The notes beneath the pieces were generated by a model. It was not told where the DNA came from and made no database searches. It was given only the letters and a program-made list of their open reading frames with translations. This document shows, piece after piece, positions 1 through 64,000 of a stretch of DNA of 64,000 nt. Source of the DNA: Acidobacteriota bacterium. Lineage in GTDB: Bacteria; Acidobacteriota; UBA6911; RPQK01; JAJDTT01. The stretch's first letter is position 1. Every line of letters starts with the position of its first letter. The position numbers and the translations under genes are program-made. The stretch lies in assembly GCA_965217775.1 (NCBI GenBank), contig CBDCJH010000002.1, positions 4,128,001 to 4,192,000 on the forward strand, in the 5' to 3' direction.

Positions 1-3000
1 CGTCGTCCGCGACCTCAAGATCTCCCATCAGATCCACCACCGAATCGGCGGGAATCATCTCGCCCATCTGGTTGTAGAAGTAGATGGCCGGGGTCACCGT
101 GGAAGTCTCCACGTTCACCAACACGATGTCGGAGGTGATGGTCACCCCAGTCGATTGGCCGTTGGCAAAGTGGGCGAAGTCGATGCCCTCCATGGGCGTT
201 GCCTCAACCGAGGCGGAGGCGCCAGTACCGATGGCGTTCACCGCTCTCACCTCGATTTCATGGCCGATCCCGTTGGTCAGGCCCGTCATGGTGTAGCTGG
301 TGGCACTCGCGCCGCCGGCCACGGCCATCCAGTTGCTCCACTGTCCACCGTTCATCCGGTAGCGCACCTGGTAGCCGGTAACCGCGGAGCCGCCGGTGTC
401 GGCCGGCATGCCCCACATCACCGTGATGGTCTCGCTTTCGACCCTCGCCGTCAGGCCCGTGGGCGCGGTGGGCGCCCGGCCCGGCGTCGCGCTGTCTTCC
501 GCAGCCGCACCTTCGCCGATGCTGTTCACCGCCCGCACCTGGAATCCATATTCCGTGCCGTTGGTGAGGCCGGTGACCGTGCGGCTCCTGGCGTTTCCGG
601 CACCGCTGACGGTCGCCCAATCGCTGTAGGTCTCGCCAGACGCAGCGTAGCGGTACTCGTAACGGATGATCTGTGAGCCGCCGTCAGCTGGAGCACCCCA
701 GGTCAGTGTGACCTGCTCGTCACCGGCGTCTGCCTCCAGATTCGAAGGCGCACCCGGCGCGGAATCCGCCAACGTGGCGCTGGCCGTGGCACCCTGGCCA
801 CCACCGACGCTGTTCACCGCCCTCACCTCGAAGGTGTAGGACGCTCCGCTTTCCAGGCCAGTTACCGTGTAGCTGGTGGCACTGGCCCCGCCGGGAACGT
901 TCGCCCACTCAGTGAAACTGCTGCCACTCTGCTGATAGCGGTGTTGATAACGGACGATCGCCAAACCACCGTCACTCGCCGGTGCGGTCCAACTCAACCT
1001 GACCTGCTGGTCTCCGCCGGTCGCCCTCAGGTTTCTGGGTGCACCCGGAGCACCCTCCACCGGGATGGTCACAACCACGTCCGCGACCCCGATACCCTGG
1101 TAGTCGCCGCCACTCACCGAATGCGTCAGCGTGACCGACTGCATCTCTTCGCCGCCAGCGTCTTCGTCCACCATCACCGTCACTGTCTGGTCGGCATTCC
1201 AGTTACTCGTCGTGAAGATCACCGGCGAACCGGTCACCGTCACGTCGTTCCTCGGGCTGTCCACCGTCACCGACACAGTATCCGTCGGCTGTGTGTTCAG
1301 CCGGACCCGATAGGTCCCGCTCACACCGGCCGCGATCGTCAGCGAGGTCGGACTCACCGTTACGCCTTTATTGTCATTCTCATTAATTGTCACCCTTACG
1401 GATGAAATCGCCGGCCGAGGATCGCCGTCGTCGTCTTTTTCGTATTCGTCCGCTCCACTCACTTTGTGCGTCAACGTTACCGGCACGTCTTGCGCGGCGT
1501 CTTCGTCCTCGGCCACACTGACCGTCACCGTCTGCGCACGGTTCCAATTGCCGATTGAGAAACTCACACTGCGCCCGCTCACTCTCACGTCATCGGAGGC
1601 GCCGGAAATAGCCACTGAGACTGGTGCCGTCGGTGCCTTGGTCAATACCATGGTGTAGGAATCGCTTCCGCCTTCGGTGATCGTGAGCGACGTCGGGTTC
1701 ACGGCCACGTCAGGCGTGTCGCTGTCCATGACTTCCACCGCGACATTTTCCGAGACGTTGTAATCCGAGTCTGAGCTTGTTGCGGCGTTTTCCAGAGTCG
1801 CTGAAGGGGCCGTTGCGTCGGCCGCTACGTGAACCGTCACAGGTCGTTCCCTGAACCAGTTGTCCGGCGTGAACGTCAGCGGCGTCGGGGTCGCGCTGAC
1901 ATCTGTGCCCCCTCCGGTTATGTTCACTGTAACGTCCATCGTCGGCTGGGTTTTCAGCACCACTCTATACGTCTGGCTCGAACCCTCAGGGATTTCCAGG
2001 CTCATCGGTGTCACGGACAAACCCGCCGTGTCGTTGTCCACGACTCTCACATCGACATTCTTCGCTGTCACCGTGGGCGGAGTGCTCGTGGAATCGTAGC
2101 CGCCACCCCTAACGGCGTGTGTCAGCGTCACGGTCCCGTGCGCACCGTTGGCATCTTCGTCTGCACGCACGGTCACCGATTGAGCAATGTTCCAGTTGCG
2201 TTGGGTGAAGGTCAGCCTGGTCGGAGCGACCGTCAGGGACTCCATCTTCGCCGTTTCAAGCCCAAGCCCACCCAACGTTACCGTCACGGGTCCCGTGGGC
2301 TGGGAATTCAGCCTGATGGTGTAGGTACTCGCCGTCGATCCCTCGTCGACCGTCAGTGCCGTTGGCGTGATTATGACGCCCTTCTGGTCATCCTCAGTGA
2401 TCCTCACCGTCACCTTGCCCATCTGGTCGCCGGTCAAGCCGCTATAGCCACCGCCACTTGCGGCGTGGGTCAGCGTTATGTCGGCATCTTGTTCCGCGTC
2501 GGCATCTTGGAGAGCCTTCACCTCCACCGTTTGCTCAGTGTCCCAGGTGCTGGTAGTGAATATCAGGCGCGAGGGAGTCAACGTCACGTCACCGGAATCG
2601 GCGCGCACCATGACCGTCACGGTCCCAGTGGGTTGCGATCGCAGTTTGACGGTGTATTCGCCGGTCTCACCCTCCATCATCGTTAGAGAATCGGTTGATG
2701 CGGTCACACCGATCATTTCGTTCTCCGTGACCGTGACCCGGACGCTATCCACCCCTCGGAGGCCGTCGTAGTCCCCGCCGCGAACCGTGTGCCTGAGCGT
2801 CACGGCATTCTCCGGTTCTCCGTCGGGGTCTTCCGCGGCGCTGACCACCACTTCCTTTGCCTCGAACCAGTCTGTAGTCGTGAACGTCCGCTGTGACGGA
2901 TTCACGGTCACATCACCCGAAGCCCCAGTTACCGTCACGGTCACATTGTCGGTCGGCTGGGTTTTCAATCTAATAGTGTAGGTTGCGCTTCCGCCCTCGG

Positions 3001-4537
3001 CGACCTCGAGTGACGTCTGGTCCAACTCGACGCCCCGCGTATCGTTTTCGCTAACCGTCACCCGCAATGTCCCGCCGGCTACCGTCACATCGCCGATCGT
3101 GTGCGCCACCGTTGCGGTATCCGTCACGCCATCTTCGTCTTCAGCCGCGGTAACCGTCACCGGCTGCGCCGTGTTCCAGTTGCCAGGGTTCTCTGCGTCG
3201 ACCGGCGCCGTGAAGGTCAGGGTGGCTTGATTGCCATCCGTATCCGCGTTGGTGTCCACCGTGACATCCACATCCGAGGAGGCCAGACTTACCGTCACAT
3301 CCGCCGACGGCCTAGAAGCCACCCTCACCGTGTAGGTGCGGCTCGTACCTTCGTTGACGGTCAGTGAACTCGTACTTAGTCTGATTCCCGATGTCGCCTC
3401 CCGGACGGTCACGGCGACGGTGTCATTATCAATAGTCGCGCCATCGTAAGACTCGTCCTTGCCGCTCGCATCGGTGATCGCATGCACCAAATCTACCGAT
3501 CCCGTGGCACTCGAGGTCACTCGAACCGTGACTGGCTTCGGTCGATTCCAGTCGCCCCTCGAAAACCTCACCGACGAGGTCGCACTCACACCTTCATTTT
3601 CATTATTCGGATCTTCCGTTACCGAAATGGTCACATTGCCCGTCGGCTGAGTATCGAGCACTATCGTGTAAGTCGCGTTCACGCCCTGGGCAATAGTCAG
3701 TGAATCGGTACTCACGGACACGCCCCGCGTGTCGTTGTCATCGACCGTCACCAACACCATGCTGTTTTCCCGGTCAGCTTCGGAGCCTGCAGGCACGCCG
3801 GTGTAGTCCCCACCTCGCACCGTGTGGGTGAGGGTCGCGGTATCGTCTTCCGCATCGAAATCCTCTCCCGCAAACACCGTCACCGTCTGCGCCATGGCGT
3901 AGTTATCCGCGGTGAAGAACAACCGGGACGGACTTACCGTGATTTCGCCCGAGGCGCCCGCAATGTCCACGGTCACCGTTGCAGTCGGTTCAGTGTTCAG
4001 CACGACCGTGTATTCACCAGTTTGAGTAGCTTCTAGGAAGAAAACCGTATTCGTACTCAACGTGACCAGTTTCGTATCGTTGTCGTCGACCATCACGGTC
4101 ACCGTCGCGTTTCTCAACGCCACCTCGTCTTCGTCGTCCCCGATCATTGCCGTGTGGGTGAGCGTGACTGTCTCATCCACAGCGTTAGCGTCGTCTCCCG
4201 CGGTCACCTCGAAGGTCTGCGCCGTATCGTAGGTGCCCGGCATAAAGGTCAGCGACGTTGGGTTCACCGTCAGGTCGGCCGTTGTGCCGCCCACCGTAAT
4301 CACGACATCTTCCGATGGCGCGGCATCCAGTTTGACAGTGTACTCAGCGGTATCTTCTTCCACGACGGTTAGTGATCGCGGGTCCATCGTCACGGCCAGG
4401 CTGTCTTGTGCGAACGCCAGTTGGGGCGTCGCGAGCAGCATGACGGCCAGGAAAGGGAAAAAACCCCTTCCGATGTGGACAAAGCAAGTGTTTCTTAGGC
4501 CGTCACAGATCGATGCGGACCTACTGCGTTTCGGCAT
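1..4537 (-). CDS. Giant secreted adhesin-like surface protein: ~10 Calx-beta/cadherin-like repeats, 3 fibronectin type III domains, then a C-terminal domain; 3' end runs off the window
   Basis: Translated by hand (absent from the ORF track because it has no stop in the window). ATG at 4537 with GGAGG RBS. Signal-like FLAVMLLATPQLAFAQ. Repeats LTVxEG...YTVxLxxQP...W..AQTVTVxAxED. FN3 units PGAPxNL...W..P...Y..RY...TGL..G..Y.F.VRAVN. Confidence 0.9.
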   Translation of the reverse strand, partial: MPKRSRSASICDGLRNTCFVHIGRGFFPFLAVMLLATPQLAFAQDSLAVTMDPRSLTVVEEDTAEYTVKLDAAPSEDVVITVGGTTADLTVNPTSLTFMPGTYDTAQTFEVTAGDDANAVDETVTLTHTAMIGDDEDEVALRNATVTVMVDDNDTKLVTLSTNTVFFLEATQTGEYTVVLNTEPTATVTVDIAGASGEITVSPSRLFFTADNYAMAQTVTVFAGEDFDAEDDTATLTHTVRGGDYTGVPAGSEADRENSMVLVTVDDNDTRGVSVSTDSLTIAQGVNATYTIVLDTQPTGNVTISVTEDPNNENEGVSATSSVRFSRGDWNRPKPVTVRVTSSATGSVDLVHAITDASGKDESYDGATIDNDTVAVTVREATSGIRLSTSSLTVNEGTSRTYTVRVASRPSADVTVSLASSDVDVTVDTNADTDGNQATLTFTAPVDAENPGNWNTAQPVTVTAAEDEDGVTDTATVAHTIGDVTVAGGTLRVTVSENDTRGVELDQTSLEVAEGGSATYTIRLKTQPTDNVTVTVTGASGDVTVNPSQRTFTTTDWFEAKEVVVSAAEDPDGEPENAVTLRHTVRGGDYDGLRGVDSVRVTVTENEMIGVTASTDSLTMMEGETGEYTVKLRSQPTGTVTVMVRADSGDVTLTPSRLIFTTSTWDTEQTVEVKALQDADAEQDADITLTHAASGGGYSGLTGDQMGKVTVRITEDDQKGVIITPTALTVDEGSTASTYTIRLNSQPTGPVTVTLGGLGLETAKMESLTVAPTRLTFTQRNWNIAQSVTVRADEDANGAHGTVTLTHAVRGGGYDSTSTPPTVTAKNVDVRVVDNDTAGLSVTPMSLEIPEGSSQTYRVVLKTQPTMDVTVNITGGGTDVSATPTPLTFTPDNWFRERPVTVHVAADATAPSATLENAATSSDSDYNVSENVAVEVMDSDTPDVAVNPTSLTITEGGSDSYTMVLTKAPTAPVSVAISGASDDVRVSGRSVSFSIGNWNRAQTVTVSVAEDEDAAQDVPVTLTHKVSGADEYEKDDDGDPRPAISSVRVTINENDNKGVTVSPTSLTIAAGVSGTYRVRLNTQPTDTVSVTVDSPRNDVTVTGSPVIFTTSNWNADQTVTVMVDEDAGGEEMQSVTLTHSVSGGDYQGIGVADVVVTIPVEGAPGAPRNLRATGGDQQVRLSWTAPASDGGLAIVRYQHRYQQSGSSFTEWANVPGGASATSYTVTGLESGASYTFEVRAVNSVGGGQGATASATLADSAPGAPSNLEADAGDEQVTLTWGAPADGGSQIIRYEYRYAASGETYSDWATVSGAGNARSRTVTGLTNGTEYGFQVRAVNSIGEGAAAEDSATPGRAPTAPTGLTARVESETITVMWGMPADTGGSAVTGYQVRYRMNGGQWSNWMAVAGGASATSYTMTGLTNGIGHEIEVRAVNAIGTGASASVEATPMEGIDFAHFANGQSTGVTITSDIVLVNVETSTVTPAIYFYNQMGEMIPADSVVDLMGDLEVADD

Positions 4538-4751
4538 GGGGATTCCCTCCAAATACGATCTAGCGCTGTCGGGCTCTTCTCACAAGTGTTTTTTTCTCAC
4601 TGGTGCTATTCCTGATTCGTACGGAATCAGGAGGCACCCAAAGCGTCGACGAATGATACCATATCAATACTGACACCAATCTAACTGATGTTCCGTGCGC
4701 AAAAATGTGGCACCGAAGAGGTTCTTTGGCCATACCAAGAGGAGGTATCAT

Positions 4752-4935
4752 CCGTTGCCTCAAAGAAGGACCTCCCCGAAGAAAGTCCCGAGGTCGCTGC
4801 CCTCATCGTAGATCTTGACCGGGGTCGATGCCGATCCGGGAGTTCGTCCTTTAGATGCTCGATCCGCTGATGCAACTTGGCCGGAGTCAGTCGCTCGCAC
4901 TGAGCCTGAAGCTCTCGCTTGTGCGCCTCACGACT
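4752..4935 (-). pseudogene. Probable 3' remnant of an IS transposase (ISNCY/IS481-like) with terminal sequence
   Basis: Fragment LQAQCERLTPAKLHQRIEHL...SGRSFFEAT resembles a transposase C-terminus and ends in TGAGGCAACG. Recognised from memory only. Confidence 0.4.
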
Positions 4936-5099
4936 AAACCGTCCACGAAAACGGGACACCTTCATTCTCATGCGTTTCTGACCGGAGTCGGGACAGGGCC
5001 TCCCTCGTCACCGAATCTGGCGGGATTTCGGCACTATTCCTTCGACGGCGGTGAGAGGCAATTGAGTCTTTCCCCCGCCGCGGGCAGAATGGAGCCCTA

Positions 5100-5352
5100 T
5101 TGATCGATCTGGACTTGTTCGTCATCGGCACCGGACCCGCAGGTCAAAGAGCCGCCGTCCAGGCGGCCAAGCTGGGAAGGAGAGTCGGGATCTGCGACCG
5201 GCGCGAGGTGGTGGGCGGGGTCTGCATGAACACGGGAACCATCCCCTCCAAGACCTGCCGCGAGGCCCTCCTCTATCTGACGGGTTACCGGCAGCGGGCC
5301 ATTTACGGAGAATCGTATACGCTCAAGGAAGACTTGGAGATGCAGGATCTCC
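5100..5352 (+). pseudogene. sthA: 5' fragment (~84 codons) of soluble pyridine nucleotide transhydrogenase
   Basis: DLFVIGTGPAGQRAAVQAAKLG...GGVCMNTGTIPSKT (FAD-binding motif, CxxxxT). Similarity stops after MQDL. Confidence 0.8.
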
Positions 5353-5397
5353 ATGGGCCAACAAGATTTACGAGTCTTTTACGATCAGGGTTTCCCT

Positions 5398-6144
5398 ATG
5401 CCCGACCCAGTGTCCATCGTCGTGCCGACGTTTCGGGAGGCCGCGAATATCCCGTCCCTGCTTCGCCGCGTAGAGGCCACGTTGTCCGAATGGCCCACCG
5501 AGTGGGAATTAATCCTGGTGGACGACGACTCGAACGACGGCAGCGAGACTGTCGTGGCGGAGTGGGGGTGCCGACTCCCCATTCGCATGGAGATCCGACG
5601 CGACGCGCCCAGAGACCTGTCCCGCTCGGTACTCCTTGGCATGCGGCTCGCTCGCTTCGACCGGCTGGTGGTGATGGACGCCGACCTGTCGCACCCGCCG
5701 GAGCAGATCCCCGACTTGCTTGCCGCCCTTGAACCCGACTGCGACATCGTCGTCGGCAGCCGATACGTGTCTGATGCACGGGTGGATCCTGCCTGGGGCT
5801 GGTCCCGGGCGTTCCTGTCACGGGTCGGGACACTGATGGCGCGTCCGCTGGTAAATTGTCGCGACCCCCTGTCGGGGTTCTTCGCGATTGATCGCCGGAC
5901 CCTTCCCGATCTGGATGAGTTCCATCCTCTTGGCTATAAGATTGCTCTTGAACTGATGGCACGCGGGCAGCTTCGAGTCCGGGAAGTCCCGATCCGGTTC
6001 GAAACTCGCAGCCGGGGCCAGAGCAAGTTGAACTGGCGAACACACGTCCACTTTCTGCGCCATCTTTGCCGACTGTACGCCCCCCGCCTCGGGGAAACGG
6101 TGCGGAAGACACGCTTGGACGAAAAGCCTGGCGATGCACCGTGA
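5398..6144 (+). CDS. Polyprenol/dolichol monophosphomannose synthase-like GT2 (Dpm1/Ppm1 family); alternative start 5353
   Basis: VSIVVPTFRE, ILVDDDSNDG, VMDADLSHPPE, VGSRY, DPLSGFF, GYKIALE motifs. Confidence 0.88.
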   Translation: MPDPVSIVVPTFREAANIPSLLRRVEATLSEWPTEWELILVDDDSNDGSETVVAEWGCRLPIRMEIRRDAPRDLSRSVLLGMRLARFDRLVVMDADLSHPPEQIPDLLAALEPDCDIVVGSRYVSDARVDPAWGWSRAFLSRVGTLMARPLVNCRDPLSGFFAIDRRTLPDLDEFHPLGYKIALELMARGQLRVREVPIRFETRSRGQSKLNWRTHVHFLRHLCRLYAPRLGETVRKTRLDEKPGDAP

Positions 6145-6210
6145 CCGCTACGGTGACGATTTTCGGTCGCCACCGAATGGCCGGGCCGGGCCATCGAGGG
6201 CAAGAGCAAC

Positions 6211-8652
6211 ATGACCGAGAAGAAGCAACTGGCACCCCGCGCCTCCAGCATCCGATTTGTCGGGTCGATGAGCAGTCATGCCCTGCTACTGGGCCTCCTG
6301 GTCATCGTCAGCTATCTGCCGGTGCTTGAAGCCGGATTCGTCTGGGACGACGTGATCTTCGTCGACGAACCCGTGGTTCACAACTGGTCCGGGCTGTGGA
6401 ATATCTGGTTCTCCCCGGCAGACATAAAGAAAGAAGGTCACTATTGGCCCATCGTCTATGCGAGTTTCTGGCTGGAGCACAAGCTTTGGGGGTTGGACCC
6501 GCTGGGCTATCACGTCGTCAACCTGCTGTTGCATCTCGTAAACGTCCTGCTGATCTGGCGCCTCCTTGAGCGTCTGGCCGTGCCCGGCTCCTGGATCATC
6601 GCGGCCGTCTTTGCCGTCCACCCTCTGCATGTCGAGTCGGTCGCCTGGGTCATCGAGCGCAAGGACCTGCTTTCGGCGTGGTTCTACCTGACCGCCGTTT
6701 TCACCTGGATCCGGTTCGTGGAGGCACCGAAGCCGGCCCGTTACCTGCTGGCGCTCGTTCTGTTCTCGACCGGCCTGTTATCCAAGTCCATCGTGGTGAC
6801 GCTACCGGTGGCGCTCTTGATCTGGCACTGGTGGCAAACAGGCCGTGTGACACGGACCGAATTGATCCGGCTGGCGCCATTCTTCGCGGTGGCACTGGTC
6901 ATTACGGCCCTTGATCTGTCGTTCTACACCTCGCGGGAGCCACTGGCGCTCGGCTATTCCTTCGTCGAGCGTATCCTGATTGCGACCCGCGCGCTGTGGT
7001 TCTACGTGGGCAAGCTGCTGTGGCCGACGGGTCTTGCCATTATTTATCCGCTTTGGGAAATTCGCCCGGCGGACCCGGTTTCCTGGATCTGGGTCTTGGC
7101 TGCGGTTGCCCTGGCGGCGCTGCTCTGGTTCGGCCGGGAGCGGTTGGGACGGGGACCTCTGGCAGGAGCTCTATTCTTTGCCGTGACGCTGTCACCGGTA
7201 CTCGGTTTCGTCGACTATGGATACATGCAGTTCTCTCTGGTCGCGGACCGGTTCCAGTATCTGGCGGGTCTCGGCGTGCTGGCGGTGCTCCTCGGCGCGG
7301 CGACGCATGGCGTCAGCCTGCTTCCGGCCGCGATGAGAACCTGGGCCGGGGGCATGCTCGTCTCCATACTGGCGCTACTGGGCACACTCACGTGGCACCA
7401 AGCGGGCTTATATCGGGACCCGATCACCTTTTTCAGCCACATCGTCGCGCACAATCCCGAGGCGCGGGACGCCCACCTCAACCTGATGGGGCCCCTTTCG
7501 GATGCTGGTCGCCACGAGGAGGCGCTGGCCGCGGGCCGCATCGGCGTGGCGCAGCGACCCGACAATGCGGCTATTCATTCCAATCTTGGCCGGGTTCTCA
7601 TCCGACTGGATCGCCTCGATGAGGCTGAAGCGGCGCTGGACACGGCCCTGGGGCTCGACCCCCGGCATCTAAACGCGAACCAGAACCTCGGGGAAATCTT
7701 GCGGAAACAAGGCCGGTACACCGAGGCGATCGAGACCTACCGCAGGGTGCTCGAAATCGATGACAGCCTCGTGCAGGGATACGGCGGACTCGGCATTGCG
7801 CTGTTCCATACGAGACGCTACCAGGACGCGATTGCGCCACTGGAGAAAGCGCTTGAATTGGAGCCTGACGCCCCGTTCGCGGGTGAGCTCTCACTGTACG
7901 CGGGGCGCGCGGAGCGCGAAGTGGACCGGCTCGACTCTGCAAGTGCGCATTTCCGGCGCGCCGCGGCATTGACGCCGGATCCTGTGGATGCCCTGGTGGA
8001 ATTGTCCAACGTGATGTTCTTGCGGGACCGCGACGACGAAGCCGAGGAGTATCTGCGCCGCGCTCGTGAGCTGCGTCCCAGCGACCCCACGATGCTCTTA
8101 AGCGTGGGCGAGGCGCTCAGGAAGGCGGAGCGGCATGAGGAGGCGATCGTCTTTTACCGTGAATCGCTGCGAATCGACCCGCACTTCGTCGGTTCCCGGG
8201 TTGGCCTGGGCGCGGCGTTTTTCAAGCTCAAACGCTACGAAGAAGCCTTCGATTCTCTGACACGGGCGACCATGGCGGAAACGGACCCGGAAACGGCGGC
8301 GACGGCGCACTATCTGGCGGGCCGGACTCTGCTGGAACTGGATCGGCCGGCGGAAGCGGCGGTGCATTTCGAGAGCGCGCTGGAACGCGATCCGAAACAC
8401 ACGAAAGCACTGGACCATCTGGCCCATTTGAGGTTCGGACAGAAGAAGTACGAGGATGCGCTCGACCTGTATCGAACCCACGCGACTCTGAAACCCGACA
8501 GCGTCACCGTCCATGCCAACATCGGCGTGACGCTGTACTTCCTAGGACGTCATGCCGAAGCGCTGGAAAGCATGGAACGCGTGCTCCGGCTTGACCCGGA
8601 CCACCAAATGGCCCGGAAAATGGTCGCTCAACTCCGCAAAGTCAACCAATAA
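6211..8652 (+). CDS. TMTC-like membrane GT-C glycosyltransferase with C-terminal TPR array
   Basis: Multi-TM N-terminal half with GFVWDD, HPLHVESVAWVIERKD and ADRFQYL motifs, then roughly ten TPR repeats. Confidence 0.85.
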   Translation: MTEKKQLAPRASSIRFVGSMSSHALLLGLLVIVSYLPVLEAGFVWDDVIFVDEPVVHNWSGLWNIWFSPADIKKEGHYWPIVYASFWLEHKLWGLDPLGYHVVNLLLHLVNVLLIWRLLERLAVPGSWIIAAVFAVHPLHVESVAWVIERKDLLSAWFYLTAVFTWIRFVEAPKPARYLLALVLFSTGLLSKSIVVTLPVALLIWHWWQTGRVTRTELIRLAPFFAVALVITALDLSFYTSREPLALGYSFVERILIATRALWFYVGKLLWPTGLAIIYPLWEIRPADPVSWIWVLAAVALAALLWFGRERLGRGPLAGALFFAVTLSPVLGFVDYGYMQFSLVADRFQYLAGLGVLAVLLGAATHGVSLLPAAMRTWAGGMLVSILALLGTLTWHQAGLYRDPITFFSHIVAHNPEARDAHLNLMGPLSDAGRHEEALAAGRIGVAQRPDNAAIHSNLGRVLIRLDRLDEAEAALDTALGLDPRHLNANQNLGEILRKQGRYTEAIETYRRVLEIDDSLVQGYGGLGIALFHTRRYQDAIAPLEKALELEPDAPFAGELSLYAGRAEREVDRLDSASAHFRRAAALTPDPVDALVELSNVMFLRDRDDEAEEYLRRARELRPSDPTMLLSVGEALRKAERHEEAIVFYRESLRIDPHFVGSRVGLGAAFFKLKRYEEAFDSLTRATMAETDPETAATAHYLAGRTLLELDRPAEAAVHFESALERDPKHTKALDHLAHLRFGQKKYEDALDLYRTHATLKPDSVTVHANIGVTLYFLGRHAEALESMERVLRLDPDHQMARKMVAQLRKVNQ

Positions 8653-9007
8653 CCCGTCCGGTTGATCGTTCCCGCGGGATTCCTACTGCGGTCAGGCGAC
8701 TCCATGGCGATTCATCCGACCGCTGACCGAGCGGTCAGCACACGGCAGTCCGAAGCCGGACACCTTCATCCTCAGGCAGAATCCGCCGGTGCTGACAAGC
8801 GGTCGGCAAAGCCGATTCACAATGTCTCTGAGTCAGGCAACAAAGGGGGAACAAGGGAAAAGAGAAGAGATTGCCGGCATTCAGGAGCCGATTCGGCTGC
8901 CTGTTTGTTGCCTGTGCAGGACGCCAAACATAGGGAGTCAACCACTTTACCGATTCGGCGAAGAACCCGGTAGATGACTGAAAAAGTTAATGTTTAGTAG
9001 TTCTTGA

Positions 9008-9544
9008 CTAAAGGGCAGACGGGATTGGAAATCGCCGCTCCACATGCGCGAGATGATGCCGGCCGTGCCAGGCGTAGGCCCCGACGGTGACCGCCAGTCT
9101 GGAGGCGCCCGACTCAGGGTGCACGAACTCCCGCTGGAGTTGCTCCCAGCTCAGGCTGCGCAACAGATCCACCCAACGGCAGTGGAGGGCCGCCAGGAGA
9201 TCGAGCGAAGAAGCGACCGGTTCCCGACTGTCCGGCAGCTCGGCCCAACTCTTCTCGTCGTAGGCCTTGATCACGGGCCGGTCTTCCGTCAGCGCCAACT
9301 TGAATCGAACGTAGCTGTTCATGTGACTGTCGGCCAGGTGGTGGACCACTTGCCGGACGGTCCAGCCACCCGGACGGTACGGGGTGTCCAGTTGGCCGTC
9401 GGTCAACGGAGAGACCGCCCGCCGGAGGTCGGCCGGCAACGCCGCAATATCGTCGATCCAGGCGGTGACCCGATCACGGGTCACCTCTCCCTCGAGTGAG
9501 AATTTTCCAATTGGATATCGAAGATCAGTTGTCGGTGGATTCAT
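9008..9544 (-). CDS. YfiT/BstA-like DinB-superfamily thiol transferase / metal-dependent hydrolase
   Basis: DLRYPIG, LDTPYRPGGWTVRQVVHHLADSH, YAWHGRHHLAH. Confidence 0.88.
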   Translation of the reverse strand: MNPPTTDLRYPIGKFSLEGEVTRDRVTAWIDDIAALPADLRRAVSPLTDGQLDTPYRPGGWTVRQVVHHLADSHMNSYVRFKLALTEDRPVIKAYDEKSWAELPDSREPVASSLDLLAALHCRWVDLLRSLSWEQLQREFVHPESGASRLAVTVGAYAWHGRHHLAHVERRFPIPSAL

Positions 9545-10224
9545 ATTCGATCACCTGTTTGGCTAGTCTCGGCAGCCGCGCCACTGGTGGTCTCGTCCCC
9601 TTCGCCAGTGTAGAATGCGGTCGTGTGCCCGGCCCGCGAACGCGCGGCGGCGGGATCGGTTCCGAACGCGACGGCCGCTTGTTCCCACCCCTCGCTGCTG
9701 CCGCTGATGAACGCCCGCCCGTCCGGCGAAACCGCGAATGCGGCCGGGTCGGGCATCGGCGCGGCCGGTTGCGCAAGATGGATCGCGAGTCCCAGCAGAC
9801 CCAATTCCCAGCCGACGCCGAGCGCACCCGGCCCGTACTCATCCCAGTGTTCCGAAACCTGCTGGGTGTGCGTCAGGGTCAGCCGGGCGCCGCCGGCGCC
9901 ATCGCCCGAGCAGTGGACCTCCAACCAACTGACTTCCCCGCCGAACTCCCATGTGACCGCAAAATGGGACAGAGGCTCGCACGCCGTGACCACGCCGCCC
10001 GCATTGCCTTCCAACTGATAGCGGCCCCCAAGTTCGAGCTCGCCGCTGACCGTCAGAAACCAGCGCGGAATCCGCTCGCCGTTGGTCACGGCGTCCCACA
10101 CGTCCTCGACCGACGTCGCGTAGCTGCGAGAAAGCGTGACCGCTCGCGCGGGACGCCCATCCCGCTCCATCGACCATACGGAACGCTCTGCGGCGCCAAG
10201 GTTGCCTTCGACATCGAAGTCCAT
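9541..10224 (-). CDS. SRPBCC/AHSA1-like domain protein
   Basis: EDVWDAVTNGERIPRWF, YGPGALGVGWE; 4-nt overlap with the downstream gene. Confidence 0.85.
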   Translation of the reverse strand: MDFDVEGNLGAAERSVWSMERDGRPARAVTLSRSYATSVEDVWDAVTNGERIPRWFLTVSGELELGGRYQLEGNAGGVVTACEPLSHFAVTWEFGGEVSWLEVHCSGDGAGGARLTLTHTQQVSEHWDEYGPGALGVGWELGLLGLAIHLAQPAAPMPDPAAFAVSPDGRAFISGSSEGWEQAAVAFGTDPAAARSRAGHTTAFYTGEGDETTSGAAAETSQTGDRI

Positions 10225-10289
10225 GGTTTCTCTATATATATAATGTATCCGGTCCGCCGTTGGACCCCGGGAGCGCCGGATTCCTCGTC

Positions 10290-10838
10290 CTACGACGACC
10301 TCTTCGCGTCCCCGCAGGCTTTCTCAAAAACCGGATTCGCGTTGTACTCGTCAGACTTGCCCGGTGGGATACTCAGGGATTCCCAGGAATCCCCGCGGAA
10401 GCACTTGCCCAGATAGACGATTTGTCCGACGTGATAGGACGCGTGGGCCAGAGAGAGCAGCAGGGCCTCATCGACGCCCATGGACACGCCCCGGATGATC
10501 ACGGAACGATCCAGATCGTCATCGGTAAGCTCTAGAAGCGAGCCAAAAAGCACCTGCCAACCTCGGTCCCATTTCTCCTCGATCTCGGCGCGTGACGGCG
10601 TCCGCGGTTCGAATTCCGAGTCCCGATTCCGCCACGGCTTCTCGCCGTCTGTCGTCAGGAAGTCCGTGAACCTGGATTCCAGATTGCCGGCGATGTGCCA
10701 GACGATCATGGCGATTGAGTTGGCCCCCGCCGAATCCGCCACCAGCTCCCCGGCGCTCAACTGGCGGAAAGTCCCCTCGCCGAGAGCCTTGTAGCGCTGG
10801 TACTCGGCTTCAATCAGTGACAGCAGTCCTCGACTCAT
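10290..10838 (-). CDS. DUF1572 / DinB-like protein
   Basis: NSIAMIVWHIAGNLESRFTDFLTTDGEKPWRNRDSEF, HASYHVGQIV. Confidence 0.88.
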   Translation of the reverse strand: MSRGLLSLIEAEYQRYKALGEGTFRQLSAGELVADSAGANSIAMIVWHIAGNLESRFTDFLTTDGEKPWRNRDSEFEPRTPSRAEIEEKWDRGWQVLFGSLLELTDDDLDRSVIIRGVSMGVDEALLLSLAHASYHVGQIVYLGKCFRGDSWESLSIPPGKSDEYNANPVFEKACGDAKRSS

Positions 10839-11105
10839 CGCACCCCCCCAAAGTTCCCGAAAGGACGCCGTCTAGGATACACTGTGGCCGGCGGGCGAGC
10901 CCCCGAGCAGCTTCCTTCACGAAACTTGCAACCCGAAGCGGGTTTGTGCATCCTTAGAAACCATACGGCGTGACAATTTGAACCGACAGGTTCTGTTAAC
11001 GGGAAATATCGGAACCGAGGTAAAGGCAGGGCACGCCGCCGGGTACGAAATCCCATCTTGGAGATCAACGATTCATCCCCAAAAGAGCGGAAAAGCTGCC
11101 CTCAA

Positions 11106-11504
11106 TCACGCCTGCGGCGAGTCCCCCGGGGCTGCCAGGGCTTGCCGGATCGTCTTCGCCATCCTCCAGGCCGTGACGCGGGAGATTCCCAATCCCTCAT
11201 GCAACGTCAACATGGAAGTTCTCAGGGGCATATCGGAGGAAAGCAGGTGAATCGCCAATACCCAGGTCCTCAGCTTGGTCTTGTTCTGTCCCAGGAGGGT
11301 CCCCTTGCGGACACTGAAGTACCCTTTGCAGTCCTTGCACCGATAACGCATGGCCACCTGGCGCGGGTCCCGGGTCCGGTGGCGGTACCAGCGGTCGGAG
11401 CCGCAAGCCGGACACCAAAGTTGGCCCTGCCAGCGGATGGCGGCCAGCCATTGCTCGGCGGCTTCCTCGTCGGGGAAAGTCTGGAATAATTCAGGCAAAG
11501 TCAT
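11106..11504 (-). CDS. IS1595-transposase-like Zn-ribbon + HTH protein lacking the DDE domain (truncated or domesticated)
   Basis: FPDEEAA...RW...CPACGS...YRCKDC...FSVRKGT...LGISRVTAWRM; stops before the catalytic domain. Confidence 0.75.
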   Translation of the reverse strand: MTLPELFQTFPDEEAAEQWLAAIRWQGQLWCPACGSDRWYRHRTRDPRQVAMRYRCKDCKGYFSVRKGTLLGQNKTKLRTWVLAIHLLSSDMPLRTSMLTLHEGLGISRVTAWRMAKTIRQALAAPGDSPQA

Positions 11505-11702
11505 GAGTGAACCTGCGGCGGGGCCGTCACATACGGCCCCTTCAGGGGTGCCACAGGGAAACCCGAGGGAGCTTGCGCGTCGTCACTGTCGGGTAACGAA
11601 GAGCTCGGGATAGGACTCCACACCGGGCTTCTCCAGACCGTGGGGGTAGAAAGGATGGTTGAAAACCTGCCCCTGGGTTCTGGATATCGTCGCAGCATTT
11701 TG

Positions 11703-11740
11703 AAAAAAGAAGGGGGAGACCTGATTGCAGGTCTCCCCTT
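11703..11740 (-). terminator. Rho-independent terminator of the secreted protein gene
   Basis: GGGGAGACCTG-attg-CAGGTCTCCCC hairpin with an A-run on + (U-tract on -). Confidence 0.8.
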
Positions 11741-11810
11741 CCGTTTCTACCCGGTCCGTCGATCTCCCTTGGTTGAAGAGAGTGACGTTCCTTGGATTGG
11801 CTGGACCAAC

Positions 11811-13748
11811 CTAATTAGTACCGAAGTCAGCCGCCGGAGCTGGAGGAGACTTCAGGGACCAAGAGGCCGCGAAAGTCGAAGTCGGGGTGATGAACTTCAA
11901 CACGGCTTGGCCCGTGGTGATGAATGTACGCTCGGAGTCTGCCTGCTCCACGACCAACGTGCCGGCCTTGTAGGTCCGCTCGTTCTTTGTGGGAACACCA
12001 TCCGCCTCCTCAATCCCTGTAAGGGTCGTGCCGTCGCCGTCGCCGTAGTTCATCTTACACGTCAGTGCGGAACGCACGAATTTGATCAAGCCCGGAGTGG
12101 CATTCATCATCGGATCAAGCATGGCATCCAGACCAGCGAAGGTCTTTGCACCCATAGCCGCCGAGGGGACGAGTTCCGTCAGAGAGGCGACAGTCCAGGC
12201 CCCGGCCATCATGGTTCCGGTGCACTTGGCAAGATTGGCATCGGTCATGACACTAATGCCATTGACGATGATACTGACGCCCGCCGGAGCGTCGGCAGAA
12301 TCCGTGCCACCAAATACGGGAGAGTCCTCGGCAGCAGGATCTGGCAAGGCATCCCCCATATTGTCATGCAGGGTCACCTTGTACCCCGTCATGGCGGGGA
12401 TCAACTTGTAATCGCCACCCTTAGTCTGTCTCGGGTCGCCAAAGTCATCCGCTGCGGACAGCAACACCGCAACCTGGGTGGTCTGCGTGCCCCCACCATA
12501 AAGAGCCGGCAATACCAAGGCTCCGTGGGGAATTTGGGCGTCGTCGGTTGCATTGTCATTATCTGTATCGCCTAAATTGCCTGCACCGGCGATCGCTCTG
12601 TTGGTCGAGTCGTCGGGTTCCGACTCAATACGTGATGGCACGGCAAAGGATTCACGTGCATCTTCAATCACAATGTCCAGCCCCTGACCACCCGCGTCCT
12701 TTTCTGCCAAACGACCGGTGCCGGGGACCTCTATTGGAGTAACTGTGGTCCCTGTTGCCAGCGGATCACCAGGCGGATAGAAGTTCATGTTCACAGGCGT
12801 ATCCGCGTTGAAGTCTATACCGTTCAGAGTCTGATAGTCGGTTCCTATCATCGCCATGTTGTTCACGTCAGTAACGGCCGGCCGGACCACCGGAGTTCCC
12901 CCCCAGGATGCGGTCTGATCGGATCCGCCGGCGGCGGTTCCAACCAACGCTTCCGTGAAATTCCCGGTCAGGTGGTTGAAGGCGATCGGTTCGGCATTGC
13001 CCACGGCCAAAGCACCGACGTTCTTCGACGTCACATCGGCTTCATTAATGGTAGTGGTGGGATCGTCCTTTCGACAGTCCCAAGCTTTATCGGTCGGGTG
13101 GCGGGAGAGCCCGACATTGCTAGTATTGGTCGCGGGGGATGCGCCGCGAGTTGCGTCAGTCGTGATCGCTCCGCAGTTGTCGATGTTGTCGACAGCGTGC
13201 ATGTCCGCAGCCAGAAAGGCGGGAAAGAGGATGTTCGCGAGCATGCTACCACTGTTGCCTTCATCGACGTCTTCGGTGTCCCCATCATCGACCGTGCTTG
13301 CTCCGACCGCGGTTAGAACAATCAAAAAACGACCGGAGTTGACCCCGGCGTGAAACTTGCCGTCCTCATCCTTCATGCTCATTGCGGGGAGTTCACTGAG
13401 GATACTGCTCACGTTCGTTTCCGAGCCTGCAATGTCCTCACCATCGTCATCCTGCTCTGCCGTGCCCGGAATCAAATGGTCAAAGGGGTCGACCAACACG
13501 TTTCCACCTCCGGGTACGACTCTCAGGTACCAGAGAACCCTATGCATCTCGTCGTTGTAGTACTGAGTCAGCAACGTCACCGCGCTGCCATCGTTGGCGT
13601 TGGCAACGGAGATGAAGTTCTGGTGGTACATGTTGCTGTGAAAGATCAACTGCGATCCCTTGTCGGCGGCGAGACCCTCATCCACGACCGCGGTGGCCGC
13701 GAGGATCAGGACGACGCCCAGAACCAGAATTTTGAAAATCGATTTCAT
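11811..13748 (-). CDS. Large secreted acidic hypothetical protein (645 aa), possible surface/S-layer protein
   Basis: AGGAG RBS, signal peptide MKSIFKILVLGVVLILAATAVV, D/T/A/G-rich, strong terminator. Confidence 0.8.
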   Translation of the reverse strand: MKSIFKILVLGVVLILAATAVVDEGLAADKGSQLIFHSNMYHQNFISVANANDGSAVTLLTQYYNDEMHRVLWYLRVVPGGGNVLVDPFDHLIPGTAEQDDDGEDIAGSETNVSSILSELPAMSMKDEDGKFHAGVNSGRFLIVLTAVGASTVDDGDTEDVDEGNSGSMLANILFPAFLAADMHAVDNIDNCGAITTDATRGASPATNTSNVGLSRHPTDKAWDCRKDDPTTTINEADVTSKNVGALAVGNAEPIAFNHLTGNFTEALVGTAAGGSDQTASWGGTPVVRPAVTDVNNMAMIGTDYQTLNGIDFNADTPVNMNFYPPGDPLATGTTVTPIEVPGTGRLAEKDAGGQGLDIVIEDARESFAVPSRIESEPDDSTNRAIAGAGNLGDTDNDNATDDAQIPHGALVLPALYGGGTQTTQVAVLLSAADDFGDPRQTKGGDYKLIPAMTGYKVTLHDNMGDALPDPAAEDSPVFGGTDSADAPAGVSIIVNGISVMTDANLAKCTGTMMAGAWTVASLTELVPSAAMGAKTFAGLDAMLDPMMNATPGLIKFVRSALTCKMNYGDGDGTTLTGIEEADGVPTKNERTYKAGTLVVEQADSERTFITTGQAVLKFITPTSTFAASWSLKSPPAPAADFGTN

Positions 13749-13838
13749 TTTGTAACTCCTTACTTGTTTGGTTGAAACAGAAAACACGTCAAATTCATCG
13801 TTCTCACGCCTGTCCCATAGGCTGTGCCCCTCCCCCTA

Positions 13839-13864
13839 CTTCCGATAATTCCCGTTATCGGAAG
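13839..13864. other. Putative tyrosine-recombinase site (10-6-10 palindrome)
   Basis: CTTCCGATAA-ttcccg-TTATCGGAAG, perfect inverted repeat. Confidence 0.65.
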
Positions 13865-14105
13865 CTCCAAGAAGGCACCGACGTCACGTAAGCCGGGCGC
13901 TTGTGACAGCGTTATTCGTCGTTACGTACTTCGAGAGGACTTGTTGGTCGGGGTTCAGTCATCACAGGGGTTGAGTGCCGACGGCGTTCATGCGGAACGG
14001 CGCATCCCGTCCCTTCATCGATGAGCTGAAATGACGACTCGTACTTAATTCGAGGATGGCAGATTGGATTGACGGCTGGCCATCCGGCTATTCGAGAGGA
14101 CCATT

Positions 14106-14288
14106 ATGAAACCGATGAGAACCCGTCGCGACGGTCGTCCCTGGGCCCGAAAGGGCAGCGTTTTGAAGGCTCTGCAGATCCAGAATCTCAAGGTGAACTT
14201 GCCAGCCATGGAGATCGCCAGCCGGCTGCTCGAACAACAGGAGCCCCCGGACCCCGCCCGGCGAATCGTGTCCAATCCAAGGGAATAA
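14106..14288 (+). CDS. Small hypothetical protein
   Basis: ATG preceded by GAGAGGA RBS; no recognisable motif. Confidence 0.4.
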   Translation: MKPMRTRRDGRPWARKGSVLKALQIQNLKVNLPAMEIASRLLEQQEPPDPARRIVSNPRE

Positions 14289-14295
14289 GCTCGAC

Positions 14296-14628
14296 GTGTT
14301 CCGGAAGGGTTGGCGAAAAAGGGCGCAGTTACTCTGGACGGCGACCTTCGAGGATGCGGTCGCGACCTATGTCACTTTCGGCCGAAACAAGGCCGAGATT
14401 CCCGTATACCGGCACGACAGGTCCCGGCAGGTCCTGGTGCAGACGAGCCTGACTTATCCGAGCTGCTTCCAATTCATCCCGACGGCTTTGATGACCTCGC
14501 GGCTCACGCGGCGCCGGTTGAAATCCATCCTGAGAGAATATGGGGCCATCATCGAGCACCCGGGACCAAGCACGCGCAGGAAGAAGGCTGGACGCGAGGG
14601 CGTGAATTCGGAGAGACCGGAAGCGTAA
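14296..14628 (+). CDS. Hypothetical basic protein
   Basis: GTG 7 nt after the previous stop; no recognisable motif. Confidence 0.35.
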   Translation: MFRKGWRKRAQLLWTATFEDAVATYVTFGRNKAEIPVYRHDRSRQVLVQTSLTYPSCFQFIPTALMTSRLTRRRLKSILREYGAIIEHPGPSTRRKKAGREGVNSERPEA

Positions 14629-14934
14629 TCTCGTCGACGCCGCTTCCCCTGATGAAGAGTTGGAGAGATCCTCCACGACCCGCTCTCTATTCTCTTACGT
14701 CAAGGGAGGGCAAAGAACTTCTGGGGTTTCTACGAACGTGGATCTTCCGGGGAGATCATCGGGAACCTATTTTAATCGTGATCGAATCTCCTGGGAACGC
14801 CAAATCAAACGGCTCGCGGACCTGATCGCTGCGCCAGGATGCGATGCGGCCCCTGGAACCAACGGCGCTTGCATTCCGGATTTACTTTGCAGGTGTTCGT
14901 CACGTCCATTCCCAATAAAATCAATCGGTTACCT

Positions 14935-15948
14935 TCACGATCCTCTCCCGTACCGGATCCGCGCCACGGGTCCGCGGGATGCGAGTTGCCCCCGGACATA
15001 CCGGCCCGGCATATGCGGAGAGGTCCAGCGTCCGGCCTGCTGGAGCTCCACCAGAGAGGCTCCCCGAAGGGCGAGGGACTGAGCCGACCCGACCCGGAGC
15101 GAATGCCCGGAGACTCGGACGCCGTCGATTCCGGCCTGCCTCGCCCGCTTCTGGATGACGCTCCGAATGCTCCGGGAGCTGAGGGCGCCTTCCTCCACGG
15201 TCCCCCCGACCCGAATCGGTCGAAACAAAGGCCCGGAATTGAAGGCGCCATCGGTCATCCAGGCACGGATCCGCCGCATGGTGAGCGCTCCCAGAAACAG
15301 GATCGCTCCCTCCCCCTCCTGGTCGGTCTTGGAATTGTGAATCGTGATCAAGCCGGCGCCTCCGTTGTCCTCCCGGATGTCGGCGCACTGAAGCGCGGCG
15401 ACTTCCGAGACCCGAAGCATGGCGTCAGACATGATCGAGATCAGGGCAGCGTCGCGGAAAGCGGCAAGAGACCCCGGCTCGACGGCCGTAATGAGGGCGG
15501 CAATGATGTCGGCCATCTCCCAACTGATCCCTTCGACCTGACCCCGGCCCCTCTTGCGTCCCTCGCGCCGGAACCCGGCCAAGACCCGATCCGTGGCCGG
15601 CCCCACAGGTGAACGCGCACCCGTGGTCTTGGCCTGAAAGCGGACGGCGGCCACGACCATGCTGGCTGAGGAGGGGGAACGCCCCCGATGAAACAGAGAC
15701 GCGAGGTAGCTGGCGAGCCGACCGTCCTCGAGGGTAGCATCGTGTTTGTCCAGATAGTCCTGCAAACGCTGAAGGGCGCCTTGATAGGCTCGGCGCGTGT
15801 TTTTCGACAGGGACGCGGCGGCGAGATCGGCGACTCTCCGGGGAGCGCCGGACAAGGATGAATCCGAAGCCGGGACGGCGACCGAATCTGTCCGGACATC
15901 GGAATGGCGGGCGGGCGGTGGGGCGTTGGCAGGTTGCGGGTTGGGCAT
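14935..15948 (-). CDS. Cre-like tyrosine recombinase/integrase
   Basis: SKNTRRAY, RDAALI...LRVSE, SKTDQEGEG, SGHSLRVG, AGRW...GRY (R-K-HxxR-W-Y set, with Trp as in Cre); GGAG RBS. Confidence 0.92.
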   Translation of the reverse strand: MPNPQPANAPPPARHSDVRTDSVAVPASDSSLSGAPRRVADLAAASLSKNTRRAYQGALQRLQDYLDKHDATLEDGRLASYLASLFHRGRSPSSASMVVAAVRFQAKTTGARSPVGPATDRVLAGFRREGRKRGRGQVEGISWEMADIIAALITAVEPGSLAAFRDAALISIMSDAMLRVSEVAALQCADIREDNGGAGLITIHNSKTDQEGEGAILFLGALTMRRIRAWMTDGAFNSGPLFRPIRVGGTVEEGALSSRSIRSVIQKRARQAGIDGVRVSGHSLRVGSAQSLALRGASLVELQQAGRWTSPHMPGRYVRGQLASRGPVARIRYGRGS

Positions 15949-15977
15949 AAAATCTCCGTTTCTCCCCCATCGGGGTA

Positions 15978-16003
15978 CATCCGTTAAGCCCAGTTATCAG
16001 AAT
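15978..16003. other. Second degenerate recombinase site 30 bp upstream of the recombinase start
   Basis: CATCCGTTAA-gcccag-TTATCAGAAT; each arm 8/10 identical to the 13839 site, same 6-bp spacing. Confidence 0.55.
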
Positions 16004-16499
16004 TAGTTTATCTAATTTATTGCCCGGCAGCGTGGGACCAAAAAACCATGCCTTCAGGGAGCAGAACGGACATCTGAAATCAGGTGGGTATCCTAAGAAT
16101 AGGACAGTAATTTGTCTAATTGAAGCTGACAGGGAAATCCTACGTAAAATAGACTTATCTCCTCACGATCGCGATATTCGCCGCTGGCCGCCATCTGCCG
16201 CAGAGCGGCCGCCCATGGTGGAATTGCAAGCCACCTCAGCCAGAATCGATGGGCGTCCTTTATCTAGCCGCAGCCTTCGCAACGCTAATGATAAGAGGGT
16301 AGTATCTTTACACATACACTGTGATATCGGGGTGAGCACTTTAGCCATCGTGGTGATTTTCGGGTGAGTTTTTGCACCAATTGGCCATCCTTGCAGCGAA
16401 TGGAGCTCGATCCGCCTCCAACCCGGCTCGTACCTTCGTGTCGACGGGCTGCGATGTTCAACCGGATCTCGCGCCCGGGTGCGACGAGACAGGGCATAA

Positions 16500-16657
16500 C
16501 AGCCCGTGGCAAAAGTCATCACGGCATTCGACCGTCCCTGCATCCCGGCGGACGGCGTTGCGATTCGGGCACATACTCCCGGTATGCACCCGAATCGCGC
16601 CTTGTCCGGCGGGCGCAGGAACGGTCTCGGTGCTCGCGGGACTTTCACCACGGACTG
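16500..16657. mobile_element. 158-bp MITE, copy 1
   Basis: TIRs CAGCCCGTGGCAAAAGTC / GACTTTCACCACGGACTG, flanked by ATAA on both sides; near-identical to 33051-33208. Confidence 0.85.
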
Positions 16658-16719
16658 ATAAGCACGCCGGTTCGTTGACCGCCTGGGGCGTTGAACCTAT
16701 TCTGCCACCGGGAGGAGAT

Positions 16720-18159
16720 ATGAAAAGAGTTCTTTTGGCATGCCTGCTGGGATCACTGCCGGTGCTGGGTGGGGGATCCTTCGTCGACATCGGATCCGAC
16801 CGTCAGCTCTTTCTGGACCGGGATCTCATCGACGAGATGCGCGGGGCCGAATTCGAGTTGCATCGGCCGGTGCTGCGCGAAGAGGTCCTGCGTTACGACA
16901 AACCGTGGGAGGGGGACACTTCGTGGCACCCCATCGTGATCCGGGACGGGGAACGCTTCCGGATGTGGTACCGGGTCTCCCAAGGCAACCATGACGGCGT
17001 GGCTCAGACGGCCTACGCCGAGAGCAAGGACGGGATTCGTTGGGAGCGCCCCTCGCTGGGACTGGTGGAGTCGAAAGGGTCCACCGACAACAACCTGATC
17101 TGGCCCACGCCCGGCAACCAGGGGATCAACATGTGCGTCTTCAAGGACCCGAACCCCGGCGTGCCGGAGGGGGAACGGTACAAGGCGATCGTGCAGACCC
17201 GTGACCTCCACGGGCTGGTCTCTGCGGACGGACTGCATTGGAAACCGATCCAGCCCGATCCCCTGATCCAACGCCTCCAGGACCAGGTCAACGACGGTCC
17301 TCATGCCGCCTTCTGGGATCCCTGGCAGTCCCGGTACGTCATCTACAAGCGCGGCTGGTGGGGAGCCACCCCGGAAAAGCAACTCGATGCCTCGGGAACC
17401 AGCGGAGAGGCCAATCGGACCATTCGCCGTTTCACCTCCCGGGACTTCCGCACCTGGGACGGCCCCGAATGGGTGGAGATCCCCTTCGGGACCCAACCCC
17501 GGGAACAGTTCTACACCAGCGCCGCCATCCCCTATCCCTGGGCGCGGAACGTCTACCTCATGTTTCCCATGCGCTTCATCCTGGACCGGGAAGGCGAGGG
17601 CTGGCCCTTCCCCGGCATCTCGGACATCTGCCTGCTCAGCAGCCGCGACGGGCTGCGCTGGCGGCGGACCTTCCGGGAGGCCTGGATCCGTCCCGGACTC
17701 GACCGGAACAACTGGCACGAGCGCGCCATGTCCTTCGGCTCGGGCCTGGTCCGGACCGCTCCGGGAGAGCTGTCCATGTACATGACCCACAACTACCGGA
17801 CCCCCGACGCACACATCCGGCGGGTGACGCTGCGGCAGGACGGGTTCATCTCGGTTCATGCCCCCGATCTGGGAGGCGAGTTCACGACCCGGCCGTTGAA
17901 ATTCAAGGGGAGCCGCTTGCGGATCAACTACTCCACCTCGGTCACGGGATCGGTCCGGGTGGAGGTGCTCAACCATTTCTCCCGTCCCGTCCTCGGCTTC
18001 AACCTGAAGGACAGCAGCGAGATCTACGGGGACGAGCTGGACCGGGTCGTCCGCTGGGGGGAGAACGAAGACCTGAGTACACTGGAAGGCCAAGTGGTCC
18101 GCCTCCGCTTCGTCCTGCGCGACGCGAACCTCTATTCCTTCCAGTTTGGTGCGCCGTAG
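16720..18159 (+). CDS. Secreted beta-propeller glycosidase-like protein (paralogue 1, subfamily A)
   Basis: GGAGG RBS, signal peptide, RQLFLD, YAESKDG.RW, LRQDGFIS, VRLRFVL.DANLYSFQF. Confidence 0.85.
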   Translation: MKRVLLACLLGSLPVLGGGSFVDIGSDRQLFLDRDLIDEMRGAEFELHRPVLREEVLRYDKPWEGDTSWHPIVIRDGERFRMWYRVSQGNHDGVAQTAYAESKDGIRWERPSLGLVESKGSTDNNLIWPTPGNQGINMCVFKDPNPGVPEGERYKAIVQTRDLHGLVSADGLHWKPIQPDPLIQRLQDQVNDGPHAAFWDPWQSRYVIYKRGWWGATPEKQLDASGTSGEANRTIRRFTSRDFRTWDGPEWVEIPFGTQPREQFYTSAAIPYPWARNVYLMFPMRFILDREGEGWPFPGISDICLLSSRDGLRWRRTFREAWIRPGLDRNNWHERAMSFGSGLVRTAPGELSMYMTHNYRTPDAHIRRVTLRQDGFISVHAPDLGGEFTTRPLKFKGSRLRINYSTSVTGSVRVEVLNHFSRPVLGFNLKDSSEIYGDELDRVVRWGENEDLSTLEGQVVRLRFVLRDANLYSFQFGAP

Positions 18160-18165
18160 GGGTCT

Positions 18166-18254
18166 GGAGCGGCGGATTTCCGGTCGCCGATTCCATAGAA
18201 GAATTGGAGGACTGAAGTTTCCCCTCCCATATGGGGGACAAGACTGTCCCTTCC
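18166..18254. repeat. GGAG-footed REP-like hairpin cluster
   Basis: GGAGCGGCGGATTTCCGGTCGCCG and GGGGGACAAGACTGTCCC; related copies at 9021, 24717, 48014, 54850. Confidence 0.6.
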
Positions 18255-18360
18255 TACTGGTCCCTGGGTACATTCTACGGAACAAAATTCGAGGCAAGCC
18301 CATTCAAATCAATGATGTGAAGCGAAGAATCAAGTCAGACAGGCTGGAAGTTCAGTCTAA

Positions 18361-20393
18361 ACGGAACTTCACTTCCGAAATCCGTCTAATCGTTTGTATG
18401 TCAGGAAGATAGACGAAATCAACCTGCCCAATTACTGGCAACAAATCGGGTCGGGTTGACGTCGAGCAGCTCGAAAACCTTCGCCTGCAGCGGCGTCGGC
18501 TTGGCGAACATCGGAAACGGATGCTCCGGAGCGTCCGGCAGGGTCACCTGGTTCAGGGTGAGCGTGCCGAGATCCGCCAGCAGCGTCCGGAGGCTATGCA
18601 CGGGGAGCCCCTCAGCCGTTTGCTTGCGCGCGGCCTTAGCTTTCGTGCGCGCGGACACCTTTGCCTTTTCCACCGGTGAGGTCCGCAACGCTCGCGCCCC
18701 GGGACGATCCTCCTCCTCGAACAGCAGCGGCGCCAGACGCCGCCTCAGGTGCCATTGCAGGTAGTACGCCAGCAGGCACAGAAAGACGTGCCCGCGCACA
18801 TGGTCCTCGCTGTAGACGAAGACCGGGCGCAGGGCCAGCTGCGCCGTCTTGAGCGAGCGAAACGCCCATTCGACCTGGGAGAGGCTTTTGTACGCCTCCA
18901 CCGCCTCCGCAGCCCCGATGTCGGAGGCCTCCAAGCTGGTGCGAATGATGTAGATGCCGTCCAGTCGCGCTTCCGCGTCGATCTTCTCCTGCCGCCTCGA
19001 CCAGCGGATGTCCTCGTCGGTGACTTCAATCAGGAAGTGTTTGTCCACCTTCTTGCGGCTGACGTCCCGGCCCACCCGGCGGTTGATGGCCTCCTGGCCG
19101 CGTAGCCGAGCGTGGGGGGAGCGCACGGCGCTGGCGATGGTCTCCAGGATCTTCTCGGTCGCGCACAGCAGATCCTCGCGCTTGCGGGCCCGCTCCTGCC
19201 GCAAGCGGGGATTGAGGCAGACCAGCAGCCGTTCGCCGGGAAAATCCGGGCTCAGAATCTCCGCGACCCCGTCCGGAACCAACTCGCCCGGCTGCAACGG
19301 CGCCGGTTCCTCGCCCTTCCCGCCCGATTTTGGGGGCCGCATCAGCTTGCGGATGGCGCCCGTTCTCAAGGCCGAGATCCAGGCCAGACCGGCCGGTGAA
19401 AGGTCCTCGCGCAGCCGCGCCGTGGTGAGCATGCCGCGGTCCCCGACCAAAGCGATGGATTCGATGCCGAAGCGCCCCTGGATCTTCTTGACCTGCGCCG
19501 CCACCGTGCTCGGATCCCCGGTGTTGCCCGGGAACACCTCCACGGACAGCGGGCAACCGTCCCCGGCGCAGAGCAGGCCGAAGACGATCTGCTTCTTACC
19601 TTTCTTGCCGTCTCGGTTGTGGCCGAATGCGGCCAGGGAACAGCAGCGCCCCTCGAGATAGCTGGAGGAGACGTCATAAAGCAAAAGTGTCCGGCCCTCC
19701 AGGTGGCGCCGCGCCAAGCTCTTCTCGATCCAGACTTGGCGGCTCAGCAACCAGTCGAGCATCTGAAGCATCTCGTTGCCGCGGACCGGACCGAGGCCGA
19801 GGACGGGGCCGAGGCTGCTGGTGGCGGTCTCCGGAGACAGGCCCCGGGCGGTGGCGAGCTTGGAGGCGGGTTGGAGCACCCGGGCGACGAGGGCGGCGAG
19901 GGCAAGGTCGCGGTTGCGGCTGCGTTTGCGGTGCAGGAGGCGTTCGAGACCGAGTTGGCGGCCAAGACCGAGGAGGGCGGCGACATGACCATGGGGAAGG
20001 GCGCGGCGGATGGCGAGGTCATCGTCGAGGGGGCGATAGACTTGGCCCCCCTTGAGCAGGGCGCGGATGCCGTCGACGATCTCCGGGGGGAGCTTGGAGA
20101 GGTTGGCGAGGGTGGTGCGGCGGATGCGCTTGCCCTCGCGTTTGGCGTGGCGGAAGAGGATGGCGGGTGGGCTGTTGCGGTTGGGGATGACATCGACGTG
20201 GTAGGACATGGTGGAGAGGCCTCTTACATGGAAACAATATCAATCACTGATACTCCTACCATATAAGGGAATACTGACATAATATGCGAGTCCGTACATG
20301 GAAACAAATATCCAGTTGGAGGCTCGGGCTAAGGAACCGTAAACCGCGCTATTTCAATGATTTACTATGGCTTGAGCGGCAGTGAAGTTCCGT
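18361..20393 (-). mobile_element. IS1634-family insertion sequence, 2033 bp, intact
   Basis: 13-bp perfect TIRs ACGGAACTTCACT / AGTGAAGTTCCGT; CTAA direct repeat on both sides. Confidence 0.9.
18419..20209 (-). CDS. IS1634-family DDE transposase
   Basis: LLYDVSSSYLEG, FGHNRDGKKGKKQI, VGDRGM, YKSLSQVEWAFRSLK, RGHVFLCLLAY. Confidence 0.95.
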   Translation of the reverse strand: MSYHVDVIPNRNSPPAILFRHAKREGKRIRRTTLANLSKLPPEIVDGIRALLKGGQVYRPLDDDLAIRRALPHGHVAALLGLGRQLGLERLLHRKRSRNRDLALAALVARVLQPASKLATARGLSPETATSSLGPVLGLGPVRGNEMLQMLDWLLSRQVWIEKSLARRHLEGRTLLLYDVSSSYLEGRCCSLAAFGHNRDGKKGKKQIVFGLLCAGDGCPLSVEVFPGNTGDPSTVAAQVKKIQGRFGIESIALVGDRGMLTTARLREDLSPAGLAWISALRTGAIRKLMRPPKSGGKGEEPAPLQPGELVPDGVAEILSPDFPGERLLVCLNPRLRQERARKREDLLCATEKILETIASAVRSPHARLRGQEAINRRVGRDVSRKKVDKHFLIEVTDEDIRWSRRQEKIDAEARLDGIYIIRTSLEASDIGAAEAVEAYKSLSQVEWAFRSLKTAQLALRPVFVYSEDHVRGHVFLCLLAYYLQWHLRRRLAPLLFEEEDRPGARALRTSPVEKAKVSARTKAKAARKQTAEGLPVHSLRTLLADLGTLTLNQVTLPDAPEHPFPMFAKPTPLQAKVFELLDVNPTRFVASNWAG

Positions 20394-20606
20394 CTAAAGG
20401 AGATCCTTGAACTGTTGCACCGTCAAGCCAGCATCTTGAACGACGCCACCCATCGTATAGGCATTAACCGGATTGTGGCGAGGAATTGTGAGTAGCCGCC
20501 TTCCGTCGCTCATGACCACGTGCTTACCTTGATTCACGATCTGGAAACCAGCTTTCTCAAGCGCACGAACCGCCCGAAGGTGATTAATTCCTGGGATCTT
20601 CGGCAC
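20394..20606 (-). CDS. hicA: HicA-family toxin
   Basis: RALEKAGF...GKHVVM...LTIPRH; GTG start 1 nt after the hicB stop. Confidence 0.88.
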   Translation of the reverse strand: MPKIPGINHLRAVRALEKAGFQIVNQGKHVVMSDGRRLLTIPRHNPVNAYTMGGVVQDAGLTVQQFKDLL

Positions 20607-20607
20607 G

Positions 20608-20805
20608 CTAGACGGCGACCTCAACCTCTCGGGTTTGTTGTCCCTCAGAGATTTTCTTTACCGCCGTCAGGTACTCCTGAATCGCAGACCTAATATTTTC
20701 GAGGGCTTCCGCTTCTGTCTTACCCTGTGACCAGCACCCGGGAAGTCCAGGACACGAAATGCTATAGCCTTCTTCCGATCGCATAAGAACTACTCGGTAT
20801 TTCAT
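20608..20805 (-). CDS. hicB: HicB-family antitoxin (short form)
   Basis: GYSISCPGLPGCWSQGKTEAEALENIRSAI. Confidence 0.9.
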   Translation of the reverse strand: MKYRVVLMRSEEGYSISCPGLPGCWSQGKTEAEALENIRSAIQEYLTAVKKISEGQQTREVEVAV

Positions 20806-20922
20806 GTTCTATCCATTCTGCACTGAAGACCTTTGATCATACAGCCGACTTCTGCCTGGACTTTCTCTGTTTTTCTGGAGGTTCAATCTCCGTTTCCGGG
20901 CGGTTGGGGAGTGCGCCCCCTT

Positions 20923-22392
20923 CTACGTCCCCGATTCCGGCCCCACCGGAGCCCAGCGGAAGCACCCGTACTGCGACTCGTAAAGATTGTAGTCTCCGGT
21001 ACTTCGAGCGATCTCCCACATGCCCGCGGCCATCTCCCGGCACAGCGGCCCGCGGCTCCCGGCCAGGTTGTGCAGCTCGTGTGGGTCCCGCTCCAAGTCG
21101 TAGATCTCGTCTTCATCGAAGGCGTTGAAGACGTACTTGTGCCGCCCACGCCAGAGGACCCTCTGAGTGTAGGCCATCCGCTGTCCCTGCATCTCGGCGT
21201 AGGCTTGTGAATCCCAGCCGGAGCCGTCTCCCCCCAACAGCGGACGCAGCGAACGGCCGTGGCAGGAAAAGCCCTCTCCCAGCATCAGCTCCATCAGGGT
21301 CGGAGCCACGTCCAGCAGGCTGACGATCCCGGGGGCCTCCTGCCCCGGTCTCACCCCCGGACCCTTCAGGATCAAAGGCACACGATACGCTTCCTCGAAG
21401 GCGGGGACCCCCTTGAGCATCAGGCGGTGGGCGCCCATGTAGTCGCCATGGTCCGACAGGAACAGGACCAACGTATTCTCCGACTGCTCCGTCTCCTCCA
21501 AGACCCTCAGAACCCTCCCGACCTGGTCGTCGATGAGGGAGCAGAAGGCGTAGTAGCAGGCGGTGGCCTCGGCGAAGTCGGACCATCGCATCTGGTCCCA
21601 GACGCTCTGCATCCGCCGGTAGATGGCGGGACGATGGGCCAGATCGTCGTGGAAACTGGAGGGAGGAGTCAGGGCACGGGCGTCGTAGAGACGCCGGTAC
21701 TCCCTCGGTACGACGTAGGGGTCATGGGGCCCGACCGTGCTCAGGAAGAGGCACCAGGGCTGCTCCTGCCGGGCCGACCCGGTCAGAAAGTCGATCCCGC
21801 GAGAGAAGACGTAGTGCTCGCCGGTGCCTTCCACGGGCTCGTCCACGACGCCGTGCAACAGCAGGTCCTTATAGCCGCGGTGGCGAACCATGCCCCTCCG
21901 CTCCCAACGGCGGTCCTCTTCGGGGAGTCCCAGGCGCCGACGGCGCTCCAGGTAGCCGGCGTTGGGAACCCTCCGGCAACCCACCTCGGCCGCCTCGAAA
22001 CTCTCCATCAGCTCGTAGGTATCGAACCCGAACCGCTCCAGCCGGTTCGAGCGCTCGATGTGCCATTTCCCGAAGTAGCCGGTGCGATACCCGGCCTCCC
22101 GGAGCCGCCGGCTCCAGAAGGGTAGTCCCGGCTTCAGGTCGGCGCGATAGGGTTCCACCGTATGGGTGCAGTCGACCATCCCGTGGCTGTGGGGCAGGAG
22201 ACCTGTCATCAGGCTGGCGCGGCTGGGCGAGCAGATGGGGTTGGTAGAGTAGCAGCGCAGGAAACGCGTTCCCCCGGCGGCCAGCTCGTCCAGGTTGGGG
22301 GTCCGGCAGGGAGAGGAGGGAGCTACAGTGTCGGCACGCTGCTGATCGGTCATCAGCACCAGCAGATTGGGTCGGGGCAAGCGTCCTCCCAT
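20923..22392 (-). CDS. Sulfatase (formylglycine-dependent, choline-sulfatase-like)
   Basis: PNLLVLMTDQQR, CSPSRASLMTG (CxPxR), GKWH, PHDPY, SDHG. Confidence 0.92.
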   Translation of the reverse strand: MGGRLPRPNLLVLMTDQQRADTVAPSSPCRTPNLDELAAGGTRFLRCYSTNPICSPSRASLMTGLLPHSHGMVDCTHTVEPYRADLKPGLPFWSRRLREAGYRTGYFGKWHIERSNRLERFGFDTYELMESFEAAEVGCRRVPNAGYLERRRRLGLPEEDRRWERRGMVRHRGYKDLLLHGVVDEPVEGTGEHYVFSRGIDFLTGSARQEQPWCLFLSTVGPHDPYVVPREYRRLYDARALTPPSSFHDDLAHRPAIYRRMQSVWDQMRWSDFAEATACYYAFCSLIDDQVGRVLRVLEETEQSENTLVLFLSDHGDYMGAHRLMLKGVPAFEEAYRVPLILKGPGVRPGQEAPGIVSLLDVAPTLMELMLGEGFSCHGRSLRPLLGGDGSGWDSQAYAEMQGQRMAYTQRVLWRGRHKYVFNAFDEDEIYDLERDPHELHNLAGSRGPLCREMAAGMWEIARSTGDYNLYESQYGCFRWAPVGPESGT

Positions 22393-22406
22393 CGGGCAAG
22401 CTACCT

Positions 22407-22872
22407 GGAGCTTATATATCTGACTTGACGTCAGCACACCGTTCCGGCGCCACGTTCGGCCCGCTGGCCCACGTTTCGGCACCCAGGGCAAGAACCCCCG
22501 CCCTGAGAATGTTCAGGGCTGCATTGTGGTCCCTGTCCATTCTGAGATCACAGGCTGAGCAGCGATACGTTTCGCTCCTTCCCGGTCGATTCCGGGCGCC
22601 ACAACGGTGACAGTCCTGCGACGTGTATTTCGGGTTGACTTCCACGAACTCCCGACCGGCCCATTCTGCCTTGTACTGGAGTTGATTCCGCAGCAGCCCC
22701 CATTGCTGTGAGAGCATTTCTCGATTCAGGCCCTTCCGCTTCAGGCCCTTCGTCGACATCCCCTTGATGTCCAACTTCTCCACCGCAATCAGTCCGTTCT
22801 TGCGGATGATCTCAGTGGTCTGCCGGTGACAGGCGTTCCGGTTGCGGACACCCTCTTAGATATTTAAGCCCC
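22407..22872 (-). mobile_element. Internally deleted element carrying the TnpB C-terminal third, bounded by imperfect inverted repeats
   Basis: Ends GGAGCTTATATATCTGA / TTAGATATTTAAGCCCC (14/17 complementary). Confidence 0.55.
22412..22849 (-). pseudogene. tnpB: TnpB RNA-guided nuclease, 5'-truncated
   Basis: IAVEKL (RuvC-II), YKAEWAG...VNPKYTSQDCHRCG...CSAC (Zn finger), DRDHNAALNI (RuvC-III); in-frame stop just upstream. Confidence 0.88.
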
Positions 22873-23021
22873 TACCACACTATTATTGGGCTGTCCCTGT
22901 GTTCCAGCCCTCGACCCAGTCTACCAAGCCTCGACCTTCGGCTTGGCATTCGGTAGAAAAGTCCTGTCCGAGCGTCCCCTTTTAGGATCGTGGATTCCTT
23001 TCGCTTTCGTGAGGAGGCAGA

Positions 23022-24677
23022 TTGTCAAGAGACCACAAACAGGCCGCCATCCTCTTGCTGGTCCTGCTGGCTGGCATTGCTCTGGGCGCAACCCTGCAGA
23101 AATCAGGCTTTCTGAAGCTTCCGGGCCGGCAGACGCCAGCCCAAATTGGTTTCGAAGCCACCACGGGCATCTCGGTGCAGACCGCCGTTCCGCAGGTGGT
23201 GGAGGAGGCCACCCTCTTTGCCTTCGACAACGTCTCGATTCCTTTTCACCGAAACCTGTACCTCTCCATGCATTCCGGCCGGAAGCATCCCCGGAACCCC
23301 GTCATCAGCCGGGAGGAGGGCCGGCCGGATGAAGCCCGGGCTCAATATCTGGGAACCGTGCTGCGTCACGAAGGCAGATTCAGAATGTGGTACGTGGCTG
23401 CCGACAGGGAGAGCTTCCGTGCCTTCAGCACGCAGGGTGTCATGACCGGCTGGAGGGTGGCGTATGCGGAGAGCGAGGATGGCGTCCATTGGAGAAAACC
23501 CAACTTGGGCCTGGTCGAATACGCCGGAAATCGCGACAACAACCTGGTTCTGGTGGACCCGCCCGAGTTGAGCGTGATCGCGGGGCTGACCATCCTTTAC
23601 GAACCGGAGGACCCGAATCCCTCCCGGCGATTCAAGATGATGGCCGCCGCCCCTGCCGAGAGGACGAAGACCACGGCGGTTCCGCTCTACAGCGGCGACG
23701 GCCTGCGCTGGCGGCCGGCCCGGGAGACGAAGCTGATCCGGAAACGCGAGGGGAAGTGGCTCGCCTGGAGGGTGCCGGAGGAAAATCTCGCGATTCCCGA
23801 GTTCCTGGAACACGCCGGGCTCTACAAATGGGATGGGATGTACTACGTCGCCGGGCAGCAGATCAGTCCCTGGGTATGGCTGTGGGACGGTCAACCCTCC
23901 GGTCGAGTGATGTCCATCTTCCGGTCATCGGATTTCGTCGAATGGTCGGATACGAAGTCCCTGTCGTTCGTACGCTACGGCTACCGCTCGATGCCGACCA
24001 ATGCGGGGGAAGAGTCTCACGAGCCCGCCAGCGTCTGGAATCGCGGCAATGTGCTGCTGGGGACCTACGGACAGTTTCACGGTGTTCCCGGGTCGCCGGC
24101 CCATCCCATGGACCTGGGTCTGCTCATCAGCAACGACGGCATCCATTTCCGGGAGCCGGTTCCCGATTTCGTATTCCTGCCCCGAGGAGAGCCTCGGAGT
24201 TGGGAAGGTGGAGGACTGCTCCAAGGGCAGGGGTTCGAGAATGTGGGAGACGAGACCTACATCTGGTATGGCGGTTGGGACAACGACGTCACCCGACCCG
24301 ATACCTACGGGGAGATCGGATTGGCGCGCTGGCGCAGAGATGGCTTCGGCTCCTTGTCAGTCAAGAATCCGGAGCGTCCGGCGGCGATCGTCACCTGTCC
24401 CATCCAGGCCCGGGGAGCGGTCACGATTCAACTCAACGCGGAGGGACTCTCGGACCGGGCCTGGTTGCGGGTCGAACTTCTGGATCGGGCAGAGCGGCCG
24501 CTTTCGGGATACTCCGGCGGTGACTCTGCGACCGTCTACAAATCGGGTTTGAGGGAGCCGGTCTCCTGGAAGGGCAAGAAGCGGGTCCCGGGACTTTCGA
24601 GTGGGTTCAAGATCCGGGTCAACTTCGAAGGGGAGAGACAGGACATCAGGCTCTACGCCCTCTACGTCGGCGGGTGA
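23022..24677 (+). CDS. Secreted beta-propeller glycosidase-like protein (paralogue 2, subfamily B)
   Basis: GAGGAGG RBS, YAESEDGVHWRKPNLG, SNDGIHFREP, RRDGFGS. Confidence 0.85.
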   Translation: MSRDHKQAAILLLVLLAGIALGATLQKSGFLKLPGRQTPAQIGFEATTGISVQTAVPQVVEEATLFAFDNVSIPFHRNLYLSMHSGRKHPRNPVISREEGRPDEARAQYLGTVLRHEGRFRMWYVAADRESFRAFSTQGVMTGWRVAYAESEDGVHWRKPNLGLVEYAGNRDNNLVLVDPPELSVIAGLTILYEPEDPNPSRRFKMMAAAPAERTKTTAVPLYSGDGLRWRPARETKLIRKREGKWLAWRVPEENLAIPEFLEHAGLYKWDGMYYVAGQQISPWVWLWDGQPSGRVMSIFRSSDFVEWSDTKSLSFVRYGYRSMPTNAGEESHEPASVWNRGNVLLGTYGQFHGVPGSPAHPMDLGLLISNDGIHFREPVPDFVFLPRGEPRSWEGGGLLQGQGFENVGDETYIWYGGWDNDVTRPDTYGEIGLARWRRDGFGSLSVKNPERPAAIVTCPIQARGAVTIQLNAEGLSDRAWLRVELLDRAERPLSGYSGGDSATVYKSGLREPVSWKGKKRVPGLSSGFKIRVNFEGERQDIRLYALYVGG

Positions 24678-24701
24678 AAGGATCAGACGCCGAAATCCCG
24701 A

Positions 24702-26294
24702 TCAGGCGTCGGCGCAGGGGCGATTGGAAATCGCCCCTCCCCCCAGATCCCGAAGGATGGCGTGGGCCGCATTGTGACCGGGCGCTCCCGAGACCTCGCC
24801 GCCCGGGTGGGTGCCGGCGCCGCAGAGCCACAGGTCCGGGATGGGAGTCTTGTACTCGGCCCAGCCGCTGAGCGGCCGGCGGGAGAAGACCTGACTCGGT
24901 GTCATGTCCAGGTGGTGGATGTTGCCGTCGGTCAGGTAGACGCGGCGCTCCAGGTCGGGCGGCGTCAGGAGCATCCAATCCGCGATGGCCTCCCGAAAGT
25001 TGGGAGCGTATGCCGCAACCGCGTCGATCAGAGCTTCTCCCGCCTGTTCCCGGCGCTCGTCCCAGTTGCCTCGGGCGAGGCGGACCGGCGCGTACTCGGC
25101 GAAGATGGACAGGACGTGCTTGCCCGGCGGGCAGATGCTGCGATCGTAGATCGAGGGGATCTGGATGGACATGACGGGCTGCCTCGAGGGGCGGCCCCGC
25201 CGGGCGTCCCGCCACGCCCGACGCACGTGGTCGATGGAGGGGCAGATCCAGACGCGGGTCGTGATGCGCGGATCGTAGTCCCTCCCCAGATAGGAGGAGA
25301 AGTCGGGCAACTCGTTCATGGCGGCGTGGAACTTGAAATATCCGATCTCGGTCCGGCGGCCACGGACCCGCCGGCGGAAACCGGCAGGGAGGTGTTGGGG
25401 TTCGACCAGTCTCAGGAAGGTGCGCTTGGGATCGGCGTTGGAGACGACCAGACGGCTGCGGATCGTCTCTCCGCTGGTCAATTCGACGCCTTGCGCCCGG
25501 CCGTCCTCCACCAGGACGCGGCGGACCTCGCACCCGGTTCGTATGGTCCCGCCCTGGCTCTTCAGATAACCGGCCATGGCCCGCGTGACGGAGCCCATCC
25601 CCCCTTTGACGATGCCCACGATCCGCCGTTCGGGCTCCACGTCGCCGGGCAGGAAGGCCACGGGCAGGGCGCTGCCGACGGAGCGGGGGTCACCGTGGTC
25701 GCCGGAATTGATCACCGCGGCCCGGACATGCTCCGACTCGAAGAACTCCTCGACCAGGTCGGCGTGGCTGATGGTCAGGACCTTCTTGTAGATCTCCTCG
25801 TTGCCCGTCTCCCGCGCCCGCCGCGCCAGATCGCGGTGGGTCGGAGGTGGCGTGAGCACATAGGGGTGCACGATGGCATCGAACCGTTCCCAGAACCGGT
25901 TCCAGCGCCGGTAGCTCTCCGCGTCCCGCCGGGAGAAAGCACCGATGGCCTCCGCGTTGCGCTCCGGGTCCTGGTGCAGCACCAGATATCGGCCGTCGAG
26001 GTAGGGACGAAACGCGAAGGGTTCGAGTTGAAAGACCTCGAAACCGTATCGATGCAGCTCCAGGTCTTCCGCAATCCTGGGGTGCAGGGCGTAGAGCATG
26101 AAGGAACAACTGGAGAAGTGGAAACCGGGGAAGAGTTCTTCGGTGACACAGGCCCCGCCGACCAGCGATCGCCGCTCCAGGACCTGAACCTCCAGCCCGG
26201 CCCGCGCCAGATAACCGCCCGCGACCAGCCCATTGTGCCCCGCCCCTACGATGAGGACGTCGACTTCCTGCGCTTTTCCGTCGACCGCTTTCAT
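24702..26294 (-). CDS. Phytoene dehydrogenase-like FAD oxidoreductase
   Basis: IVGAGHNGL, LERRSLVGGACVTEE, GGMG, LCGAGTHPGGEVSGAPGHNAA. Confidence 0.9.
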   Translation of the reverse strand: MKAVDGKAQEVDVLIVGAGHNGLVAGGYLARAGLEVQVLERRSLVGGACVTEELFPGFHFSSCSFMLYALHPRIAEDLELHRYGFEVFQLEPFAFRPYLDGRYLVLHQDPERNAEAIGAFSRRDAESYRRWNRFWERFDAIVHPYVLTPPPTHRDLARRARETGNEEIYKKVLTISHADLVEEFFESEHVRAAVINSGDHGDPRSVGSALPVAFLPGDVEPERRIVGIVKGGMGSVTRAMAGYLKSQGGTIRTGCEVRRVLVEDGRAQGVELTSGETIRSRLVVSNADPKRTFLRLVEPQHLPAGFRRRVRGRRTEIGYFKFHAAMNELPDFSSYLGRDYDPRITTRVWICPSIDHVRRAWRDARRGRPSRQPVMSIQIPSIYDRSICPPGKHVLSIFAEYAPVRLARGNWDERREQAGEALIDAVAAYAPNFREAIADWMLLTPPDLERRVYLTDGNIHHLDMTPSQVFSRRPLSGWAEYKTPIPDLWLCGAGTHPGGEVSGAPGHNAAHAILRDLGGGAISNRPCADA

Positions 26295-26441
26295 CTTCGT
26301 TCCTTCGTCCCGGGCTCTTTCTCCCTGAGGGTAGCCAGTTGCGCTTCTGTCGTCGCTCCAGGCCGAGTCAAGGTCGAGGCCCGGGGACCGCATTCTGAAG
26401 CCGTTTGACCGCAGACTCAATTCCTGTGAGGATGCGGGTTC

Positions 26442-28514
26442 GTGTCTTCCAGCCGAGTGTCCGGTACAGCCTGCATACTTCTCGTCGTTCTTCTCCGGAT
26501 CCTGCCGGCCGAATTTGCGTTCGGCGCCGAACTCCGGGTGCTGCCGGCATCGGAGAGATCGGACAAGGAGGTCCGGATGTTGCAGGATCACCTCCGACCG
26601 CTCGTCCATGCCGCGCTGGATCGGCGATTGGAAGCGTATAAAGAGCTGAAGAGTGCGGAGCAGATCCATGCCTACCAGCAACGCCTGCGGGCAGAGTTTA
26701 TCCGGAGCCTGGGCGGCTTCCCGGACCGTACCCCCCTCCGCCCTCGAATCGTGGGCCGGCTGGAAGGGGACAGGTTCCGAGTCGAAAAGCTGATCTACGA
26801 GAGCCGGCCCGGTTTCCACGTGACGGCGGCCCTCTACCTGCCGGAGGCCGAACCACCCTATCCCGGCGTCCTGCTCCCCTGCGGTCACAGCGAAAACGGG
26901 AAAGCGGCCGAACTCTATCAACGGGCGGCCATCCTGATGGCCCGGAACGGTCTGGCGGTGCTCTGCTACGATCCCATCGGCCAGGGGGAGCGCAAGCAGA
27001 TTCTGCAGGACAGCGCGGACCGGTCAGCGACGGTGAAGGGCCGATTCCGCCCCACCGGTGAGCACAATCTGGCCGGCGTCGCCCCCATTCTGCTGGGGCA
27101 GAACCTGGCAACCTACCGCATCTGGGATGGCATCCGCAGCATCGACTACCTCGCCGGCCGCGACGACATCGACGAGTCGCGCATCGGCTGCACCGGGAAC
27201 TCGGGCGGCGGCCTCATGACCGCCTACCTGATGGCGCTCGACGAGAGAATCGTGGCTGCGGCATCGAGTTGCTTCATCACCACCACTCGCCGCAAGAACG
27301 ACGACCCCGGACCGGGCGATGCGGAGCAGAACATCTTCGCTCAGACCGCATACGGCATGGACCATCCAGACTACATTCTGATGCGAGCTCCGAAGCCAAG
27401 TTTGATTCTGGCCGCCACACGAGACTTCGTGCCCATCGCCGGCGCCTGGGAGACGTTCCGGCAGGCCAAGCGGCTCTACACCCGGTTGGGCGTCCCGGAG
27501 CGAGTCGACCTGGTGGAAGCGGACGAGGAACACGGATTCTCCCTGCATCTGCGCACCGGCGCCTGCCGCTGGATGCGGCGGTGGCTGCTGAACCGGATCG
27601 ACGAGGTGATCGAATCCGACTTCGGCGTCTTCTCCGACCGGCAGCTTCAATGCACGCCCCGAGGACAGGTCCTGTTGCTGGAGGGGGCGAGATCGGTCTT
27701 CCAGCTCTACCGAGCCGAGGAGGCGAGGCTCCGGCGGCATCGAGAGCGGTCCGGGCGGCGGATGACCGGCGAGGAGCGAAGAGCCAAGGTGAGGGAAATG
27801 GCGGGCATCCGTCCTGTCTCGGAGATCCCGCCACCGGAGGCCCAAGCGTCGGGTACGGTCCAGCGCACCGGTTACCGCATCGAGAAGCTGATCCTGAAAT
27901 CCGCCGATGGGTTCCCGTTGCCGGCGTTGCGGTTCGTTCCCGAGAACTCCGGCGGCGAACGGACGCTGTACCTGAACGGGCGGGGCAAGCAGTTCGACGC
28001 CGGTCCCGGAGGACCCATCGAGTCGCTGGTGCGCAACGGGCATCAGGTGCTGGCCGTAGATCTGACTGGCTTGGGAGAGACCGAGTCCACGGCGTGGCGG
28101 TACGACCCCAAATACATCGGAAGCAACTCGGCCGAGTATTTCATCTCCTACATGCTGGGGCGTTCGCTGGTCGGCATGAGGGCCGAAGACGTGCTTGTCT
28201 GCGCGCGTTATCTGAACGCCCGAAGCGAGGAGGCGAATGGAGTGAACCTGGTCGCCGCGGGCAGGGCGGGCATCCCTGCACTTCACGCGGCGGCCGTCGA
28301 GCCGCGGCTGTTTCGCCAGGTCACGGTTCGGGACTCCATCGACAGTTGGCGGCGTGTCGTCGAAACCGACTTGACCGTCGACCAGCTCGAAAACACGGTG
28401 CACGGGGCGCTCCGCCGGTACGATTTGGAAGACCTGGCACGGCTGGCCGGGAGGGACCGGGTCGTCTTCGAGAGGATCCGGACCGCGTCCGGCGCCTTGA
28501 TCGAACCCGATTGA
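26442..28514 (+). CDS. Secreted tandem alpha/beta-hydrolase (acetylxylan esterase-like)
   Basis: CGHSENGK, DPIGQGER, GCTGNSGGG nucleophile motif, duplicated hydrolase module. Confidence 0.85.
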   Translation: MSSSRVSGTACILLVVLLRILPAEFAFGAELRVLPASERSDKEVRMLQDHLRPLVHAALDRRLEAYKELKSAEQIHAYQQRLRAEFIRSLGGFPDRTPLRPRIVGRLEGDRFRVEKLIYESRPGFHVTAALYLPEAEPPYPGVLLPCGHSENGKAAELYQRAAILMARNGLAVLCYDPIGQGERKQILQDSADRSATVKGRFRPTGEHNLAGVAPILLGQNLATYRIWDGIRSIDYLAGRDDIDESRIGCTGNSGGGLMTAYLMALDERIVAAASSCFITTTRRKNDDPGPGDAEQNIFAQTAYGMDHPDYILMRAPKPSLILAATRDFVPIAGAWETFRQAKRLYTRLGVPERVDLVEADEEHGFSLHLRTGACRWMRRWLLNRIDEVIESDFGVFSDRQLQCTPRGQVLLLEGARSVFQLYRAEEARLRRHRERSGRRMTGEERRAKVREMAGIRPVSEIPPPEAQASGTVQRTGYRIEKLILKSADGFPLPALRFVPENSGGERTLYLNGRGKQFDAGPGGPIESLVRNGHQVLAVDLTGLGETESTAWRYDPKYIGSNSAEYFISYMLGRSLVGMRAEDVLVCARYLNARSEEANGVNLVAAGRAGIPALHAAAVEPRLFRQVTVRDSIDSWRRVVETDLTVDQLENTVHGALRRYDLEDLARLAGRDRVVFERIRTASGALIEPD

Positions 28515-28575
28515 CATGGAAGAAAAGAAGCTCGCCCCTCCTTCGGGTTGGGCGACGGAAACGTGAGGACATGAC

Positions 28576-29289
28576 ATGCGGGTCATTCTGATTGGCTGCG
28601 AGTACGCGGGCACCACCACGCTGGCCGACGGAATCCAGCGCTGGAGCCATGAGGTCATGGGCGAGGGACACGGCCTGGCGGCCTTCCATGACCACTGGAA
28701 GATCCCGCACGTCAGCGGGCATCCCGGGCTCGACGACGAGAACCTGTTCACTTCGGATGAGCAGGAGCAGTTCCTGGCCCTGACCCCCAAGACCATGGAG
28801 ATGGTCCAGCGCTACAGCATCACCTATCACCTCACCCCCGGCGCCCTGCGCAACCCGGATTACGTTTCGGTCGGCCTCCACATCGAAAACGCCATCTACG
28901 GGGCGCTGTACTTCGGCTACTACACCGGAGAGCAAGCCTGGATGCGCCGGGCCATTCTGGACCACTTCGAAGAGAGCATCCTGGAATTCGCGCCCGAGAT
29001 GCCGCTGGTGCTGGTCAAGGCGTCACCGGAGGCCATCGCCAAGCGGATGAAGGAGAACCCTCACCCCAACGGCGTCCTGAAGGAACCCGATATCGAACGG
29101 GTGCTGGAAGAGTTCGAGACCGAGTTCGAGCGGTCGTCCATGCGCAACAAGTTCAGCATCGACACGACTCGGAGGACTCCCGAGGAAACGCTGGCCGGGT
29201 TCCTGGAAGAGTTCGAACCCCACCTGAACGAAACCGACAAGCTCCGCATCCTGATCCACCGGGCCCGCCAGCGGGGCGAGTGGATCTGA
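28576..29289 (+). CDS. Hypothetical NMP-kinase-fold protein with atypical P-loop
   Basis: RVILIGCEYAGTTTLA; LVKASPEAIAKRM. Confidence 0.7.
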   Translation: MRVILIGCEYAGTTTLADGIQRWSHEVMGEGHGLAAFHDHWKIPHVSGHPGLDDENLFTSDEQEQFLALTPKTMEMVQRYSITYHLTPGALRNPDYVSVGLHIENAIYGALYFGYYTGEQAWMRRAILDHFEESILEFAPEMPLVLVKASPEAIAKRMKENPHPNGVLKEPDIERVLEEFETEFERSSMRNKFSIDTTRRTPEETLAGFLEEFEPHLNETDKLRILIHRARQRGEWI

Positions 29290-29314
29290 ACACTTGCCGG
29301 GAGAAGAGACCACC

Positions 29315-30361
29315 ATGACGGACACCATCAGGGTCGGCATCATCGGAGCCGGCAAGATCGCCCAGAACCGGCACATCCCGCTGCTGCAACAGGTTCCCGG
29401 GGTCGAGATCACTCATGCCTGGTCCCGCCGCGAGGAAACGGCTCAAACGGCGGCCCAGAGTTTCAATATTCCCAACCTGGTCGACCGGTGGGAGCGGATC
29501 ATCGAGAACCGCGACATCGACGCCGTGGTGATCGCCACGCCGCCCAATCTCCACCTGCCGGCCACCGTGGCCGCCCTGGATGCCGGCAAGCACGTCCTCT
29601 GCCAGGCGCGGATGGCGCGCAACCTGAACCAGGCTCTGCAGATGCTGGAAGCCTCCCGGAAGACCGATTTGGTCACCTCCCTTTATGCGGCCGGTTTCGG
29701 CCTCAAGGGGGACCGGGTGATGCGGCGGCTGATCGGGCAGGGCTACGTGGGAGACATCCTGGAAGTGCGGGTCACGTCGCTGCTTCAGGCGGTTCCCGAG
29801 GCCGGCGCCTGGCTGGTGGACCCGGAGGTGGTGGGCGTCAACACCATGATGCTGGGGATTCTGGCCGAGGTCGTCTACCGTTGGATCGATCCGCCCATTT
29901 CCCTGATCGCCACCACCGGCGAAGACCGGTTGGCCGTGCCCCAGTCCCTGTCCATCGGGGCCGAATTGCAGGGCGGAGCCACCGCCAGCTTCCACCTTTC
30001 GTTCCGGGTTCCCCGGGGCCCGGGTAGCTCGGTGGAGATCTACGGGACCCACGGGGTGCTGGACTACAAGCTGCTGGTGGAAAAACCGGGAGGCCTGGTG
30101 GAAGACGAGGAGCTGTTCGGCATGACCCGCGGGGACGCACGCGTGCATCCCATCGAGATGCCGCCGGAGGAACAGCGGGACCGGACCATGGATTCCGAGT
30201 TCATCGAGGCCATCCGGCACGGCACGCCCGTGGCTCCGGATTTCGCCGAGGGCGTCCGCTACATGGAGTTCTGCGAGGCGGTGGCTCAGTCGATCTACGA
30301 AGGCAGGAGGATTCCCATGCCGCCCGAGCCGAAGATGGACTCCTGGGGCCGCCCGCTGTAG
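29315..30361 (+). CDS. Gfo/Idh/MocA-family oxidoreductase
   Basis: VGIIGAG, IDAVVIATPPNLH, GKHVLCQARM. Confidence 0.9.
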   Translation: MTDTIRVGIIGAGKIAQNRHIPLLQQVPGVEITHAWSRREETAQTAAQSFNIPNLVDRWERIIENRDIDAVVIATPPNLHLPATVAALDAGKHVLCQARMARNLNQALQMLEASRKTDLVTSLYAAGFGLKGDRVMRRLIGQGYVGDILEVRVTSLLQAVPEAGAWLVDPEVVGVNTMMLGILAEVVYRWIDPPISLIATTGEDRLAVPQSLSIGAELQGGATASFHLSFRVPRGPGSSVEIYGTHGVLDYKLLVEKPGGLVEDEELFGMTRGDARVHPIEMPPEEQRDRTMDSEFIEAIRHGTPVAPDFAEGVRYMEFCEAVAQSIYEGRRIPMPPEPKMDSWGRPL

Positions 30362-30362
30362 G

Positions 30363-30404
30363 TCGTTCACAACTTATCCACAGTTTTCCCAGAATTTTTC
30401 CACA
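30363..30404 (+). promoter_or_regulatory. DnaA-box-like 9-mer array with 11-bp period
   Basis: TCGTTCACA, TTATCCACA (perfect), TTTCCCAGA, TTTTCCACA at 30363, 30374, 30385, 30396. Confidence 0.45.
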
Positions 30405-30406
30405 CC

Positions 30407-31900
30407 TTGGACCAAGCCAGCTTCGGCACCCTCAACTCCCTGGTCCTGGTGGCCTACCTGATCGGCGTCACCGTGCTGGCGCTGTCACTGGCGGGACGCC
30501 AGCGGAACACCGAGTCCTATTTTCTGGCCGGACGGAGCATGCCCTGGCTGGCCGTTGCGTTGAGCACCGTCGCCAGCATGCTGAGCGGTCTCACCTATCT
30601 GGGCGCTCCGGCGGCGGCCTACAAGGACAACGCCTCCCTCATGCTGGCGGGACCGGCGGCACTGCTGGCCACGCCGCTGATCATCGCTCTCTACTTCCCC
30701 ATCTACCGGAGGCTCAAGGTCACGACCGTCTACGAGTACGTCAGCGCCCGCTTCGGGAACCGGGCGCGGTACGCCGCCTCGGCCCTGGCCGTGCTCCAGA
30801 TCCAGGGCTGGATGGGAATCGCCCTCTACGCGCCGGCCCTGGCTCTTTCCACCGTCTCCGGGATCGATCTGACCCGCGCCATACTGCTCATGGGCCTGGT
30901 GGCCACCGCGTACACCTGCACGGGAGGACTCGCGGCCGTGATCTGGACCGACGTGATCCAGTTCCTGATCCTGACGGCGGGCGCGGTGCTGGTCGCCTTC
31001 TCCCTGGTCGAGAGGCTCCCGGGAGGCCTGGATCAATTTTTCGAGATCGTGACCGCCGCGGACAAGCTGGGCCTGGCCGACACCCGCTTCGATTTCGCCG
31101 AGGCCACCGGGCTGGCGGTGGTCCTCTGTTTCTTCATCACGGGGTTCGGATACGGAAACAACCAAGTGGTCATGCAGCGCCTGTTCGCGGCCCGCAGCCG
31201 CCGCGAAATGGCCCGGGCGCTGATGCTGGATCGAGTGCTGGAGATCCTCGTAGCCGCACTCCTCTACCTGATCGGTCTTGGGATATTCGCCTACTTCCAG
31301 GTATTTCCCGAGAGTCTGGCCCCGGGGATCGCCGGTGACCGGATCCTGCCCTACTACATCGTCCACGCCCTGCCGGCCGGAGTCTCGGGCCTGCTCATCG
31401 CCGCCGTCTTCGCCGCGGCCATGTCCACGGTGGATTCGGGAATTCATTCCTCAGCCACCATGATCCAGGTCGACTTCGTGACACCGCTCCGGAAACGGCC
31501 TCTGACCCAGCGCCAGAGTCTGACGCTGGCCCGGGCCATGACGGCGGGTCTGGGTCTGCTGGCGACCGCCGCCGCCCTGCTGGTTTCGGAGGGAGCGGGG
31601 ATTCTGGAAACCATGAGCAAGGTGGGCAGCCTCACGGCCGCCCCCGTCACGGCCCTCTTCCTGCTGGGAGTCCTGACCCGGAGAGGACATTTCCTGGCTT
31701 GGCTGGCCGCCACCCTGGGGATCTCTCTACCGCTCAGCATCTACCTGCAGAACTTCGTCGAGATGCACTGGATCTTCTACGCGCCCATTGCCCTGGTGAG
31801 CTGCCTGTCCGGGTCTTGGATCTTCAGCCTGCTGCTGAGATCAGGGTCGAGCCACGATCGCGACGTTACGGGATTGACCATCTGGGAACGGCGAGACTGA
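30407..31900 (+). CDS. Sodium:solute symporter (SSS family)
   Basis: YFLAGRSMPW, GGLAAVIWTDVIQ, QRLF, AAAMSTVDSG; many TM segments. Confidence 0.92.
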   Translation: MDQASFGTLNSLVLVAYLIGVTVLALSLAGRQRNTESYFLAGRSMPWLAVALSTVASMLSGLTYLGAPAAAYKDNASLMLAGPAALLATPLIIALYFPIYRRLKVTTVYEYVSARFGNRARYAASALAVLQIQGWMGIALYAPALALSTVSGIDLTRAILLMGLVATAYTCTGGLAAVIWTDVIQFLILTAGAVLVAFSLVERLPGGLDQFFEIVTAADKLGLADTRFDFAEATGLAVVLCFFITGFGYGNNQVVMQRLFAARSRREMARALMLDRVLEILVAALLYLIGLGIFAYFQVFPESLAPGIAGDRILPYYIVHALPAGVSGLLIAAVFAAAMSTVDSGIHSSATMIQVDFVTPLRKRPLTQRQSLTLARAMTAGLGLLATAAALLVSEGAGILETMSKVGSLTAAPVTALFLLGVLTRRGHFLAWLAATLGISLPLSIYLQNFVEMHWIFYAPIALVSCLSGSWIFSLLLRSGSSHDRDVTGLTIWERRD

Positions 31901-31976
31901 CCTCTGCCTACCGATCGGTTTCGGCCCAACACCGGCAAGACGACGGCATCAATGGTGGCGGATTGCAAACCTACAC

Positions 31977-32083
31977 CGTAGGGGCTCCCCTTGTGGGGGC
32001 CCTCTTCGTTCCGAACACTCGGCAGCACGCACGAAGAGGGCGACCACAAGGGTCGCCCCTACGAAAGGGACGGGGGAAAGTCC
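31977..32083 (+). repeat. GTAG-type REP doublet (REPIN), copy 1
   Basis: CGTAGGGGCTCCCCTTGTGGGGGCCC...GGGCGACCACAAGGGTCGCCCCTACG; direct copy at 32921. Confidence 0.85.
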
Positions 32084-32090
32084 AGAATTA

Positions 32091-32117
32091 AACAGCATGA
32101 CGACATGCTGTTATGAT
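32091..32117 (+). promoter_or_regulatory. vapBC operator palindrome and extended -10
   Basis: AACAGCATG-acga-CATGCTGTT overlapping TGnTATGAT, just before ATG 32124. Confidence 0.6.
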
Positions 32118-32123
32118 GGCACC

Positions 32124-32369
32124 ATGGTTCGAACTCAGATTCAATTTGAAGAGAGACAATACCAGCAGATCCGGACTCTGGCTCATCGAAAGAGGATTTC
32201 CATTTCCGAAGCGGTTCGCCGCCTCGTCCGCCAGAGTCTCCGGGAAGGTTTAAAGCAAAAACAGACCGGCGTGGAGGCCCTGTTGAGCATTGCCGGCATT
32301 GCGGCCAGTGGCGTGAACGATCTGGGCCGTCGTCACGACGACTACCTGGCGGAAACTTACGACAAATGA
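32124..32369 (+). CDS. vapB: RHH/CopG-type antitoxin
   Basis: MVRTQIQF...ISISEAVRRLV...DLGRRHDDYL; ATGA overlap with the PIN gene. Confidence 0.82.
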   Translation: MVRTQIQFEERQYQQIRTLAHRKRISISEAVRRLVRQSLREGLKQKQTGVEALLSIAGIAASGVNDLGRRHDDYLAETYDK

Positions 32370-32773
32370 CGTCGATCTTCGTCGACACCTCGGCCCTCTT
32401 GCCCCTCCTGGATCGAGACGATCAAGACCATGGTTACCTTGTGGATGCCGTGGGCACTCTCAGCAGCTCTCAGACGGCCTTGATCACCTCTTCCTACGTG
32501 TTGGTTGAAGCGGGGTCCCTCGTCCGTTCCCGATTGGGGATATCCGCCTTTCGGCGGTTGGGCGAGATCATGGAACGTGATGTGGAAATCGTCTGGGTCG
32601 ATGAGGAGTTGCATCGTCGAGCCTGGAAAAAAGCCAGTGCTGGAGGCAAGAGAGCACCCGGTCTTGTCGACTGGGTCAGTTTTCTTCTGATGGCCGAGTT
32701 GGACATAACGACTGCCCTCGCCCGGGATCACCACTTCGTCCAACAGGGTTTCAGAATTCTGCCGAATCCATGA
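32366..32773 (+). CDS. vapC: PIN-domain toxin
   Basis: IFVDTSA, YVLVE, LVDWVSF, DHHF. Confidence 0.9.
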   Translation: MTSIFVDTSALLPLLDRDDQDHGYLVDAVGTLSSSQTALITSSYVLVEAGSLVRSRLGISAFRRLGEIMERDVEIVWVDEELHRRAWKKASAGGKRAPGLVDWVSFLLMAELDITTALARDHHFVQQGFRILPNP

Positions 32774-32920
32774 GGACCACTCACGAACCGTAGCAGCCCC
32801 GTGTACGGTCAACCTGAATCAAACGCAGGGCGGGAAAAATAGACTGTCCGCTTGTAGTCCCCGGGTTTCTGCCCTTGTAATTCCCGCGACTTCCATCACC
32901 CCGCACTGAATATCGGGGAC

Positions 32921-33031
32921 CGTAGGGGCACCCCTTGTGGGTGCCCTCTTCGTTCCAAACGCTCGGCAGCACGCAGGAAGAGGGCGACCACATACAAGGG
33001 TCGCCCCTACGAAACAGACGGGGGAAAATCC
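32921..33031 (+). repeat. GTAG-type REP doublet (REPIN), copy 2
   Basis: Near-identical direct repeat of 31977-32083. Confidence 0.85.
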
Positions 33032-33050
33032 TGGGTTCAGGGTGAGTTAA

Positions 33051-33208
33051 CAGCCCGTGGCAAAAGTCGTCACGGCATTCGACCGTCCCTGCATCCCGGC
33101 GGACTGCGTTGCGACTCGGTCACATACTCCCGGTATGCTCCCTCATCGCGCCTTGTCCGGCGGGCGCAGGAACGGTCTCGGTGCTCGCGCGACTTTCACC
33201 ACGGGCTG
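33051..33208. mobile_element. 158-bp MITE, copy 2
   Basis: TIRs CAGCCCGTGG...CCACGGGCTG; flanked by TTAA on both sides. Confidence 0.88.
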
Positions 33209-33235
33209 TTAACGCTGCGCATTTTCCTCTGCCCT

Positions 33236-34861
33236 TCAACGCCCGTTTCGGAAGCCGAAGGAGAAGAGCTTGGCCTGCTTCAGATGGAAGCGCAGCTTAA
33301 CCGGTTTTCCGACCAGGCGGCTCACGCCGCCCTTGCCCTTCCAGGTTACGGCGGCGCGAACCGAGTCGCCCTGGAAGGCATCGCAGTCTTCCCTGGCGTA
33401 GCCTGGTATCGGCCGTCCCGTCTCGGGATCCAGGATTTCGGCGGCGACTTCGCCCTGGGGACCGGCCGTATTGGCATTGATCTCCAACCGGTCTCCATCG
33501 AAGACCAGCGGCTTGGTGGTCATCGAGCCGTCGCCTGCGGTCAGCGAAACGAAACCGTCCAGCCGCAGCGTGGCCAGCGACACCGAGCTCTCCTGATTCT
33601 GGCCCCGCCGAACGGCCCAGTGTCCCCGCTCGAACCCCACGTAGTAGATCCGGATCTCGCCCAGCTCCTCCCGCACCACCGGCTGCTGCGCCACGAAGAT
33701 CATGCCGCCGTCGTAGCTCCCCTCGGGACCGTTGGGGATGAAGGTGCGCCGATCCCCCACCCGCTGCCAGTTCCTGCCGTCGCGGCTGAAGGCCAACTGG
33801 ATGTCGATTCGATCCATCCAGGGATTTCGGGCGTTGCCCCGCACCGGAGGCATCTCGGGCTCCATTCCGGGACAGACGTGATAGGGGGTGAGGAAGCCGA
33901 CGTAGACACCTTCGTACTGGAGGATCTCGAAGGTGTAGAAACCGGCGGTGCAGGGGCCGTCCTCGGCGTCGGGCGGGACCAGGATGTACTTCCGGTTCAC
34001 CTCCACCGGATCCCGCATGTCCTTGGGAGCGTCCCAGCGGATGAAGTCGGGACTGGTGGCGATTCCGGGAGTCCTGACGTTCCCTTTCCGGTTCTTGAAG
34101 TGAAATCTCGGATCGTCGGCGAAGAGGGGCGGCTTGAGCCGGATGTGGGCCACGTAGCTCTCCCGTTTCCCGTCCCAGAACACCGCCTGGTGGGTGTCGT
34201 TGTTCAGATAGACCGGATTCACTTCGGGGTACGGGTAGTCCTTCCAGCGGATGCCGTCGGCCGAGTACGCGGCCCAGACGCCGCTTTTGGGCCGGCGCCG
34301 GTTGTAGAGCATCTTGTAGCGCTTTTCCGGGTCGGCTTCGTGGAGATCCTTGAAGACTCCCGGAGCACCCAGCCGATGGGCGTCGCCGAACACGAAGTTG
34401 TGGGAGCGGGCCGCCTCCCTCCGGCAGTAGTCCGACTTGTATTCGAACTGTCCCACCGCCGGCTTCTCCCAACTGAGGCCGTCTTCGGAGACGTAATAGC
34501 CGAGCAGGCTGGTGGACCAGTCGTAGTTGACCGCCTGGTTCCACATCTTGAAGCGGCGGTCCTCCTTGTCGTAGACGAGGTTGGGAGAGTTGGCGAAGTG
34601 CATGTCCGCCTCCCAACACTGGTCCATCTCGATCACCGGATTCCCGGCGTACTTGAGAGGCTGGTTCAAGAGCTTGAAGACGGTGCCGTCCAGCGACTCG
34701 ATGACATAGTCGTCGATGAAGAGCTGCTTGTCGGTGCCGATCTCCAGCACCGCGGCGGGAACCGGCGGCGTCAACGACAGCACCAGGAGCAGAACCAGAC
34801 GGACGGGGCCTGCGGCGGGAACGGTTTTGTCCGGATGACGGGACTTCTTCCTGTGATTCAT
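33236..34861 (-). CDS. Secreted beta-propeller glycosidase-like protein (paralogue 3, subfamily C)
   Basis: KQLFIDD, SEDGLSWEKP, QLAFSRDG, LRLDGFVSL. Confidence 0.85.
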   Translation of the reverse strand: MNHRKKSRHPDKTVPAAGPVRLVLLLVLSLTPPVPAAVLEIGTDKQLFIDDYVIESLDGTVFKLLNQPLKYAGNPVIEMDQCWEADMHFANSPNLVYDKEDRRFKMWNQAVNYDWSTSLLGYYVSEDGLSWEKPAVGQFEYKSDYCRREAARSHNFVFGDAHRLGAPGVFKDLHEADPEKRYKMLYNRRRPKSGVWAAYSADGIRWKDYPYPEVNPVYLNNDTHQAVFWDGKRESYVAHIRLKPPLFADDPRFHFKNRKGNVRTPGIATSPDFIRWDAPKDMRDPVEVNRKYILVPPDAEDGPCTAGFYTFEILQYEGVYVGFLTPYHVCPGMEPEMPPVRGNARNPWMDRIDIQLAFSRDGRNWQRVGDRRTFIPNGPEGSYDGGMIFVAQQPVVREELGEIRIYYVGFERGHWAVRRGQNQESSVSLATLRLDGFVSLTAGDGSMTTKPLVFDGDRLEINANTAGPQGEVAAEILDPETGRPIPGYAREDCDAFQGDSVRAAVTWKGKGGVSRLVGKPVKLRFHLKQAKLFSFGFRNGR

Positions 34862-34973
34862 GTTGCCTCCGATTGCTGCTCGGGCGTGACGAGGGGAACT
34901 CAGAGTTGGTACAAGAATAGCTCAATATGGTTCCAGTCCTCGGTGGACGACTCCTCGAAGCGGAGAATTACGG

Positions 34974-36449
34974 ATGAAAGCAGGACTGATCGCCGCGTGT
35001 TTCGTCTTCGTGACCCTCGCCGTGGTAGCCGGGCCCTCGCCCAGGGTGCAGCCCGAATCCGTGGCCATCGGCTCCCGCCTGGAGCTGTTCGTGGACGGCC
35101 ACCTGATCGAGTCGTTGAAGGGAGCGCGGCTGGAGCTTCATCCACCCCGGCCCGCGGAGCGGGTGCTCTTTTTCGACCGGGATTGGGAAGGGGGAAACAG
35201 CGGCTACGTCACCGTATTCCGGGACGGCGGCCGATACCGCATGTACTACCGGGGCGCCAGCTCGAAGGGATACGCCGTCCCCTCCCTGTCGAGGCCGGGA
35301 GAAACGCCCGTGCCGGAGCACCCCCAGGTGGCCTGCTACGCCGAGAGTCCTGACGGGATCGCCTGGAGCAGGCCTTCGCTCGGCCTCTTCGAGTTCAACG
35401 GCTCAACCGACAACAACATCGTCTGGACCGGCTCCGGCGGGCACAACTTCTCCCCCTTCAAGGACACGAATCCCGACGCCCCTCCCGAGCAGCGCTACAA
35501 GGCCGTGGGGAGCGGCCGCATCGACGGAAAACCGGCGCTGCTGGGATACGTCTCTCCGGACGGCATCCGCTGGAAGAGACTGCGGCAGGAGCCGCTTCTC
35601 ACCGACGGAAAATTCGACTCCCTGAACGTGGCCTTCTGGGACTCGGTGCGGAATCGGTACGCCGCCTTCTACCGCGACTTCCGACACGGCGTACGCACCA
35701 TCAAACATGCCACCTCGCCGAACTTCCTGGATTGGACTCCCGGGCAATGGGGCGACTTCGGGGATACCCCTCCGGAGCACCTCTACACCAACGGGACGGT
35801 GGCCTACTTTCGCGCCCCGCACCTCTTCCTGGCCCTGCCCCGGCGCTTTCTGCCCTGGCGGAAGCTCTACCCGGACGCCCCGGTGCCGGGCGCGTCCGAC
35901 GGGGTCTTCATGAGCAGCCGCGACGGGGTCCACTGGGACCGGCGCTTCCTGGAGTCGTTCATCCGGCCCGGTCGCGACCCCCGCAACTGGCCTCAGCGGA
36001 CCAACACTCCGGCGCGGGGCATTGTCCCAACCGCCGAGGATGAGATCTCCCTCTACGTCGAACGTCACCGGTCGTCACCGACCAACCATCTGCAGCGGCT
36101 GGTGTTGCGCACCGACGGGTTCGTCTCGGTCCACGCCGGCTACTCCGGCGGGGAGATGATCACCAGGCCGTTCGTCTTTCAGGACGCCAACCTGGTGCTC
36201 AACTTCTCCACCTCGGCCGCCGGCAGCATCCGGATTGAGATTCAGGATGCGCACGGCCGCCCCTGTCCGGGGTTTGCCTTGGAGGAGTCGCCTCTGATCT
36301 GGGGCGATGAGATCGAGCACGTGGTCCGGTGGGAACGAACTCATCCCAAGGCGACCTCGGAAAAGCCTCTGGCCCATCTCGCCGGGAAGCCGCTGCGGCT
36401 GCGCCTGGTGCTGAAGGACGCGGATCTCTACTCCCTGAGATTCCGGTAG
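34974..36449 (+). CDS. Secreted beta-propeller glycosidase-like protein (paralogue 4, subfamily A)
   Basis: ELFVD, YAESPDG, SRDGVHW, LRTDGFVS, DADLYSLRF. Confidence 0.85.
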   Translation: MKAGLIAACFVFVTLAVVAGPSPRVQPESVAIGSRLELFVDGHLIESLKGARLELHPPRPAERVLFFDRDWEGGNSGYVTVFRDGGRYRMYYRGASSKGYAVPSLSRPGETPVPEHPQVACYAESPDGIAWSRPSLGLFEFNGSTDNNIVWTGSGGHNFSPFKDTNPDAPPEQRYKAVGSGRIDGKPALLGYVSPDGIRWKRLRQEPLLTDGKFDSLNVAFWDSVRNRYAAFYRDFRHGVRTIKHATSPNFLDWTPGQWGDFGDTPPEHLYTNGTVAYFRAPHLFLALPRRFLPWRKLYPDAPVPGASDGVFMSSRDGVHWDRRFLESFIRPGRDPRNWPQRTNTPARGIVPTAEDEISLYVERHRSSPTNHLQRLVLRTDGFVSVHAGYSGGEMITRPFVFQDANLVLNFSTSAAGSIRIEIQDAHGRPCPGFALEESPLIWGDEIEHVVRWERTHPKATSEKPLAHLAGKPLRLRLVLKDADLYSLRFR

Positions 36450-36501
36450 CGGGCCGAGCAACGGTGCTCCGGTTCCCGGCCCGACTGAATGGTTCACGTC
36501 A

Positions 36502-37368
36502 ATGGACATCAACTTCATACCCCATCCGTTTCAGGGTACGCCCTACGGCGAAGCGCTCGACCTGGCGATCGTTTTCGCCATCGCCTGCTGGCTCTTGTCG
36601 GTCATCACCCGTGAATACTCCTGGGTGGACCGCATCTGGTCCATCTGTCCCGCCATCTATTGCCTGATCGTGGCCGCCGACTCGGATTTCAGTTCGACGC
36701 GGCTCAACGTCATGTCGCTCCTGGTGGTTGCGTGGGGGGTTCGATTGACCTTCAATTTCGCGCGCAGAGGCGGTTACCGGGCCGGCGGTGAAGACTACCG
36801 CTGGAAAGTCGTGCAGGAAAGACTGGGCCCGGTCAAGTTTCAATTCCTCAATATCACCTTCGTCGCACCCGGACAGATGTTCGTGATCTGGTTATTTACA
36901 TCTCCTGTGCACCAGGCATGGTCGGGACGCAATCAAACATTAAATCATGTTGATATTATTGCAATTATTCTATTTATGATCTTTTTGGTGATAGAAACGA
37001 TAAATGACGAACGGATGTGGGCGTTTCAGCAAGACAAGAAGCGTAAGTTCAAGGCCGGCGAGCCCGTAACGCAGACTTTTATCACGAGCGGGTTCTTCAA
37101 ATACTGTCGCCATCCCAGTTATATATGTGAAATGGCCATGTGGACCGTATTTTATCTGTTCGGGATCGCGGCGACGAATCAATGGATCCATTGGTCCGGA
37201 CTTGGATTTATTTTTCTTATGTTTATAATTGCCGGATCGACAAGATTGGGCGAATCCATATCTGTAGATCGATACCCTTCTTATCGAGATTATCAAGCCT
37301 CGACACCTCGATATATTCCTTTTACTCGCATAGGTTGCATTAAATCCGCTGGCAAGTCGCCGGTTTGA
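36502..37368 (+). CDS. DUF1295 membrane protein (steroid 5-alpha-reductase/ICMT-like)
   Basis: SWVDRIWS, WGVRL, GEDYRW, RHPSYICE, YQ. Confidence 0.85.
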   Translation: MDINFIPHPFQGTPYGEALDLAIVFAIACWLLSVITREYSWVDRIWSICPAIYCLIVAADSDFSSTRLNVMSLLVVAWGVRLTFNFARRGGYRAGGEDYRWKVVQERLGPVKFQFLNITFVAPGQMFVIWLFTSPVHQAWSGRNQTLNHVDIIAIILFMIFLVIETINDERMWAFQQDKKRKFKAGEPVTQTFITSGFFKYCRHPSYICEMAMWTVFYLFGIAATNQWIHWSGLGFIFLMFIIAGSTRLGESISVDRYPSYRDYQASTPRYIPFTRIGCIKSAGKSPV

Positions 37369-37581
37369 TCTTTTATTTATACATGTATAAATAAAGGGGG
37401 TTTCTTTCTCTCAGGATCCTCCTGACCTGAGCGATGAGGTTAACGGGGGGGTTCGAATCTCGCTCGGAAAGCTGTCGTTGCGGGGAAATAGGGGATTCGA
37501 CCATTGACTTCGACCGACACCAACCGACAAAGAGAACCCTTGAGGGCAACTCTCCAGAAACAGCTCCATCGGCCGACGTCG

Positions 37582-38190
37582 TTACGGAGCCAGGACTCGA
37601 ATTCGAAATTTGCTTCGCAGGTCTTCTACGAAAACTTTCAACGACCGCTCCATTCTTCCGGCCCGGTACAGATCCATCTTCTCTGCAAGCTCGGCCGCGA
37701 ACTCAATCCCACCGAGCGTTTGAGGATGACCTCCCCTCTGAATCGCCGTCCGAAGAACCGTCTTATAGTAGTTCCTCTCGCATTTTTCGGAACCGAGATC
37801 AGGTTGACCCCCAACGACGTCGTAGAAAGAATTCACATCTGCCATATACCAGCGCTCGATATGAGGGTCAGGACAGGCTGCAACCAGCAGATGAAGATAA
37901 TCTTGTCCCACTGCATCTTCGATACTGGATCTGGTTTGTGCAAAGCTATTGCAGTTGGAGTCGATAGCGACAATGATCATATCCAAAGTGGCATTGAGGC
38001 CGAGATGTTGCCGATACTGCAGATAGAATCCAAGTTCACTGATGACTCGTGGGTGACCGCCGTGCGCCGTTCTTACTTGGCAACGGACGTCCGCGCCTTC
38101 TTCCATGGCAATGCGCTTCACCAATGGCACAAGCAATTTCTCGTGTGCTGCGTCTTCCATGAAAAGCTCGACGGCCAGAGCCTCACTCAT
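37582..38190 (-). CDS. DUF4276/TOPRIM-like protein
   Basis: ELFMED, IVAIDSN, PDPHIERWYMAD; start overlaps the ATPase stop. Confidence 0.7.
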   Translation of the reverse strand: MSEALAVELFMEDAAHEKLLVPLVKRIAMEEGADVRCQVRTAHGGHPRVISELGFYLQYRQHLGLNATLDMIIVAIDSNCNSFAQTRSSIEDAVGQDYLHLLVAACPDPHIERWYMADVNSFYDVVGGQPDLGSEKCERNYYKTVLRTAIQRGGHPQTLGGIEFAAELAEKMDLYRAGRMERSLKVFVEDLRSKFRIRVLAP

Positions 38191-39448
38191 TGATCCATCC
38201 ACGCAAGACCATAAATTCGAAGATGCCATCTTCCGTTTTACTCGTGAGCTTGCTCATGATGTCGAGCTTATCGAACAGCTCGACCGGGGGATCGAAGCGG
38301 TGGATTTGAGTTTCCCGACCAACACGGCGCACGTTGTACAAAGCGACATCGCCGTGTGACCGTCCCCGCGTTTCTTTGAGCACCGCATCGCAAAAGAGCG
38401 GCGAGTGGGTCGTGACTACGACTTGGCGTTCTTGCTCCAGAGCCATCGCGGTCAGCATTTTGGCAATCAGTTCTATCCGTCTCGGATGCACACCATTCTC
38501 GGGCTCCTCGAAGGCGAGAAGTGAGCCACTCCACGGATTCGCTGAGATGGCACAGAGCGCCAGCACTCGGAGTGTCCCCTCGGAAACGACGCGGGAAGAG
38601 TAATTGGTGCCGTTCTGCCGAACGTTGATGTCAAGAATGCCTCGACGCTTGTCCAGATCGATGTCAAATGCCTCGACGCTTGGAATTATTGATTGTACAG
38701 TTCGGACGACCGACTCAAAGTTCTTTCTGTGCTCCGCCTTGAGTCTGTACAGGAAGGCTGAGATGTGCTCCCCGAACACGCCTATATCAAACACATCCAG
38801 TGGTGGCGTAGTATGCCGCATGGCTAGCCGCGGGTCCAAGTAGTAGGTTCTCCAATTCAAGAGCTCTGCCCGAACCCGCTCGATGTACTTGTGTGCCGGA
38901 CTTCCCAAACGTGGGTCGGAGAGGACGGAATAATTCTGATTGAGGTCCTCGAAACGAGGTCTCCCGCCACCACTCTGGCGCCGGATCTTCAAACGCCCAT
39001 GCTCCGGCTCCACTTCAATTGCCGGCACTCCTTTCTCATCCCCGGTCGTTGAAAGAGCCGAAAGATACTCACCACAGTTGGTCAGCGCCCCCGACTTGGA
39101 GGCGATTTCCACTTCGATTTGATAACGGTAACGATTCTTTCTGGTTTTTTCCCCCTCAGGGATTGCCAAATCCGCAGAAATCGAAAACTTGGCAGTAGAT
39201 CTCGAAAGTAATTCTGGGATTCCACCGACAGGCAGAGCAAATGCTTCTATCGGGTATCCTCTAATCATTTGTCCACCGAGGGCATCCATCAGGGTGCGCT
39301 CCGTTCCAATCCTCGAAAGGGCCTGAATCGCGTCGAGGAGGTTGCTCTTTCCAGCAGCATTGGGTCCGAAAAGAATTGTCAAACGGGGAAATTCCATTGA
39401 TATGTTGGAGAGTGATTTGAAGCTACGAACAGTCAGGTTCTGAATCAT
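38183..39448 (-). CDS. ABC-type AAA ATPase (AAA_21-like)
   Basis: GPNAAGKS, SEGT signature, LAFEEPENGVHP, VTTHSP. Confidence 0.92.
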   Translation of the reverse strand: MIQNLTVRSFKSLSNISMEFPRLTILFGPNAAGKSNLLDAIQALSRIGTERTLMDALGGQMIRGYPIEAFALPVGGIPELLSRSTAKFSISADLAIPEGEKTRKNRYRYQIEVEIASKSGALTNCGEYLSALSTTGDEKGVPAIEVEPEHGRLKIRRQSGGGRPRFEDLNQNYSVLSDPRLGSPAHKYIERVRAELLNWRTYYLDPRLAMRHTTPPLDVFDIGVFGEHISAFLYRLKAEHRKNFESVVRTVQSIIPSVEAFDIDLDKRRGILDINVRQNGTNYSSRVVSEGTLRVLALCAISANPWSGSLLAFEEPENGVHPRRIELIAKMLTAMALEQERQVVVTTHSPLFCDAVLKETRGRSHGDVALYNVRRVGRETQIHRFDPPVELFDKLDIMSKLTSKTEDGIFEFMVLRGWINE

Positions 39449-39562
39449 CGTCTCCGTCTCCTAAGGGCAATCATGAATTCCCATGTTGTAACCGCTGGTT
39501 TTTTCCGAACAAACTTGAGTTCGATCGAGATTGGCGGTTCGCCCGATAAATTGTCAGTTTCC

Positions 39563-39870
39563 TCAGTCAGCCGATGGACACCAGGGCTGGACGCGCTCGG
39601 CAATCAGGCTCCCAGACTCGATCTCCTCCCGCCGCAGCTCCCAGGTCTTCTGCAGATTCAGCCAGACCTGTGGAGTCGTCCCAAAGTAGCGCGCGAGACG
39701 CAATGCCGTGTCGGCGGTCACCCCTCGCTGTCCATTCAGGATCGCCGTGATTCGATTCACCGGCACGTCCAACGTCTCAGAGACCAAATTGGCTAACATG
39801 CCGAGCGCATCCAATTCTTCCCGCAAGATCTCTCCCGGCTGAACCGCCGCATCCCATTCTTGGCGCTCAT
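39563..39870 (-). pseudogene. higA: HigA antitoxin with 5' frameshift
   Basis: MSAKNGMR then a frame change to VQPGEILREEL...RGVTADTALRLARYFGTTPQVWLNLQ. Confidence 0.8.
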
Positions 39871-39883
39871 CGTCTGCACTTTC

Positions 39884-39982
39884 TCAATGATCGTCCACGA
39901 TCACGACTTCGCAGGGGTCCATATTCCCCCCAACGGAAACCGATTCGCCACTGCGCATTGATCCGGCTGGCGTACTGGCCCC
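39884..39982 (-). pseudogene. higB: HigB toxin 3' remnant
   Basis: GQYASRINAQWRIGFRW...EVVIVDDH*, preceded by an in-frame stop. Confidence 0.75.
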
Positions 39983-40177
39983 GTTACAGCCCATAAGAGA
40001 AAGGATACATGTAGAGTTGATATGCTCGGAAGACCAGCCGCCAGCGCGGATACCGTTTCCCAAGAATCATCGACCTTGGAAATCGAGGGATGAGTGATCT
40101 TCCGGAGTCTCCTTGCCATTTGCGAGCGGCCGCTCGGTTCCACTTCGTGTTCCCATTGGACTACGATTCACCATGGA

Positions 40178-41875
40178 ATGACCGATTCCGGCCGCATCGT
40201 TCGAATCTCTTGCCTGACGGCCCTGCTGCTGGTCTGTCCGGGAACCCCGGTTTGGAGCGCGGAGCCACCCGTTCTCCTGCACGCGTCGCCTCCCAGCAAG
40301 GCGGTCGTGACTCTCCCCGGGCAGGGGCTCTGCATCCTCTACATGGTCTCCGGCCAACACTGTGCTTCGATCCGGTCCGGTGACGGGGGTGCGACCTGGA
40401 GCAAACCCCGGGTCGAGTTCGAGTTCAGGAAATCCGCCGGGGTTCCCGTAGTGCTTGTGGACCGGCAGGGAGAGCTTCATGCCTTCCTCCTGGTGCGGCG
40501 GGGCAGCGACCGGACGCCGACCGTAGACTACTTCTATGACATCTGGCACGCCGCGACCCGCGACGGCCGGACGCGATGGTCCCAACCCCAACGGATCTTC
40601 GAAGGCTACGTGGGGGCTTTGAACGGAGTCGTGCAGCTCGAGAGCGGGCGGATCATGCTGCCTCATCAGTTCTGGGTCCCGGGACTCCGGTCTGAGCCGC
40701 CGACGGGATCCCACGTGGTCACCACCAGCTACTCCGACGACAGCGGCAGGACTTGGCGGCTCTCGCCTGCCCGCCTCACTGCTCCCTGCCGCAGCGACTA
40801 CATCGGCAGCAATTACGGGGCGACCGAGCCGGTCGCGACCCAGCTTCGGAACGGCCGCGTCTGGATGCTGATCCGGACCCAGACCGGATTCCTCTACGAA
40901 TCGTTCTCCCCGGACGGAGTCGAATGGTCCGAGGCCAGGCCCACCCGCTTTCGCTCCTCCAACTCTCCGGCCAATCTGCTGCGCCTGCCTGACGGACGCC
41001 TGCTGGTGTTCTGGAACAACTGCGAGAATCCGTCCCGCGTGGACGGGGAGCCCGTTTACACCACCCGCGACGCGCTGCACGTGGCCATCTCGGCCGACGA
41101 AGGCCGCAACTGGACGGGGTTCCGGGAGGCCTTCCGGGACCCCAACCGCAACCAGACCCCTCCCCGGCGCGGCGACCGCGGCACCGCCTATCCCTTTTCC
41201 ACGGCGACCCGGGACGGCCAGGTCATTCTGGCCACGGGACAGGGACAGGGCCGGATCGCCCTGGTGCGCATCGACCCGGAATGGATCGGGGCCGCCTCCC
41301 GCGAGGACGACTTCTCCTCGGGGTTGGAGGGTTGGAGCGTCTTCAAACCGTTCGGCCCCGCCGAATACTACTGGCGCGACCGCATCCAGGGGCCGCGGCT
41401 CGTGGACCACCCCACGCTGGAGGGCGCCAAGGCGCTTCAGGTGCGGCGGCCCGACGACCGGAGCGGCGACGAGGCCGTCTGGAATTTCCCGGCCGGAAGG
41501 CGAGGACAGGTCTCTCTCCGAATCCTGCTGCCGGAAGGCTCCGAGCGTGGAGTCATCGCCCTGGCGGATCGCTTCATCCAGCCGACTGATCCGGCGGCCG
41601 CCGGGTTGGAGGTCTTCCGGCTAAGTCTGGCCGCCGACGGACGGATTGAGGATGGTCCGGTCCTGGCCAAGGGTCGCTGGCATACCCTCCGCCTCTCCTG
41701 GGACCTGGACCGCAACCGCTGTTCGGTCGCGGTCGACGGAAAGCCGGCACTGGCGCTTCCCATGCTGAATTACGATAGCGACGACCTGAGCTACTTGAGG
41801 CTACGCTCCAACGCGACGTCGCCGGACCCGTCTGGAATGCTCATCGAGAGTATCGCAACGATGAGGGACAAATGA
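40178..41875 (+). CDS. Secreted BNR/Asp-box sialidase-like protein
   Basis: Asp-boxes SGDGGATW, SDDSGRTW, SPDGVEW, SADEGRNW; TAYP. Confidence 0.85.
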   Translation: MTDSGRIVRISCLTALLLVCPGTPVWSAEPPVLLHASPPSKAVVTLPGQGLCILYMVSGQHCASIRSGDGGATWSKPRVEFEFRKSAGVPVVLVDRQGELHAFLLVRRGSDRTPTVDYFYDIWHAATRDGRTRWSQPQRIFEGYVGALNGVVQLESGRIMLPHQFWVPGLRSEPPTGSHVVTTSYSDDSGRTWRLSPARLTAPCRSDYIGSNYGATEPVATQLRNGRVWMLIRTQTGFLYESFSPDGVEWSEARPTRFRSSNSPANLLRLPDGRLLVFWNNCENPSRVDGEPVYTTRDALHVAISADEGRNWTGFREAFRDPNRNQTPPRRGDRGTAYPFSTATRDGQVILATGQGQGRIALVRIDPEWIGAASREDDFSSGLEGWSVFKPFGPAEYYWRDRIQGPRLVDHPTLEGAKALQVRRPDDRSGDEAVWNFPAGRRGQVSLRILLPEGSERGVIALADRFIQPTDPAAAGLEVFRLSLAADGRIEDGPVLAKGRWHTLRLSWDLDRNRCSVAVDGKPALALPMLNYDSDDLSYLRLRSNATSPDPSGMLIESIATMRDK

Positions 41876-43488
41876 AGCTGACTTTTTCAGTGAGGATGAT
41901 TTCGTTGCTCGGTTTGGCGCTGGGCGCCGCTTGCCAATCGGGAGCGCCCACCGGGGACCGATCCGATGGCGTTACCGTGCTGGTGGGGAGCCGGCCAATG
42001 GTGAAGGAAGCCTCGCTCTTCCCTTTCGACAACCATTCGATTCCCTTCACCCGGAACATCGGGTTGAAACTGCACCCGCCGCGCAAGTATCCCGGCAATC
42101 CGGTCCTGCCCAGGGGGCCGGCGGGGGCGCCCGATGAGTTCGGGGTCCAGTTCTACGGCTCCGTGGTCCGACACGAGGGAAAGTTCAAGCTCTGGTACGT
42201 GGCCATCGGCCGAGACCCCTTCACGGTGGTGGAGAAGGACCTGATGTGGACCCCCCGGGTGGACATCGTCCCGTTGAAATGGCGCCCCGCCTATGCCGAG
42301 AGCGCCGACGGCATCCATTGGACGCGGCCCGCCCTGAGTCTGGCGGAGTACGACGGCAGCCGGGACAACAATCTGGTGCTGATGGAGCCGGCGCCGCTGG
42401 GAGCCATCAACCTGAAGGTGATCCACGACCCGGAAGATCCGGACCCCTCCCGGCAGTTCAAGATGTCCATCCACACCTGGTGGCACGAGGACGGGAAGAA
42501 GGGGTTGGGGACTCTGGCGCCTGCGGTGAGCGGCGACGGCCTGCGCTGGCGGCTGGCCATTCCCGGGATTCCGCATAACGGCCTCCTGCCCAAGGCGAGC
42601 ACGGTCATCCCAACGGACCACTTCGAATCCGCCGGGGGTCTCTACAAGTGGGGCGGTCTGTACCACGCCTCGGGCCAGGGAGCCCGGCCGGTCTACGCGG
42701 TCGACTCCTGGGGCCGATCCGTCGGCACCTACCGCTCCCCCGACTTCGTCCACTGGGACCACACCGGGACTCTCTCTTTCTCCCGGGAGGGGCAACACAA
42801 GAAGGTCCCCAGCGGGTCGGGAGAAGAGTCTCACGAAGGAATCAGCGTCTGGAACCGGGACAACGTTTTGCTGGGACTCTACGGAATCTGGCACGGGTCG
42901 CCCCACTGGCGGGGGCGGACGGTGGACCTGGGTTTGGTCGTCAGCAACGACGGCATCCATTTCCGGGAGCCCCTCACCGACTTCGTCTTCATCCGCCGGG
43001 GAGAGGACCACGAATGGGACCAAGGTGGCCTGATCCAGGGTCAGGGCTTCGAGAACGTGGGGGACGAGACCTACATCTGGTACGGAACCTGGGACCCGGG
43101 GTCGCTGGAGCCCCGGGGCGGCGTGGGTCTGGCCACGCTGGAACGGGACCGGTTGGGCTCCTTTTCGGTCCGCGACGACTCGATTCCTGCAGCCTTCATG
43201 ACGGCAGCCATTCAAGCCCGTGGAGAAGCAAAGTTGTGGGTCAACGCCGAGGGAGTCTCCGAAGACGCCACGCTTCGGCTGGAGCTCTATGACGCGTTGG
43301 AGCGGCCGCTGGCCGGCTATTCGGGCGACGAGGCCGCCGTGCTGAACGAATCGGGTCTACGGGTCCCGGTATTCTGGCCGGGATCGAACGGGACCCCGCG
43401 AGTGGAGAAACCTTTCAAGATCAAGGTGAACTTCGAAGGAGCGGAGGCGGCAGGCATCCGCGTCTACGCCCTCTACGTCGGGACCTGA
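41872..43488 (+). CDS. Beta-propeller glycosidase-like probable lipoprotein (paralogue 5, subfamily B)
   Basis: LGAAC lipobox; shares GEESHE, SNDGIHFREP and QGQGFENVGDETYIWY with the 23022 gene. Confidence 0.85.
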   Translation: MKLTFSVRMISLLGLALGAACQSGAPTGDRSDGVTVLVGSRPMVKEASLFPFDNHSIPFTRNIGLKLHPPRKYPGNPVLPRGPAGAPDEFGVQFYGSVVRHEGKFKLWYVAIGRDPFTVVEKDLMWTPRVDIVPLKWRPAYAESADGIHWTRPALSLAEYDGSRDNNLVLMEPAPLGAINLKVIHDPEDPDPSRQFKMSIHTWWHEDGKKGLGTLAPAVSGDGLRWRLAIPGIPHNGLLPKASTVIPTDHFESAGGLYKWGGLYHASGQGARPVYAVDSWGRSVGTYRSPDFVHWDHTGTLSFSREGQHKKVPSGSGEESHEGISVWNRDNVLLGLYGIWHGSPHWRGRTVDLGLVVSNDGIHFREPLTDFVFIRRGEDHEWDQGGLIQGQGFENVGDETYIWYGTWDPGSLEPRGGVGLATLERDRLGSFSVRDDSIPAAFMTAAIQARGEAKLWVNAEGVSEDATLRLELYDALERPLAGYSGDEAAVLNESGLRVPVFWPGSNGTPRVEKPFKIKVNFEGAEAAGIRVYALYVGT

Positions 43489-43510
43489 CGCGCGGCGGGT
43501 GGGGATGGAT

Positions 43511-43713
43511 TCAGGCTGGGGCGGACAGGACTTCTCCAGGCCGTATTTCCTCCACGACACGGTTCCCACCGGGGGATTCCGCACATTGTCGTTCACGCCG
43601 ACGAAACGTCCTCCCGGCCGTAGCGCGTCGTGGCAGACCTGGCAGAATCGGCGGAGTTGCTCCAGAGTGCTGGCGTAGTTCAGGAGGTACATGGCGACGG
43701 CAGGTCTTGCCAC
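43511..43713 (-). pseudogene. Internal fragment of a class I SAM methyltransferase
   Basis: AVAMYLLNYA...ALRPGGRFVGVNDN; no SAM-binding motif I. Confidence 0.55.
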
Positions 43714-43734
43714 CTGCCTGGAGGCGAGGGACGG

Positions 43735-44535
43735 CTAGTCCGGAACCACCATGTGATAGAGGAGCGGCTGCACGTCTTCCGGAAGGCGCCGGTAGACCGA
43801 TTCCGGCAGGGGTTGGACTTTGGGATCGGTATGGTCGCCTCCCCCTTGATCTTCGATGATCTGTTTGCGGTCGCGGCTGCCGGGACGCAACGGGCCCAGA
43901 TTGACCCACCAGGGAGCGTAGCGTACGAGGACGCCGACCCGCTCCTCGTCGGTCACGTTGGGCGCGATGCTGTGCCAGGTCCGGGCATCGAAGACGGCCA
44001 CGTCGCCGGGGTCTCCCTCGATCTGGGTCTCCCCCTCGAACACCGAGTTCGGATCCAGGTCGGTCCCTTTCCTGGGAGCCCGGTTTCGCAGGTGGCTGCC
44101 CGGTATCACCATGGTGCCACCATTGGCCGGAGTGAACCTCGACAGCATCCACATGGTCACCAGATTCAACACCACGTCGGGATAGGGGGCCCGGACGCAG
44201 GAGAGCTGGTCCTGGTTGTAGGGCCAGTCCGCGTGGACGGTTCCCCGCTGGAGTCCGGGGCCGTTGATGGTCCCGGTGAGCATGGAGATGCGGGCGTTGT
44301 GACCGAAGAGCTTGCCCACGATCGCCATGATCCGAGGATGGTTCAGGTAGGGGGCGATGGCCTGGTTCAAACGCAGGAAACCGGTGACGTATCCCTGGGG
44401 CAGCGGCAGGCTGGTGTGCTTGCGAACCGTATCGGCAACGCTTCGCCGCACCGCGCCCACCAAGTCGGCCGGGATGACCGATCTCAAAATCACATAACCG
44501 TCGCGGCGGAGCACCGCCATTGGATCTTCATGCAT
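43735..44535 (-). CDS. Phytanoyl-CoA dioxygenase (PhyH) family Fe/2OG enzyme
   Basis: DGYVIL, HAD, NGGTMVIPGSH, FDARTWH, ER. Confidence 0.9.
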   Translation of the reverse strand: MHEDPMAVLRRDGYVILRSVIPADLVGAVRRSVADTVRKHTSLPLPQGYVTGFLRLNQAIAPYLNHPRIMAIVGKLFGHNARISMLTGTINGPGLQRGTVHADWPYNQDQLSCVRAPYPDVVLNLVTMWMLSRFTPANGGTMVIPGSHLRNRAPRKGTDLDPNSVFEGETQIEGDPGDVAVFDARTWHSIAPNVTDEERVGVLVRYAPWWVNLGPLRPGSRDRKQIIEDQGGGDHTDPKVQPLPESVYRRLPEDVQPLLYHMVVPD

Positions 44536-44745
44536 GGCTGAACCTCTTCCAGAAGTCTCACACGTCCGGCCGGTGTTCTCAAGGGGACGGGAATGCGCCG
44601 TCCGCGACCTGCGTGCCTGTTCCCGGTCGCCCGATTTCCGGTCCCCACATATGACAAGGAGGACCCGACACTGTAGAGTTTTCTCAGTTCACGAGGTTGC
44701 ATTGTCTGCCCCGCCATACCTGACGTAACCATGGGAGAAACCAGG

Positions 44746-46338
44746 ATGTCCATCCGCAACGCCATCCGCCGCCTCCAGTCGTTGACCCTGCTCCTTTCCG
44801 CCTTCGCGACGGGGGTACAGGCCAACACCGTCGACGTGGGGTCGCAGAAGCAGCTCTTCTTCGACGACCATGTGATCGAATCCATGCAGGGCGTCTACCG
44901 AATCATGAACCAGCCCCTCAAATACGCGGGAAATCCGGTGATCCGGATGGACCGGTGCTGGGAGGCGGACATGCACTTCGGGAACTCTCCCAACCTGGCC
45001 TACGATCCGGATCGAGGCGTCTACCAGATGTGGCACCAGGTGGTGAACTACAACTGGTCGGAGAACTTGGTCGGCTACTACGAATCCCGTGACGGGCTCC
45101 ACTGGGACAAGCCCCTGGTGGGGCAGTTCGACTACCACTCCCCCTGGTGCCCGGGAGAACCCTCCCGGAACCACAATTTCGTCTTCGGGAAGGGCGTGGG
45201 CGCCCGCGCGCCGGGTGTCGCCCGCGACCCGCACGAGTCCGATCCCCGCAAGCGCTACAAGATGCTCTACCGCCACAACAGCAAGGACCCGAAGGTGAAC
45301 GGAGTCTGGGCGGCCCATTCGCCCGACGGCATCCGGTGGTTACTCTATGACGGGATCAATCCGGTCTTCCTGAACAACGACACGCATCAGGCCTTCTTCT
45401 GGGACCCTCGGCGCGAACTCTACGTGGCGCATATCCGTCTCTGGCCCCCCATCTTCAAGGACCACCCGCTGTTTCAGGGGACCCGGCGGGAAGGCCGGGT
45501 GAGAACCGTGGGGATCGCGACCAGTCCCGATTTTCTGAACTGGGACGCCCCCACGGAGATGAAGGCTCCGGTCGAGGTGAACCGGAAGTACATCCTGGTC
45601 CCGCCGGACGAGAAGGACGCCCCCTGCACCGGCGGCTTCTATACCTTCGAGACCCTCCTCTACGAAGGGATCTACATCGGGTTCCTGACCCCCTACCACA
45701 TCTGTCCGGGGATGGAGCCCATGACGCCTCCCAGCCGGGATCTGGCGCGAAACCCCTGGTTGGACCGAATCGACATCCAGTTGGCCTTCAGCCGCGACGG
45801 TACGAACTGGCAACGGGTGGGGCAGCGGAGGCCCTTCATTCCCAACGGCCCGGAAGGCAGCTACGACTCGGGGATGATCTTCGTGGCCCAGCCGCCTCTG
45901 GTCCGGGAGGACCGGGGCGAGATCTGGCTCTACTACACCGGGTTCAAAAAGGGGCACTGGGGCGTGAACCGGGGCGAGAACCAGGAGAGTTCCCAGAATC
46001 TGGCCGTCCTGCGCCTGGACGGCTTCGTCTCGCTGGCGGCGGGGCGGGGCAGCTTCACCACCAAGCCCCTGAGATTCTCGGGGAACCGGCTGAAACTGAA
46101 CGGCTCGACCGCGGGAGACGAGGGGAGCATCCAGGTGGAAATCCTGGATCCTGAGACCGGCGAACCCTTGCCCGGTTACTCGCGGAAGGATTGCCAAGCC
46201 TTCCGGGGAGACTCGATCGCACACACGATGAGTTGGGGGAACCAAGCCGGCTTGACGTCCCTGGCCGGACGCACGGTCCAGCTCAGATTCCACATGCAGC
46301 GCAGCAAGGTCTTCTCTTTTCAGTTCTCTTCGGAATGA
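44746..46338 (+). CDS. Secreted beta-propeller glycosidase-like protein (paralogue 6, subfamily C)
   Basis: Long identical blocks with the 33236 gene (CWEADMHF, PVEVNRKYILVPPD, DRIDIQLAFSRDG). Confidence 0.87.
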   Translation: MSIRNAIRRLQSLTLLLSAFATGVQANTVDVGSQKQLFFDDHVIESMQGVYRIMNQPLKYAGNPVIRMDRCWEADMHFGNSPNLAYDPDRGVYQMWHQVVNYNWSENLVGYYESRDGLHWDKPLVGQFDYHSPWCPGEPSRNHNFVFGKGVGARAPGVARDPHESDPRKRYKMLYRHNSKDPKVNGVWAAHSPDGIRWLLYDGINPVFLNNDTHQAFFWDPRRELYVAHIRLWPPIFKDHPLFQGTRREGRVRTVGIATSPDFLNWDAPTEMKAPVEVNRKYILVPPDEKDAPCTGGFYTFETLLYEGIYIGFLTPYHICPGMEPMTPPSRDLARNPWLDRIDIQLAFSRDGTNWQRVGQRRPFIPNGPEGSYDSGMIFVAQPPLVREDRGEIWLYYTGFKKGHWGVNRGENQESSQNLAVLRLDGFVSLAAGRGSFTTKPLRFSGNRLKLNGSTAGDEGSIQVEILDPETGEPLPGYSRKDCQAFRGDSIAHTMSWGNQAGLTSLAGRTVQLRFHMQRSKVFSFQFSSE

Positions 46339-46396
46339 GAAACGGCGGGTGCCCCGCCATGATTTATCCGCGGACTGCTATATTGTCCCCATAGAG

Positions 46397-48010
46397 ATGC
46401 TCACCCTTCGAACCTCGCTGGCTGCCGGCTGGATCTTGTTGACTTCTGCCTCGACGCTCGCCGTGGGCCCGCTACAGAGCGACAAAGAGCGCCGCGAGAA
46501 GATGCTCCAAGAGGAGCAGCAAGACTACTACCGGAAATGGCTCAAGGAAGACGTGGTCTACATCATCACCCGGGAGGAACGGGAGATCTTCGAGAGTCTG
46601 ACTGCCGACGAAGAACGGGACGCCTTCATCGAACAGTTCTGGAGGCGGAGGGACCCGGATCCCAAGACCACTTACAACGAGTTCAAGGAAGAACACTACC
46701 GCCGCATCGCCTACACCAATGAACGCTACGCTTCCGGCGTGGAGGGCTGGTACACGGACCGGGGCCGCATCTACATCACCTACGGCCCTCCCAACACCAT
46801 CGACGACCACATGGGGGGCATGTATCGCCGCCGGCCCGAAGAGGGTGGGGGTTGGACCAGCACCTATGCCTTCCAGCGCTGGTTCTACAACTACATTCCG
46901 GGCGTGGGATCGGGGATCGAGATCGAGTTCGTGGACGCCAGCAAGACGGGGGAATACAAGCTGGCTCTGAGGCCCTCCGAGAAGGACGCCCTCTGGGTGA
47001 GCGGAGGCGGGCCGACCCGTTGGGAACAGATGGGCCTGGCGACCCGCGACGGAAGCATGGTTTCCGACCTGGCCATGCGGCGCCTGGGTCTGGAAACCGA
47101 GCCCATGTACATGAGGGGAGCCAAGCCTTTCGACCGTCTGCGGCAATATTTCGACCTTCGCCGGCCTCCCGAGTTCAAGTTCGAAAAGCTGGCGACCGAA
47201 GTGGAGACCCGGATTCTGTACAATCCGATCCCCCTGAAGGTGGCGTCCGCCGTCTACCGGGTGGGGCAGAACGCCTTCCTGATTCCGCTGACGGTCCGGA
47301 TCCCGGCGACCGAGCTGTCGTACGCGAAGTTCGGAGAATCGAACCAACGGGCCACGGTCGAGATCTACGGCAAGGTCGAGGACCTGTCCGGGAAGGTCGT
47401 CTACGAGTTCGAGGACACGCTGGCGGGAGACAAGGGAGTCGACGAGATTCTGAGTACGGCGACCCATTTCCTATACCAGAAACAGATTCCACTCCGGCCG
47501 GGACGCTTCAAGTTCAGTCTGGTGGCCAAGGACACGCGCAGCCAGCGTGTGTCCCAGGCAGCGACTTCCATTCACGTCAGCGAGTCGAAGGCCGGGAACC
47601 TGGCGACCAGCAGCCTCATCCTGGCGGACGGGTTCGCCTCCTCCGCACGCGAGGAGACACTCTCCGACCCCTTCAACACGCCCAGCGGCCTGAAGGTCTT
47701 TCCCAACATCACCCGCGAGTTCCGAACCGGATCGAAGTTGCACGTCTACACCGAGATCTACGAACTCCAGGTGGACCAGGCCGCGCTGGCGCCGCTGGTC
47801 CGGGCCAAGCTCCGGCTCTTCCACGGCCGGGACGAGATCCTGGTGCAGGAGCCCAGGATGATCCAACTGGACGATCGGGTCGTGCTGATTCAGGAGGTGG
47901 AGCTCAAGGATCTGCGTCCCGGCTCCTACCGGATCATGCTGCAGGTGCAGGACCAGGTCTCGGGCCAGTCGCTGGTGGAGCCGGCGAGCTTCGAGATCCG
48001 GCCGAGTTGA
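46397..48010 (+). CDS. GWxTD domain protein
   Basis: KWLKEDVVYII, FIEQFWRRRDPDP, EHYRRIAY, GWYTDRGRIYITYGPP. Confidence 0.92.
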   Translation: MLTLRTSLAAGWILLTSASTLAVGPLQSDKERREKMLQEEQQDYYRKWLKEDVVYIITREEREIFESLTADEERDAFIEQFWRRRDPDPKTTYNEFKEEHYRRIAYTNERYASGVEGWYTDRGRIYITYGPPNTIDDHMGGMYRRRPEEGGGWTSTYAFQRWFYNYIPGVGSGIEIEFVDASKTGEYKLALRPSEKDALWVSGGGPTRWEQMGLATRDGSMVSDLAMRRLGLETEPMYMRGAKPFDRLRQYFDLRRPPEFKFEKLATEVETRILYNPIPLKVASAVYRVGQNAFLIPLTVRIPATELSYAKFGESNQRATVEIYGKVEDLSGKVVYEFEDTLAGDKGVDEILSTATHFLYQKQIPLRPGRFKFSLVAKDTRSQRVSQAATSIHVSESKAGNLATSSLILADGFASSAREETLSDPFNTPSGLKVFPNITREFRTGSKLHVYTEIYELQVDQAALAPLVRAKLRLFHGRDEILVQEPRMIQLDDRVVLIQEVELKDLRPGSYRIMLQVQDQVSGQSLVEPASFEIRPS

Positions 48011-48013
48011 TCC

Positions 48014-48151
48014 GGGAGCGGCGGCTTTCTTGCCGCCGACCAGGGGGGCAGGGGGGACGGAGTCCCCACTCTACACTCTCCGGCCGCCGGACTCCGAGAC
48101 CAACACAGAAGAATGGGGGATGGGGAATGGGGGACAAGACTGTCCCCCTCC
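48014..48151. repeat. GGAG-footed REP cluster
   Basis: GGGAGCGGCGGCTTTCTTGCCGCCG...GGGGGACGGAGTCCCC; inverted relative of 54890-54952. Confidence 0.65.
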
Positions 48152-48168
48152 ATGTCCTCCCTCCCAGG

Positions 48169-49092
48169 TCAATTCGCCTTCAGCCGGTTGAAGGCCTCCA
48201 TCGCCCGCGCCGCCTTCTCCATCTCATCCCGCTCCTGATAGATCTGCGCCAGGAGGTAGTGCGGCTCGGCCAGGTCCGGGGCCAGCTCCACGCACTTCAA
48301 GGCTGAAGAGACGGCTTTCTCCAGCCGTCCCAGCTCCCGGTAGGTCTTGGCCAGGAGCAGGTGCAGGTGGCTGGGAGGAAGAGCGGTCAGCGTGACGTAG
48401 AGCCGGCGGCTCTTGGCCACCGCCACCGCCCGCCGGTCGCGGCTGTAGAAACCCGTTTCGGCGATTTTCAGGTGTTCCAACGCTTCCTCGGCCTGTCCCT
48501 GTTTCAGCAGCATTTCCGCCAACTCAAGCCTGGCCACGACGTTCTTGGGATAGAGTTCGATCTCGGTACGGAGCTCTTGAATCGTCTCCGTGGGGGCTCC
48601 GTTGTTTCGATGGACCCGGGCCATGTGGTAGTGCAGGGCGGGAAAACTGTAGTCGCTTTCGGCGATGGAATTGAACTCTTCCAGGGCTTGTCCGAGACGG
48701 TTGAGCTCGTGATAGGTCCGGCCCAGATAGAAGCGGGTCATCAGGTTCGTCCCATCCATCTCGACGGCCCGCTTCAACAGGGGCAGGGCTTCTTCCTGCC
48801 CCTGTTGCTGGAGCAGGATCACGGCCAGGTCGAAGTGGTGACCCGGCTGGTCCGGCCCCAGCTCGACGGACCGTCTCAGGCTCGCTTCGGCCTCCGGCAA
48901 CTGTCTCAACTGGGCGAAGATCAGCCCCTGGAGATGATGGCCGGCGGCGTTGTCGGGGTCGTCCGCCAGGAGTTCGTGGGTGATGGCCAGAGCTTCTGGG
49001 TAGTTCCGCTGCTGAAAGGCTCGGACCGCTTCGTCGTAGCTCTGGCCCCAGAGCGTCAGGAAGCCGAGGCCCCAGACGAGTGTCGCAAGCAT
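48169..49092 (-). CDS. Secreted TPR protein
   Basis: Signal-like N-terminus and tandem TPR motifs. Confidence 0.82.
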   Translation of the reverse strand: MLATLVWGLGFLTLWGQSYDEAVRAFQQRNYPEALAITHELLADDPDNAAGHHLQGLIFAQLRQLPEAEASLRRSVELGPDQPGHHFDLAVILLQQQGQEEALPLLKRAVEMDGTNLMTRFYLGRTYHELNRLGQALEEFNSIAESDYSFPALHYHMARVHRNNGAPTETIQELRTEIELYPKNVVARLELAEMLLKQGQAEEALEHLKIAETGFYSRDRRAVAVAKSRRLYVTLTALPPSHLHLLLAKTYRELGRLEKAVSSALKCVELAPDLAEPHYLLAQIYQERDEMEKAARAMEAFNRLKAN

Positions 49093-49307
49093 CCGTTTCG
49101 AGTTCTTGTGAAGCTGCCGTGCGGGACGCCTGGGATCTGAAGCTGGCACCAGCCGAATGGTACAATCCACGCAAACCCCCAACAAGGCCGGCCCGGAGAG
49201 GCCGAACAGCCGGGAACCGCTGGGAGCCTGCGCGGCAGAAATTGATCTACTGCGAAAGCGGTAGAATCGGTCCATATTTCCCCGATTTCTCGGCGAATAG
49301 AACGACT

Positions 49308-51161
49308 ATGCACCTCAAAATCGAGAAAATCTGGCCTCGATTCCCCGCTTTCTCGCTACGATCATTCCTGCCGCGCAGACTCCTCGTGGGAAAGAAGACG
49401 ATTCCTCCCGTCAGAATCCGGCTCGCCGCCTTCCTCTGGCTCGCCTGCTGCCTCTGGCCGTCCGCCTGGGCCCAGGATCTCCCCTCCTTCAGGACGGCGA
49501 CGGAACTGGTTCTGGTGGACTTGGTGGCGACCGACCGGGACGGCAATTTCGTCTGGGATCTGCGTCCCGAAGAGCTGGAAGTGCTGGAAGACGGCAAGCG
49601 CCAGACGGTGACGTTCTTCAACCTGCAGAACCGAGGGGCTCCAGTTCCGGCGAGAGCACCGGAGACACGTGGGTTCCCGGCGCCGAGCGTCAGCAGTGTG
49701 CCAGTTCAGAGGATCGAAGAAGGATACTACGTCTTCCTGATGGACCTGCACAGCATGCCCTTCGATGCACTGGGCCGCAGCAAGGAGGCCGTTCGCGGCT
49801 TCGTCGAGTCACGCCTGGGTCCAAACGACCAGGTGATGCTGGCCACCATTCGCCATCGGCTTCGGATCAATCAGCCCTTTACCCAGGACGTCGAAAAGTT
49901 CAGCCACGCGCTGGCCCGGGTGCCCTTCGAACCTCGATTGGAGGGCAATCTCAGTCGTTTCATGGAGAAGTTGGATGACATCTTCGCCGATATGGGTGCC
50001 CTCGGTGTGGCCAACGATCCTAGCCTGACTCAGGGAAACCCGGAAGAACTGGCCCCACAGATCGAAGGAGCGATCCAGATCGCCGCGGGAGAATCGCGGC
50101 AGTTCCTCTCCCAGATGGAAATCCAGGTGGCGTTCAGTTGCGCCGCCATCGGGGCCCTGGCCCGCCATCTGCGTTCCCTCCCGGGACGCAAACACCTGAT
50201 GCTGATCTCGGCCGGATACCCGCTGAACGCCCGGACCGTCATGAAGAACATCATCCGGGAGCGTGCCGCAGCATTTGCCCCGAACCAGTACCCACAGGTC
50301 CACATGCTCGTGAACAGCAGCATGGCGGGTGCGGGCCGGAGGACCAGCTTCGAGTCCCGGCTGCGGTCCGTCATCGACCAGGCGAATCGATCGCAGGTCT
50401 CGGTCTACAGCATCGATCCCCGGGGACTGATGCCTCCGGCCATTTCCTATGCCGGGACCAGACAATCGGGTAGCCATTTGTACGCATCCCACTCGAATCA
50501 GGACATCACGGCTCCTCAGGATTTTCTCACCACCCTGTCCGCGGGCACCGGTGGACTCTCCTTTCTGAATGACAACGACATGATCCGAGGCATCGGGAAG
50601 GCCTTCGACGACGGGCGCAGCTACTATCTGCTCGGCTACACGCCCCGCACGAAGCGGAAGCCGGGCAAGTTCCACGAGATCCGGGTCAAGCTGGCGCGCA
50701 AGGGCGTCAAGCTCCGTTATCGCAGAGGCTACGTCGACACGGACCCGGAGCAGACGGCGCATGCGGATCTGGCCAACGCCTTCAAGTTTCCCGAACTGTT
50801 CCGGGACTTTCCCTTCCGAGTCCAGGTCTCCAACCAGACGGGCAAGTTGAAGGTCCGCACCTTGATTCCGACGCGTTCTTTCGCTTTTTCGCGCAACGGC
50901 GGGAAAAACCGCTGCGTCATGGAGATGTTCGGTGCGCTGGTCGACGACTCGGGTAAATTGGTGGGTGAAGACTTTCTCTTTTTCAAGCGTCTGGATCTGG
51001 ACCTGGACCGCGAGGGTCTGAATCTGTTTCAGCGCTACCGGAACTTCAGCTCCAGCTCCGAAAAGGACGCCCCCCCCGGAAAGTACGATCTGGTCGTGGT
51101 CCTCCGCCAGAGTCTCTCCGGAAGAATGGCGACCTCCACCAGCAGCGTCGTCGTCCACTGA
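49308..51161 (+). CDS. Acidobacterial VWA-domain protein
   Basis: FRTATELVLVDLVATD, LPGRKHLMLISAG, VYSIDPRGL, TGG, YYLLGYTP, RYRRGY; start uncertain. Confidence 0.88.
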   Translation: MHLKIEKIWPRFPAFSLRSFLPRRLLVGKKTIPPVRIRLAAFLWLACCLWPSAWAQDLPSFRTATELVLVDLVATDRDGNFVWDLRPEELEVLEDGKRQTVTFFNLQNRGAPVPARAPETRGFPAPSVSSVPVQRIEEGYYVFLMDLHSMPFDALGRSKEAVRGFVESRLGPNDQVMLATIRHRLRINQPFTQDVEKFSHALARVPFEPRLEGNLSRFMEKLDDIFADMGALGVANDPSLTQGNPEELAPQIEGAIQIAAGESRQFLSQMEIQVAFSCAAIGALARHLRSLPGRKHLMLISAGYPLNARTVMKNIIRERAAAFAPNQYPQVHMLVNSSMAGAGRRTSFESRLRSVIDQANRSQVSVYSIDPRGLMPPAISYAGTRQSGSHLYASHSNQDITAPQDFLTTLSAGTGGLSFLNDNDMIRGIGKAFDDGRSYYLLGYTPRTKRKPGKFHEIRVKLARKGVKLRYRRGYVDTDPEQTAHADLANAFKFPELFRDFPFRVQVSNQTGKLKVRTLIPTRSFAFSRNGGKNRCVMEMFGALVDDSGKLVGEDFLFFKRLDLDLDREGLNLFQRYRNFSSSSEKDAPPGKYDLVVVLRQSLSGRMATSTSSVVVH

Positions 51162-51265
51162 CCGGGGCCGTAGGGGTAAGAGGGACGAGAACAGACCCGT
51201 CTTCGTGTAAACGTCTCTGATCCCGGATTCTTTCGTCAGATTCGGCATCATCTCAATTATTGCAA

Positions 51266-51294
51266 TTGACTTATCGCCGAATTGGGCCTAAATT
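51266..51294 (+). promoter_or_regulatory. Sigma70-type promoter of the TonB receptor gene
   Basis: TTGACT-17 bp-TAAATT. Confidence 0.5.
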
Positions 51295-51353
51295 CGAACC
51301 CAACTAAAAACTAGCTGCATCCCCAGGCAGTCTACAATTCACGGAGGTCGCAG

Positions 51354-54300
51354 ATGCACCAAGCACCTCGCCTGCATCCCGCCATCCTGTTGCTATCTTT
51401 GGCACTCGTCTTTTGCCTCTCCCTGCCCAACGCGTACGGTCAGTTGACCACCTATGGACAGATCGTAGGGCGCGTCATCGACCAGACGGGAGCCGTGGTC
51501 CCAGGTGTCGAGATCAACGTCACCAACACCGAAACCAACGTCCCCCGATCCACGGTCAGCAACGACACGGGGAACTACCTGGTGGACAAGCTCATCGCCG
51601 GCGTCTACGAGGCCAGGGCGGAGCTGCCCGGGTTCAAGACCCACGTGGCCGAGGTCCGCTTGAACACCGGTCAGGTGGCGCGCCTGGACTTTCTGCTGAG
51701 TCCCGGCGAGATTTCCGAGCAGGTGACCGTCATGGGCCAGACCACGGCGCTGGACACGGACACGGCGGACATCAGCACCACGCTGGACGAGACCCAGATC
51801 ACCGAGTTGCCCATCAACGATCGGAACCTGATCCTGCTGGCGGAGCTCTCCACCGGTTCGGTCAGCGTTCGCTATTCGACCGACCCCCGCTTCGTTCGGG
51901 ACTCGGGCGGTCTTCCCGCAGTCAACGGCCTGCGGCCGGACTCCAGCCAGATCATGCTGGATGGAGCCGGCGCCCAGAGACTCTATGATCAGCGGGCCAC
52001 GGTGAATCCGACGCCGGAGACGGTCAAGCAGTTCAAGGTCATCAGCAACACCTTCTCGGCCGAATACGGCCGCGTCGGGGGCGCCGTGGTGAGCATGACC
52101 AGCCACAGCGGCAGCAACGAGTTTCATGGCTTTGCCTGGGAGTATCTGCGCAACGAAAAATTCGACGCCAACGGCTTTTTCGCCAATCGGACCGGACTGG
52201 GCAAGCTCCCGGTAAGCCGCCATACTTTCGGCGGCGCCGTGGGCGGGCCCATCATCAAGGACAAGACCTTCTTCTACGCCAGCTACGAGCGCTTCATGGA
52301 CGAATCGAACCTGACCGGGTTCATGGACGTTCCGCCGGCCTCCGAGCTGGCGGGGAATTTCGGGCAGGGCGACGGGAAGCAAGGCCTGATTCCCATCTAC
52401 GACCCCTTCAACGTCGTCGACGGCCAGCGGGTCGCATTTCCCAACAACGTCATTCCCTCCAGCCGAATCCACCCCGTTTCCCTGGCGGTCCGGGACAAGG
52501 TGCCCTGGCCGGCTCCCAACCAGACGACCTATCCCAACTACGCCTATCCCCACGTAATCGACCAGGTGAAGAACAAGATCTCGATTCGAGGGGATCACCA
52601 CTTCGGCGATGATTCCACGCTGTTCGGGCGCTGGACTTGGCAGAACGACCCGCAGATCTCCCACGGCTCGGCTTCGGCCGGATCCTTCGGCTTCTTCGTG
52701 GGGCGCGGCAGACTGGGTGTTCCCGGGATGAGGAGCAACGTCTACGAGGTGTTCACGGAACTGGAGACCGGTTGGCAGACCAGCGGCGGCTGGGTCAAGC
52801 CGGTCGGGACCAACCTGGTGAACGAGATCAACTTCACCGGTTGGAAGTCGGACTTCGGCAACAACAGCGCAGACACCGTGGACTGGTTTCAGGAGTTCGG
52901 CTACGACCTGGCGGGGCAGGACGGCATCTTCGCCATCGGCAACAACGGCCAACGCGGTCCCGCCGACCTGCCTTCCATCGGCGTCAGCGGCTACTCCAAC
53001 ATCCAGGGTCAGGGTGAGTTCGACCAGGGCGACTGGGGGTTCAGCATCAAGGAGACGGCCTCCTGGCGCAAGGGCGACCACTACCTGAAATTCGGGATCG
53101 AGACGGTTCGGAACATGAACGTCCGCCTGGGTTGGGTAAGACCCGCGGCTCGAGTCAGCTTCAACGGCTACCAGACGGGGCAGATCACCTATGGACCGGA
53201 CGGAAGCATCAGCGGCTCCACCTTCGGTCAGCCCTACGCCGATTTTCTGCTCGGCACCGTGTCCAGTGCTCAGTCCAGGAACACGGGAGGAGCCGGATAC
53301 GGCCTCGGAAACTGGGGCGGCTATAATCAGTCGGCATACAGTTGGTTCATCAACGACGATTGGAAGGTCATGCCCGATCTCAGCCTGAACCTGGGGTTGC
53401 GGCACGAGATCCCGCTTCCGGAGCACTGGCTGGAGAACAAGGGAAACTGCTTCATCGACCTCACCGGAGGGCGGGACAACCCCATCCACATGGTGCCCAA
53501 GGGTTTCCCCTATGATTCTCCCCTGGTGACGAACGGCCAGCGAGACGCCCTGGTGGTCCCGGTGGTGGAACTGGACAGCCATCGCTGCCGGCCGGTTCCC
53601 TGGCAGGGCTTCGCCCCCAGAGTGGGAATCGCCTGGCGGATGTTCGGCACCAACCGGACGGTTCTCCGCGCCGGCGGCGGCATGTCTTTCGATCAGGAAT
53701 ACGGTGGCTGGAAGGTGGGCGTCGGCTGGGTCGGCCCCTATGTGGGCACGGTCCGCGGCATCCAGGATCGGGGACAGGCTCCCCAGTACATGCATGGGAG
53801 CTTCCTGAACCTGCCCTCCACGGCGTCGGCCAGGGTGCACAGCGACGGCTCCTACTCGTATGACGGCAGCGGCTCCCAGACCGGCCAGGTCTACAGCTAC
53901 AACCTGTCGATCCAGCACGAGCTGTTCGATGACACCAAGGTGGAGATCGCCTACGTGGGCAATCAGGGCCGGCACATGAGAAATCATCGGGCCTGGAACG
54001 TGTCCCAGATCGCCGGGCAGCCGATCATCTTGAACACCGGAGAAACGATCCGGGCCGAGGGAAACCGGGATCAGAGGCGTCCCTATCCGCTGATCGCCAC
54101 CACCCTGCAGATCCGCTTCGACGGGTCGCAGCACTACAACTCACTGCAGGCCAAGATCGAGCGGATGCCGAAGGACGGGCTTGGCATTTCGGCCGGGTGG
54201 ACCTACGGCCGGGTCTTCGCCACCAACTACGCCGGAACCTATATCGCGGTGGTGCCCAACGAGTTCGACCGCACGGGACTCAACACCCGGACCAAGTGGG

Positions 54301-54842
54301 ACCGGCTCCACAGCTACTACACGGCCCTCACTTGGAGACTGCCCATTTTGGGGAACGCCACCGGCCTCACCAAGACGTTGCTGGCAGGTTGGGAGGCCAC
54401 CTCCGTCATTACCGCGGCCACCGGGTCGCCGTTCGGCGTCCGCGTGGGAAGAGACGTGAACGACATCGGTTCCCGGCGCCTGCTGATGCCCGATCGGCTG
54501 GGAACCGGTCAGCTCCCCGAGAGTCAGAGAACGGTGGACCGGTATTACGACGTCGGTGCCTTCGCCATACCGGCCGTGGGACGATTCGGCAACTCCCACA
54601 TGTGGCCGCTGGAAGGAGATGGGATCAGTGTCTTCGACATCGGCCTCCACAAGGCGTTCGCCCTGGGAGAGGACAAGGAGTTGGATTTCCGCGTGGAAAT
54701 GTTCAACGCCTTCAATCATCCCATCTTCGATACGCCCGGGGGCAAGGGTGGACAGGACGCCATCGAGGGCGGCGGGGCTGGACGGGTTTCTTCCGCCTCT
54801 CAACCACGCCGGCTCCAGTTCGCGTTCCGCTTTTCGTTCTGA
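51354..54842 (+). CDS. TonB-dependent receptor (Oar-type, N-terminal carboxypeptidase-regulatory-like domain)
   Basis: GRVIDQTGAVVPG, FSAEYGR, SGSNEFHG, FAPRVG.AW, FRVEMFNAFNHP, terminal RFSF; GGAGG RBS. Confidence 0.95.
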   Translation: MHQAPRLHPAILLLSLALVFCLSLPNAYGQLTTYGQIVGRVIDQTGAVVPGVEINVTNTETNVPRSTVSNDTGNYLVDKLIAGVYEARAELPGFKTHVAEVRLNTGQVARLDFLLSPGEISEQVTVMGQTTALDTDTADISTTLDETQITELPINDRNLILLAELSTGSVSVRYSTDPRFVRDSGGLPAVNGLRPDSSQIMLDGAGAQRLYDQRATVNPTPETVKQFKVISNTFSAEYGRVGGAVVSMTSHSGSNEFHGFAWEYLRNEKFDANGFFANRTGLGKLPVSRHTFGGAVGGPIIKDKTFFYASYERFMDESNLTGFMDVPPASELAGNFGQGDGKQGLIPIYDPFNVVDGQRVAFPNNVIPSSRIHPVSLAVRDKVPWPAPNQTTYPNYAYPHVIDQVKNKISIRGDHHFGDDSTLFGRWTWQNDPQISHGSASAGSFGFFVGRGRLGVPGMRSNVYEVFTELETGWQTSGGWVKPVGTNLVNEINFTGWKSDFGNNSADTVDWFQEFGYDLAGQDGIFAIGNNGQRGPADLPSIGVSGYSNIQGQGEFDQGDWGFSIKETASWRKGDHYLKFGIETVRNMNVRLGWVRPAARVSFNGYQTGQITYGPDGSISGSTFGQPYADFLLGTVSSAQSRNTGGAGYGLGNWGGYNQSAYSWFINDDWKVMPDLSLNLGLRHEIPLPEHWLENKGNCFIDLTGGRDNPIHMVPKGFPYDSPLVTNGQRDALVVPVVELDSHRCRPVPWQGFAPRVGIAWRMFGTNRTVLRAGGGMSFDQEYGGWKVGVGWVGPYVGTVRGIQDRGQAPQYMHGSFLNLPSTASARVHSDGSYSYDGSGSQTGQVYSYNLSIQHELFDDTKVEIAYVGNQGRHMRNHRAWNVSQIAGQPIILNTGETIRAEGNRDQRRPYPLIATTLQIRFDGSQHYNSLQAKIERMPKDGLGISAGWTYGRVFATNYAGTYIAVVPNEFDRTGLNTRTKWDRLHSYYTALTWRLPILGNATGLTKTLLAGWEATSVITAATGSPFGVRVGRDVNDIGSRRLLMPDRLGTGQLPESQRTVDRYYDVGAFAIPAVGRFGNSHMWPLEGDGISVFDIGLHKAFALGEDKELDFRVEMFNAFNHPIFDTPGGKGGQDAIEGGGAGRVSSASQPRRLQFAFRFSF

Positions 54843-54849
54843 CGGAGAG

Positions 54850-54952
54850 AGGAGGGGCGATTTCCAATCGCCCACTCTCCTGTGTTGGAAGTGTAAGGGG
54901 GGACTCCGTCCCCCCAAGACCCCCCTGTGGGCGGCAAGGATGCCGCCGCTCC
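54850..54952. repeat. GGAG-footed REP cluster between convergent genes
   Basis: GGAGGGGCGATTTCCAATCGCCC, GGGGGACTCCGTCCCCC, GGCGGCAAGGATGCCGCCGCTCC. Confidence 0.65.
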
Positions 54953-54976
54953 TGTCCTTTTTCTCGCGGGAATTCG

Positions 54977-56248
54977 CTACTCTCCGGGGCTCGATAGAGA
55001 CTTCATCCTCTCTTCGTGCTCTCGCGCCTGCTTCATCTTGCCCAGCCTGACGTAGACGGCGTGCAGCAGCCGATGGTGCTCCGAGAGGGCCATCGAACCC
55101 TCCTTGTCGGTGGGTAGGCGAGCCAGACGCCGCTCCAGGTCCAAGGCTTTCACGGCCCAGGTTTCCGCCTCACGGAACTGCTGACGGTGGAGACTGGAGA
55201 CGGCCATCAGAAAAGGCCCGATCGGCGCCAGCGGGTTGATCTGCATGATCTTGCGAGCCCGGTTCCTAGCCTCCCGGATCTGGCCTTCTTCCAGCTCCAA
55301 ATCGGCTAGATCGGCAAGGAGGCCGACGCCGCCGGCGCATCGACGGACCGCTTTCCGTAATTCGGAGAGTGCCTCCCCCTTCCTTCCGTCCGCCTTGAGA
55401 CTTCTCCCCAGAAAATTGAGCAGCCGGCAGTCGTTGGGATGGGATCGAGCGTATTCGCTCAGCCGTCCGGCCGCTTCGGAATATGAGCCACGGAGCCAGG
55501 CCAGCCCGCCCCGATACAGGTTCACTTCGGGGTGGCCGACTTGCAGCGTTTCGGCTTTCTCGATCGCCTCCCGGCCCAGGTCGGGGCGGCCCAACTCCAG
55601 GTAGACGCCCGCCAACTCCAGATGCACGGAGGCGGATGCCTGCGCCGAAGAGGCCAAGTTCTGCAGGGTTCGCAACTGCTTCTTCAGATGTTCCCGCTTC
55701 CGGTGGAATCGAAGCACGCCCCGGCCCTCGTCGCGCCGGCCCTGCCGGAGCAGAGCCCGCCCCAGATGGAACAGGGCCGGATCGAATTCGGGATCCGCGT
55801 CCAACACCGCCAGAAATGTCTCTCCGGCTTCCGGATAGCGGCCCTCCTCCAGATCCATTCTCCCCTGGTAATAAAGCGCGGTGGCGTCCCGGGGCCGGTC
55901 TCTGAGGACCTGTTGGAATTCCTTTCGAGCCTCTTCGTGGCGACCTTGGTGAAAACGGACGATACCGACCCGCGATCGGATCCTCCAAGTGTCCTCGAAG
56001 CCGGCCTCTCGGGCTCGATCGAGACTCTCCAAGGCCTCCGTGTAGCGCCCCAGGACCGTCTCGCAGACTCCTTTCGGGTAGTGGAGCCGGGGATCGGCTC
56101 CCCCGCTCCTCAGCAGGACCCCAATATCCTCCAGCGCGCCGAGGTAGTTGTCGTCGCGCATCTTGGCCAAAACGCTTTCAAACGAGACTGGTGCGCCCGA
56201 GGAGGTCAGAGTCTGGAAGAGAAGCAGCAGCGTCGAGACGGTCTTCAC
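54977..56248 (-). CDS. Secreted TPR protein
   Basis: TPR repeats; GTGA overlap with the CRTAC1 stop. Confidence 0.8.
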   Translation of the reverse strand: MKTVSTLLLLFQTLTSSGAPVSFESVLAKMRDDNYLGALEDIGVLLRSGGADPRLHYPKGVCETVLGRYTEALESLDRAREAGFEDTWRIRSRVGIVRFHQGRHEEARKEFQQVLRDRPRDATALYYQGRMDLEEGRYPEAGETFLAVLDADPEFDPALFHLGRALLRQGRRDEGRGVLRFHRKREHLKKQLRTLQNLASSAQASASVHLELAGVYLELGRPDLGREAIEKAETLQVGHPEVNLYRGGLAWLRGSYSEAAGRLSEYARSHPNDCRLLNFLGRSLKADGRKGEALSELRKAVRRCAGGVGLLADLADLELEEGQIREARNRARKIMQINPLAPIGPFLMAVSSLHRQQFREAETWAVKALDLERRLARLPTDKEGSMALSEHHRLLHAVYVRLGKMKQAREHEERMKSLSSPGE

Positions 56249-57906
56249 GGTTCCTGAACAAAAAGAGTCTGGTTCAAAGATTGGGGCGGGGTTACTCCCT
56301 GCTTTTTGCCGCATGGCCAGGAGATCCGTATCGAGCCGATCTTGGTTCTATGCCCCAGACCGAAATGAAGGCGCGGGTCGTTTTGGCTCAGATAGCTGCT
56401 GGCCGACCGAAGCTCTCGAGTCAGTTTCAGGTTGCCGGCTTCAAGAGTCACCCGGGCCCCCACGGCGTCCCGGTTGCAGTGGCTCCCGCGCAGCCGGAAG
56501 CGGACCCAGTTGCCGCTTTCCCGGGTCCGGTTCTCCAGCAGGTCCGCCTTGCCTCCACAGTTGGTCACCAGCAGGTCCAGCTTTCCGTCGTTGTTGAAAT
56601 CCCCCACGGCCGAGCCCCGGGAGACGTTCCGCACCGAAAAATAGCCTCCGGGACCGCCGGCCTCGGTGAACCGTCCCTTCCCGTCGTTCAGGAACAACTG
56701 GTTCGGCTGGCGATACCGGCTGCCCGCATTGGCGCGGGCGGCCTCCTCCAGAACGTGCCCGTTGGCCACGAAGAGATCCAGGTCTCCGTCGTTGTCGGCA
56801 TCGAAGAAGTTGGCGCCGAATCCCAGGGGAACGAAGCTGGGCCCCGAGAGCCCCGAGTCGATGATCCGATCGCTGAAGAATTCCCCGCCCTCGTTCCAAT
56901 AGAGAGCGTTGTATTGGAGCGAGTAGTTGGTGACCAGGACATGGAAGCGCCCCCCACCGTCCAGATCGCCGGCGTCCACCCCCATGCCGGCCTGAGCCAT
57001 GCCGGAGCCGCCCAGGGCGGTGCCCGATTCCAGGGAAACGTCCTGAAAGCTGCCGTCGCCCTGGTTCAAGAACATGTAGTTTCCTGTCGTGTCATTGGCG
57101 ACATACAGGTCCTGATCACCATCCCGATCCAGATCCAGCCAGAGGACTCCAAGGCTCTTGCTGTAGCGAGCGTCCTCCCGCAAGCCGGCGCTCCGGGTGA
57201 CGTCGATGAAGGTGCGTCCTCCCAGGTTCCGGTAGAGGACGTTGCCGACTCCGTCGAAGCCATGGGGATAGCAGTAGATGGGAATCTGCTGGAAGTAGCA
57301 GGGTTCATGGTCCTGAAAGGAGAACTCCACGTAGTTGGCCAGGTAGAGGTCCAACAGCCCGTCCCCGTCGTAGTCGGCGAAGGCGGCGCTGGTCCCCCAT
57401 CGGGAATCGGCGACTCCCGATCGCCTGCTCACGTCCTGGAAGGTGCCGTTGCCCAGGTTTCGGTAGAGCACGTTGGGACCCACGTTGGTGAGGTAGATGT
57501 CCACGTTTCCGTCGTTGTCATAGTCGCCGAATGTGCACCCCATGCCGTACGACGGGTCCCCGACTCCCGCCTCCCCGGTGAGGTCGGAGAAGGTGCCGTC
57601 TTTCCGGTTTCGGTACAGCCGGTTCGGACCTCGGGAATTGACGAGATAGACGTCCATCCAGCCATCGTTGTCGTAGTCCAGAAAACCGCCGCCGGAACCC
57701 ATGGTCTCGATCAGATACTTGGCCGCCGGGTCGGGTTCGGCGACCTGGTTGCGGTGGACGAATTCCAGCCCCGCCTCTCGGCTGACATCGGCGAAGCGGG
57801 GCGTGGTTTCGTCTTTCGCCGGGAGTTGGGCGTGGAGGACCAGAATGAGGACCGGCAATACTCCCTTCGCCGGGGGCAACGTTGCCTGGGTCCGAGACCG
57901 GATCAT
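56245..57906 (-). CDS. CRTAC1-family protein (FG-GAP repeats + ASPIC/UnbV)
   Basis: DYDNDGWMDVY-type repeats, NRDAVGARV, SYLSQNDPRLHFGLG. Confidence 0.93.
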   Translation of the reverse strand: MIRSRTQATLPPAKGVLPVLILVLHAQLPAKDETTPRFADVSREAGLEFVHRNQVAEPDPAAKYLIETMGSGGGFLDYDNDGWMDVYLVNSRGPNRLYRNRKDGTFSDLTGEAGVGDPSYGMGCTFGDYDNDGNVDIYLTNVGPNVLYRNLGNGTFQDVSRRSGVADSRWGTSAAFADYDGDGLLDLYLANYVEFSFQDHEPCYFQQIPIYCYPHGFDGVGNVLYRNLGGRTFIDVTRSAGLREDARYSKSLGVLWLDLDRDGDQDLYVANDTTGNYMFLNQGDGSFQDVSLESGTALGGSGMAQAGMGVDAGDLDGGGRFHVLVTNYSLQYNALYWNEGGEFFSDRIIDSGLSGPSFVPLGFGANFFDADNDGDLDLFVANGHVLEEAARANAGSRYRQPNQLFLNDGKGRFTEAGGPGGYFSVRNVSRGSAVGDFNNDGKLDLLVTNCGGKADLLENRTRESGNWVRFRLRGSHCNRDAVGARVTLEAGNLKLTRELRSASSYLSQNDPRLHFGLGHRTKIGSIRISWPCGKKQGVTPPQSLNQTLFVQEP

Positions 57907-59522
57907 TCCGTCCAGAGCGCGTAGAGGGAGCCTTTTCGGAGGTGAATCCTCAGGACCACGGTCTGTCCGCTCAAGCGAGTCACGGAATCGGAGCCACTCC
58001 ACCGGATCGGGAACCGGGTCCGGTCGCCGCTGAGCGAAAGGCTGTCACCGCCGGAGAACCCGGGGATCGGCCGCCCCCCGGCATCCAGGACCTCGACTCG
58101 AATCCGGCCCTCGGGAGCGTCCAGATTGACCCAGAGGCGATCGCCGCTCATCACCAGGGGACGGGTGGTCAGGGTCCCCTCGCGCCGGCCCGCGTCCAGA
58201 GAGACGAACCCGTCCCGGCGCAGCACCGCCACGTGAATGGCGGAATGGGCGTCGTCCACGTAGTCGGCACGCTCCTGCGGGTTCAGGGAATCGGGGCTGC
58301 GCGGGCTCCCGTCCAAGTACCGGTCATACGGGCAGACCCGCCACTTGAAGCCCGAGTAGTAGAACCAAAGTTCTTCTTCCTTCTCCACCGGCCGGTTGGT
58401 GGGCATCAGTTGCATCCGGTCGTAGTTGCCGGCCAATCCCTGGTCGAGGCGTGAGGGCCCGATGAAGGGTTCGCGGTTTCCCAGACGCTCCCAATGCTTC
58501 AGGTCCCGGGTCATGGCCAGTTGGATCAGGTGGAAGCCGTCGGTGTTCCGCCGCTCCGGCAAGCGGGCTCCGGTGGGGTAGAAGATCATGGGCAGTCCGA
58601 TGTAGAGGCCCTCGTAAGGGAACACGCCGAGGTTGTAGGACTGGGCGTTCCAGGTGCCCCGGTTTCGGAACTCCACGTCAGGCGGAGTCCAGCCCATGGA
58701 CGGATCCGGGTCCACGAAGAGAGGCCGGGCCAGACCCGGGTCGGCGATCCGCCTCCGGATCACCTCGAGAGCGTGCTCCTGGTCCCGGTCATCCGTGCTG
58801 AAGAAGAATCGGGGCTCCGACCATTGCACGAAGTCCTTGCTCACGGAGAGGTTGTAGGAACGGCCGTACTTGCCGCCGAACTTGAGCAGGCCCAGGAATT
58901 GCCGGCGCTCCCGATCGTAGGTGAGGGTGCCGGCATCGCCGGAAGGCAGCGTCGGGACATCGACGATCGTCCAGTGGACGGCGTCCGGACTGACCACCGG
59001 ACGGCGTCCGCTGTGGCCCAGGAATCCCTTGTACCGCCGGGCCGGGTCCGGATCGTCCGGGTCGTGAACCACGTGCCAGAGCCGCATGCCCTCGGGGGCG
59101 GCGATAAGATTGTTGGCCCGGGATCCACGGTATTCCACCGCGCCCAGGTTGGGTTTTTCCCAGACCAGGCCGTCGCGGGACAGGGCCAGAGCCCAACGGA
59201 AATTTTCTTCTGCATACTGGAGCGGCCTGCCCTCGTAGACCAGCTTGTAACGCCCCTCCGGTTCGATCCACATGGGCGCCGAAACAGTGGCGATGGAGCG
59301 GCCGTCTGAGGGCTGGTCCGCCACTAGCACGGCCCCCTGCTTGGTGGGCCGTTGCATGACCCGGTCCAGATTCCGGATCTCGCCGACGATGTGGTCGTCC
59401 AGGAAGAGTTGCTTGCGGCCCGGCTCCAGGCGGACCGGGTCTTCCCGGCCTTCGGATCTTCCCTGCCCCGACAGCAGCAGGAACATCAGGGTCGCGAAAA
59501 GGCTCCAAAAGCGTGGGCTCAC
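57903..59522 (-). CDS. Secreted beta-propeller glycosidase-like protein (paralogue 7, subfamily D)
   Basis: KQLFLDD, SRDGLVWEKPNLG, LRRDGFVSL; GTG start with GGAG RBS. Confidence 0.85.
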   Translation of the reverse strand: MSPRFWSLFATLMFLLLSGQGRSEGREDPVRLEPGRKQLFLDDHIVGEIRNLDRVMQRPTKQGAVLVADQPSDGRSIATVSAPMWIEPEGRYKLVYEGRPLQYAEENFRWALALSRDGLVWEKPNLGAVEYRGSRANNLIAAPEGMRLWHVVHDPDDPDPARRYKGFLGHSGRRPVVSPDAVHWTIVDVPTLPSGDAGTLTYDRERRQFLGLLKFGGKYGRSYNLSVSKDFVQWSEPRFFFSTDDRDQEHALEVIRRRIADPGLARPLFVDPDPSMGWTPPDVEFRNRGTWNAQSYNLGVFPYEGLYIGLPMIFYPTGARLPERRNTDGFHLIQLAMTRDLKHWERLGNREPFIGPSRLDQGLAGNYDRMQLMPTNRPVEKEEELWFYYSGFKWRVCPYDRYLDGSPRSPDSLNPQERADYVDDAHSAIHVAVLRRDGFVSLDAGRREGTLTTRPLVMSGDRLWVNLDAPEGRIRVEVLDAGGRPIPGFSGGDSLSLSGDRTRFPIRWSGSDSVTRLSGQTVVLRIHLRKGSLYALWTE

Positions 59523-59577
59523 GGCAAATTCTCCGTTCGCTTCGAGAAAAACCGGCGGTCTTCGTTCTGCTTGGCGC

Positions 59578-61239
59578 TCATTCGGTCCAGAACGAATACA
59601 AAGAGGCATCCCGAAGATGGATCTTCAGCCTCACGGTCCGACCCGCCAAGCCGGACAGTCCGTCCCGCCCCTTCCATCCGGCTGGGACCCGGACCTGGTC
59701 TCCACCGGCCGCTGCGGAATCATCCAGCCCGAAGCCGGGAACGGCGCGGCCCGTTTCGTCCAGGACCTCCACCCGGGCTTCGCCCTCCGGCGCGCGGAGG
59801 TTCAGGAACAACCTGTCCCCTGTCATCTGCAGGGGTTTCGTCACCAGGAAACCCCCTTTTTCGTCCGCATCCAGGGAAATGAATCCGTCCCGGCGCAGGA
59901 CCGAGACATAAACGGCGCTGAGGGTATCCTCGATCCAGTCCGCCCTCTCCTCCGCAGACAGGGTCGACGGATCCCGAGGCGCACCGTTCCGGTAACGGTC
60001 ATGCTGGGGTACGCGGCGCTTCATGCCGGTGTAGTAGAACCAGAGTTCGTCTCCCCGGTCGACCGGCTGGTTGGTCACGTTGAGTTGCAAACGGTCGTAG
60101 TTTCCCACCAGTCCCTCCTGCAGGCGGGACGTAGTGATGAACGGCCGGCGGTTGCCCAGCCGCTTCCAGGTCTTGAGGTCGCGGGTCATCGCCAACTGCA
60201 TCTCGTTGAACCCGTCGGTATTGGTCCGTTGGGGGAGCCGGATCCCGGTGGGATAGAAGAACATGAGCCAGCCCAAGTGCACGCCTTCGTAGGGAAACAC
60301 GCCGATGTTGTAGCACTGGACGTTCCACGTCCCCCGGTTCCTGAATTCCCCGGGCGGTTGCTTCCAACCGGTAGCCGGATCGGGATCCACCATCAGTGGC
60401 TTGGCCAGCCCCGGATCGGCCAGCCGGCGGCGGATGACGTCCAGGGCCATCCTCTGGTCCTCGTCGTCGGTGCTGAAGAGGAACCTGGGCTCCGACCAGT
60501 TCACGAAATCCTTGCTGACGGAGAGATTGTAGGAGCGGCCGTACTTGCCGGTGAACTTGAGCAGCCCCAGGAATTGCCGGCTCGCCCGGTCGTAGGTGAG
60601 GGTGCCCGCATCTCCCGAAGGGAGCTTCTCCACCTCCAGCAACCGCCAGTGGATGCAGTCCGGGCTCACCACCGGACGGCGTCCGCTGGCTCCCAGAAAC
60701 CCCTTGTAGCGCCGCTCAGGATCCGGATCGACCGGATCGTAGACCACCTGCCAGAGACGCTGCCTCTCGGGAGAGTCGATCAGATTGTTCTCCCTGTTGC
60801 CGTTGAACTCCAACGCCCCCAGGTTCGGTTTCTCCCAGTTGAGGCCGTCCCGGGAGAGGGCCAGCGCCCAGTAGGTCGGGCCCTTCCCTCCGTTTGGCCG
60901 GTGTCTTGCCTCGTAGACGAATTTGTAAATTCCCTCATCGGGGATCCACATGGGGGCGCTTACCGTCTGCACGAAGGTCCCGTCCGAGGGGATGTCGGCC
61001 TTGAGGACGACCCCCCGCTTGCGGGGCCGGTGAAAACTCCGGACCAGGTTCTCGGTCTTTTCGAGGACGTGGTCGTCCAGAAACAATTCCCTTTTGCCCG
61101 GCTCAAGAGGGATGGCGTCGGTGGCTCTCGCCTCCAGGACGGGGGGCAGCAGCAAGCACGCCATCAAGAGCGATAGATTGCGTGTGTAGGTCCGCCACTC
61201 ATTTGTCACGCTTCCAACCCCCCATTCCGGAGCCGCCAT
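59578..61239 (-). CDS. Secreted beta-propeller glycosidase-like protein (paralogue 8, subfamily D; tandem duplicate; start uncertain)
   Basis: Identical blocks with its neighbour (LPSGDAGTLTYDR, GKYGRSYNLSVSKDFV, FRNRGTWN). Confidence 0.85.
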   Translation of the reverse strand: MAAPEWGVGSVTNEWRTYTRNLSLLMACLLLPPVLEARATDAIPLEPGKRELFLDDHVLEKTENLVRSFHRPRKRGVVLKADIPSDGTFVQTVSAPMWIPDEGIYKFVYEARHRPNGGKGPTYWALALSRDGLNWEKPNLGALEFNGNRENNLIDSPERQRLWQVVYDPVDPDPERRYKGFLGASGRRPVVSPDCIHWRLLEVEKLPSGDAGTLTYDRASRQFLGLLKFTGKYGRSYNLSVSKDFVNWSEPRFLFSTDDEDQRMALDVIRRRLADPGLAKPLMVDPDPATGWKQPPGEFRNRGTWNVQCYNIGVFPYEGVHLGWLMFFYPTGIRLPQRTNTDGFNEMQLAMTRDLKTWKRLGNRRPFITTSRLQEGLVGNYDRLQLNVTNQPVDRGDELWFYYTGMKRRVPQHDRYRNGAPRDPSTLSAEERADWIEDTLSAVYVSVLRRDGFISLDADEKGGFLVTKPLQMTGDRLFLNLRAPEGEARVEVLDETGRAVPGFGLDDSAAAGGDQVRVPAGWKGRDGLSGLAGRTVRLKIHLRDASLYSFWTE

Positions 61240-61342
61240 CTCTGGTCTGATTCCGTTTGGCTCTCACTCCGCACTCTTGAAATTGTGGATTACATCCAAT
61301 CATGACACCCTGTTTGGAAACATCCAACCAGGGGAACCCCAG

Positions 61343-62767
61343 ATGAATCACTCGAAAGTCTTGGTCACGAGCGTCCTGGCGTTGCTTGCGATGCCCATCC
61401 TGCAACCGGGCCATTCACCAGTCCGGATCGGAAGTGAGCGCCAGCTCTTCGTGGATCGCCTGCTGATCGACCGCATGGACGGAGTCCGTTTGAAGATGCA
61501 CTCTCCCGTTCGCCGGGAGGCCGCCCTGCGAATGGAGCATCCGTGGGAAGCAAAGGGTGTTTCCTACATGGTGACGTTCAAGGACGGAGACCGCTTTCGG
61601 GCCTGGTACCGCGCCGACGCCTCCACCCATCGGACCGCCTACGCCGAGAGCAGAGACGGCATCACCTGGGAGAAACCCATGATCGGCCCGATCCCGTTCG
61701 GAGACCAGAAGCAGACCAACCTGGTCTGGGAAGCCGAGAACAGAGCCGGCAACCTCTCGGTTCTCAAGGACCCGAATCCGGATGTTCCTACCGGGGAACG
61801 GTACAAGGGGATCGTTCGTGGCCGGGGCCAGATCACGGCGCTGGTCTCGGAGGATGGCATTCATTGGCGGCCGTTCCGGGAGAAGCCCCTGATCGACAGC
61901 CACCCGGTCGACTCCCACAACATCCTGATCTGGGATCCGCATCTGGAACGGTACGCCATCTACTTCCGGGGCATTCGAAAGGTCCCCGGCGTGGCGATCG
62001 ACAACACCTCCTGGAAAACTCTGGGAGTCCGTTGGGTGCGGCGCTCGTTGTCCCGAGACTTTCGGAGCTGGTCGGAGCCGCGGCTCATCGAATCGGGAAG
62101 TGCGCCCGTAGAACAGTTCTACACCAATGACACCGTCGTTTACGAACGGGCTCCCACCTACTTTCTCATGTTCCCTTCCCGCTTCGTGGTGGAGCGGGTA
62201 CCGGTTCCCGACTGGCCCGCCGGCTCCGGTGTCAACGACATCGTGCTGCTCTCCAGCCGGGACGGTCTCAACTGGGACCGGACCTTTCTGGAGGCCTTTC
62301 TGCGCCCGGGGCCCGATCCCAACACTTGGCACGAACGGGCGCTGTACATGGAACACGGAATCCTGCAGACGGGTCCCCGGGAGCTGTCCATGTACGCCAT
62401 GCACAACTGGAGAACGGCCGACACTCACATCCGCCGTCTCAGCCTTCGAGTGGACGGGTTCGCTTCAGCTCATGGCGACTACACGGGCGGTGTCCTGATC
62501 ACCCGCCCGCTGGTCTTCGAGGGGAGTGAACTGGAGATCAACTTTGCCACCTCCGCGGTGGGCAGCCTCCGTTTCGAAATTCGGGACGGAAGCAACAACC
62601 CGCTTCCGGGCTACGGAATGCAGGACTGCGACGAGATCTACGGGGACGAGATCGACCGGGTCGTGAAGTGGAAGGGCAGCACGGACGTCTCCTCGCTGAC
62701 GGGAAAGCCGGTCCGCCTCCAGATCCAGTTGCGGGACGCCGACCTTTATTCTTTCCGCTTCCGGTAG
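61343..62767 (+). CDS. Secreted beta-propeller glycosidase-like protein (paralogue 9, subfamily A)
   Basis: RQLFVD, AYAESRDG, SRDGLNWDRTF, LRVDGF, DADLYSFRF. Confidence 0.85.
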   Translation: MNHSKVLVTSVLALLAMPILQPGHSPVRIGSERQLFVDRLLIDRMDGVRLKMHSPVRREAALRMEHPWEAKGVSYMVTFKDGDRFRAWYRADASTHRTAYAESRDGITWEKPMIGPIPFGDQKQTNLVWEAENRAGNLSVLKDPNPDVPTGERYKGIVRGRGQITALVSEDGIHWRPFREKPLIDSHPVDSHNILIWDPHLERYAIYFRGIRKVPGVAIDNTSWKTLGVRWVRRSLSRDFRSWSEPRLIESGSAPVEQFYTNDTVVYERAPTYFLMFPSRFVVERVPVPDWPAGSGVNDIVLLSSRDGLNWDRTFLEAFLRPGPDPNTWHERALYMEHGILQTGPRELSMYAMHNWRTADTHIRRLSLRVDGFASAHGDYTGGVLITRPLVFEGSELEINFATSAVGSLRFEIRDGSNNPLPGYGMQDCDEIYGDEIDRVVKWKGSTDVSSLTGKPVRLQIQLRDADLYSFRFR

Positions 62768-62784
62768 GCGGGAATCGGACCCGG

Positions 62785-63282
62785 TCAGCGAGGCGCCTCC
62801 GCCCAGACGGCATCGGGGCTCGCGGCTTCCGGTTGATCGGGACCCAGATTGGCCGGGTCCACGGCAGCCACAACGAAGTTCTCAGGACGTACAGGAGATC
62901 CGGACAGGCGGCGAAGCAGGGCGAGCTGACCGGCATGGGTCATGGCGTCGGCGAACGGTCCCTGCAGGAGCCGTTCTTCGGTCGTGCCGTTCAGCTCGGT
63001 ACCCGCCATGAGGTGCCGCGCCAGATCCTCCAACATCGAGTGGAAGCGCGTGACCTCCGCGTCAAGGTCCGGCATAGGCTCCGGCCAGTACCGGCCTCCC
63101 TCAAAGAACGTGCGCGCGTATCCGAGAACGCTCGTCATGTGCCGTACGAGTTCGGCCGGCGTTCGCACCTGATTGCCGACCTGGAACGTGCCAAAGGATT
63201 CGGGCGCATCCCTGAGCGCCTTCTGCGTCCGGTAGGCGAGCGCGGCGAGAAAATGCCGAAGCATCGCGCGTTTGTCACTCAT
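62785..63282 (-). CDS. DinB-like four-helix protein
   Basis: LRHFLAALAYR, ELVRHM, DAMTHAGQLALLRR. Confidence 0.8.
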   Translation of the reverse strand: MSDKRAMLRHFLAALAYRTQKALRDAPESFGTFQVGNQVRTPAELVRHMTSVLGYARTFFEGGRYWPEPMPDLDAEVTRFHSMLEDLARHLMAGTELNGTTEERLLQGPFADAMTHAGQLALLRRLSGSPVRPENFVVAAVDPANLGPDQPEAASPDAVWAEAPR

Positions 63283-63360
63283 TACGGTCGAGCTGTTCTT
63301 AGTCTGACGGCTCTGAAATGCGCAGTCGACCACTCACATCGCGCCTATTCTCGGAAGCCT

Positions 63361-63690
63361 TCATCGACTCGTTAGTTGATCTTCCAGGTTTTCCGAGATC
63401 CATTGATTCAGGCTCTGGTCATGCTCTTTAGCCTGAACGTAGACCCGGCGGTGGAGTTCAGGCGAAAGTCGTAGCGTAAGGCGGCCAGAGAACGGTTTTT
63501 CCGGATCTTCTCCGCATTCGGAGCAAAATTCCAAATAGTCATCGATAGATTCACGAAAAGCGCGCTCAAGATCGTTGACCGTATCGCCCTGGAATGTGAT
63601 CACGTCGCGCGTGTCCAGCACTTCGCCGTGGAATGCATGGGCTTCTGCGTCGTACTCGGCGTGACCAACGTATCCCTTGTATTCCAGCAT
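63361..63690 (-). CDS. hicB: HicB antitoxin with RHH domain
   Basis: MLEYKGY...DVITFQG...ESIDDYL...KPFSG.LTLRLSPELH. Confidence 0.92.
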   Translation of the reverse strand: MLEYKGYVGHAEYDAEAHAFHGEVLDTRDVITFQGDTVNDLERAFRESIDDYLEFCSECGEDPEKPFSGRLTLRLSPELHRRVYVQAKEHDQSLNQWISENLEDQLTSR

Positions 63691-63959
63691 TATTCCTCCT
63701 CTGGCCCGAACCCGGCCGTTTTCAAGAATCTTTGAACGGACCTCAGCGCAGCTCTTCCAACTTCCTTTCGAGGATGCGGACGATGGAACACGGCGCGAAC
63801 TCCATTCAGGTACACACGGATGCGGGATCCCCGCCCCTCCGAAACCCTCGCACCAAGCGCTAAAAATAGCTTCTCGATGCGCGACCAAGCCAAGCCGGCG
63901 CGCGTAGGTCGCTCGAATATCTCATTCAGAATTTTCCGATGTCGACCTGTGGAGGGCAT
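63690..63959 (-). CDS. hicA: HicA toxin
   Basis: WSRIEKLFLALG...EGRGSR...FHRPHP. Confidence 0.9.
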   Translation of the reverse strand: MPSTGRHRKILNEIFERPTRAGLAWSRIEKLFLALGARVSEGRGSRIRVYLNGVRAVFHRPHPRKEVGRAALRSVQRFLKTAGFGPEEE

Positions 63960-63986
63960 AGTGTCACATTATGACACTATGCCCTC
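63952..63986. promoter_or_regulatory. Probable HicB operator overlapping the hicA start
   Basis: Perfect 15-bp inverted repeat GAGGGCATAGTGTCA-catta-TGACACTATGCCCTC. Confidence 0.7.
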
Positions 63987-64000
63987 TGTTTGCAAGTGGT

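What the first reader, a model, noticed from the sequence alone, without database searches (positions are those of the whole stretch)
13839..16003. Cre-like recombinase enclosed by two lox/dif-like sites: mini integrative element or switch
Seen: a perfect 10-6-10 palindrome (CTTCCGATAA-N6-TTATCGGAAG) and a degenerate copy (CATCCGTTAA-N6-TTATCAGAAT) bound a 2.17-kb segment. It holds a recombinase with a Cre-type R/K/HxxR/W/Y set and two small orphan ORFs. Established: Cre, XerCD and TnpI act on inverted arms around 6-8-bp spacers. Inference: these are attL/attR of a minimal element, or a switch affecting the adjacent surface-protein promoter, and a possible new recombinase/target pair. Caveat: the spacers differ (TTCCCG vs GCCCAG), which normally blocks recombination.
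Basis: partly seen in the sequence, partly recalled or inferred. Interest (0 to 1): 0.7.

Follow-up and report, generated by a model that had tools for sequence, protein, structure and literature searches.

The report
Cre-like recombinase flips a surface-protein gene
A Cre-like enzyme in a soil/marine-type Acidobacteriota genome appears to flip a 2.85-kb piece of DNA carrying a secreted-protein gene, so that the gene is joined to or cut off from a fixed control element: an on/off switch, not the small mobile element first proposed.

Summary
Both reported sites exist exactly as described, and the enzyme between them is clearly Cre-like. But the two sites are not partners. S3 has the same 6-bp spacer in reverse complement.

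Across 10 complete copies of this module in one Acidobacteriota genus, the S1 and S3 spacers are reverse complements in 10 of 10. They use four different spacer sequences.

The flipped state occurs in nature:
- two related loci carry exactly the predicted hybrid sites;
- one metagenome contig joins 11005 to 13848 on opposite strands.

The flipped segment holds a 645-aa secreted protein gene of no known family and a zinc-ribbon gene.

A two-block promoter-like motif lies just outside S3 and points into the segment. The same motif sits upstream of non-switched paralogues of the secreted protein. I therefore infer a fixed control element with a flipping gene, and that the window shows the OFF state.

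This is a new variant of a known kind, a tyrosine-recombinase inversion switch. Orientation-dependent expression and mixing of both states within one population remain untested.

The parts
10928..10954 (+). Promoter-like two-block motif GCAAC-N16-CATCCT. It lies outside S3 and points into the invertible segment.
   Evidence: The two blocks are conserved and the 16 nt between them vary in 9 of 9 modules aligned. The own genome has 9 exact hits. One is here and two lie upstream of the unswitched paralogue at C2:4637394-4639091. In five related genomes, 17 of 43 hits lie at modules (8) or upstream of unswitched paralogues (9). The promoter function is inferred.
10874..10989 (.). Conserved flank outside S3, which is the outer end of the repeated module.
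   Evidence: Homology to the copies at other chromosomal places (L002, L007) ends at window 10920 and 10874.
10990..11015 (.). S3: GTTCTGTTAA-CGGGAA-ATATCGGAAC. This is the recombination partner of S1, in inverted orientation.
   Evidence: Found. An independent repeat finder reports it as inverted pair I2 (10988-11014 / 13840-13866, 85% complementary). Its spacer is the reverse complement of S1's in 10 of 10 complete modules.
11000..13854 (.). Invertible segment, measured spacer to spacer (about 2.85 kb).
   Evidence: L003 carries it reversed. L045 carries the whole flipped arrangement. A metagenome contig joins 11005 to 13848 on opposite strands.
11106..11504 (-). Zinc-ribbon protein (132 aa). 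It resembles the N-terminal DNA-binding part of IS1595-type transposases and has no catalytic domain.
   Evidence: PF12760 at E 5.8e-9. phrog_25593 profile positions 15-130 of 344. It is 87-96% identical in 8 of 8 loci and 95% in L044 and L045. Its role is unknown.
11713..11738 (-). Terminator-like hairpin after the secreted-protein gene.
   Evidence: 11-bp stem followed by a T run. This is a consensus match only.
11811..13748 (-). Secreted protein (645 aa from the conserved ATG). It has a signal peptide, is rich in beta strands and has a variable middle. This is the switched gene.
   Evidence: No Pfam, NCBIfam or PHROG hit. The family has 188 proteins, none named. It is 41-85% identical across loci. 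AF2 gives pLDDT 68 and pTM 0.78. Foldseek finds nothing at E<=0.001. The N-terminal domain resembles the 1nc7_A beta sandwich at Z 8.7.
13749..13838 (-). Conserved 90-nt leader between S1 and the ATG. It travels with the gene.
   Evidence: Alignment. It is colinear with the leader behind the motif in L045.
13839..13864 (.). S1: CTTCCGATAA-TTCCCG-TTATCGGAAG, with perfect arms.
   Evidence: The arms are identical in all 9 modules in the window's orientation, and the outer arm is intact in L003. This site type occurs only in the window's genus, in 7 of 137 genomes of the class, with 0 hits for the backwards control.
14106..14288 (+). Conserved 60-aa basic protein. The model predicts two helices joined by a short turn. 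It is a candidate DNA-binding accessory or regulator.
   Evidence: Intact in 11 of 11 copies, with 41 invariant residues. Third-codon-position bias is 309/141/700. The AF2 model is weak at pLDDT 60.7. The role is inferred.
14296..14628 (+). 110-codon ORF in a variable spacer. It is patchily conserved and probably dispensable or decaying.
14935..15948 (-). Cre-like tyrosine recombinase (337 aa), located outside the invertible segment.
   Evidence: It is 73-86% identical in 8 loci of the same genus.
15978..16003 (.). S2: a degenerate site 30 bp upstream of the recombinase start. It marks the other end of the repeated module. It is a probable operator or relic, not a recombination partner.
   Evidence: Its spacer matches neither S1's nor the reverse complement in 0 of 9 copies. 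Its outer arm decays in L004, L007 and L008. Homology to L002 and L007 starts at 16002 and 16004.

Best explanation
This is a site-specific inversion switch. The Cre-like recombinase (14935-15948) binds 10-6-10 sites and exchanges strands in the 6-bp spacers of S1 (13839-13864) and S3 (10990-11015). The two spacers are identical but face each other, so recombination flips the 2.85 kb between them. That segment carries a promoterless secreted-protein gene with its leader at the S1 end, and a zinc-ribbon gene at the S3 end.

A fixed promoter-like element (GCAAC-N16-CATCCT, 10928-10954) sits just outside S3 and points inward. In the window's orientation it faces the tail of the zinc-ribbon gene, and the secreted-protein gene is cut off from it (OFF). 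After inversion the leader and gene lie directly behind it (ON). The zinc-ribbon gene then reads out through the hybrid site toward the 60-aa gene.

S2, just upstream of the recombinase start codon, has a different spacer. It most likely serves as an operator or is a relic.

Genomes with several modules give each module its own spacer. One or two recombinase genes can therefore serve all modules in trans without recombining one module with another.

Shown here: the sites, the spacer covariation, and both orientations in nature. Inferred: catalysis by this particular enzyme, the promoter function of the motif, and which state is ON.
For: 1. **Inverted pair.** S3 is found by pattern search, by a genome scan and by the repeat finder (I2).

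2. **Spacer covariation.** In 10 of 10 complete modules the S3 spacer is the reverse complement of the S1 spacer. Four spacer types occur:
- CGGGAA in the window, L001, L004, L005, L006 and L008;
- CCGAAA in L002 and L007;
- CAGGAT in L044;
- TGCGAT in L045.

3. **The flipped state exists.**
- L003 has the predicted hybrid site CTTCCGATAA-CGGGAA-ATATCGGAAC, followed by window 12289-10985 in reverse.
- L045 has motif, hybrid site, leader, gene, zinc-ribbon gene, hybrid site and 60-aa gene in that order. This is colinear with the ON junction predicted for the window.
- A contig of run X10 joins 11005 to 13848 on opposite strands, with 144 nt on the shorter side.
- Contigs end at 10997 (X5) and 13849 (X10). 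These are the exact bases where the two states would diverge.

4. **Cre-like enzyme next to the sites**.

5. **Motif.** It accounts for 3 of 9 own-genome hits and 17 of 43 hits in five relatives. At 7 of 8 modules in those relatives it lies outside S3 facing inward. At L045 and at six unswitched paralogues it lies upstream in sense, 75-330 nt from the ATG.

6. **One genome, four spacers.** G005 holds four modules with four different spacers and only two recombinase genes of this type.
Against: - No RNA data were available, so expression in either state was not seen.
- The motif matches the sigma-70 consensus poorly (about 7 of 12) and the promoter scan did not list it.
- Only contigs could be laid, not raw reads. 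Both states within one clonal population are therefore not shown. The X10 junction contig differs from the window at 14 of about 320 bases, so it comes from a related strain.
- Nine of 11 assembled modules are in the window's orientation, which would make OFF the common state.
- All modules come from one genus, so they are not independent samples.
- No experiment links this enzyme to these sites. Two modules lack a recombinase gene, which requires action in trans.
Confidence: 0.72

Rival explanations
1. One reading: S1 and S2 are the attL and attR of a 2.17-kb mini integrative element that carries the recombinase and excises as a circle.
For: Two related sites do flank the recombinase gene. 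S2 coincides with one end of the repeated module.
Against: - The S1 and S2 spacers differ in 9 of 9 copies. S1's spacer covaries with S3's instead.
- S2's arms decay in 4 of 9 copies while S1's are invariant.
- The recombinase-less modules L044 and L045 keep S1, the 60-aa gene and sequence up to about window 14427. The missing part is therefore not bounded by S1.
Confidence: 0.03
2. The same S1/S3 inversion occurs, but the logic is reversed or different. Either the promoter for the secreted protein lies on the S1 side, so the window state is ON. Or the main output is which neighbour the zinc-ribbon gene reads into: the DinB-like gene in one state, the 60-aa gene in the other.
For: - Nine of 11 assembled modules have the gene's 5' end next to S1.
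- About 50 bp outside S1 is moderately conserved.
- In L045 the zinc-ribbon gene, the 60-aa gene and the 110-codon ORF all run in the same direction.
Against: - The only noncoding block conserved in all modules and shared with unswitched paralogues is the motif outside S3.
- No comparable two-block element was seen on the S1 side.
- No consensus promoter was listed there.
Confidence: 0.15
3. The reversed copies are rare, fixed evolutionary rearrangements or assembly errors. The sites serve another purpose, such as operators or dimer resolution.
For: Only contigs and finished assemblies were available. No single sample was shown to hold both states at the same sequence identity.
Against: - Breakpoints fall exactly in the spacers in three independent cases.
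- Repeats of 26 bp are short for homologous recombination (established knowledge).
- Four compensated spacer changes would have no reason to exist without strand exchange between S1 and S3.
- Contig ends sit at the predicted divergence bases.
Confidence: 0.07
4. In addition to the switch, the whole 4.3-5.1-kb module (S2 to about 100 bp beyond S3) is or was a mobile integrative unit. On this view S2 is an old integration junction.
For: - The module occurs at several unrelated chromosomal places. L002 and L007 share the module but not their flanks.
- Homology begins at or inside S2. S2's inner arm is conserved while its outer arm and spacer vary.
Against: - No matching site with S2's spacer was found at the other end.
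- No circle or empty site was seen.
- The window's copy is syntenic in five other genomes, which points to long vertical descent.
Confidence: 0.15

Closest known systems
Cre/loxP of phage P1 and the Cre-type recombinases (Dre, VCre, Vika, Nigri, Panto, YR series)
   Same: - Cre is the closest solved protein: 17 of 17 PDB hits, with the catalytic R-E-K-H-R-W-Y aligned.
- The target is a simple site of two inverted arms around an asymmetric spacer, lying next to the gene.
- Spacer identity decides the partner and spacer orientation decides the outcome. This is stated for Cre in PMC10250229 (passages read).
   Different: - The arms are 10 bp and the spacer 6 bp, against 13 and 8.
- The published screen for new Cre-type pairs searched only 8-bp spacers with 11-15-bp arms (PMC10250229, passages). 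It would have missed this class.
- The setting is chromosomal and the use is gene inversion, not plasmid-prophage maintenance (the latter recalled).
- Identity to Cre is low, with an E-value of only about 1e-15.
Invertible gene segments read from a fixed outside promoter (phage Mu G segment/Gin, P1 C segment/Cin). Recalled, not tested here.
   Same: The promoter stays fixed and a multi-kilobase gene segment flips behind it.
   Different: - Those systems use serine invertases with an enhancer and Fis, and they swap between two alternative gene sets.
- Here a tyrosine recombinase acts and only one end carries a gene to express, so the result is on/off.
FimB/FimE-fimS of E. coli and the tyrosine-recombinase invertons of Bacteroides. 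Recalled; the Bacteroides work was seen only as a reference in PMC11602134.
   Same: A tyrosine recombinase encoded next to the switch gives phase variation of a surface structure.
   Different: - In those systems a short element (a few hundred bp) carrying the promoter flips and the genes stay put.
- Here the genes flip and the control element stays put.
- The sites here are lox-like full sites rather than short inverted repeats with host-factor sites.
hsdS invertons of Type I restriction systems, driven by Cre-like or PsrA-type tyrosine recombinases (PMC7672463, abstract only; PMC9881135, passages)
   Same: A neighbouring tyrosine recombinase drives programmed inversions of coding DNA.
   Different: - Those inversions cut inside genes and create new alleles.
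- Here both sites are intergenic, 90 nt before a start codon and 91 nt after a stop codon, so whole genes flip unchanged.

Membership tests
Cre-type simple tyrosine recombinase | Catalytic residues R, (E), K, H-x-x-R, W and Y in the C-terminal domain | tested here: met
   R179, E182, K207, H282, R285, W308 and Y317 align to Cre R173, E176, K201, H289, R292, W315 and Y324.
Cre-type simple tyrosine recombinase | Closer to Cre than to other recombinases with solved structures or curated models | tested here: met
   17 of 17 PDB hits at E<=0.001 are Cre or Tre. The XerC, XerD and XerA models score 46-69 bits against cut-offs of 220-335.
Cre-type simple tyrosine recombinase | A 34-bp target made of 13-bp arms and an 8-bp spacer | tested here: not met
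   All sites have 10-bp (effectively 9-10) arms and a 6-bp spacer.
Cre-type simple tyrosine recombinase | Acts alone on minimal sites, without accessory proteins | not testable with these tools
   Two conserved small DNA-binding-like genes (the 60-aa and 132-aa proteins) accompany every module. This leaves the question open.
Site-specific inversion switch (inverton, phase variation) | Two recombination sites in inverted orientation with identical crossover regions | tested here: met
   10 of 10 complete modules, with four covarying spacers.
Site-specific inversion switch (inverton, phase variation) | Both orientations found, with breakpoints at the sites | tested here: met
   L003, L045 and the X10 contig.
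Site-specific inversion switch (inverton, phase variation) | Both orientations within one clonal population (reversibility) | tested here: inconclusive
   Only contigs were laid. Contigs end at the predicted divergence bases 10997 and 13849, but the junction contig is from a related strain.
Site-specific inversion switch (inverton, phase variation) | Expression depends on orientation | not tested
   No RNA run was examined. This is inferred from the position of the motif.
   0 of 9 S2 spacers equal the S1 spacer or its reverse complement.
   L044 and L045 lack the recombinase but keep sequence well beyond S1.
XerC/XerD-dif chromosome dimer resolution | Scores as XerC or XerD by the curated equivalog models | tested here: not met
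   TIGR02224 scores 46.2 against a cut-off of 335, and TIGR02225 scores 52.3 against 330.
Shufflon (Rci type) | Several sites delimiting several segments that reshuffle | tested here: not met
   There are only two compatible sites per module. Half-site and full-site scans of 9000-18500 find no further site.

The most novel reading that the evidence does not exclude
One or two Cre-like recombinases run a set of up to four independent one-bit switches in a single genome. Each switch is kept separate by its own 6-bp spacer, and some switches have no recombinase gene of their own. The 60-aa gene becomes co-directional with the zinc-ribbon gene only in the flipped state. This could feed the current state back onto the direction of the next flip. 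If so, the system would be a natural multi-register DNA memory built from minimal 26-bp sites. It would also supply ready-made orthogonal lox-like pairs with 6-bp spacers.
Probability: 0.3. Interest if true: 0.75.

Novelty: new variant of a known kind. Interest (0 to 1): 0.6.

Why it matters
- **A new phylum for this mechanism.** My searches found no described programmed DNA inversion or phase variation in Acidobacteriota: searches returned 0 papers, and the ten best of 62 have 0 mentions. The two large surveys I checked by text search also have 0 occurrences (PMC9881135; PMC11602134).
- **An unusual layout.** Whole genes flip against a fixed control element, and the enzyme is a tyrosine rather than a serine recombinase.
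- **A natural experiment on spacers.** Four compensated spacer variants in otherwise identical sites show spacer orthogonality at work in nature.
- **A possible tool.** A Cre relative that uses 26-bp sites with 6-bp spacers falls outside the search space of published screens for new Cre-type tools (PMC10250229).
- **A pointer to function.** The switched gene family (188 proteins, unnamed, no known fold match) is marked as something these bacteria need to show or hide. That fits a surface or secreted protein exposed to phages or hosts.

Tried and rejected
**Searches and checks that led nowhere or were set aside**
- **S1xS2 excision.** None of the 15 joints listed links about 13850 to about 15990. 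Contigs cannot show absence, so this is not used as evidence.
- **Habitat.** No habitat claim is made from them.
- **Promoter scan**. It lists no site upstream of the secreted-protein gene on either flank. The motif outside S3 falls below its threshold.
- **Rfam** on 9000-19000: 0 matches.
- **Recombinase paralogue** at 37% identity (C2:1357672-1358526) and a 65-aa fragment at C2:2115573: no similar site nearby.
- **Homologues at 54-57% identity** in G002 and G006 (L029, L030). They have none of the companion genes and a different site type, so the module is not general to the wider family of more than 3600 proteins.
- **Metagenome-contig scan:** only 3 distant loci (24-42% identity), of no use.
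- **Secreted protein.** No Pfam, NCBIfam or PHROG hit. The Atlas gives only unnamed clusters. Foldseek against the PDB gives nothing at E<=0.001. VIA-align gives only a common beta sandwich for residues 30-291 (1nc7_A, Z 8.7; next 6.2; the rest below 5). The C-terminal two thirds were barely tested.
- **60-aa protein.** No Pfam hit even at E 5. The Atlas lead DUF5681 is weak at 0.90 with 140 shared features, under the 170 guide value. The AF2 model has pLDDT 60.7 and pTM 0.20. That is too weak for a fold search, so none was run.
- **Second att site.** I looked for a site with S2's spacer at the far end of the module and found none.
- **Hairpin between the two motif blocks.** It is only partly kept across copies. 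I read this stretch as promoter spacer rather than a terminator, but that is a judgement.
- **Unswitched paralogue's upstream region.** BLAST against both junction states gave only chance-level matches. The shared motif was found by eye and then counted.
- **Supplementary tables** of the papers were closed. Tables S2 and S3 of PMC10250229, which list about 500 predicted recombinase/site pairs, might contain relatives of this enzyme.
Full report
**1.

The window reads CTTCCGATAA-TTCCCG-TTATCGGAAG at 13839-13864 (S1) and CATCCGTTAA-GCCCAG-TTATCAGAAT at 15978-16003 (S2). With up to 3 mismatches the S1 pattern occurs once in the window, and in 0 of 100 shuffles.

Between the two sites, on the minus strand, lies a 337-aa tyrosine recombinase (14935-15948; PF00589, E 2.6e-13). 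Against all PDB sequences its only hits are Cre and the Cre derivative Tre (17 of 17; best E 7e-16 over residues 80-331). R179, E182, K207, H282, R285, W308 and Y317 align to Cre's catalytic residues. The curated XerC, XerD and XerA/integron models score far under their cut-offs. 'Cre-like' is therefore a fair description.

**2. A third site changes the picture**

A slightly degenerate pattern finds one more site at 10990-11015, S3: GTTCTGTTAA-CGGGAA-ATATCGGAAC (5 matches against 0.01 expected). Its spacer is the reverse complement of S1's. The repeat finder reports the same pair on its own (I2, 27 nt, 85% complementary, 2825 nt apart).

S1 and S3 enclose two genes, both on the minus strand:
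- a secreted-protein gene (11811-13748);
- a 132-aa zinc-ribbon gene (11106-11504; PF12760).

The recombinase and S2 lie outside this segment.

**3. Related copies**

Eight loci in Acidobacteriota assemblies encode the same recombinase at 73-86% identity.
- All eight have an S1-type site.
- All seven that extend far enough have S3.
- S2 passes my threshold in four and is visibly degenerate in the other four.

Two further modules without a recombinase gene turned up in genome G005 (L044; L045).

In all 10 complete modules the S3 spacer is the reverse complement of the S1 spacer, across four spacer types:

| Spacer | Modules |
|---|---|
| CGGGAA | window, L001, L004, L005, L006, L008 |
| CCGAAA | L002, L007 |
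| CAGGAT | L044 |
| TGCGAT | L045 |

Each change of type needs matched changes at two sites 2.8 kb apart. That only makes sense if strands are exchanged between them. S2's spacer (CTGGGC, CCGGGC, CTGCAT, CTGAGT or ATGGGC) matches S1's in 0 of 9 copies.

The exact S1-type site occurs in 7 of 137 genomes of the class, all in the window's genus. The backwards control gives 0. These modules are relatives within one genus, so they are not independent samples. The four spacer types and the different chromosomal places are, however, separate events.

**4. The flipped state exists**

Inversion predicts hybrid sites: the outer S1 arm joined to the inner S3 arm at one end, and the outer S3 arm joined to the inner S1 arm at the other.

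- **L003** has CTTCCGATAA-CGGGAA-ATATCGGAAC, followed by the zinc-ribbon end of the segment in reverse (window 12289-10985 aligns to L003 3844-2551).
- **L045** shows the whole flipped arrangement with both hybrid sites. Its arms match those of its sister module L044.
- **Run X10.** In contigs of four public runs, one 466-nt contig of X10 joins 11005 to 13848 on opposite strands. That is the spacer-to-arm junction predicted for the S3 side.
- **Contig ends.** Contigs also end at 10997 (X5) and 13849 (X10). These are the first bases at which the two states would differ, as expected if both paths are present in a sample.

The caveats are that these are contigs and that the junction contig comes from a related strain (14 differences in about 320 bases). 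Mixing within one clone is therefore not shown.

The tally of assembled modules is nine in the window's orientation, two flipped, plus the X10 contig.

**5. What the flip does (inferred)**

Neither site cuts a gene. S1 is 90 nt before the ATG and S3 is 91 nt after the zinc-ribbon stop codon.

The best-conserved noncoding block is about 75 bp outside S3. It is kept even in copies at other chromosomal places. It contains two invariant blocks, GCAAC and CATCYT, separated by 16 variable bases. That is the pattern of a promoter, and it points into the segment.

The same motif lies in sense orientation 75-330 nt upstream of paralogues of the secreted protein that have no switch.
- In the own genome it accounts for 3 of the 9 exact hits.
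- In five relatives it accounts for 17 of 43 hits: 8 at modules and 9 before six unswitched paralogues. The backwards control gives 13 hits in all.
- In L045 the motif is followed by the hybrid site, the leader and the gene. This is colinear with the junction I predicted for the window.

I conclude that the control element is fixed and the gene flips, and that the window shows the disconnected (OFF) state. The motif is a poor sigma-70 match and was not listed by the promoter scan. An alternative sigma factor is possible, but that is a guess from recall. No RNA data were examined.

**6. The other parts**

- **60-codon gene (14106-14288).** It is real. It is intact in 11 of 11 copies with 41 invariant residues and a third-position bias of 309/141/700. 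A weak model shows two helices with a short turn. It has no family.
- **Zinc-ribbon protein.** At 87-96% identity it is better conserved than the recombinase. It resembles the N-terminal part of IS1595 transposases, of which the genome has several full copies at 33-37% identity.
- **Gene order in the flipped state.** The zinc-ribbon gene, the 60-aa gene and the 110-codon ORF run in one direction. This could couple their expression to the state. That is speculation.
- **110-codon ORF.** It is patchy and has no counterpart in the compact modules.
- **S2.** It lies 30 bp before the recombinase start and marks the point where homology between dispersed copies begins. An operator or an old junction are both possible.

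**7. The switched protein**

It belongs to a family of 188 unnamed proteins with no Pfam domain. It has a signal peptide and a variable middle part (41-85% identity).

The model is mostly beta (pLDDT 68, pTM 0.78). Foldseek finds nothing at E<=0.001. VIA-align finds a small beta sandwich for the N-terminal domain (1nc7_A, Z 8.7) and carbohydrate-binding modules near Z 4. This is weak. It suggests a secreted or surface protein and nothing more specific.

**8. Comparison and novelty**

The system works like Cre/lox used for inversion, and like the classic invertible gene segments read from an outside promoter. It is not a member of the narrow Cre/loxP class by site geometry: 10-6-10 against 13-8-13.

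The published screen for new Cre-type pairs required 8-bp spacers (PMC10250229, passages read). I found no paper linking Acidobacteria to invertible DNA. The two surveys I text-searched do not mention the phylum.

I rate it a new variant of a known kind.

Noticed in passing
window 16497-16661: A MITE-like repeat of about 165 bp. It gives 268 BLAST hits in the own genome, the 24 best listed at 96-100% identity. It also causes contig depths of 9,000-39,000 in three of the four metagenome runs laid, X5, X6 and X10. It sits between S2 and the glycoside-hydrolase-like gene and inflates that gene's listed ORF (16372-18159). The real start is probably near 16720.
   Followed up: partly
own genome C1:27396, C2:1999447, C2:5269986, C2:5852636: A second family of lox-like palindromes, GTCCGTTAA-N6-TTAACGGAC. 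Three of them share the spacer CTGAAA/TTTCAG. The site on the 144-kb contig C1 shares one flank (96% over 328 bp) with the chromosomal site at 5269986. That is the pattern expected after site-specific exchange between replicons. Similar sites with the same spacer lie about 215 bp downstream of the 54-57% recombinase homologues in G002 and G006.
   Followed up: partly
own genome C2:4637394-4639091 and upstream to about 4639440: An unswitched paralogue of the secreted protein (46% identity) with two tandem copies of the GCAAC-N16-CATCTT motif upstream.
   Followed up: yes
L047 (G004:C1:1845500-1851000): Apparently a decayed module fixed in the ON layout. In order it has the motif, a secreted-protein paralogue, a zinc-ribbon gene (63%) and a fragment of the 60-aa gene (65% over 43 aa). 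It has no recognisable sites and no recombinase.
   Followed up: partly
L001 2276-3527 (G005): The last 325 bp or so of the glycoside-hydrolase-like gene (window 17837-18161) are repeated three more times in tandem upstream of the full copy in L001 (protein matches).
   Followed up: no
window 18419-20209: A 596-aa DDE transposase (PF01609, E 3.2e-12) on the minus strand. The neighbourhood is rich in mobile DNA.
   Followed up: no
window 16012/16659: Contigs in runs X6 and X10 join 16012 to 16659, skipping 646 bp just outside S2 including the MITE. Related strains probably lack this insert, as do the syntenic loci.
   Followed up: no
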